A DNA stretch of 64,000 bases from NCBI GenBank assembly GCA_964016885.1, contig OZ024752.1, positions 27,962,001-28,026,000 of the forward strand, read 5' to 3'. The stretch comes from Eledone cirrhosa (Eukaryota). The notes under the pieces were generated by a model, which saw only the letters and a list, made by a program, of their open reading frames with translations, searched no databases and was not told the origin of the DNA. Below are positions 1 through 64,000 of this stretch, piece by piece (positions within the stretch are counted from its first letter, which is position 1; the number at the start of each line of letters is the position of its first letter). The position numbers and the translations under genes were made by a program.

Positions 1-1320
1 TTCTTAATTCAATCTCTGCTGGAAACTACTTTTATTCCTTCGGAGTAAAAGGTAATATATACGAATTATAGACTCATGTCGTTTAAACTAACAACAGATT
101 TAATCTGCACGTTTAGAGACTTTAGAAATGTTATTAGTTTATATCAAATTCCCTTTTGGTGTTAGGAATAGAATTAATTAAATAGCATGTCCACCGTATG
201 GGGCATTTCTATCATGGTATAGAATTACTTTTGGTTCTGAATTTCAGAGCTGCAGAAAAGAAAAAGGAAAGCAAAACGAAAATATATTTCACTTAAGTCC
301 AAACAGTTATACCAAACTTCTGTGAACCCATTCTTTAATTAATGAATATTTATTTATGACAAAGTGAAAGCGATCGAGTGCGATAAATACTGTTCATTGA
401 AAACTTACATCTAACCATACAGTTGAAAGAACAATTTACTCCGTTGTGTATCTTGTTAGAGAGTGGTGTGATATAGAAGTGAATTCTTAAAAGCTTTCAA
501 TGGATGTGACTATCCATTACTATACATACACATCAATTGATGTATCAGTGGTATGCAAGTAAAATATAGATGCTCTATGATATTGTAGAATGAATTATCG
601 GTGACAAAGTTGAAATTATATTTTTTTTTTACTTTGCCTTGTCAACGTTGCTTTTATTTGATCTACATAAATATATTTCAACTATGTGTATCATTAATTG
701 ATTAATGAATGCTCACCACATTAAATACATTACAACTTGATATTTTATGAAACAAAAACTTGATATTTAATGTATACATCCTTACATTATAATAAAGAAC
801 GTGGTATTTGTATTTAAGCAATATATGTGTAGGGAATAATCTCGTATGTTAATGAATGTTGTCAGAAAACGAATGTCAATGTTGATACTAAAGCTACCGA
901 TCTCGAACAACATAAACAAAAATACAAATGAAAGGGGATATAGGGAAAAGTTAGGAAAAGAGACTCCTAAAGCTACCATACCACAATAACACAAAGAGGG
1001 AAATGATACAGGAATTAGGTGTTTATATGTATGCATATCGACAAACAAACAACAGAACACTTGCTACAGAGTGTAGAAAAGAAATACTCCAATCTTTGTA
1101 GAGCTTGTACCAGTCACATTCAAAATTAAATCAATAAATCGTTAACAGATTATCAATACATATACTGAAACATTTCTTACATAAATATTAAATTTTAGCT
1201 CAAACACTCATTAAAGTTTCTGAGTTGTCCCATACACCATTGGGATCAGTATCGAGCAATTTACAGACCCCTAGTGCAGAACAATTTGAAATAGTTTGTG
1301 TCTTCACACGCACACACACA

Positions 1321-1374
<54 letters not shown>

Positions 1375-1534
1375 CGAAGGAGGTGTGGTAAGGAACCAGA
1401 GTACTCAATACTTAGGATAGTATAGTGGTTAATAGGAAAATGTTTGACCCCGACGGCAGAGCTCAAGCCGTTTCGACGGCTATTTCTGGACGCCGTCGAA
1501 GCGGCTTGAGCTCTGCCGTCGGGTTCAAACATTT

Positions 1535-1625
<91 letters not shown>

Positions 1626-1996
1626 CCCGTAACTCCCGGGAGAGTCGTGAAGGCTCTATATTGACATATGGCGTTTCTAGGGCATGTTTAAACCTGGCGG
1701 AGCGCATCTCCTCTCCAGGTCTGAATACAGCAGATATATTCCAGAGAAGTTTAGAGAGAGAGAGAATGGAAGTGAGAAAGAGATATAGAGGAAGAATCGA
1801 CCCTAGTACTTGACTAGTAATTTTTTATCGACCTTATATGGATGAAAGTCAACGTTGACCTCGGCCTGATTTGAAATCAGAGAGCAGAGAGTGAGTTAGA
1901 AGAACTAATTCCGCAAAGCCTTCTATCTGACGTTCTAACGACTCTTCCAATTCACCTTGTATCTCTATCGGCCTACATATCATTGGGGGCCGTCAA

Positions 1997-2053
<57 letters not shown>

Positions 2054-2339
2054 GTCTGTCTGTCTCTCTCTCTTTCTTTCTTTCTCTGTCTGTCTCTCTC
2101 TCTTCCTCTCTCTGAATATATTCATATATATATTCAGAGAGAGAGAGAGACAGAGAGAGAGATTGATTGATTGACAGCCCCAATGAAATGTAGACCGACA
2201 GAGAAACAAGGAGCTACAGAAAAAGGCGCGAAACATTCAACTAAGTAAACTAGAACGAAGATGTAGGGTCAGAAATAAGAAAAGAAATGGATAATTAAGA
2301 CATATTTACGGAAAACTAACAGGAGGAAAGAAGAAACAA

Positions 2340-2350
2340 AGAAACAAATA

Positions 2351-2383
<33 letters not shown>

Positions 2384-3510
2384 CACAAACAAACATACAA
2401 AAATACAAACACACAAAAATAAAAACACACACACAAACACACAAACCCACACACACAACTACACAAACAAACACAACACAAACACAAACACACAAACCCA
2501 CACACAAATACAAACACAAACACACAAAACCACACACACAACTACACAAACAAACACAACACAAACACAAACACACAAACCCACACACAAATACAAACAC
2601 AAACACAAAACCACACACACAACTACACAAACAAACACAACACAAACACAAACACACAAACCCACACACAAATACAAACACAAACACACAAACCCACACA
2701 CACAACTACACAAACAAACACAACACAAACACAAACACACAAACCCACACACAAATACAAACACAAACACACAAAACCACACACACAAACACGAACAAAC
2801 ACAACTACACAAACACAAACACACAAACACAAACACAACTACACAAACAAACAAACACAACACAATCACAAACACACAAATACAAACACAAACACACAAA
2901 ACCACACACACAAACACAAACAAACACACAACTACACAAATACAAACACACACACAACTACACAAACAAACAATCATAACACAAACACAAACAAACAAAC
3001 ACACAAACACAAACACAGAAACACACAAACCCCCACACACAAACATACAAACACAAACACACAAACACACAAATAAACAAATACACAATGATAGAAAGAA
3101 AGGAAAGTAGGAAAGAAAGCGAAAGAGAAAGAAATAAAAAGAAGTAAAGCAAAAAAAAGAAGGAACGAAAGAAAAAAGAATGAAAGGAAGAAAAAAGACG
3201 GAAAGAAAGAAAAAAGACGGAAAGTAAGAAAAAAGACGAAAAGAAAGAAAAAAGAAGGAAAGAAAGCAGAAACGAATGAACAATTAGGTACATAAAGGCA
3301 GGAAAAAGAAAGTAAGAAAGGAAAAACGAAGAAGAAAAGAAAGAAACGATTTAGATAAATAGAAAAAAAAAGAGAAAGAGGAAAAAAGAAAGAAATAGAA
3401 ATAAAAAAAAAAAAAAAGAAATAGAAAGAAAAAGAAAAAAAGAAAGAAAGAAAGAAAGAAAGAAAGAGAAAGAAAGAAAGAAAGAAAGAAAGAGAAAGAG
3501 GGAATGGATG
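2340..3510. repeat. Low-complexity block: A/C-rich minisatellite (81-83-bp higher-order period) followed by a GAAA-rich purine tract
   Basis: Anchor ACTACACAAAC recurs at 2458, 2541, 2622 and 2705; purine-rich tract at about 3090-3510. Confidence 0.85.
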
Positions 3511-3994
3511 ATGGTAATTAACAAATGAACGGAAGTGACAATAAAGCAAACATGAATGAAAGGAAAAAAAAATGGCCGAGCCAAGAAAATGAGTTTTTAA
3601 ACAATGGAGTAGAGAGAAATGAAAGAGGTGGAGGTTGTGTTGGTGAATGTCACTATTGTATCGGAGGATAAGTACGAAGGGAGAAAGAGAGAGAGTATAT
3701 TTAGTATGTGTGTTTCTTCTGAAGGTAACCCAATGCTGATTGCAGGTATTATTGTTAGTTTTTGGCTTCACTGCTGGTAATTATTTGGCTATTTAGTGTA
3801 GAAGATAAAGAGATGAGTGAGAGGTAGAGTGTAGAGAGTGAGGAAGGAAAGGGGGGGAGAAAGAAAGAGAAAATGGGGCGGTAAATGAAAGAGAAAATTT
3901 TCATGACCTTATTTTAAACGTCGAAGTGAAAATGTTCATACATATGTATGTGTTTTGCTTATACAAACACACATACACAAACACACACACGCAA

Positions 3995-4062
<68 letters not shown>

Positions 4063-4084
4063 TTATAAGTATATATACAAACAT

Positions 4085-4142
<58 letters not shown>

Positions 4143-4486
4143 ATATATATATATACATGTATATGTTTGTATATATACGTATAAATACATATACATATAT
4201 ATATATATATATACATATATATGTTTGTATGTATATACGTATACATACATACACACACACATATACACACACACACATATACATATACATATACATATAT
4301 ATACACAGATATACAAACTTACAGTTTTTAAATACATATATATACATATATATACATATATATATATATATTTAAAAACTGTAAGTTTCTATATCTGTCC
4401 ATCTATATATATATATATATGTGTGTGTGTGTATGTGTATGTGTGTGTAAGTCTTCACAACAGATATGTACATGAATATTAAATAA

Positions 4487-4676
4487 TAATTGTTTCTACT
4501 TTAGGCACAAGGCCAGCAATTACCCAGTGCATTACTGGTACTTTATTTTATCGACCCCCGTAAGGATGAAAGGCAAAGTCAACCTCGGCGGGATTTGAAC
4601 TCAGATCGTAAAGGGACGTAACTATGCTGGAAAGCATGGCGTCCGACCCTCTACCGATACTGCCAATCCACCGCCT
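4487..4676 (-). mobile_element. tRNA-derived SINE, family A (other copies about 1795-1955-, 4815-5037+, 12950-13108-, 17000-17225+, 21662-22068- x2, 27747-27935+, 28108-28285-, 36260-36390+, 46200-46340+, 53405-53822- x2)
   Basis: Head GGCGGTGGATTGGCAG...TCTGAGTTCAAATCCC (Pol III A/B-box-like) plus shared core GACTTTGCCTTTCATCCTTACGGGGTCGATAAAATAAAGTACCAG. Confidence 0.85.
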
Positions 4677-5504
4677 GAATATTAAATAATAATGCATGCA
4701 TGCTTCTATGTGATTCTGTCTCTCCGTATCAGTTTCTATCCACCCTCTCTTCCGACATCAATGGACTTGTAAAAGTACAGGTCCTCAATAAACATTAGTA
4801 TTACATAAGATGTGTGGTGGATTAGGATTGGCAGCATCGGTAGAGCGTCGGACAACATGTTTTACGGCACATAGTTACTGTTCTTTACGTTTTAAATTCA
4901 AATCCTGCCGAGATTTGTTTTAATTTTCATGCATATATGGTCAATTAAATAAAGTACCAGTAACGCACTGGGATCGGTTTAACCGACTTACCATACCCTT
5001 GAAATCGCTGGCCTTGTGCCAAATGTAGAAACAATTATCATATAACGTGGATTTAACTTAGACCAAACCCATTCAAACGCCTACTCTAATACTACCTCGT
5101 CTTCATTACTATATCCACAAACAGTTCTTTGATTGCCACACCCCCTAATAAAAATAAACAACAGTAATTTATATTCACAATCATCCTTATGGCCATCACA
5201 ACTACTAGAAGATCCATTAGTAATACTACTACTACCACCAAAATTATCGGTTTCACCACCAATGCAATAATAAAAGAACACTATCATTAATATCAAAAGT
5301 ACAATACTTAATAACACCATTATAAATAGGAGGAAGTCCACAATTATCCCACCCTCAACACAAAGCCAGCTACACCACAAAACCACTGCTAATATGCCAA
5401 ACCCACTGTCACCACTACCACTAACAGTACTACCACCACCACTTTAAGTACGGTGTGTAAACTCTTGTAACTCTATATGTGAGAGCTATGGTGTACCTCT
5501 GTCT

Positions 5505-5600
5505 AGTGGTAGCAATGTGTGTGGCTATTCAAATTTGATCTCTATATAAACCTAGCTCTGAAGCAGGACCAGTGTCCAGTCTGTGAAGTAAGCCATAGCT
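5505..5600 (+). promoter_or_regulatory. Core promoter of S-crystallin 1 (TATA box and conserved start-site region)
   Basis: TATATAAA at 5543-5550; 5559-5600 is identical over 42 bp to 39836-39877 of paralogue 2. Confidence 0.8.
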
Positions 5601-5653
5601 GAAACATTAGCTTTGAAGTTCACCAACTTTAAACACAACCTTAAACATCAACC

Positions 5654-15236
<9,583 letters not shown>

Positions 15237-18200
15237 AGCAACAACCACAACTACCACAAGAATAATTATCAACAATAAAATAATAGAGAACAACGCGAAT
15301 AGTAAGAACAACAGAACACTTCATATACTTTAAAATAAGTCCGACTAATAAGGAAAGAGAAAAGATTTAGCAAATAAGAGAATGTTGATAAGAATCTAAA
15401 TGAAGAAGAAAAACCAAAAGTTTCAAGGAATTGGTACATGTTGATGTGAATCTCTGTGAAAATTTATTTGCGAGATAGATTTTAATTGACATGTCCTCTA
15501 CACGTGTTAGAATACCATAGACAATTTGATCAAGTACGGCACTGAGGCGAATCAATTAATTGTATAGCACTCAGTCATAATAAAGATAGTGTCGTGTTTG
15601 TAAGAGCTAGATCCTAGACTGAGAAGTGGTGTATCATATACAAGGACTTATGAAGTTTATGGAGAAATGCATAAATACTATGAATAACAATATCAATAAT
15701 CAAGTTCGAAAAATAAAAGCATAATTACTAAAACAAATGTGATATTTCTTTCTTCTTTTTTTTACCCTCTTGACCTCACACACATACATACACATACATA
15801 AACACACGCACACACACACCACGTTTTCTACTTTTGAATTTACAAAGCCAGGAGGCTCATCAGGCCAGTGTTTAACCCAATTTCGTGGCTTGAAGTAACT
15901 GAGAATACATGACCCCCCCCCCCCCCCGCTTCATTCATCACAGGGTTTAACCAACAGCTATCATTGGTACTCATGCCCAGCTGAGTATACTTGAGCAACG
16001 TGAAATGAAGTGTGTGGCTCAAGAACACAACACACAACTCAGTCCATGAACCGAATTATGGTCGTAAGTCCAACACCCTTACCACTAGGCCACGCACCTC
16101 CACAGAATTTGCAAATTCATTATGGAATTCCATAATACTTTCTGCTTTATATTTGTTGTTGATTTTACGAGAGTTCTCTGCATTTATGTGCAAAACAAAT
16201 TTGAAAATGTCGAATTGCTTCGTTTTCAAGTATGTTGATATTACCAAGCCAAAAACACGCAGAATACATTTAACAAATAGAAATATTTCATTGGTATTAA
16301 GTTTACTTCTTTCGACAAAAATATTTATATAATGCTTTCAGAAAAAATATTCATATACTCTATATGTAAATAAAATGATAGTGCATCGAAAAAGAAACAC
16401 CTTAATGTGTATATAGCGTAATTATTTAAACTACCATAGACCTAAAATCTTTAACTTTATATTTTGACTATTAAATATAAAATTTAAAACCTTAAATCAT
16501 TTCACCCAATTCTCATAAAGCACATGAATATACTACAAGAATGAATTATTTAGATGAATATGCTAATACAAAAACTTATGAGTATGAGATTTGGTTTTAT
16601 CGAGGATATGAGTGAAAATGTTTTGTCATTAATTCAAAAACAATTTGTGCGATTCGATTTGCACGTATAAAATTTGCATTATATAAAATATATAATGTAA
16701 ACAGAATAATCTGAGACTAATAAAGGGATACATATTTTAAAAGTAATATAGTTTTTGCCCAGCAATTTGTTGTGCTTGTGAAATAAACACGAGTGATAGC
16801 CAGAAAGGTCTATATGTTTCAACAACACAATATCAAAGAGATATTTACACAGTAAATTTGTTAAAACATGTTGATGAAGTGACACAAAAAATGAAGTAGT
16901 GGAAATAAATTCTAAATGTCATAAAATTGACGGATATGATGTGTACATTAATGTGTTCGATAGTTTTGGAGAGAACATTTGAATTTCATTATTATTTCAG
17001 AGCATCGGACAACATACTTTGCAGCATATAGTTATGCCCCTTTACATTCTGAGTTCAATTCCCACCGAGATTAGCTTTGCTTTTCATCTTTACGATGTCG
17101 TACCAGTAGAGTACCAGTAAGGTACCAGTAAGGTACAGTAAATAGAGTACCAGTAAGGTACTAGAGTCGATTTATCGACTTCCCCCTCATCCAAAATGGT
17201 TGACCTAGTGTCTACAACAGAAACCTTTACATACCCTCCACTCCTCTTACACATATATGCACATAGAGATACATCGACGTATTAGGTACGGTAACTTAAT
17301 TACTTAATCCCATTTTCAATGGTTAGTATCAACATTTTTATATTCCGTATTCATATCTGATAAAATCCTCATTTATCATATTTGGAGTCTGAAAAGTCTG
17401 TGCGTGCTATGAATTGGGGTCGTTGCAACTGTCGATAATATTACTCTATAGGATTATTCACTCTTAAAACCTTATTAATCTATATCAATTTTGTTTCCAT
17501 GTGTTCCAATGGAACACATTAAGATAGGCACTGTCGTCTCTATTAAGGTATAGATTTCATAAGATTTCTCGAATTCTAAGTTGAATAAAGTAAAAACCAA
17601 AACACACACAAATACCTGATAATTTCATGGCTCTGCAAGGAGCTATATTGAAATTCTGTAAACTCTATCCTAAAGTTAACGATTATTTCTCTACAACTAA
17701 GTTATCACTGTTGGGTGCATTGATATATTTATGGTACATTAAAGAATGGAAAGCAAGGTTAATAGCTACGATAATGGAACTCCCAATTTAGATTCAGCAA
17801 ATTATTTGTCTGACACTATACAATATTTGTCAGGATTCTACCAATCTTACCATTCAGATATTTCTATTCTGGTGACAGCATAGAAATGTTAATAGAATAT
17901 TTAGTATATACTATTTAGTTTCGAGTATAGCTTCACGTTCAATTTTCACTGCTGGTTATTTCAATTTCCATTCTTCCAAATAATTCTTGAGATATGCAGG
18001 AAATATATATTGAGATCGATGCAACTGAGAAAGGAACGCACTGTTTAGTGAAGTAGTTTGTGTATTCACCTCTGGTGCTCTACGTATAGTTTTGCGTTTT
18101 GCTGCTGAATTTGAAACGTATATTAATGTTGTTCTTATAACATTTCCTTAGAAATGCAGACAAGTAAAAAGTCCCACAAATGGAAATATTTTTCAATTTC

Positions 18201-19140
18201 TGGTTGAAGTATTTGGTCACTATTTATTCATAAGTGTAGCAAGAGTCAATAACGTTATAGGAAAATCTCAATCAATATCTGAATAGTTGCTACATCGCAA
18301 AACAGCTTTCATTTCCCGAAAACAAATCCCACGTTACCACTAAAATACATTCCTATAAATTGCTGGTAACGTATAATACACTTATATAAGCACTCCACAA
18401 CTCCACAACAGGCTGTTTATTCGTCTAGAGCGGAATACCATAGTAGCAGAGGAAATGAAAAGGATATATAGATGTAAAGAGTTACTGAACATTAAGGGAA
18501 CTATTACAAAAGAAAGCAAATAGATGAAAATACACTCTAGCTTGTCTGAGATTGACCTACCGAATTACATTTGGTAATTTAACACACTCATTTTTACGGG
18601 ATACACTACAAATATATCAGTAGCTCCAAAACTAATATTGTATATCAGCTGTGTAATATTTTACAGCAAAATCATTTGAAGCAATGATAGTTAAAAGCAC
18701 CATTATACACATAAGCAGAAGTATAATACAATGGGATAATCTATTCCCATGTATTCCTCTGCCTAGTTTCGATCGCTTTAAAAATTGTTTAATAACATCA
18801 GGCAAGTACTGCGATCGATTCTTCTTCTATTTTTTCTTCCCACTTCCTCTATGTGACTTTCTAGTATTCTCTGGAAGAAATCTGCTGTTGTCAGACCTGG
18901 AGAGGGTTGGACTCCACCAAGCTTAAAATCACCAAGAAACAACGTACGTTACTACGGCGAACCTACAACTCTAACAATTATTACGGGACTTAGAGAGAAA
19001 GAAGATATTACAATAGAGTTACAAAACCTATACAATATTTCGGTATTTGGCCTAAGATCAATTGACAATAATCAAACAAAACCATCCAATTATTGAAATA
19101 ACTATAATATTTATCTGAACTGCAGAATATTGGCTGTTGT

Positions 19141-19210
<70 letters not shown>

Positions 19211-20310
19211 TAAAATAAAGTTAAATAAAAGTCAAATGATTAAAATTTAGCTTCGTTTATTACTGCTATATATATTTCAGTGACAGCCATCTTTGGCTGT
19301 GACCTCTTCAGGCAGTTTGAATTAGTATGGTATAGACAAGTACATATGTTGTTTAGGTGTATGATATTGTCAATACTCTGATATGCCCAGTTCCTTGTTG
19401 GGTTGTTACTTCACTGGGGAACTGGAGTCATATGAATTCAAACAAACGAATTTTAGTGTCACAGGTCCCCTTCTCCTCTCATTGGTCAGTTATTAGTGTT
19501 GTCATTGTTGGAGTTAGCTTAAAAATTGATAAAATGGTAGAAGGGACAAGGTGTTGAAGGAACAAAATATCAAAAAATGTGTCAAACTTCCCATTGTTCA
19601 GTTCTGAGAGCATTCCTCAGTCAGAAGTCTATAGAATTCTTTCTGGGGTGAGGCTCCCTGTAGTGTTTATGCCTGCTATTGTTCAGTACATTTGACCTCC
19701 ACCATTATTTTGGTACTGTTGTTGTTGTAGTGGTCAGCTTATATCTTGCTGCTGCTAACATGTTAGCAGCAGCAAGATATAAGCTGACCACTACAACAAC
19801 AACAGTACCAAAATAATGGTGGAGGTCAAATGTACTGAACAATAGCAGGCATAAACACTACAGGGAGCCTCACCCCAGAAAGAATTCTATAGACTTCTGA
19901 CTGAGGAATGCTCTCAGAACTGAACAATGGGAAGTTTGACACATTTTTTGATATTTTGTTCCTTCAACACCTTGTCCCTTCTACCATTTTATCAATTTTT
20001 AAGCTAACTCCAACAATGACAACACTAATAACTGACCAATGAGAGGAGAAGGGGACCTGTGACACTAAAATTCGTTTGTTTGAATTCATATGACTCCAGT
20101 TCCCCAGTGAAGTAACAACCCAACAAGGAACTGGGCATATCAGAGTATTGACAATATCATACACCTAAACAACATATGTACTTGTCTATACCATACTAAT
20201 TCAAACTGCCTGAAGAGGTCACAGCCAAAGATGGCTGTCACTGAAATATATATAGCAGTAATAAACGAAGCTAAATTTTAATCATTTGACTTTTATTTAA
20301 CTTTATTTTA
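19211..20310. repeat. Spacer-less palindrome with 550-bp arms (inverted PLE-type pLTR); unpaired tail 20311-20405
   Basis: Centre GCTGCTAACA|TGTTAGCAGC at 19760/19761; identical ORFs 19357-19557(+) and 19964-20164(-); flanked by (TA)n. Confidence 0.95.
20205..20259 (+). ncRNA. Type-I minimal hammerhead ribozyme (mirror copy 19262-19316 on the minus strand)
   Basis: ACUGC-CUGAAGA-GGUCACAGCC(aaagau)GGCUGUCACU-GAAA-UAUAUA-UA-GCAGU, followed by AATAAA. Confidence 0.8.
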
Positions 20311-20404
20311 CACTACTCCGGAGTAACCAAACCAACCTGCGCACTTCGTCGAGTGCTCCAGCCTGCATACTGAGGTGTTGGTATACAACCAACATAAACT
20401 CAAA

Positions 20405-20551
<147 letters not shown>

Positions 20552-20648
20552 GAACATACGGAGAACTACCTCCAGATGCGATCGTAAGATAATGAGTTTT
20601 ACTATGAATTACCCGTATTTTGTTTAATTTCATTGTTTTCACTATTTG

Positions 20649-20723
<75 letters not shown>

Positions 20724-20751
20724 CGGTTGAAATGCTTCTTTGAAAGCGCAA

Positions 20752-20845
20752 AACATATCTGAGGACCTTGCGAATGCAGAGTCAGGTTCGATCTGTAACA
20801 GATCCTGCCTTGAGCTGATCGTCGAAGAAACATATGTAATATGTT
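20752..20845 (+). ncRNA. Type-I hammerhead ribozyme with long stem II
   Basis: AACAUAU-CUGAGGA-(about 60 nt)-GAAA-CAUAUG-UA-AUAUGUU; 7-bp stem I, palindromic stem III, AATAAA at 20846. Confidence 0.75.
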
Positions 20846-21002
20846 AATAAATTGTGTTTTGATGCATCACTCATTCCTCGTTATCTCTAATATATATACT
20901 CTGCTCTGCGTGAGCATCGAGTGCTCAAACGGCATACCGCCTACGGACGCATTTATTGCAACCATACAACAACTATATATACATATATATATATAATATA
21001 TA

Positions 21003-21132
21003 TATTCAATATAGAAATGGCTTCTACATGACTAGAACTGTTTCATTCGAAGGAAATCATCAGGGGCTTTCCTGATGATTTGTTTCGAATGAAACAGTTC
21101 TAGTCCTGTAGAAGCCATTTCTATATTAAATA
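21003..21132. repeat. Short fold-back with a truncated hammerhead core, plus tail to about 21195
   Basis: Arms about 62 bp; right arm CUGAUGA (21072) ... GAAAC..GUC (21105); the 5' strand of stem I is lost at the inversion centre. Confidence 0.75.
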
Positions 21133-21384
21133 TTTATACTGCGCTATATATTGAATACATTACTTACTATGGTTACGCCCGATTGAACCCGGGATACCCC
21201 CCCCCCCTTCCCACATACACACACATATATATATATATATACCCGGGGAGTGTAACATGGAGTTACTGTAGGTTTACCCAGGTGAGCACTCGATGTTTAG
21301 GTTCACGCCAGTAGCGAGGTATAGAGATAAACAGAACGTAATATAATAATGCAAGGACGAATTGTTAAGCCTTCATTACGTAAT

Positions 21385-22327
21385 GAAGGCTTACTATGAG
21401 ACAAGCGGGATTTTTACCAAGGTTTACTCCTCTAGATCCGACCTGCTCTGCTAGCCTACCTCATAACAGCCATATCAGAGGCACTTCGTGTAGGGCGTGG
21501 CTGTTCACAACGGAGGTCGTTCTTCGAACAGAGTGAAGCTAGGTGCTCAGCTTGAATGAGCATTTATTGCGCGTCACCAGTTCACTAATCAATATTAACA
21601 TCATAAACTAATTAAATAATTGCTGTGTAACATTGTGCAAACTATATAACTAATAACTAGTAATAATGGTTTCTGATTTAGGCACAAGGCCAGCAATTAC
21701 CCAGTGCATTACTGGTACTTTATTTTATCGACCCCGTAAGGATGAAAGGCAAAGTCAACCTCAGTGGGATTTGAACTCAGATCGTAAAGGGACGTAACTA
21801 TGCTGGCCTACCGATACTGCCAATCCACCGCCCTTCTATAACTAGTAATAATGGTTTGTGATTTAGCTATGAAGCCAATAGTTTTGAGGGAGGGCAAAGT
21901 TGATTCAATCGACCCCAGTGCGTTCCTGATATTTTATTTTATCAACCCCATAAAGATGTAAGGCAAGAGCAAACCTCGGCGGGATTTGAACTCAGAACGT
22001 CAAGGGACTTAACTATAATGTCGCAAACCATGTTGTCCGAAGATCTAACGATTCTGCCACACCACCGTTCTAAAGGTAACAGCAATAACGAAACACCAAG
22101 TATGACGTCACCGGTAGTTGAATGTTCACAAGCAAGAGATCATTCGGTGTACTGGGGTAAAGGAAGACAATAGAGGAACTAAACAAATTGTAAGAAATAA
22201 AATCAAGAGCAAAAACATGACACTGTAATTTAAAATTGCAATGGAAGTTAACAGATTAACTAGAATATTGGTATTGGTTTGTGACAGAGAGATAGACAAG
22301 TCCCTTGGTATCTATATACATCTCGAG

Positions 22328-22330
<3 letters not shown>
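21385..22330 (+). repeat. Duplicated downstream block, paralogous to 53153-54085
   Basis: Collinear match of unique sequence plus a tandem SINE pair downstream of both crystallin genes. Confidence 0.88.
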
Positions 22331-22394
<64 letters not shown>

Positions 22395-22627
22395 GTATTA
22401 GTATTATTACTAGAAAGTGGGGTTCTTTTACAAAATGAAAAAAAACGAGGTATCCTACACGAGTGAATGTATAAGGAAAACAGATGAAATCGAAAATGCA
22501 ACTGGAATCCTTTTTTTTTTATATATATATTTATTTGGTTCCTTGACCGGTTTCGCAGTTCTTGTGCTTTTCAAACGTATAATTGAGATGGAGTGTTTGT
22601 GGTTTTTCTCACATCTATATCTATCTA

Positions 22628-22662
<35 letters not shown>

Positions 22663-22818
22663 GTGTGTATATATATATATAATATATATATATATTTATT
22701 TATGTATACGTGCATGTGTGTATGTGTGTACGTATATGTGTGTGTATATTTGTGTGTATATGTATGTATATATATATGTGTGTATATATATATATATATG
22801 TGTGTGTATATATGTATG

Positions 22819-22853
<35 letters not shown>

Positions 22854-23120
22854 TTTCACTTTTTCATCTCGAAACTTATTTGGATTTTAAAGTTTAAACT
22901 TATCTACGGAACAGGTTTGATTTTGAAATTTAAATTTGTCTAAGTACCACGGCGATTTGCCAATATCGTTTGTTTTTATTGATTTATTATTTTAAATTGA
23001 GACAGGCAAACTGTATTATTATAATTAGTATTTTTCAATCTAGCAAACTTAGTCTTTTACAATACAAACACTTATATGTTGGTATTTGTGTTTTACCATA
23101 TATATTAATTTATATTAACT

Positions 23121-23156
<36 letters not shown>

Positions 23157-23170
23157 TGTGTATGTATATA

Positions 23171-23232
<62 letters not shown>

Positions 23233-23333
23233 TATATATATGTATGTAAGGTGTATGTGTGTATATATATATGTGTGTGTATGTGTGTGTATGTGTGTAT
23301 ATATGTATATGTGTATATGTATATATATATATA

Positions 23334-23413
<80 letters not shown>

Positions 23414-23622
23414 GATACATCTACCAAAAATTAACGGTAGTGTCCAATCCGTATGAAGAACTCAATGTAATCCGGATATCATGAAAAGAGAAGATGCATT
23501 CAAAAAGTATTTTCGGTGAAAATTAACGGAAAATAGTCAAGATAAATTAATAAAGTAATGAATAAAGAAACATTTTTTTTTAATATAAGGAACCGTTTCT
23601 TTGTTTATTCATTACTTTATTA

Positions 23623-23768
<146 letters not shown>

Positions 23769-24300
23769 GTATATGTGTATGTGTGTGTGTTTATGGGTGC
23801 GCGCGAGTGTGTGAGTGAGGGTGTTAGTGAATGTGTCTGTTGATTTTTGGCATATAGTTGAATAGTTTAAGAGAAATTTGAGGATAATTGTATGATATGC
23901 ACTCAATATTTTGAATTTGTCTACAGAAAACTCTAAACCTTTGTCACTTAGTAGAACCTTAAAGAATTTAGCTTTTAAAGAATCTCCCTTTCCTTTAAAT
24001 ATATCAACCATGACTGACCCCCACTGATCTTATAGACACCTGTTAGCTTAAGAGAAACTTAATAATAAGGAGTGGCACCCCATCCTGAACCTTTTTATAG
24101 AATTCTTTCTGCCTTTGTTATTCTAAAATAAAAATAAAAATAAAATATAGCTTTGTAGAATTAGCTTTTAATGAATTCCCTTTTCTATCAACCAATGACC
24201 TATACCCATCCCACTCCCTACCCTCTTCTACCACTTGAAGAGACCTATAAATACCATACTTATTTTTGCTACTTAGCTCTGCCGTCGGGCTCCTGAATCT

Positions 24301-24351
<51 letters not shown>

Positions 24352-24354
<3 letters not shown>

Positions 24355-25004
24355 TGTTATATTTGGGGAGGGTCATATTTGCGTAATATTGCCAGAATTA
24401 ATAACAGAACACACTCACTGTTTGGTTGGTTTTCGCTTCTCGCTGTCTTTTATATATATATATCTGCGATCTAACTTACTCGGTCCTCAATGTTGCCATT
24501 GACTGACCGGCGGTCAAAAATAATACAGATACAATATAGACAAACACATATATATATAGTTTACATAATTTACATAAATCTTTCGTTGCACATCTGCAAC
24601 ATCGTCAGTGGTGTTATATTCATTGTTCCTCCTGTTGTGTTGTATGTCTACGCCATTTTTTTTTGTTCAGTCTGAACAAAAGAGACTGAACAAAAAAAAA
24701 TGGCGTAGACATACAACACAACAGGAGGAACAATGAATATAACACCACTGACGATGTTGCAGATGTGCAACGAAAGATTTATGTAAATTATGTAAACTAT
24801 ATATATATGTGTTTGTCTATATTGTATCTGTATTATTTTTGACCGCCGGTCAGTCAATGGCAACATTGAGGACCGAGTAAGTTAGATCGCAGATATATAT
24901 ATATAAAAGACAGCGAGAAGCGAAAACCAACCAAACAGTGAGTGTGTTCTGTTATTAATTCTGGCAATATTACGCAAATATGACCCTCCCCAAATATAAC
25001 AATA
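24352..25004. repeat. Near-perfect palindrome (arms about 322 bp, 9-nt spacer) of a Naiad-related pLTR; tail to 25060
   Basis: Centre at 24678; terminal GACCCTCCCCAAATATAACAAT and tail resemble the 57291-61118 family; hammerhead core CUGACGA..GUUGC/GCAAC-GAAA at about 24745-24784. Confidence 0.92.
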
Positions 25005-25059
25005 TCTGTTTCGACACACGATTTCATATAAAAAACCTCGCAAAACTAATTCATCGCCG

Positions 25060-27526
<2,467 letters not shown>

Positions 27527-28297
27527 AGATTCAGGAGCCCGACGGCAGAGCTCCGGACGTTTAGACATCTAGATTCGAACGAAGCCACCAGTCTGGTGGC
27601 TTAGTTCGGATCTACCTCTCAAAATGGCCGGAACTCAGCCGTCGGGGTCCTGAATCTTTTCATATTATGCATGGTGCATTATGGTCCACCTGGTACCACA
27701 CCCTCTTTGTTATATATATATACATAATATTATATTATATTGGAAGGGCGGGGTATGGGCAGTATCGGTAGAGAGTCGGACGCCATGCTTTCCAGCATAG
27801 TTACGTCCCTTTACAGTCTGAGTTCAAATCACGCCGAGGTTTATTTTGCCTTTCATCCTTACGGGGTCGATAAAATAAAGTACCAGTAATGCACTGGGTA
27901 ATTGCTGGCCTTGTGCCTAAAGTAGAAACAATTATATTATATTCCCTACATACGCCAAATTAGTCATGGGATTCCAAGAATGACAAATTTAATTTAATTC
28001 GGAGACTCTAATATAATATAATATAATATAATATAATATACATATATATATACATATGTATATTATATTATATTATATTATATATGTGAGGAATATAATA
28101 TAATATAATTGTTTCTACTTTAGGTATAAGGTCAGTATATTACTGGTACTTTATTTTATCGACCCTGTAAGGATGAAAAGCAAAGTTAAACTCGGCGGGA
28201 TTTGAGCACAGAATGGCAAGGGCCGTAACTCTATGCGTCAAAGCATGACGTCCGCCCCTCTAACGATACTGCCAATCCACCGCCCTAATATATATAA

Positions 28298-31200
28298 TCT
28301 ATATATATAAAACAGAGGATGTGTGTTTGTCTGTGTGTGGATGCTACATTATTCGAGGTTGGCGTCTACACCGCTCGCCCGATCTCGCATACATCACTCC
28401 TCATGACCCTTTACATTGCTTAGGATACTTTGTTTTTTATAGGTTCCCCCAGGGGTCCGCAATCCACCTTTTTGTCTATTTTGGGTGAAATCGGGAGATG
28501 AGGTTGCATTTTATGCACGCGTGAAAAATTTTTCCTTTTGAGTTTTTTGACCTCGTTTTTTGCTAATATGGGTAGAAAAGAGTCTAAATTTTGTTGACGT
28601 GCTCGAATCATTTTGAAATTCGGACGAGAGTGAAGCTCGAGGTCGAATCTCCACTTCGTATATAGAGAGACAGGAATAACAGGTCTTATAGTAACATTAC
28701 CTTCCCCTTCCTCCTTCTTTAGAGAGAGAGAGGGGAAGATAGCGAGAGAAGTTTTGGGTGTCACAGAAATATTACATTCCCCTCTCCACTTTGGTCAGTG
28801 AGCGAACCACTGTTGCTATAGTAACATTACCTTCCCCTCCCCCTTCTTTATTGACCCAGGAATATAGAGAGAAACGTTGTTGGTGTTACAGTAACATTAC
28901 CTTCCCCTCTCCACTTACTTTGGTCTTTGAGACCGAGGGAACCACTGTTGCTATAGTTACAGCTTCACGTGACACAAACCAGTTCCTGCCAGTTCTGACC
29001 ACCTGGCACCAGTTGAGTCAGTTTTTGCTTTCTTTCGGTCGAGAAGTGGACAAATTTTCGCCTTGAATAAAAAAAAAAATTTCCTGGACGCTTTGCAAAG
29101 CTTTGGTTTTCAAACGCTACACTTGCTACTTGGTTAGGCGACTGTGTAGACGTGTGCGTCACTCTCACTGCATTACATTTTGTGACCTCGCTTTCGGAGT
29201 TTGCCATTCCCAGTACGTTTTTTGTTTACTTTTTTCTTGCTTAAAATTGTAACAATTTGTCACTTTTTTTTACCTTCCCCAAAATACTGCTTATCACCTT
29301 CGCTTTTTTGCCTTTGTTCTAAACCTGCTTCCCCTTTACTGTTTACTGTACTATTGCAACCATGCCACTGAAAAGAAAGAGTACCCTTAGCCGTAGGAAA
29401 ACATCGTCTGTTGTTTCAAAAAAGAGGCGATTGAATGAGCAGTCTATGGATGCCGGACTGCATTTTTGGCCACAAACCCCTGTTACTTCGCTTTCAAACT
29501 TAAGTGCCCCTAGCACAGCCCAACCCAGCGCCTCTCTATCTACGGTTACCGCTTCGAATGGTGCCATTCGTAATTGTTGGAATGCAGTTGCAACAGCCGC
29601 CTCTAGGGCAGCAGAGAGTGACAGCCAAAGAGCTCTTCGTAGGGCTAGGAATGCTGCAACTACTGCTGCTGCAAGGGCCTCCGAAACTAAACAGCAAACA
29701 GCCACCAGACGGTCAAAGAACGCTGCTTCAACCGCCGCCTCCCGTGCCGGAGAAACCGACCAGGAGACAGCCATACGAAGGTCCAAGGACTCCGCCTCCA
29801 AGGCAGCTGCCAGAGCATCCCAGACCGAGATACAGACAGCCATCCGAAGGTCCAAGGACTCCGCCTCCACCGCAGCTGCCAGAGCATCCCAGACCGAGAT
29901 ACAGACAGCCATCCGAAGGTCCCAGAACGCTGTATCCACCGCCGCCTCCCGTGCCGCAGAACATCAAACAGCCCGTCGTGCTCGGTTGGACACAAACAAC
30001 GCACGAAGAGACACCGCCAGAGGAACAACGAGTCCACGTGAGTCATTTTGGCTTATGAAGGCTTTCAACTACGATCCAACAGTAAAATACTCCGACCGTA
30101 CGGACATTCAACTAGGCAGGATGGATGTCATATGCCAATTCTGTGGTGCAGAGAAGTGGCCCGGAGAACCACCAAGCCTGTGCTGCTCTAATGGGAAGGT
30201 TTCACTTCCTCCTTTGGCGGCCCCTCCAGAACCTTTGCGAGAACTTCTTAGCGGAGAGACCTCTACGTCAACAGACTTCCTTGGCAACATAAGGAAATAC
30301 AACTGCGCCTTCCGGATGACTTCGTTCGGGGCCAAAATTGTCCGAGAAAGCGGGTGGATGCCAACCTTTAAGGTTCAGGGCCAGGTTTACCACTATGTCG
30401 GTCCTCTACAGCCTGCGCCGTCAGCGCAACCCGCCTTCCTGCAAATTTACTTCATAGCTGACTACAACAAGCAGGCTGACATGCGCTCATCTGTCATCCC
30501 AGCTGATGGCACTAGAGAGAACCTGGACAGAGACGTCCTCCTTGCGCTGCAGCAAATGCTACACTCCGAAAACAGCTACGTGCAGAGCTTTAAGTACGCC
30601 TTGGAGACTACTGACCTGCCTAACTTCAACATTGTCATCGATGCTGACAAAAGACCATCAGGAGAACACGCCCGTCGATTCAACGAGCCCGCGTGCAACG
30701 AGGTGGCACTCGTCCTTCACGGAGACCAGCACAAACCCCGGGATATCGTCATATCCAACCGTGCAACTGGCCTCCACAGAATACGCAAAACACACCGATC
30801 CGACGACAGCCTCCAATACCCTCTATTTTTCCCCCACGGCGAGGATGGCTACCACTTCAAGACTCCACACTGCCAGCCAAACCAGCCCTCCGTTGCTGCC
30901 GCCAAAATCGTGTCCTGCAAGGAATTTTACGCATAACGACTCATGCCTCGGAGAAACTGTTTCAACAGTTTTCACAGATCGCAGGACCTACTGAACCAAT
31001 TTGCGGTGGATATGGCAGCAAAGATGTAGTCAGAACGACTGGCCTTCATTCGAACCCACCAGCAGCAACTGCGTAGCGAAAGCTACATACACCTACGAGA
31101 CGGCTTGACCAACGACGGGGATCCCCGAAACATTGGCAAGGTCTGCATCCTGCCTTCTACCTTCACTGGAGGACCTCGGTACATGCACGAGAGGACTCAG

Positions 31201-34200
31201 GACGCCATGACCTACGTGCGGGCCTACGGCCGTCCTGACCTCTTCATCACCTTTACGTGCAACCCGAAGCGGATGAGATCACCCGAGAAGTCCTTTCAGG
31301 GCAGTCATACCACCACCGCCTTGACCTCATAGCGAAGGCTTTCGAGAGGAACATACAGAAAATGAAGGCATGTTGTGCAAAAGCCAACATCTTCGGCCCT
31401 ACTAGATGCCATACGTACACCGTAGAATGGCAGAAACGGGGCCTGCCTCACATTCATCTGTTACTGTGGCTGCAGAACAAGATCAACTCCAACGACATCG
31501 ACAAATTTATCTGCCCAGAGATCCCCAACCCTGCCACCGACAAAGAACTCTTCGACGTCGTCACGGCTTCCATGATACACGGACCCTGTTATCCGGGTTC
31601 TAACCATTCGTGTCAGAAAGACGGGATCTGTAGTAAGAGGTACCCTAGGAAATTTGTTTCAGAGACCCAAACAGGGCACGATGGCTATCCCCCTGTACAG
31701 GCGCTGGTCGCCTGAAGACGGTGGTTTTACTGCCATTGTAAGGGGCAAGCAAGTCGACAATCGATGGATGGTCCCCTATTGTCCACTTCTCACTTCGACG
31801 TTCCAAGCCCACATTAATGTGGAATTCTGTAGCTCAGTTAAATCGATTAAATATGTTTGCAAGTACGTCAACAAGGGCTGCGATTCCGCCGCATTCGCCC
31901 TCCAGTCCGACCGGGACGAGGTCAGTGAGTACCTATCGGACCGGTACATAAGTACAAATGAAGCGTTTTGGCGAATGTTTGGTTTTTCTATCCATGAAAG
32001 GTACCCCAAAATCACAAACCTGGCGGTCCACTTAGAGAACGGACAGCGGGTTTACTTTACGGCCGCAAATGCTGCTCAAGTTGCGGCTAACCCCCAAAAA
32101 ACCACGTTAACCGCTTTCTTTAAACTCTGTCACGTAGACGCTTTTGCGAGAACTCTAATTTACCCTGAGGTGCCGTCCTACTTCACTTGGCACCGCAATA
32201 ACTGGGTACGGCGAAAAACTGGTAAGGCAGTTGAATCGCATCCGGGAGTTAAATTTTCTGACTGCCTCGGTAGAGTCTAAACGGTTCCCCCCAACCCAAC
32301 CTGAGTGCTTTCACCTGCGCATTCTTCTGCACGAGGTCAAGGGGCCGCAAGATTTCTTTGACTTAAAAACAGTAAACGGGGAACTTTGCAACACTTTTCG
32401 AGAAGCCTGCTTTAGGCTTGGTCTCTTGGAAGATGACTCCCAATGGGACTCGACCCTCGCCGATGGTGCTCTGCTGAAATCCCCACAGAAATTAGGGGAA
32501 CTGTTTGCCTTTTTGCTGCACAATTGTGGCTTAGCTAACCCTTCAGCCCTTTGGCTGAAGTACAGGGACGATTTGTGCGAGGACTTCCTCCGCACAGCCA
32601 AACGGCAAAATCCGTCTTTAGAAGTGGGGTTCACCGAAATCATTTACAACCAAGGGCTAATTTCCATCCAAGAAGAGCTCCTTCAACTAGGGGGGAATGA
32701 CTTGCCAACATACGGCTTGCCAGCCGCCAGCAGGGAAAATGTTAGTGTGCTGGGTCCAGATATTCTGTTGTAGACATCTTACGATGTCGCCATGTTGACA
32801 ACTTTCCTAGATGAAAATGAACGTAAGCTTCTTCCCGAGCAAAGGGTTGCTTATGAGACTGTCGTTAACAGTGCACTGGGTGGATTAGGTTGTGTCTTCT
32901 TTCTTGATGCCTCTGGCGGTACAGGCAAAACCTTCGTTACCTCCCTCATTTTGGCGCGTCTTCAACAACAAAAAAAGATTGGCCTTGCGGTCGCCTCATC
33001 GGGGATCGCCGCTATCTTGCTGCCTGGAGGGAAGACGGCTCATGCTGCCTTTAAGCTTCCGTTGGACTTCGCACGAACTGATACGCCGACGTGCAACATT
33101 AGCAAGCACTCGGACAAAGCGGCACTTCTCGCAAAATGTCGCCTCATTGTGTGGGACGAATGCACCATGGCACATAAGGGTGCTCTGGGGGCATTAGATA
33201 GGAGTTTAAAAGATATCAGAAACTCCTCGGCACCCTTGGGTGACGTGACTTTACTGCTTTCGGGTGACTTCAGGCAAACGCTGCCTGTTATCCCCAAAGG
33301 GACAAGGGCTGATGAAGTCCGCGCATGCCTGAAGTCGTCGAATCTTTGGCCTATCGTTCGGACACTCCGCCTGAGCGTTAACATGCTGGCGCAGTTGCTC
33401 GGGGACAGCACGTCTGCTGAATTCGGCCAGTCCATCCTAGCTATAGGGGAAGGTCGACTTCCTTCCAACGAAAAGGGTGAGGTGTCGCTGGCATCTGTCA
33501 GTAATACAGTTGACAGTCCTCAGGCCCTTTTAGAAGCTATTTTTCCAAACCTACATGTTAACTACACTAACTTAGATTGGCTTAGTTCAAGAGCCATCCT
33601 AGCCCCCAAGAACTCTGCTGTTAATGCTCTCAACGAAGAGCTACTCGGCAAGATTCCAGCCCAAGAGAAAATTTTTAAGTCTATAGACCGCGTCACCGAT
33701 CCACAGGAGGCGACGGATTACCCAGTAGAGTTTTCGAATAGCCTTGACCCCCCAGGTCTCCCACCCCACATCCTGAAGCTCAAGGTCGGCAGTCCGATTA
33801 TGCTTATGCGTAACATGCGCCCCCCAAAACAGTGCAACGGCACTCGAATGGTAGTCAAATCAATGACGAACCATCTCATTGAAGCAACCATTTTAACTGG
33901 TTGTGGTAAAGGTGAGACCGTCATGATTCCAAGGCTAAGCATCCAACCTTCGACCACGGACATCCCGATAGGTTTTAGGCGACATCAGTTTCCTGTAAGG
34001 CCCTGCTTCGCGATCACCATAAACAAATCTCAGGGTCAAACTTTGTCCGTGGCGGGCATTCATCTAAAAGAGCCCTGCTTTGCTCATGGCCAACTTTATG
34101 TTGCCTGCTCGCGAGTTGGGAGTAAGGACTCCCTTTTTTCATACACACCCAAAGGTATGACCCGCAACATAGTCTACAAAGAGGTCCTGTAACGTGCATT

Positions 34201-34921
34201 AGCACTGAGATGATTTAACACAAAAAGAGTTTATATATATACAAACACATACACACACTCACATACAGATATATATTTATCATTATCTATAAAAGCGAGT
34301 GTGTGTGCATGTTCCTTTTCTATACGATTAAAAAAAAACACCTCCTTCAATGGAAAATTACTTATCAATATTCAAAATAGCTTCAATTAGGTCATGCAGA
34401 ATTTATATATTTAAAATTAATCCCCAATTACGCAAAAAAAAATCGATAAAACTCAATAATTCACGATATACCTCTCTCATAAATCTGATATCGAAACTGA
34501 AGATTACGACCCTAAATGGTGGACAGTTCGAAATACTGCTGCTGCTGTGCTTCTGGCTGTTGCTCATCTCATTCTATCAGGCTCTTCCAACAACTTTACA
34601 GTACTTTATCATCCGTTTAAAAAAAACTGTCTTTTGGCTGTTTTTTTGTTTTCGACGGAAAATTTATTACGATTCTGTTTGCTATTCTTAATATATATAT
34701 TTTTTTGTGTTCCCTTTTTGTGATTTTTGTTGGTTTCTTGGTTGAGAAAAGAAGATGGTAAAACCCGGTTGAAGAGATTTTCATTTCTAAATTCTATTAT
34801 CATTACAACTTTGACATATTTTATGTAAAGTGAATATAAAAAAAAAATTCTTCATATTTATTGTTTCCTAATCTGAATAAAAACAGCAGTAACCCGGGCA
34901 AACGCCGGGTCATTCAGCTAG
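28298..34921 (+). mobile_element. Full-length Helitron (rolling-circle transposon), coding region disrupted
   Basis: 5' end a|TCTATATATATAAAACAGAG; 3' GC hairpin ACCCGGGCAAACGCCGGGT (34892-34910) followed by CTAG|t; inserted between A and T; internal Rep-Pif1 helicase reading frames. Confidence 0.95.
29362..34192 (+). pseudogene. Helitron Rep/Helicase (HUH endonuclease plus Pif1-family helicase) with stops and frameshifts
   Basis: Zn-finger CQFCGAEKW..CCSNGKV; Rep motifs PDLFITFTCNP, VEWQKRGLPHIHLLLW, KYVCKYVNKG; helicase motifs DASGGTGKT, VWDECTM, GDFRQTLPV, FAITINKSQGQTL, HGQLYVACSRV. Lesions near 30934, 31027, 31270, 31690, 32278 and 32771. Confidence 0.93.
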
Positions 34922-34936
34922 TATAATATAATATAC

Positions 34937-35049
<113 letters not shown>

Positions 35050-35087
35050 TATAAATATTAAAAAATAGATGTTCTTTTGATCAATAC

Positions 35088-35140
35088 ATTTTATTATACA
35101 TATTTCAGAGGTACAATAGTACGTCCTCATCAGACAAAAT
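35088..35140 (-). ncRNA. Type-I minimal hammerhead ribozyme
   Basis: Minus: AUUUUGU-CUGAUGA-GGACGUAC(uauu)GUACCUCU-GAAA-UAUGUA-UA-AUAAAAU. Confidence 0.75.
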
Positions 35141-35823
35141 ATAATGACACATGACATACCCTGAGATATTAAATGGTTAAGATTTAATCAAGGTAGTGAT
35201 TAACCTAAGAGAAAATTCAACATCTATACCCTAATAATGAGAAAATGCGAAAACGTAATAAATTCAATAGAGGATGTATGAGTAAGAAAAACGTTGCTTA
35301 ATGTGACAGCTATAGATATTTTAAAATGTGGGATACTACAAATTGAGATTATCTAGGAAAACGTCTCTTGAACTATAACAGTTATGAAGGCAACTGATAG
35401 AAGATTTAAAGAGAGAATAAGATAAAGGGGATAATATATGCAGAAAAATTTTTTTCCCTAAAGGCTAAACGGTTAAGCTTCAAAATATTTAATTTGTGTT
35501 ATTTTAAGGGTGAAGAATCAAAATTTCAAATTTTTTTTAAAGTTGATGGTTATTTATATTTATTAATTTTATAAATTCTATAAATGTATTAACAGTTCTA
35601 AAATTCTGAATTTTATGAAGACAAAATTTAAAGGATTTACTTGGCCAGCGAAAGGAATATTTACACGGTTGAATATTTTCTTAAATGTAATCTTTAACGA
35701 AAATTACCTATAAGAATGTCAACATTTACGGTATGTAAAGCTTATGAAGTACTTATAGTTAGAAATATCTAAACATTTATTTTAAAGTACTTAGTGTAAT
35801 GATTAACGCAGAGTTTTCAGCCA

Positions 35824-35949
<126 letters not shown>

Positions 35950-36199
35950 GAATTATGGTAAGAAATTAATATTTGTTATATTATATTAAATCTCTATATA
36001 AGTTCTACATTCATGAGAGGAATAAACTCTAAATAGTAAATATGCTTTTGTACAATATATCTATATTTGCACAAACTATATATAGCGTTAAACCAAAACG
36101 GAAATTATGTTATTATACACTATAGATATATGTGCAAAAAAAATCCAAAGCTGAGATATACGTAACTAATAATATGATTATGTTATTATACAGATACAC

Positions 36200-36234
<35 letters not shown>

Positions 36235-36447
36235 CATATGTATATTATATTATATTATACGTCCCTTTATTATCTGAGTTCAAATCCCGCCAACGTTGAC
36301 TTTGCCTATCATCCTTACGGGGTCGGTAACATAAAGTACCAGTAATGCACTGGGTAATTGCTGGCCCTGTGCCTAAAGTAGAAACAATTATATTATATTA
36401 TATATGTGGGGAATATAATATAATATAATATAATATAATATAATATA

Positions 36448-36480
<33 letters not shown>

Positions 36481-36491
<11 letters not shown>

Positions 36492-37609
36492 ATGAATCAA
36501 AGAACTGTTCAAAACATTTTTGTGCTTACAACTGTTTCCTCCAAACCGAGGTTTGGATTCTTCGGAGCAATTTATTAATGAATGGACAGTTATATGACTT
36601 CCTTTTCACCCAAGAGATATGCAGATACATATGCAAATATTGTGGGTCAACATTCATTACAGCATTTAGTGTGGCAGTACACACTTAGAGATTACATTCA
36701 TATTAAAACGTACAATCAAAAATCAAAAATACAGGTTAAAATACAACATGAAAATAAGCGGTTATATAGTGCAAATGTTATATGTGTGGCAAGTACGTGC
36801 GTCTTGTTTATATAGTGTGGCAGAGAGTTACGTGTAGTAGAAGCACTCAGGTAGGTAAACAAGAGTGTTAGGTTGGTTGATCTGGTGGCAAATTCTTCCG
36901 GGTAGTATTCAATGTCGATTCTCGAAACGTAACAGCCTCCTGTATTGAACTAATGAACATCAGACTACGATTCTCTAACTGGATTGTCAAACGCTCAATA
37001 TCGAATTGTCGTGGATTATGTGAGGGGCATATAATCTGAAAAATACACTCCCCTGACTATGAAAATGTCGAAGTACATGAAGCCCATATCATCCCTTCGC
37101 TGCGCATTTCCAATACTTTTAATATCTTTAATGCTTGCACTATTTTTAATGCTTATATCATCTCTCCACACACAGACTATAACAATCATATAAAGAATTT
37201 GCCACCAGATCAACCAACCTAACACTCTTGTTTACCTACCTAAGTGCTTCTACTACACGTAACTCTCTGCCACACTATATAAACAAGACGCACGTGCTTG
37301 CCACACATATAACATTTGCACTATATAACCGCTTATTTTGATGTTGTATTTTAACCTGTATTTTTGATTTTTGATTGTACCTTTTAATATGAATGTAATC
37401 TCTAAGTGTGTACTGCCACTCTAAATGCTGTAATGACTGTTGACCCACAATATTTGCATATGTATCTGTATGTCTCTTGGGTGAAAAGGAGGTCATATAA
37501 CTGTCCATTCATTAATAAATTGCTCCGAAGAATCCAAACCTCGGTTTGGAGGAAACAGTTTTAAGCACAAAAATGTTTTGAACAGTTCTTTGATTCTTAT
37601 ATTTCATAT
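36481..37609. repeat. Inverted repeat (417-bp arms, 295-bp spacer) of a hammerhead pLTR; tail to about 37708
   Basis: Arms 36481-36897 and 37193-37609 with scattered mismatches; near-identical ORFs 36582(+) and 37275(-). Confidence 0.92.
37521..37567 (+). ncRNA. Hammerhead-like motif with CCGAAGA core variant (also 36523-36569 -, 56588-56634 -, 57042-57088 +)
   Basis: UGCU-CCGAAGA-aUCCAAACC(uc)GGUUUGGAg-GAAA-CAGUUU-UA-AGCA; the copy at 56588 has palindromic stem III ACAAUUGU. Confidence 0.65.
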
Positions 37610-37773
37610 AACTGCTCTGTAAATCATCTGATGTTTTTACATTGAGCTACTTAACTTACTTAGGAATAAGGTAGTACTATATTACTGCCTACCACTATTT
37701 AGGGTTTGTATAAAAAAATATATATAACTGCAAAAGGTTTTTGTATTTACATAACCATAAATAGTATAATTAA

Positions 37774-37871
<98 letters not shown>

Positions 37872-37995
37872 ATATTATATTATATTATATATGTGGGGAA
37901 TATAATATAATATAATATATATATGTATATTATATTATATTCCCGATATATATAATATAATATAATATAATATAATATAATATAATATAATATAC

Positions 37996-38034
<39 letters not shown>

Positions 38035-38057
38035 CATATGTATATTATATTATATTA

Positions 38058-38340
38058 TATTCCCCACATACGCCAAATTAGTCATGGGATTCCACGAACA
38101 ACACATTTAATTTACAATCAATCCCGTCAATTATTCGGAGACTCTTTCTTTACACATCTCAAAAATAATTGGAAGAGGTACCTAGACGATTGCTATATAC
38201 TATGGCAGGAAAACATCAATACACACACTCTTTTCAAAAATATGATAAACAACATTAACAATAACATACAATTCACAATGGAGTCCAACTCCAAGAAATT
38301 AGCCTTCCTGGATATCCTTATTTTTAAAAATAACCGAATA
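38058..38340 (+). mobile_element. RT fragment of the same Neptune-like family
   Basis: NWKRYLDDCYILW...IQFTMESNSKKLAFLDILI; aligns with 62860-63115. Confidence 0.8.
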
Positions 38341-39036
38341 ACGGTTGTAAATTTATTAAAAAAATAAAAAAAATAAAAAATTGATGAGGTTTATGATTGA
38401 TGATGTTTATGATTACAGATATAGAAATTAAGTATACTATTTATTTAGGGTTTATATACCGAAGGATTTATTAAGGGGTGCGCGAAAAAGTTTTATTAAA
38501 AGGTATTATTAAAATAAAATAAAGTAAAAAATAAAGTAAAATAAAATAAGATAATTTTTTAATTTATTTATAAATTTACAACAGTTATTCAGTTATTTTT
38601 CAATGGTGACAGCGTTTTACAGTTTAAATTTCTCTCTCTCACTCTCTCTCTCCCTCTCTCTCTCTCTCTCCTTTCTCTGTCTTTCTCCTCCTTCCTTCTT
38701 ATACTCTTCCTTCTTTTTTCCTTTCTTCCTCTTCTTTCCTTTTTCCCCTTCCTTCCCTTTTTTCCAATCTTCTATATCCTTTTAAATTTACTTATCATAA
38801 GTTCACTAGACACTACCTTGTTAACAAGTGTTCTTTTTAGGCATCATATCTGATGAGAACGGAAATATCGTCCCAGCATGATATTTGTTTTTGATATGCG
38901 CAAAATAAAATACAGGGAACTTTTTTAACCATCTTTTAATTTCTTTTTATATATACTCCAGTCCAATAAACTGTTGAGAGCTACTTATCCGATATTTGCA
39001 TTGCTTTATTGTTCTACAATAAAACTCACCTCCTAC

Positions 39037-39141
<105 letters not shown>

Positions 39142-39162
39142 ATATATGTATATATATGAGTG

Positions 39163-39201
<39 letters not shown>

Positions 39202-39782
39202 ATCACTCATCCGATATAGTTATACTTGTAAAATAATAAAGCATACATTTTGACGTTCTCTCCGCGTCACTCTCCACCAGTTTCTTCCTGTCACTCTCCC
39301 ATTTCCTTGCTACATCAATGGACCTGTATATCATTGGTCTTTAAGAGTAATTAGTTTTCTTACAAAACTAGGATCCTACTTTCACCAAACCTCTTGGTAT
39401 AACAACTCTTCCTATGCATTGAAACTACTAACACATGCGAATATATCACTGTCATTCCTACACATTATAAACAACAGTAATTTCTGTTCTCAATCACAAT
39501 CACCACCAGTACCATTACCTACAGAACACCCATTAACGACAAGAACACAAATACAATAATACACCAACAGCACTATCATTAACACTACATCTATCATTAA
39601 TGATCCAAGTACAATATCTTATAACACCATTATGCCTAAGAGGGAGAACAAAGACCCCCATCTTCACCACTCACAGCAACAGAACCATTGTCATCATTAT
39701 CATAATAATTATCATAAGACCGTTTACCTTTGTAGGTGATAGTTATAATGTACTGGGAGTATGTGAATAGTATGTTCGAACC

Positions 39783-39877
39783 GTGGTAGTTATGTGTGTG
39801 GTTATTCAATTACTTTCTCTATATAAACTCAGCTGTGAAGCAGGACCAGTGTCCAGTCTGTGAAGTAAGCCATAGCT
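39783..39877 (+). promoter_or_regulatory. Core promoter of S-crystallin 2
   Basis: TATATAAA at 39820-39827 plus the 42-bp block shared with paralogue 1. Confidence 0.8.
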
Positions 39878-39930
39878 AACACATTAGCTCCGAACATTAC
39901 CAACTCTAAAACCAACCTTAAACACCAACC

Positions 39931-40063
39931 ATGCCTTCCTACACTCTCCACTACTTCAACCACCGTGGCCGTGCTGAAATATGCCGTATGATGTTTGCAG
40001 CTGCTGGTGTCCAGTACAATGACCGTAGGATCGAATACTCAGACTGGGACAACATGAGAAGCA
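39931..40063 (+). CDS. S-crystallin 2 exon 1
   Basis: ATG at 39931; same protein as paralogue 1 exon 1; donor GTATGT. Confidence 0.95.
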
Positions 40064-41499
40064 GTATGTAAACGTTTTATATATACACTAATTCTTTTCT
40101 TCCGTGTATACACACAAACACATTGAAGCCCCATTTGTGAATTTTCGTTGTGTATTGATTGTATTTTCGTTGTTGTGGTGGTTCTGTGGCTTTGTCCCTT
40201 TAACCACATTTTTCAATTTGTCACGCCATTTAACGTATATTTATTACTCTAAGATGCAACTTATCGATTTATCGATATCTTCTTATTGAGTGCTTCGAAT
40301 ATTGTTTGTTTCGTCGATGCTGACCTAACGCTGAATCTTTGAATTTGCTCCGTATATATATATATATATAATTTAACAAAGGAATATAATAAATGGGACT
40401 GAAAAGGCAGAGAGACAAGAAGGCGGCAACACATTTAGCAGTTTCTAGTTAGGTCGGCCGCCTTCAAGTATATATATATATATATATATATATATCCCCA
40501 AGTATAACGATATATATATATTTATCTATTTATAAATATATAGTGTTGAGATGTGATATATTTACACTTGGGAAACGTATTTCGTTCTAGTGTTCTGGCT
40601 GCTTAGATAATGTATATCTGTCCTCTAATGGGAACCCATGTAGGTTCAAAAGTCGATGAAAGATATTTATTACATATTTTGTTTTACAATTTAGAGGAAA
40701 ATATATATATTTGATCTGTTTCTATATCTACATTTAAGTACACAAATTTATATACACATTCTTTACCTCTATATAGTAAATATACAGATATAAATGTGTC
40801 GTGTACTACAGCTGCTTAGTGCGCAACATTTTATAATTCAAATCGAGGCTACAATGATATTTATTTACATGAACTTTTCGTATATGATTTAATATAAAAT
40901 TCTGTCACGTCTCAATTACGCTATGTCAGAGCTTCACTTATTAGTTCGAGCCCCCAAGTATATTGACTCTGTACGAAATTAAACTTCGGCCGCCGATGTA
41001 CATAAGCATAAAAACTATAAGTGATTAACTTATTTCATCTTCGGAACCAAAGGTGTAAGTCTTCCGATGATGATTAAAGAGCCATATATCATACCGTCAA
41101 GGTGCTCTTCCTTTGTTGCTAATAATAGGTGTGACATGACAACAGCTTGTTAAAACGCATAGCGAAGCTACAGAGATGTTTATGTACATGAACATACTAT
41201 ATATGATTCAAAATACAACCCCGGTCATATATATATATATATAGGGGGGCTGTATGTGTGTGTATATATATATACATATATCACGTAATAATTGAATGTT
41301 TTTCAGAGATGCCATGCAACATGATGCCAATGCTGGAATTGGACAACAGGACCCAGATTCCCCAGACAATGGCCATGGCTAGATATTTGGCCAGAGAATT
41401 TGGTAAGTTTGCCACCATTTAATTGATTATTTTCCCTCCCTCTCTTAATTTCTCTAGTTCTGTTTCACTTTTGTCAACTCTTCCTTTGCCTATCATCCC

Positions 41500-41553
<54 letters not shown>

Positions 41554-42177
41554 TATATATATAGGAAAATGTATGATCCCGACGGCAGAGCGCAAGCCGT
41601 TACGACGGCTATTTCTCGACTCCAGGTTTTATATCGGAGTCATCCCAGTTTCCTGAGTTGCCTTCTCCTAGAAGAATGCCCTGACAGAGTCTAGGGTCCT
41701 TCACTACCAGTGGTTTAAACGTGCGGTACATGTGTGTATACATATTTACACACTTTTGGATGGCCGTTCACTCTTATGAGTTCTTCCTCCCTTTGTCAGG
41801 TTTTGATTTTTGTGATGCAGGGTGTCCAGAATCCTCCTCCTCCCCAAGTAAACTTCGTGGGGTTGCCGGTTTAGTCGCCGACGACACGACCATGCATCAG
41901 CTTGATATATATTTATCCTTATCGAGCCCTCTTTTGATTTTAGTCTTCAAATTTATTATTATTACTATATATATATATATATATATAGGAACGAGTAGGA
42001 CCCCGACGACTGAGCTCAAGCCGTTTCGACGGCTAATTCTGAGTCCAGAATTAACCGTCGAAACGGCTTGAGCTCAGCTGTCGGGGTCCTACTCGTTCCT
42101 ATTACCCACTCTACTACTCTAAGTATTAAGTACTTTGGTGCGTTATGGTCCACCTGGATCCTTACCACATTTCCTTC

Positions 42178-42239
<62 letters not shown>

Positions 42240-43549
42240 TATATACAGATATTTGTATGGGAGGAGGTTTGTTGATGTATGCGGGAGGTAAAACGTCTGA
42301 CATCTACACAGTATATGTGCCAGAGACAAATAGCCAACAAAACACATTATCCCGCATTTTAACTCAATATGACTCAACGAGGGGAAAAGCACTTATATCT
42401 CTCTATAAAACACGCCATGCTGCCTTGTGTACGTATTAAATGTATGGACCAACGAAACATCATCTCTGTTGTAGGTTTCCATGGCAGAAACAATATGGAG
42501 ATGGCCAGAATTGACTTCATCTCAGAATGTTTCTACGATATTTTGGATGACTACATGAGAATGTATCAAGATAGCAACTGGAGAATGATGGTATGTATAA
42601 TTTAGATCTAGACAAGTGATCTTCTTATATGTATTAAAATAGGTTTATGGAGGTTATTCGTCAATTAAGATTTAAATATAATTTTGGAATATAATTTTGC
42701 AACAGTAAGTAGTAACAGCTATATCTTGTCAATAATATCTCCATGCGGTTTACATACACAGCCAGTCTCCGATTTCCAAATGGCTAAATGTCAACAGAAG
42801 GGCATGACTTTGATGTGACCCGGCTCTTTTAAAGTGTAAGATCTTAAGGGCCGAAACACTTATTGAGAGAGGTTTCTTCTCTTAAGACCTTCTACTGCCC
42901 AGTTTCTTGTCACCACTATGTATTATATTATCTTTAATAGCCGCCTACCTTCTGGAATATCCGACAGTTCATTGGGTGGTACGTCATTAGTGTTAGGCAA
43001 GAGCAATGATATTCTGGAACTAGATTCTAGGCGTGAATGAAGATTATCTGAGCAGTATATTTATTTCTGCCACAGGACATGGGTACCTTCTAGAAATCCC
43101 TGGTATAGCAGTTGTAACGTTAAATATTGGTTGGTTTTTCCGTGTACAGAGATGGACTTAATTTCAGCCTAGCCTCCCTGAGATCGCCCAGAGCTACAAA
43201 ATACTTCGGTTTAGACGCAGTCCGTATGCGAGCATTGCTAACAAGTGGAGTTATGTGGAACAACTGTTGTCATGCGTATTACATGTTAACCGATCAAACA
43301 CGTCCATCCTGAAGAATTTGCTACTATCAAACATGGGTGAGGGCAAAAGCAGTTTCCGGGAACTGAATATACTCTGTATAATATTTACGTAATGTCCACA
43401 CATTGTATATATAGATAAGCCTTAGGATTTGGTTATATATTTTTCCTCATAATATTTAATCATTTCTAAGAAATCTCTTATGATAGGAACATTTTTTTTC
43501 TCTTTGGTATCAATCCTCACATTCTGGTTATATCAAAGTCATGACCTTC

Positions 43550-43615
<66 letters not shown>

Positions 43616-45086
43616 GGCAGTTTATCCGTTTTGTTTAGGTATACATTATAATCCCTTCGGATTATCCCATTGATCAGCTGTTGCTTCTTGTCCTTGGGCT
43701 TATATAATATTATCCTTTAGATTTACCTTAACATCACAGTCTGTTTGAATTAATATTTTGGCGTATGGTTTATGTTTACTATAAACTAACTGTAATGTAC
43801 TGAGTGGGGAAAACGCCGGAATTTTTGAATAAATATCATCTTCTGCGTTTACATCTCTAGGTCGATAAAATCAATTAATCATGTCCTGGGATCGATTTCA
43901 TCGAATTCCCTATCTCCTGAAATTACAGGTATTGCTCCTAAATTATAAACCAATATTACTATTATTATTAATTTTTCGCGAAATAAGGTGAGAGATTGCT
44001 CTTTCAAAACATGAATATGATACTTACGTATGAAGCATACGTAAAGATGTTACCAAATCACAGGGTGTCTCCAAAACATTTACATAATTTGAAATTTGAA
44101 TATCAGAGTAACTACATGTTCTAGCCAAACGAAATTAAATAGACTCCATGTTGAACATTTCTAGTGAACGTCATTCCTCAACTCGAAGAAAAAATAGAAA
44201 ACAGTTATAATTAAACTTGGTTAGCTTTTACACATCTTGTTAAAATTTGAAATTATTTGAGCGGGAATTTGCTATGTCATTAGACTACGATATGATGTGT
44301 ATTTTGGGGGATTCCCTCTATATTCAGGGTTCGCAAATATATTTAAGTTTAATAAAACTGTTCATGGTTATCCAATATTTACCTAGTCCTTCAACAAATG
44401 ATTTACTAGAACAGTTCAAATACACATTTTCCAATATATATCTGCATTGGTTATAGGTAAAACATTAACAGCAGAGGACAATTAGCTCCATGTGTTAATT
44501 GTAAGGTGGTATCACACTAAATATACTGACTAGATATGCGCTAATTTTAATTTAAATTACTATACATCTCATGCGCGTTTTAAGATTTAATTGAATATAT
44601 ATTGAAATATTAAGTAAATATTAATGTTAAAGTCCAACGCTAATAATCGTAAAGATAAGTTTTGAAGACGAATTAATTTCATGTATTTTTAGTAAAAATA
44701 AGCCTATTTTCGTTAAATATTTGTTTGCTTTAGATCTGTTTCTGTTGACTATCTGAATACTACAAAGAATTATTTACCCTTTATTTCAGTTCCAGCGATC
44801 AGGGAGCTATACAGTATCAGTAAGTAATATCATTTAGTATAATGTTGTTTAGCCCTATGTAATTATTGACTATTAACCTATAATCAAAGATATTATTCAG
44901 GGTTTGACCTTTTCGGTATTTCGTACATATTGGACTACGGTGTCAAATGTATCATTTCTCTTTTAAGACGATAAACTATAATATGAAAGAATATCGCTGC
45001 TATCTTTAGCAATTCAATCCATCTAAAAGATACTCTCTTTCTCGTGTCGTTTTTGCAAAACGCTTGGTGGAATGTATGTATGAATG

Positions 45087-45130
<44 letters not shown>

Positions 45131-45182
45131 GTATCAGTAATGCACTGGGTATTTGCTGGCCTTGGCCAAAAGTAGAAACAAT

Positions 45183-45216
<34 letters not shown>

Positions 45217-45295
45217 ATTATATTGTTGTTGTTGTTGTTACAGCTCACACACATGCAGGTTTAGCTGGCCTCCTCCAAGTTATATCTCGTTGGAG

Positions 45296-45349
<54 letters not shown>

Positions 45350-45817
45350 AAATGAACACACAAAGAAGTACGTGGGTTGAAAACCACTTTGGGGCAATAC
45401 ATATCTACGAAAAAATAGAAAATACATTATAATCGGAAAAAATGAATCAAAATGTACTAACTATTTCAATAACTCTTAAACTCCAGGAAAAACTACAGAT
45501 AAAGTTTGTTTCGCCAAAAATGAGTGGCTGTGTCATAGAATCCCGGGTTTCTCAACAGGAGTAGCGGTAGTATGAACAGCACACCTAGATATAATTTAGC
45601 TAACTAAATATCGCACATGGTATAGTAATAGAACAAGTGAAATAATCAATATATATATATATATTTAGTCTTCACATTTATTATTAGTACTATATATATG
45701 TATATATATATTCATTTATATATGTTTATACGCAAGTACATTCACTCACACATTCACAGGCTCGCACATACATACACATACATACACATACGCTTATATA
45801 TGCGCTCATACACGCAT

Positions 45818-45901
<84 letters not shown>

Positions 45902-48900
45902 ATAGAGGTAATGTAGGTATAACCATCGTTTTTAACTCCCTCTCTGTTATTATTTACTTAAATATATTGCCAAACGTATGTCTGCAGGTCGTGCTAATTT
46001 GATAGTACATTTCTATATTATTTATGGTCTATGTAACGATATTCTTCCATACAGAATGCAAAAGAATAACTTCTTAGGGTTTTCTGTATTCGAAGGTATA
46101 GTTGAAACGCTTCACCTTACACACTTCGTTATTTTCACGGTGGTTTAATAGAATTATGAGAACATCAGAAAAAATACTTTCCTGAATTTCGTGATTGCTC
46201 TGTATATTTTGAGTTCAAATCCTGCCGAAGTCAACATTGCCGTTCATCTTTCCAGGATCAATAAAATAATGTACCAGCCACACAAAGTGTCAATTTAATT
46301 GACCCACAAATTCTTGGCTTCTACTTAAATTATAAATCATTTGGGTCAGTTCCTTTTCATTATACTTGGTAAGTGAAACGAGAGCTGAACACAACGATTG
46401 CAAAGCGTATGCTATGGCCATTCATTAATTATAGAAAATAACTTTATAATATATAGAAGTGTTATTCAAATGAGAAGGAATATATACAATAAGCACATCA
46501 ATTGTATCATCAACATTGTAATTATTTGGGGATGGGAAATTTATAGTATATCGCCAAGTGAACTCCAATGAATGTAGAGCATACATGGAATATTACAATA
46601 GCAGGAATGTGACAATTGTAACACAATGAAAAGAAGAATATATATATACCAGATAGAAAAATGCGTACAGCAAAAAAAAGTAATATTGTTGGAATATAAA
46701 CCTTTAAAAATACAGGACAAGAAACTAAAGTAAAACTTTAAAAATACAGGACAAGAAACTAAAATAAAACTTTAAGAGAATAGGACAAGAAACTAAGATA
46801 AAACTTTAAAGAATTGGACAAGAAATAAAAAATTTTACAATAATATTAGTGGCAAAAGTTTTATTGGTAAAAAATCGAGTTCCACATTCATAGGCTCTGG
46901 GTTCCACATTCAGAAGTCATCGTCAGACCGGGGGGACCATTTGATCCTGGTGTGAACACCAATTGGGCCATAACCATACCCCTATTTCATCATTCGGCGA
47001 CACGCCTCATGTGTCATGCATAATGTGAATGGACCCATGGGCCCATGAGCACAGATCTTGAGCAGTAGCGGACGGTCTTGTCGTCCCGCTCATCCTTGAT
47101 CTTGACCAGCCCGTCCAATTTCTCCTTGCATCTTGTCCTTGAGTTCAAGTCCGGCAGTCCAGATAAATGCGTGCCACAGCTTTCTGGTACAGGAAGGGGG
47201 AGCAGGAGGACTGGAGGGATGATGGGACAGAGGGAGGGAGGACCGGTGGTTGAGGGAGGTGCCGTAGTCGGTGGTCAGAGTCGACATCTTGTCCCGGTCG
47301 TCTTCTCCATCTTCGTCTGGTGTTGCGGGACCAGAAGTGCATTCTTGGAGGAGACCTGCAGCTGCATCGGCCAATTCTTCTTGCACTGGTCATTCTGACG
47401 GAGCCGAACTGCTCAGCCAACCAACCCCAACCAGAACCAACCGCTCAGGGACAACGCACAATGAGAGCATGACAATTATTATGCACTAATCAAGAAGATA
47501 CTGGGGCATAGCACAGGAAACGAATAAACAAATTTTGCCACTAATATTACTGTAAATTTTTTTATTTCTTGTCCAATTCTTTAAAGTTTTTTCTTAGTTT
47601 CTTGTCCTATTCTTTTTAAAGTTTTATTTTAGTTTCTTGTCCTGTATTTTTAAAGTTTTATTTTAGTTTCTTCTCCTGTATTTTTAAAGGTTTATATTCC
47701 AACAATATTACTTTTTTTTGCTGTACGCATTTTTCTATCTGGTCTACTATTTTTTAAGGCAATGCAAGCAACAACTATCTAATAATTAAATGATCATAGT
47801 GAATTACTGACAAGTGATTGACATTTTAAAGTTCTTTTGAGTATAATTGCAATCTAGTTGAGGCAACTGGCTTAATGACAAAGCTAGTAAATCATGAATG
47901 CATTTGAGATGATTAGTGCATAATAGTGAATTGGTGAAACTTGTGCATTTCAATGGTGTTACAACAATAGATGTAAGTTATATAGTAGTAATACTTTATC
48001 ATTTTAACTTTTTAGAATGGACAAAAACCCATGCAAAGAAATGACTTTGACTACAGTGATTCTCTCCAATTTACTTACAAAGCAAAACGTGGTCAAATAC
48101 CTTATCATCTCTGATAAAATGCCCATTGAATCACTGAAAATCGGATGCATGGAATTCCTCATAAAATGGACCTATGAATCGGAAGCCATCACATATATCA
48201 ATGGATATAGGGAGTTGTTCACACTGGAAGACCATCACTTCATTTGTGACTTCATCAGTTATCTCCACGATTATCTCAGACACCCAATGCCATTGATGAG
48301 AGGTGATCCAATGTGTGAGCATCTAACTAATCTTATAGAAGTTGTTATCGACCACCTGGCTTTTAGTGACATTTGACTGATTTGACTGATAATGATGTAT
48401 TTTTAAAAAGTATGTGTACATTCTTGTTACTATTTTAAGGCAATGCAAGCAACAACTATTTAATAAAATTTAAATTTAAAAATGACCATTGTGCATTACT
48501 AGTATGATGACAATTTATTAAGTCACAAAATTAGCCAGTCAGCCATAGAACAAGGATCAGGTGGCAAAAACATTGGCAAAAATTTGTGTCAATTTAAGAT
48601 TTCCAACATTGTTCAAATGAATCATATCTGGTTTGAAGTCAGATTTGTCAAATTTTGACCAATTTTCAATGTTGTGAAGATTGGGCAAGTTCAATTTTTG
48701 AATCATTTCTTTCATGCAGTAATTAAAATTTTCCAAACGTCGTCATTTCTGGATTACCTCCCCTAGCGTCACGCTTACTACTCACTCACTTGAACACAAG
48801 ATTTATCAGCAAACTTTGATTATAAACTTTTTCCCGCTGGACCAAATTTCTAGATTTTTAAGCCAAAAGATGCGTAATGATCTACTGTTCATACTCATAT

Positions 48901-50564
48901 AAGTTTTATCTCAGTTAAATAAAGGAGAGCCGCGCTGTACTGTCCTAAACAGACGATTGCTAACGAAAACACGACCACAACAATATTACTAAACGGACTA
49001 CCGTCCGTTTAGGATTCTTTTTATGAAATACATTTAATACAAATATATTACAAATATATAAAATATGTTTTGGTGTTAATATAAGAAACGTGATAGCATA
49101 ACATATTTCCTATTATATGTAGTTTGAAAACAAAATCACACTGTAATATAAAAATGTAATGATATATGAAATGTAGTCGACAGAAAGGTAGAGCAAAACT
49201 GAAAATATGTTATTGATGATCTTATTTACAGTCTGAGAAACGTATGAGATTTGAAGAGACTTGCCGCAGAATTCTTCCATACATGGAACAAACTTTGGGC
49301 ATGCACAATGGTGGAAACCAATTCTTTATGGGAGACCAGGTAATTACAGAGTTTTTACTTTTTATGAAAATATAAAAATAAGGTTAACGAATTAATTTAT
49401 AAAGGAAATGAGTTAAAAAGAATTTTATCGGATTTCATTAGTCTCTATATAAAATTGCTACATTGAAATAACATCAAGCAAAACACACAACAGATATGCA
49501 GTACAGCCGTTGCTTGATTTGGTATTTTTTATGTTTCTAACTGATCTGTACAAAACACTATACTAGTTGGAAGCTGAATAAATACTCGAATAACAAGGTT
49601 CGCCGTTTGAATGTAAACAGAAAATAGTAGCTCTTATGAACGCATTCATTCGTGGACTTACACGCTACATTTTTCACATTTCATAAACTTTCGTTTGTGT
49701 ATCTTCGTATCTTCCAACGAAACTAGTATATTTTCTTTCACATGTTGCTCTCAGCTGCCATGTTGTATAGACATCGACAACCTAATTTTCACTAGGTTTA
49801 GATTAAGTTTAACATCATCACCACATGACATCCACTTTTTACTAACTTTTGAAAAAAGAACAAAACATATATCGCCATGTAATACTTAATTCATGCTCAG
49901 TTAACTGAAAATATAATATTGATTAAAGCTTAAAACATAATGCGCTCTAATCAATTGGATTGTTTGAGAAACTGAATGTTTTTTCTATAAGTATCACCGG
50001 ATATGGAATCAACGTGGCATATAACATGCCTTGCAGTGTTTAATTATATACTTTCGAATGTTGTGTTTAACAGATTGGGGTTTACCAGTGCGTTAACAAT
50101 GATTATGCTGGATTTATTGTAATCGAATACATTTCTAGCGCTATATGTATTTACTCGTATCTATGTATCAAATCATAGCTTGGGAGAAAGTATAGAGCTT
50201 TGAAAACAATGCGCGCATCTATTTAGTTGTGATTCCTGAAGTTGAAATATGTCCAAATTGGCCATTGTCTTCTATTCCTCTTGGGGTTCCCAATGTCGAG
50301 TACGATAACAGTAATTCTTTTTATTTAATCTATAGATTTCCACCTGTGTGTCTATTATAAATTAGTACATTTATTATTTTTAATATTTATCATCTACAGA
50401 TGTCCATGGCAGATTTCATGTGCTACTGTGCTCTTGAGAACCCAATGATGGAAAACTCATCCTTCCTCAGCAGTTATCCAAGACTCATGTCTTTGAGAGA
50501 TCGTGTGATGAACCACTCTAAGCTGTCCAGCTACCTGCAGAGAAGATGCCAAACAGATTTCTAA
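39931..50564 (+). CDS. S-crystallin paralogue 2, 6 coding exons, 215 aa
   Basis: Exons 39931-40063, 41307-41402, 42475-42590, 44790-44819, 49232-49339, 50400-50564; same lengths and phases as paralogue 1, all GT-AG, no stops; ends ...[10 protein letters not shown]. Confidence 0.96.
41307..41402 (+). CDS. S-crystallin 2 exon 2 ([32 protein letters not shown])
   Basis: Acceptor tttttcag; donor GTAAGT. Confidence 0.95.
41985..42180 (+). mobile_element. Hairpin-plus-tail mini-element (family copies 1372-1540, 9503-9670, 27519-27712, 61190-61413, 62406-62630; partial 24274-24307, 41561-41622)
   Basis: Fold-back 41985-42102 followed by the conserved tail ATTACCCACTCTACTAC.CTAAGTATT(G/A)AGTACT.TGGTGCGTTATGGTCCACCTGG; copies abut (TA)n. 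Confidence 0.85.
42475..42590 (+). CDS. S-crystallin 2 exon 3
   Basis: Acceptor gttgtag; donor GTATGT; [39 protein letters not shown]. Confidence 0.95.
44790..44819 (+). CDS. S-crystallin 2 micro-exon 4 ([10 protein letters not shown])
   Basis: Acceptor ctttatttcag; donor GTAAGT; 30 nt. Confidence 0.92.
46649..47743. repeat. Inverted repeats (about 220 bp, each with about four 34-bp tandem units) around a GC-rich core, intron 4 of S-crystallin 2
   Basis: 46649-46865 versus 47523-47743; unit CTTTAAAAATACAGGACAAGAAACTAAAATAAAA starts at 46702, 46736, 46770 and 46804. Confidence 0.88.
49232..49339 (+). CDS. S-crystallin 2 exon 5 (SEKRMRF...FFMGDQ)
   Basis: Acceptor tatttacag; donor GTAATT. 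Confidence 0.95.
50400..50564 (+). CDS. S-crystallin 2 exon 6 ([13 protein letters not shown]...CQTDF*)
   Basis: Acceptor catctacag; TAA ends at 50564; candidate AATAAA at 51109-51114. Confidence 0.95.
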
Positions 50565-51280
50565 AACAGCAAAAATAAGTGTTACAATGATAGTAAAGTT
50601 TCAACAAGAAAAAGGCGCAATTTAAAAGCCAGCACAACAAAACGAAGTATTGCAAGAATAGCAGTAGTTTGACTCAAACTACGAACAATAACACTAAAAT
50701 TCATCACTCCGATATATAAGTACAATCTCAAAAAAAACTAATAAATTAATTAACAAAAATTAGCAAAGAAGGAACAATTTATTAAACATCCAAAAGAATT
50801 AGAAAACGAAAAAGGTTTGAGAGAATTGTTACATATTGATGTGAATTAATGTGAAAATATTATTTGCAAGATGTATCATTCATAGAACATTCGTTTGTAA
50901 TATGTTTGAATGTCGTTGACAGGCACGGCACTTAGACGATTCAATTAGTAGTATAGCATTCAGTATTAATAATTAAGATAGTTTCATACGTATGTATGAG
51001 TTAGATAATAAACTGAAAACAACGTTGTATCAGATACAATGCATTATGAAGTTTATGGAAAAATACAGAAATCCTACACATGTTATTTTTAATAATATTA
51101 AGTAGAATAATAAATTCAGAATTACAACAAATATGTGGTTTTTTACTCTTGTTTTCTTTTTTTCACTTGATTATATATATATATAAATATATATATATAA
51201 ATATATATAAATATATATATATATAAATATATATATATATAAATATATATAAATATATATATATATAAATATATATAAAT

Positions 51281-51590
<310 letters not shown>

Positions 51591-51668
51591 AATATATATA
51601 TATATATATGTGTGTGTGTGTATATATATAGAAATATATATCTATATCTATATATATATATATATATA

Positions 51669-52004
51669 TATAAAGAAAAAGGGATGAAATCGAAAATGCA
51701 ACTGAAGTCTTATTTTTTTAAAAAATATATATATTTATTTGGTTCCTTTACCTGTTTCGCAGTTCTTCTGCTTTTCAAAAGGTGAGTTGAGATGGAGGGT
51801 CTGTGGTTTTTCTCACGAAAAACCACAGACACTCCATCTCAACTCACCTTTTGAAAAGCAGAAGAACTGCGAAACAGGTAAAGGAACCAAATAAATATAT
51901 ATATTTTTAAAAAAAATAAGACTTCAGTTGCATTTTCGATTTCATCCCTTTTTCTTTATACTTCCACTCGTGTAGGACACCTCGGTTATTTTTCATTTTG
52001 TAAA

Positions 52005-52005
<1 letters not shown>
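51669..52005 (+). mobile_element. Palindromic copy (51669-51960 plus tail) of a non-coding hammerhead mini-element of about 200 bp
   Basis: Arms about 144 bp with 4-nt spacer; family copies at 13926-14101, 22411-22612, 52745-52975 and 55336-55513. Confidence 0.85.
51847..51884 (+). ncRNA. Hammerhead-like motif with U3:A8 core variant (UUGAAAA)
   Basis: CCUU-UUGAAAA-GCAG(aagaa)CUGC-GAAA-CAGG-UA-AAGG; other family copies have palindromic ACCGGU in stem III. Confidence 0.65.
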
Positions 52006-52087
<82 letters not shown>

Positions 52088-52261
52088 ACCCTTCGTAGGC
52101 GATTGCATAACTGTATTGAAAAACGTCTTTGGGATACTATTGTATAATAAATGTTCAACAAAACCTCAACAAATTTTGCTTAGTTTCCCCTAATATCCAG
52201 TTCATATGATATGATATATGATGGACTCTCCTATCGAAATCCGACGTATGAGGGTGCAACA

Positions 52262-52652
52262 CAAGTTCAGCTCTCTGGATGATGGTGTCTCATGTGACAT
52301 TTCAATGACCCACAGACCAAGCCACATAGGTGGCAAGAGGAAGAGTTTATGGAGAGTCTTGCAGGTATCAAGGTCAGTTGCTTCGTCTCTGTTCGGTCAA
52401 AACGCAATTTCTCTATGCGACTAGAACCAACGCTCCTGATCGCACTGTGGCACCTTTCTCTCCAGTCGTTTATGTCAGCAGCAATTTCTTCGCAATCACT
52501 TGCAAGAGCAATGAGATTTGATTTCAACTTATTCATATATCGAAGTCATGGTCTACCAACTTTCCTGTTGCCACTGCTAATCTGACCATACATGAGGACT
52601 TTTGGAATTCTGTCGTCACTCATGCGGATGACATGGCCAGCCCAACGAAGCA
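52262..52652 (-). mobile_element. 3' fragment of an RTE-clade LINE
   Basis: Minus-strand translation LRWAGHVIRMSDDRIPKVLMYGQI...GRP, then ...AADINDWR...CHLCGLVC...LKCHMRHH, typical of an RTE ORF C-terminus. Confidence 0.8.
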
Positions 52653-52688
52653 AACACACACATACACACATAGAGAGAGAGAGAGAGA

Positions 52689-52748
<60 letters not shown>

Positions 52749-54081
52749 AAGGAATCTAAAATGCAACTGGAGTCTTATTTTTTTTTAAATATATATATTT
52801 ATTTGGTTCCTTTACCGGTTTCGTAGTTCTTCTGCTTTTCAAAAGTAAAGTTGAGATGGAAGGTCTGTGGTTTTTCTCCAGTTGCATTTTCGATTTCATC
52901 TTTTTTCTTTATACTTTCACTCGTTTTGCACACCTCGGTTATTTTTCATTTTGTAACAAAAAAGCTCACTTTCTAATATATATATATGGCTAGAATATAT
53001 GTGGCTCCTCGATACACCTATATACTATAAAGATTCTTCCGCTAACTGGAGCAGTTGTGTCAACCAATTTTCCAATTAATAATCGATCAGCTCCGAAGCC
53101 ACTGGTGTTCATAATGCTGAGGTCATCCCATTAAACTGATGATCGGTACATGAGCTTACTATGAAACAAGCGGGATTTTTATCAAGCTTTACTCGTCTAG
53201 ATCCGACCTGCTCTGCTAACCTACCCCATAAAAGTCATATCAGAGGCACTTCGTGTAGGGCGTGGTTGTTCACAACGGAGGTCGTTCTTCGAACAGAGTG
53301 AAGCTAGGTGCTCAGCTTGAAAGAGCATTTATTGCGCGTCACCAGTTCACTATATTAAATAATTGCTGTGTAACATTGTACAAACTATATAACTAATAAC
53401 TAGTAATAATTGTTTCTACTTTAGGCGCATAGCCAGCAATTACCCAGTGCATTACTGGTACTTTATTTTATTGACCCCGTAAGGATGAAAGGCAAAGTCA
53501 ACCTCGGCGGGATTTGAACTCAGATCGTAAAGGGCCGTAACTATGCTGGAAAGCATGGCGTCCGACCCTCTACCAATACTGCCAATCCCACCACCCTAGT
53601 AATAATGGTTTCTGATTTAGCCGCAAAGCCAACAGTTTTGAGGGAGGGCAAAGTTGATTCAATCGACCCCAGTGTGTTCCTGATACTTTATTTTATCAAC
53701 CCCGTAAAGATGAAAGGCAAGAACAAACCTCGGCGGGATTTGAACTCAGAACATCAAGAGACTTAACTATAATGTCGCAAACCATGTTGTCCGACACTCT
53801 AACGATTCTGCCACACCACCGGCCTAAAGGTAACTGTAATAACGAGATATCAAGTATGACGTCACCGCCAGTTAAATGTTAACAAGCAAGAGATCATTCG
53901 GTGTACTGGGGTAAAGGAAGACAATAGAGGAACTAAACAAATTGTAACAAATAAAATCAAGAACAAAAACATCAAACTGTAATTTAAAATAACAATGGAA
54001 GTTAACAGATTAACTAGAATATTGGTATTGGTTTGTGACAGAGAGATAGACAAGTCCCTTGGTATCTACATACATCTCCAG

Positions 54082-54144
<63 letters not shown>

Positions 54145-54145
<1 letters not shown>

Positions 54146-55318
54146 TAGCAGTGTATCCAGGCGTTGTACGGGTAAGAACATTGGTAATAGCACCTCCAAT
54201 GAGAAACGTTTATTTGTGAGTTCCTGTTAAAAACTCACGAAAATATACCGACAGGAAACTTGTTTTATTTGGAAAAATTTAAGAAGTTGAAAGTACAGTT
54301 TAGCTGTCTACGTGCATTGTTCATAGAAATATTGTTGAGCCCCTTCTTTTCATACTCCTCTGTTTTGGCCTATTGGAGTAAATGTGAAAGAGAAAGTCAC
54401 AGGTTAAGTTGGCAGAAGGTTCCAGTGCAATAGCATTAAGGCGTAGGCTACTTAACCCAAAAGTTCATTCGCACTCTTTCCACTAAGTTACTCTTTTTCC
54501 ATATCCCTCTCGGTGCAGTCCCTTGCGAATTTCTCGCGCAGGCCTTGTGTAGATTTGCACTCGAACCATCTGTCCGATGCACATGTCCGCTTTGTACAGC
54601 TTTTGGAGGAAGGGGTGACCAGCAGTACGTTGTTCGGTATTATTACGAAAAGGTGTAGCAGATAATCCCGCGTGAACTAACAGCTCGGGAGGAAACTGCT
54701 TACCTCGAAGATTCATTCACCATCGTTCTTCTCAACGCTCCGTTTAGTTGGTATTTGTTGGTCTACAGTTAGATGAATTGCACACAAAGGGTTAATGTTT
54801 ATTGGCAAGAAATGGCAACTGAGCTGGCTTGTCTCGCTTGTATTATATATTAAAATAACCGATTACAGTTTAAGCAAAGAATCGCTGATTTCACCCTTAA
54901 CGGGATCTTCTGAAATTAAAAAAATCAATCTGTGAACGCAGAAGTAAATATTTCGAAAAACGTTCCAACCGAAGGAAAACAGGAAGACGATACTTTGGTT
55001 CGTGAAAACATTCTAGGCAATGAACGGAAAATAGCGAACATAATACGTCATCAATGTTTGTCATAATGTCGTAATGCAGACAGCCAGACATCGAGACAGA
55101 TATTATAAGGGCGTGACGGAGATCGATAACCAGCGCCAAGACACCTTTAACAACAGAAAATTGAAAAATAAAAGCTGCAGTTAAAATCTTTAGAACGCAA
55201 GGAATATGTAAATGCAAGTTTGAAGTCAACCGGAGTAGAAATGTGGATTTGTATAAACTTTGCAAAAATGAGGACACACATACACACAGACAATTACAGT
55301 TTTCTATATTTGTATGTA
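54145..55318 (-). mobile_element. Non-autonomous Helitron (5' end approximate)
   Basis: Minus-strand 3' end CCCGTACAACGCCTGGATACACTGCTAG|t at 54145; internal 54846-55113 shares blocks with 10724-10835 and 11303-11355. Confidence 0.7.
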
Positions 55319-55525
55319 TATATATATATATATATTAGAAAGTGTGGGCTTTTTTACAAAATGAAAAAAAACGAGTGAAAGTATAAGGGAAAAAGATGAA
55401 ATCGAAAATGCAACAGGAGACTTTTTTTAAAATATATTTATTTAGTTCCTCTACCGGTTTCGCAGTTCTTTTCAAAATTAGAATTGAGATGGAGGGTTTG
55501 TGGTTTTTCTCACATACACACACAG

Positions 55526-55640
<115 letters not shown>

Positions 55641-55710
55641 ATATATATATATAAATTAATAAAAACAATGAATAAAAACAAAGAAACAAGTTCCATATAT
55701 TAAAAAATTC

Positions 55711-55823
55711 ATCATTTTACGATCGTTTCTAGGATATATATATGTGTTGGTATGTAAAAATATTACAAACTATCAGAGGAAATATACATACATTCACATA
55801 TATCTGCTGTCTTCAGAAATAAT
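55711..55823 (-). ncRNA. Type-I hammerhead ribozyme with long stem II
   Basis: Minus: AUUAUUU-CUGAAGA-(about 80 nt)-GAAA-CGAUCG-UA-AAAUGAU. Confidence 0.72.
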
Positions 55824-55916
55824 AATTTCTTTATTTGCTGTCTTCAGAAATAATGATGTCTTTATTTGCTGTCTTCAGAAATAATGATTTCTTTATTTGC
55901 TGTCTTCAGAAATAAT
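55805..55916. repeat. 31-bp tandem repeat, about 3.6 copies
   Basis: TGCTGTCTTCAGAAATAATGATTTCTTTATT at 55805, 55836, 55867 and 55898. Confidence 0.9.
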
Positions 55917-56542
55917 GCGATTTGTTTATTGAAAAAAAAAAAAACACAGATTTAATGTAATAGGTTAGTTTGGGAACAGGTTTTGAATTGACCAATAGAA
56001 AAGTAGTAAGAGGTCAAGTTGATAGAATAGTAGTAGTAGAAATTTAATTTAGAGGTAGACGAATGCAGACTTATGTTTTGAATGGAAAGAATACTTTGAA
56101 TGAAAATAATACTTTGGGGATGAACAGAGGTCAAGCCGGTGAAGGGTACACGAAAATTTGATGTTATTAAAGAATAATGTTAAAAACGAAGGAGAGTAAA
56201 ATTTTAGGGTAAAGGTATTAGTGAGAAATACCAATCTTATTTAAAACACAAGTAATTTAGATCTATAACAAGAAATTAAATTAATTGATAGGTATATATA
56301 TATAATTATATATATATATATATATATATAATTATATATAAATATATATATATAATTATAGTATTAAGGATACTATTTATGGTTATGTATAGTTACTCTT
56401 TTACTCTTTTACCTGTTTCAGCCATCCGGCTGAGGCCATATATTTTAAACCCTAAACAGTGAAAGACAGTAATTTATTATTACCTTATTACCAGTAAGAT
56501 AAATAGCTCAATGTAATAACATCAGTTGTTCTACAGAGTAGT

Positions 56543-57133
56543 TATATAGAAATTACATGAATCAAAGTTCTGTTCAAACCATTTATTGGCTTACAATTGT
56601 TTCTTCCAAACCGAGGTTTGGGGTCTTCGGAGCAATTTTTCAATGATTGTTTACATACATGACCTCATTTCCAACACAAGAGACACACAGAAACACATGT
56701 ATATATCGATGCACAGTGGGTTGACATCCATTATAATATTTTAGAATGGCAATTTACATTCAACGATTAAAGTCATATTAAAAGAAAACAAATTTAAAGT
56801 TAAAATACAACATTGGCAGTTTACGAAGATAATGCAAGAGGATAGTTTGCAGTAAACTGCCAATGTTGTATTTTAACTTTAATTTTGTTTTCTTTTAATA
56901 TGACTTTAATCTTTGAATGTAAATTGCCATGCTAAAATATTATAATGGATGTCAACCCACTGTGCATCGAAATATACATGTGTTTCTGTGTGTCTCTTGT
57001 GTTGGAAATGAGGTCATGTATGTAAACAATCATTGAAAAATTGCTCCGAAGACTCCAAACCTCGGTTTGGAAGAAACAATTATAAGCTAATAAATGGTTT
57101 GAACAGAATTTTGATTCAGGTAATTTCTATATA
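56543..57133. repeat. Inverted repeat (282-bp arms, 27-bp spacer), same family as 36481-37708 in opposite orientation; tail 56448-56542
   Basis: Arms 56543-56824 and 56852-57133; the tail is the reverse complement of the 37610-37708 type. Confidence 0.9.
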
Positions 57134-57290
57134 TAATTATATATATATATATAATTATATATATATAAATATATATATATAATTATACATATATATATAT
57201 AATTATATATATATATATATAATTATATTTATATATAATTATATATATATATAATTATATATATATATAATTATATATATATATATATAT

Positions 57291-60200
57291 TTCGTTTCTG
57301 AATTTGTTTAGCAAGATTCTTTATCTGAAAACGTGTGTTGAAACCGATATTGTTATACTTTGGGAGGGTCATGTTGCCAATAAGAAACACACGCACCAGT
57401 TGCTTTCACTTCAATTTAATTTATTATATATTTATAAATTTACAAATTTATAAATTTCTGGTTGGTTGGTTGGTTCCACAACCAGATAGTTGTTTCTATA
57501 TATATAGTCATAGTTCTTTCGTCACACACTCTGTGACCTCTTCAGTGACTGGGGATTTCTTTCTTCGTTTCTGTGCCTTTCCTTTCTTCTATCCTACGCC
57601 ATTTTGTTTGTGTGTGTGGGTTGCGTGCTCAGTTTGCGCATGCGCCACATCCGGGTGTCTGTGTGTGTTTGTGTTCATTTTTCTATTTTTCTATTTATAT
57701 TTTTCTATTTGTTTGTTTATTTATTTATTTATTGTTGGTTGGTTGTTTGTTCTATGTGTGTGTGTGTTTTCATTTTGTCTTTTGTGTGTTTTCATTTTGT
57801 GTGTGTTTTCAATTGTAAGTTGTTTGTTCTATGTGTGTGTGTGTTTTCATTTTGTCCTTAATTGTAAGTTGTGATGTTGCTGTTCCACTCATATTTTCTA
57901 TTTAATTTTGGTTTTAATTCTTTTATGCTTACTGCCTCTGTAATTTGCCTAAACATTGCGTCTTTCTTGTGTGTGGATTCTATTTTTATTTCTATGCTCT
58001 CTAATTTACCCCTGTGTTCTATCTTAGCATGTTGGTATAGCACAGATGATTCTTTATTATCTTGGAGGTCTCGCCAGTGTTCATTTATTCGTTCCCCTAT
58101 ACTACGAGCTGTCTCACCTATGTACACTATATTTTTGTTTCTACATTGTCCTTCAGTACATCTTATGCTATATACTACATTTCTAGTTTTACAGTTAATA
58201 TGGGGGCTTATTTTACAGGTTATACATTTCTTGTCTATACATGAGGGTCTTTGGAACGGGTATGTCTTGCTAATAAGTGTTTTTACGGAGGTACCATACC
58301 AGGTCTTTCTACTATCTTAATATTGAGATTATGTTTCTTTAGGGCCCTTCTAAATTTGTAGGCTAGTTCGCCTCTAGGGGTTGTATTGATGAACATTACA
58401 CTCTGGTATTTATTGCTATCATACCATGAGTTTATTCTATTGGCCTTGTTCTTAGTTCTTTCTATTCTATTCCAAAATTTGCTCCTATACAAGGGGCAGG
58501 TCCCATTTATGTCATTATTTACCATTTTTTCCCATTTGGTTCTGGCTCCTTTATACACTCTGATTCTATCTCTCTGATTGTAGCCAGAGAACTGCATACG
58601 GTGGATGAAGTGTTGTATGTGTCTCTCTAGTTCTTCGGGGTTGCACATGCGGGACACATTTCTCATCACCCGTACCAAATCCGCAATCAGTATGTTGATT
58701 TTGGTATGGTCCGAAATGGCCGAGTTTCGGTGGATCAGATGTTTGGAAGTCATGGGTTTGGCATAATGGGAATGGAGGATTTGTTTTTGGTTGTTAAAAG
58801 TATCTAACCAGAGCTCTGTGTCTAGTACAGGTAATCGATGGTTGGGGTGTCTACTTGGGTAGTCTATAGTAACTCTAATGCTCTGGTGGATGGAGTTTGC
58901 TATTTGCTGGATGCTTTCCATTGTGTTTTTCTCTAGTTCCTGACTGTTCTTTAGTGGGGGTGTCTTAACTACGATGTTTATATCATCTACGCAGCGGGAG
59001 TACATTATCAGGGTTAAGCTGTCTTCTAATTGTTCATTAAGTTTTTGTTTAAGTCTACTGTCCCACCATACCATGAATAAGTTAGCTATGTCGCCTGCAA
59101 TGCTAACACCAATGGCTGCTCCTTCCTCTTGGGCATATGTTTTACCATTAAATTTGAACATATGTTCCTTAAGGGTTAATTTTATGCTGGCCCCTACCGC
59201 ATGTGCAATCATTTTCTTCAGTTCATCGTGGTTTTCGGGTGTCCGTATGGCTCTGGTCCACCCGTTCCATCTATCTGTGTGGGTTTTCTTGGCCATTGAG
59301 GTAATGGTAGGTGGTCTGCCTCTTGCTGGTCTTGTAGGGCACAGGTTGACCTTAGCAACCTGTGCCCCGAAACTCGGCCATTTCGGACCATACCAAAATC
59401 AACATACTGATTGCGGATTTGGTACGGGTGATGAGAAATGTGTCCCGCATGTGCAACCCCGAAGAACTAGAGAGACACATACAACACTTCATCCACCGTA
59501 GTTCTCTGGCTACAATCAGAGAGATAGAATCAGAGTGTATAAAGGAGCCAGAACCAAATGGGAAAAAATGGTAAATAATGACATAAATGGGACCTGCCCC
59601 TTGTATAGGAGCAAATTTTGGAATAGAATAGAAAGAACTAAGAACAAGGCCAATAGAATAAACTCATGGTATGATAGCAATAAATACCAGAGTGTAATGT
59701 TCATCAATACAACCCCTAGAGGCGAACTAGCCTACAAATTTAGAAGGGCCCTAAAGAAACATAATCTCAATATTAAGATAGTAGAAAGACCTGGTATGGT
59801 ACCTCCGTAAAAACACTTATTAGCAAGACATACCCGTTCCAAAGACCCTCATTGTATAACCTGTAAAATAAGCCCCCATATTAACTGTAAAACTAGAAAT
59901 GTAGTATATAGCATAAGATGTACTGAAGGACAATGTAGAAACAAAAATATAGTGTACATAGGTGAGACAGCTCGTAGTATAGGGGAACGGATAAATGAAC
60001 ACTGGCGAGACCTCCAAGATAATAAAGAATCATCTGTGCTCTACCAACATGCTAAGATAGAACACAGGGGTAAATTAGAGAGCATAGAAATAAAAATAGA
60101 ATCCACACACAAGAAAGACGCAATGTTTAGGCAAATTACAGAGGCAGTAAGCATAAAAGAATTAAAACCAAAATTAAATAGAAAATATGAGTGGAACAGC

Positions 60201-60732
60201 AACATCACAACTTACAATTAAGGACAAAATGAAAACACACACACACATAGAACAAACAACTTACAATTGAAAACACACACAAAATGAAAACACACAAAAG
60301 ACAAAATGAAAACACACACACACATAGAACAAACAACCAACCAACAATAAATAAATAAATAAACAAACAAATAGAAAAATATAAATAGAAAAATAGAAAA
60401 ATGAACACAAACACACACAGACACCCGGATGTGGCGCATGCGCAAACTGAGCACGCAACCCACACACACAAACAAAATGGCGTAGGATAGAAGAAAGGAA
60501 AGGCACAGAAACGAAGAAAGAAATCCCCAGTCACTGAAGAGGTCACAGAGTGTGTGACGAAAGAACTATGACTATATATATAGAAACAACTATCTGGTTG
60601 TGGAACCAACCAACCAACCAGAAATTTATAAATTTGTAAATTTATAAATATATAATAAATTAAATTGAAGTGAAAGCAACTGGTGCGTGTGTTTCTTATT
60701 GGCAACATGACCCTCCCAAAGTATAACAATAT
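57291..60732 (-). mobile_element. Penelope-like retroelement (Naiad-like), 5'-truncated, with a 1.37-kb inverted duplicate of its 3' part
   Basis: Minus copy 57291-59366 has RT (QEEGAAIGVSIAGDIANLFM, SRCVDD), a Cys-rich linker, GIY-YIG (VVYSIRC...VYIGETARS..ERINEH...EAVSI...LNRKYEWN), pLTR and tail. Plus copy 59367-60732 is the reverse complement of 57347-58730 with 4- and 14-nt deletions. Both copies share a 5-nt frameshifting duplication after ERPG. Clade assignment is from recalled motifs. Confidence 0.9.
60529..60573 (+). ncRNA. Minimal hammerhead in the Naiad-like pLTR (mirror 57506-57550 minus; variant 60875-60919 plus)
   Basis: AGUCA-CUGAAGA-gGUCAC(agagugu)GUGAC-GAAA-GAAC-UA-UGACU; the third copy has stem I UGUCA/UGACA, a compensatory change. 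Confidence 0.78.
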
Positions 60733-60764
60733 ATATATATATATAATTATATATATATAATTAT

Positions 60765-61118
60765 ACGCCATCTTGTTCTGTCCTACGCCATCTTGTTTTT
60801 TGTTTGTCACACAAAAACAAGATAGCGTAGGACAGAACAAATGTGAGGCACAAAAAACAAAGAAAAGAATCCCCTGTCACTGAAGAGGTCACAGAATGTG
60901 TGACGAAATAACTTTGACAATATATAAACAACCATCTGGTTGTGGAACCAACCAACCAACCGGAAATTTATAAATTCCTAAATTTATAAATTTATTATAT
61001 TAAATTGAAGTGAAAGCAATTGGTGCGTGTGTTTCTTATTGGCAACATGACCCTCCCAATATCGGTTTCAACACACGTTTTCAAATAAAGAATCTTGCTA
61101 AACTAATTCAGAAACGGA
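60765..61118 (+). mobile_element. Solo pLTR plus tail of the same PLE family, with a short 5' fold-back
   Basis: Diverged copy of 60475-60732 plus the tail seen at 57291-57347; contains a hammerhead at 60875-60919. Confidence 0.85.
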
Positions 61119-61483
61119 ATATATATATATATATACCTATCAATTAATTTAATTTCCTGTTATAGATTTAAATTCCTTGTGTTTTAAATATGAAAAGATT
61201 CAGGACACCGACGGCTGAGCTCCGGACGTTTAGACAGCTAGATCTGAACTAAGTCACCGGACTGGTGGCTTAGTTCTGTTCTAGCTGTCTAAACGACCGG
61301 AGCTCAGCCGTCGGGCTCCTGAATCTTTATATATTAACCACTCTACTATCCCAAATATCGAGTACTCTGGTTCGTTATGGTCCACCTGGTATCTTATCAC
61401 ACCCTCTTTGTTATATATATATATACATTATATTATATTATATTATATTATATTATATTATATTATATTATATTATATTATAT

Positions 61484-61520
<37 letters not shown>

Positions 61521-61655
61521 TATAATTGAATGGATTGGTTGTAAATTAAATTTGTTGTTCGTGGAATCCCATGACTAACTTGGCGTATGTGAGGAATATA
61601 ATATAATGAAATATCTTATAATATAATATAATATTATATAATATAATATAATATA

Positions 61656-61690
<35 letters not shown>

Positions 61691-61694
<4 letters not shown>

Positions 61695-62409
61695 GAAGAG
61701 AGAAGAAACATTTAGATATAATTAGTAATAAAATGTATCATACCTAAACTGCTCCTAGATTCCTCGACTACGTAGTTTCGTGGCATAAAGAAAAACAATA
61801 CATCATAAAGATATAGAGTCCTTGCGAGGTCTGCCGACTTATCAAGTAGATACCTCATTTTACTAGTCTCAAGAACGCGTCTATACGACGTGAGAAAGAA
61901 TCCCAAAAGGCGGAGGGGGAGATAGTCACGCGATATAACGGTCGAGAAACAGAGCTAAGCCTCTTATAACCCCGAAGAAAATACCACAGAGGCGGAGGGG
62001 GTATTTATATCGAAGCCGTAGAAGAGGTGGTGAAGGAGGCGAGAAGTATGAGTAATGGAAGCTTTCCAGCAGTCCCCACACCTCAAAGATTGCTCAACCA
62101 GAGGGAGTTATTAACAATATATTTAGAAACATACAGATACATGCGGACACACACATATACATGAATGCATCCGCACCCAACCGTGAGTTAAGGGTGCCAA
62201 CTTCACCGATCTTGCTCAATGAATAACTGGGACAGACCAATCCGGTTGAACCAGACTGAACCAGTATCAGAGTTAAAAATACATTATGAAGAGAGAAGAA
62301 ACATTTAGATATAATTAGTAACAAAATGTATCATACCTAAACTGCTCCTAGATTCCTCGACTACGTAGTTTCGTGGCATAAACAAAAACAATACATCATA
62401 AAGATATAG
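61691..62409 (-). repeat. 126-bp direct repeats with 593-bp period carrying hammerhead 3' halves
   Basis: 61691-61816 matches 62284-62409 with about 2 mismatches. Confidence 0.88.
61761..61850 (-). ncRNA. Hammerhead-like motif with U3:A8 variant (UUGAUAA) and GUC site
   Basis: Minus: UCUAC-UUGAUAA-GUcGGCA...UGCCAC-GAAA-CUACGUAG-UC-GAGGA; stem I imperfect. Confidence 0.6.
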
Positions 62410-62859
62410 GAACGAGAAGGACGCCGACGGCTGAGCTCAAGCTGAGCTCAAGCTGAGCTCAAGCTGAGCTCAAGCTGGATTAAAATTTTAGTCCAGAATT
62501 AGCCGTCGAAACTGCTTGAGCTCAGCCGTTGGGGTCCTACTCGTTCCTATTACCCACTCTACTACCCTAAGTATTGAGTACTTTGGTGCGTTATGGTCCA
62601 CCTGGTTCCTTACCACATTTCCTCCGTTATATATATATATGTATATATATATATGTATATATATATATGTATATATATTATATTATATTATATTATATTA
62701 TATTATATTATATTATATTATATTATATTATATTATATATTATATGTACTGGGTAGCTGCTGGCCTTGTGCCAAAAGTAGAAACAATTATATTATATTAT
62801 ATTATATTATATTATATTATATTATATTATATTATATTATATTATATTTTATTATATTA

Positions 62860-63802
62860 TATTCCCCACGTACGCCAAATTAGTCATGGGATTCCATGAA
62901 CCAAATATTTACAACCAAACCCTTCTATTATTCGGAGAATCTTTATTTACACAACCCAAAAATAATTGTTAGAAATATCTAGACGATTGCCAGGAAAACA
63001 TCAATACACACACTCTTTTCAAAAATATGATAAACAAAATTAACAATAACTTACAATTCACAATGTAGTCCAACTTCAAGGAATTAGTCTTCCTGGATAT
63101 CCTTATTTTAAAAACAGATGCAAAAATAGTAACAGATCTTTTATAAATCCACGCACTCCAAACAGTGCCTCCTCTTCACATCAAATCACCCAAACATACA
63201 AAACTTAACATTCCTTTTAACTTAAACAAACGTATATGCACCATAGTATCAGACCCAGCTAAACGGGAACAAAGATTAAATGAAGTAAAAAACACACATA
63301 CCTTAATAGCCTTCCCAATTGACATAATTAATAACGGAATAGACAGAGCAAAACACGCTAATTTTCATCAAACCAATAACCCAAAGCACAGAACCACAAA
63401 TAATACCTTGCCATGTATATCCACGTTCAACTCCAGAAACATTGAAATGTTCGACCACCTACACAAAAACCTCCCCATTCTACTTAAAGATCTAAAAATG
63501 AAAAAAAGTCCTAGCAACACACAAGATCATTAAAAGAAAAAGGCAACCCAAATCACTAAAACACAAACCAATCTCCAGCCTTACAGTAACAAATTGTGTA
63601 AGAACAAACTCTGTCCCATGCCTATAGTTAATTGAAGGACAAAAATTCACATTTAAAGATGGCCAAGTTTTTATAGTGAAAGACAACTTCACTTGCAACT
63701 CAGAGAACCTGACCTACGTAAGCACATGCGGTGGCTGCCGTCGTAACTACATAGGACAGACGGGTGTGTTATTACGCAAAAGAATTACCATCCATTGCCA
63801 AA
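62860..63802 (+). mobile_element. Degenerate Penelope-like (Neptune-like) RT plus GIY-YIG fragment
   Basis: [90 protein letters not shown], with stops and frameshifts. Confidence 0.85.
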
Positions 63803-63806
63803 ATAA

Positions 63807-63921
<115 letters not shown>

Positions 63922-64000
63922 GTGAAGATATATATATGTATATATATGTGTATATATATGTGTGTAGATTTATGTGTGTATATATATATATATGTGTATA

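What the first reader, a model, noticed from the sequence alone, without database searches (positions are those of the whole stretch)
51669..52005. SINE-sized element of about 200 bp with a fixed 5' end and a U3:A8 variant hammerhead, five copies in 64 kb
Seen: copies at 13926, 22411, 51669, 52745 and 55336 all end at or within a few nt of the same 5' boundary (GTGAGAAAAACC). Their consensus reads UUGAAAA-GCAG/CUGC-GAAACCGGUA, then AATAAA and a tail; individual copies carry lesions, and no tRNA head is visible. They occur as monomer, full palindrome, short fold-back and collapsed fold-back. The C3:G8 to U3:A8 swap keeps the core tertiary pair (established hammerhead structure), which argues for selection on function. 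A shared 5' end suggests a discrete non-autonomous family rather than random truncation (inference).
Basis: partly seen in the sequence, partly recalled or inferred. Interest (0 to 1): 0.75.

Follow-up and report, generated by a model that had tools for sequence, protein, structure and literature searches.

The report
Penelope retrotransposon run-off stubs
These ~200-base repeats are the end pieces of an ordinary, very abundant Penelope-type jumping gene, not a separate element; about half stop at one spot that likely marks where its RNA begins, while gene-bearing copies never stop there, hinting at a second, possibly circular, RNA template.

Summary
The five copies, their shared 5' boundary and the U3:A8 hammerhead-like motif are real. 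The unit is not a discrete SINE. It is the last ~210 bp of the pseudo-LTR of an autonomous 4.7-kb Penelope-like element (RT, CX4CxxC linker, GIY-YIG), and it also forms that element's 5' UTR. A 20-mer of it has 17,841 exact genomic matches. In 100 arms sampled without regard to their 5' end, 50 stop within -3..+10 of the boundary, 28 run upstream and 22 stop inside. Short and long copies share subfamily variants. A TATA box lies 31-33 nt upstream, so the boundary is likely the transcription start, reached by an internally primed RT. All 22 head-to-head pairs combine the two different 3' ends. ORF-linked copies never stop at the boundary (0 of 21 that reach it), which suggests a second, circular or multimeric, template. 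U3:A8 is already published for PLEs. The core is not more conserved than flanks after base adjustment, and no peak of ends lies at the cut site. No RNA data were available. This scan noted similar stubs in other genomes before.

The parts
51669..51816 (-). Left arm of the palindrome: pLTR R-like segment +3..152, ending at the inner 3' end class
51817..52006 (+). Right arm of the palindrome: R-like segment +7..198, carrying most of the ~60-bp tail
51847..51884 (+). Minimal type I hammerhead motif, U3:A8 (U3 at 51851), 4-bp stems I and II, GUA triplet; loop-3 palindrome mutated in this copy
51745..51782 (-). Same hammerhead motif in the left arm (U3 at 51778), same loop-3 change
13925..14071 (-). 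R-like segment -2..152; A14 of the core changed
14074..14102 (+). Short inverted arm, -1..28
22412..22616 (-). Monomer -1..212 of the oldest subfamily, in a microsatellite
52740..52878 (-). Arm +5..147; stem II change
52876..52974 (+). Inverted partner arm 113..212 (tail-bearing)
55337..55515 (-). Monomer +1..212 with a 6-nt deletion in the core/stem II and a 15-nt tail deletion

Best explanation
The unit is the terminal, hammerhead-bearing ~210 bp of the pseudo-LTR of an autonomous Neptune-type Penelope-like element, and its shared 5' end is likely the point where an internally primed reverse transcriptase runs off the start of the element's RNA. Shown: the unit is both the 3' end of the 4.68-kb element and the sequence directly upstream of its ORF; copies sit in (TA)n; 3' ends fall at 152 or 212; head-to-head pairs always use one of each; about half of the arms stop at G0. 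Inferred: a Pol II promoter upstream of G0 (TATA at -31 to -33) starts the RNA there. The endonuclease nicks both strands of a TA repeat, each 3' end primes at one of two internal sites in the 5' UTR, and both cDNAs run to the RNA's 5' end. They are joined head to head or trimmed, giving palindromes, fold-backs and monomers. These stubs lack the upstream promoter-like region and are predicted to be dead ends. Inferred with less confidence (about 0.35): long and ORF-bearing copies come from a template with no end at G0, most simply a unit-length circle made after double-hammerhead cleavage.
For: Parent element and domains: (GIY-YIG 28.4 bits over cut-off 22.6; RVT_1 28.7, just under its 29.6 cut-off). 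Unit joined to the ORF start; 120 exact junction matches versus 17,841 tail matches. 5' ends in 100 tail-anchored arms: 40 at -3..+3, 10 at +4..+10, 28 upstream, 22 inside. Short-read contigs show depth rising from about 245,000 (bin ending 14 nt upstream of G0) to about 1,050,000 (first bin downstream) and loose ends at G0 and at 152. Arms primed at either 3' site stop at G0 (35 and 15), so it is not a fixed length from the primer. 22 of 22 pairs combine 152 with the longer end. TATA at -31 and -33 in two subfamilies. ORF-linked copies: 0 of 30 end at -3..+10, 21 pass upstream, 9 end inside; against 44 of 66 insertions, Fisher p=1.4e-8. In 4 ORF-linked insertions the inverted arm holds sequence upstream of the direct arm's end, which simple fold-back cannot give (L351, L358, L366, L373). 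In vitro precedent: PMC11167929 reports internal initiation at two sites matching the tail, extension of both strands, product length set by the RNA 5' end, and uncleaved RNA as main substrate. A second PLE family here shows a weaker cluster, 7 of 30 arms within -14..+4 of one motif.
Against: No RNA evidence for the start site. The extra-G (cap) test was ambiguous: 46 G, 34 T, 20 A among the 100 listed of 954, but most G cases seen also fit fold-back or slippage. The in vitro study found priming without homology to the target, whereas both 3' ends here lie in TATA stretches. D. virilis Penelope has a TATA-less internal promoter (PMC2377424), so TATA usage is not general. There is no peak of ends at the ribozyme cut site (248 versus 189 in an overlapping neighbour window), so cleavage in vivo is not shown. 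The oldest-subfamily variants occur in 7-8 of 50 short arms and 0 of 27 long arms in the tail sample, although long and ORF-linked copies with them exist. The two 100-arm samples overlap and come from the first 36 Mb of one contig; exact-match anchors favour young copies.
Confidence: 0.72

Rival explanations
1. A discrete non-autonomous SINE- or retrozyme-like family with its own master copies, mobilised by the PLE.
For: Half of the arms share both ends; short copies outnumber ORF junctions by more than 100 to 1; oldest variants are seen only in short arms in one sample; non-autonomous PLEs are known (PMC8557442 passages).
Against: Same main subfamily variants in short, long and ORF-linked copies; a continuum of 5' ends upstream; no tRNA head; no tandem ribozyme-to-ribozyme monomers among sampled loci; the TATA lies outside the unit.
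Confidence: 0.07
2. G0 is a roadblock on the template (bound protein or RNA fold), not the RNA's 5' end; one long or circular template makes all copies.
For: The stop is independent of the priming site; no RNA 5'-end data exist.
Against: ORF-linked copies never stop there (0 of 21). Their inverted arms also do not: of 15 R-bearing arms read, 14 pass G0 and 1 ends at +21. Among 12 pairs where both arms reach G0, none is mixed (7 both stop, 5 both pass), though fold-back copying could also make arms agree. A TATA sits at canonical spacing.
Confidence: 0.13
3. G0 is a 3' splice acceptor (the sequence reads AG just before +1) and the stubs are copies of a spliced or lariat-derived RNA.
For: AG at -1/0; PLEs often have an intron in the pLTR (PMC4209133, PMC8557442, PMC2377424 passages).
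Against: No common upstream exon in the junctions of short copies; no clear pyrimidine tract next to the AG; ends spread over -3..+10.
Confidence: 0.05
4. Post-insertion deletion between TA repeats or assembly artefacts produce the common boundary.
For: The genome is rich in palindromes and TA runs.
Against: The boundary is not TA-rich; short-read contigs show the same ends (possibly the same sample, so independent in method only); pair arms have 0 shared rare variants in 1,766 columns and differ at 2.7%.
Confidence: 0.03

Closest known systems
Endonuclease-bearing Penelope-like elements, Neptune/Nematis type (PMC8557442 passages; PMC3846280 passages)
   Same: RT with DKG motif, CX4CxxC linker, C-terminal GIY-YIG, pLTR partial tandem, inverted 5' arm, tail on one arm, hammerhead in the pLTR, (TA)n targets; a TATA/Inr pair in a pLTR is also described for Adineta Pen2a.
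   Different: Tail is ~60 bp rather than 30-40; it is on exactly one arm in 22 of 22 pairs; about half of the arms stop at one position; two overlapping ORFs in the -1 frame. Clade placement by tree was not done.
Poseidon of Anolis (PAc) in vitro mechanism (PMC11167929, parts 1-2 of 4 read)
   Same: Two internal RT start sites bounding the tail, both strands extended, AT-rich target, product length set by the RNA 5' end, no sign of ends at the ribozyme cut.
   Different: Different clade; start sites here lie in the 5' UTR just before the ATG and in TATA stretches; here the evidence is genomic, and one site is used per arm.
Minimal type I hammerheads of PLEs, U3-A8 variant of Schistosoma Cercyon (PMC4209133, parts 1-2 of 4 read)
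   Same: U3-A8 core, G10.1-C11.1 pair, short palindromic stem III, mostly single dispersed motifs, dual motifs on opposite strands 100-700 bp apart.
   Different: Stem II is 4 bp with no extra base after A9; activity untested here.
Non-LTR retrozymes and Sm-alpha-type hammerhead SINEs (bioRxiv 10.64898/2026.07.22.740005 parts 1-2 of 5 read; PMC6765202 passages)
   Same: Short, high-copy, non-coding, type I hammerhead, PLE-related.
   Different: No tandem monomers, no boundary at the cut site, no own promoter or tRNA head; each copy appears to be made from the autonomous element's RNA.

Membership tests
EN+ Penelope-like element (Neptune/Nematis type) | PLE-type RT with DKG motif | tested here: met
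   P0001, (RVT_1 E=1.3e-6, just under cut-off); 757 relatives at E<=1e-30
EN+ Penelope-like element (Neptune/Nematis type) | C-terminal GIY-YIG endonuclease | tested here: met
   PF01541 at residues 682-772, above cut-off
EN+ Penelope-like element (Neptune/Nematis type) | CX2-5CxxC linker before the endonuclease | tested here: met
   CX4CxxC in P0001; definition in PMC8557442
EN+ Penelope-like element (Neptune/Nematis type) | pLTR partial tandem, inverted 5' arm, tail, hammerhead in pLTR | tested here: met
EN+ Penelope-like element (Neptune/Nematis type) | Phylogenetic placement in Neptune rather than Nematis | not tested
   No named reference set was fetched; 'Neptune-type' rests on domain order and linker
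SINE (discrete non-autonomous family) | tRNA, 5S or 7SL-derived head | tested here: not met
   ARAGORN 0 genes; none among 150 of 155 Rfam matches shown
SINE (discrete non-autonomous family) | Own diagnostic variants separate from the autonomous partner | tested here: not met
   (20:28 versus 13:13); same variants in ORF-linked copies; no tree was built
SINE (discrete non-autonomous family) | Internal promoter retained in the copy | tested here: inconclusive
   TATA and upstream modules lie outside the unit; internal promoter activity cannot be excluded by sequence
Non-LTR retrozyme | Tandem monomers, each with a hammerhead | tested here: not met
   Sampled copies are single or head-to-head
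Non-LTR retrozyme | Ends at the cleavage site | tested here: not met
   248 versus 189 control; main ends 70 nt upstream of the cut
Minimal type I hammerhead ribozyme | Core with paired 3:8, G10.1-C11.1, stems I and II, palindromic stem III able to dimerise | tested here: met
   cofold of two copies gives a double-hammerhead-like fold at -22.5 kcal/mol; monomer folds are no better than shuffles
Minimal type I hammerhead ribozyme | Covariation or conservation of the core | tested here: inconclusive
   Core 11/1034 versus flank 87/4581 mismatches, p=0.066, not significant by base class; no C3:G8 form in this family, 0 of 66
Minimal type I hammerhead ribozyme | Self-cleavage | not testable with these tools
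   needs a bench assay

The most novel reading that the evidence does not exclude
The copies record two RNA template pools of one PLE. Linear capped RNA, primed twice in its 5' UTR, gives the run-off stubs. A ribozyme-made unit-length circle gives all long copies and regenerates the promoter-bearing pseudo-LTR, which would explain how PLEs rebuild their pLTR and what the hammerhead is for.
Probability: 0.35. Interest if true: 0.72.

Novelty: new member of a known kind. Interest (0 to 1): 0.42.

Why it matters
As a claimed new SINE or new ribozyme variant it matters little. As a data set it bears on two open questions in PLE biology: how the pseudo-LTR is regenerated (PMC2377424 says there is no obvious mechanism) and whether the hammerhead makes a circular template (proposed in PMC4209133). 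The contrast between stubs that stop at G0 and ORF-linked copies that never do, and the 22-of-22 pairing of the two 3' ends, give sharp predictions for CAGE, RNase R sequencing and an in vitro priming assay. It also warns that repeat annotators may file such stubs as SINEs.

Tried and rejected
RNA: no RNA holder listed; only contigs of runs of unrecorded kind were laid. Rfam does not detect the hammerhead. First tail-anchored mapping failed because the reference arm lacked the anchor and was redone. In one search the pile at -454, and at -382/-396, are alignment limits (variable subrepeats or end of reference), not real ends; those arms were counted only as 'upstream'. An early notebook estimate (about 60 short, 35 long) was replaced by the count (49 at -3..+10, 44 upstream, 7 inside). 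Cut-site ends: two arms ended exactly at +71, but the genome-wide test gave no clear peak. Cap-G signature: ambiguous. C3:G8 sister form of this family: none. Covariation in a second family: U3 with G8 in about 80 and with A8 in about 20 of the 100 listed of 861 (hand count), no C3:A8 control, inconclusive. Shared private mutation in both 51669 arms suggested fold-back or conversion, but 0 shared rare variants were found in 22 pairs. Lunse et al. 2017 was not held; nothing is taken from it. Literature searches returned no paper describing a start-site hot spot of PLE stubs, but the library lacks most subscription papers and Repbase, and no supplements were read.

Full report
1. Observation. 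The five copies are present, each with an arm starting within -2..+7 of a common point, here G0. Read from G0, the strand carries a minimal type I hammerhead: U3 at +41, a 4-bp stem II, GAAA, a 6-nt palindrome as stem III, a GUA triplet ending at +70, and a 3-4-bp stem I. Each window copy has a lesion, and only the 51669 arms pass my descriptor. There is no tRNA. The window is C12:27962001-28026000 of a 3.0-Gb assembly; the host was not identified.

2. It is part of a longer element. Of the 30 best genomic matches, 11 continue upstream of G0 with shared sequence of variable length. Walking upstream led to a 3' UTR, then a GIY-YIG endonuclease, a CX4CxxC linker and an RT. Walking to the 5' end showed the same ~210-bp unit joined to the ORF start about 30 nt later. 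L290 holds both repeats, 4,682 bp apart. Five of 11 long loci show a second long frame beginning at the same place, overlapping ORF1 in the -1 frame; in L291 both are intact, 409 and 775 codons stop to stop. ORF2 matches GIY-YIG above cut-off and RVT_1 just below. By domain order and linker this is a Neptune/Nematis-type PLE (PMC8557442, passages); no tree was made.

3. Ends. Exact-pattern counts: 11,046 for a core 33-mer, 17,841 for a tail 20-mer, 120 for the unit-ORF junction, controls 0. I mapped the first 100 listed hits of the first two patterns, all on C1 and partly the same insertions. Core-anchored: 37 at -3..+3, 12 at +4..+10, 7 inside, 44 upstream. Tail-anchored: 40, 10, 22 inside, 28 upstream. 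So the 5' end is a strong hot spot on a background of random truncation. 3' ends fall in two classes, about 152 (39 arms) and up to 212 (61 arms, 52 at 212), both running into (TA)n. All 22 head-to-head pairs combine one of each. Contigs from short reads show the same ends and an about fourfold depth rise across G0; they may come from the assembled sample.

4. Not a separate family. The main subfamily marker splits 20:28 in short arms and 13:13 in long arms. The variants of the 51669 copy occur in ORF-joined copies L174 and L175. Against this, the oldest variants were seen in 7-8 of 50 short and 0 of 27 long arms of that sample, although long and ORF-linked copies carrying them exist.

5. What G0 is. 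A TATA box lies at -31 (young copy) and -33 (older copy), and upstream subrepeats carry E2F-like, E-box and CCAAT motifs (motif names recalled). Arms from either 3' site stop at G0, so the stop is not a set distance from the primer. PMC11167929 (parts 1-2 read) shows for another PLE that RT starts internally at two sites that bound the tail, extends both strands, makes products whose length follows the RNA 5' end, and prefers uncleaved RNA. Priming in the 5'-UTR copy of the unit and running to the cap would give exactly these stubs. This is inference: no RNA run was listed and the cap-G test was ambiguous. A second PLE family in the window has 7 of 30 arms ending within -14..+4 of a YY1-like motif (motif name recalled).

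6. Two templates. Among the first 30 of 120 junction matches, none ends at -3..+10; 21 pass upstream and 9 end inside. An earlier set of 28 mappable ORF-linked copies, partly the same loci, also had none. For tail-anchored insertions 44 of 66 that reach G0 stop there (p=1.4e-8). A linear RNA starting at G0 should leave ORF-linked copies that stop at G0. Inverted arms of ORF-linked insertions also pass G0 (14 of 15, read by hand), and in four cases hold sequence beyond the direct arm's end, which points to independent priming. A unit-length circle, as proposed in PMC4209133, explains this. Long linear multimers, upstream starts or template switching at G0 are not excluded.

7. The ribozyme. U3-A8 in PLE hammerheads is published, about 1,300 hits in Schistosoma (PMC4209133). 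Here it is fixed: 0 of 66 C3 matches have G8. Core mismatches are 1.06% against 1.9% in flanks (p=0.066) and not significant by base class, as expected for neutrally decaying copies. Indirect support for function: among 30 other descriptor hits in 1.25 Mb of fetched loci, 24 are C3:G8, 4 U3:A8 and 2 U3:G8 (hits with this family's own core were filtered out), and two copies cofold into a double hammerhead. There is no clear excess of ends at the cut site.

8. Prior art and verdict. Inverted pLTRs, a tail on one arm and palindromic junctions are described (PMC3846280 and PMC8557442, passages). My searches found no paper on a start-site hot spot, within a limited library and without supplements. 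Earlier unchecked notes of this scan report similar stubs in other genomes (consulted after my reading was formed); they are not independent evidence. Verdict: a real feature and an ordinary member of a known class, with a useful mechanistic signature. Interest 0.42.

Noticed in passing
L291:1309-4775 (also L290, L292, L297, L299): Two overlapping ORFs in the -1 frame with a U-UUU-UUA-type slippery heptamer at L291:2469 followed by a weak hairpin; predicted programmed frameshift. PMC8557442 Fig. 1 legend mentions such frameshifts in PLEs. ORF1 has no Pfam match.
   Followed up: partly
window 57347-60732: Large inverted insertion of a second PLE family with GIY-YIG, CxxC linker and a canonical C3:G8 hammerhead at 60534(+) and 57545(-); 14,512 exact 34-mer matches genome-wide.
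   Followed up: partly
L381-L410: That second family has ETS-, NRF1- and YY1-like motifs (names recalled) upstream of its hammerhead, and 7 of 30 arms end at the YY1-like motif.
   Followed up: partly
L331-L350: The second family has frequent U3.G8 and some U3:A8 versions, a possible stepwise path from C3:G8.
   Followed up: partly
window 1-64000: Six exact tail 20-mers against 0.38 expected from the genome average: the window is about 16-fold enriched for this family.
   Followed up: no
window 19211-20310, 24352-25004, 36480-37610, 56543-57133, 10728-10996, 27729-28298: Several further near-perfect palindromes, possibly insertions of other PLE families.
   Followed up: no
window 4526, 12957, 21702, 28133, 53445: A dispersed ~100-200-bp SINE-like repeat family (D20) unrelated to the finding.
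   Followed up: no
L002, L026, L049, L098, L101, L150, L165, L206, L273, L296: At least eight other minimal hammerhead families in the fetched loci, nearly all C3:G8, one further U3:A8 type in L296.
   Followed up: no
L085, L111, L113, L118, L198, L200: Short direct re-copies of the first ~10-20 nt after G0 at the junction, as if RT re-engaged the template end.
   Followed up: partly
G000:C1:348863669-348949710: Seven or eight C3:A8 single-variant copies, six spaced about 9.6 kb apart, likely a segmental tandem array.
   Followed up: no
Some close relatives of ORF2 are labelled as proteins of bacterial symbionts of bivalves on 3-5-kb contigs, probably host contamination.
   Followed up: no
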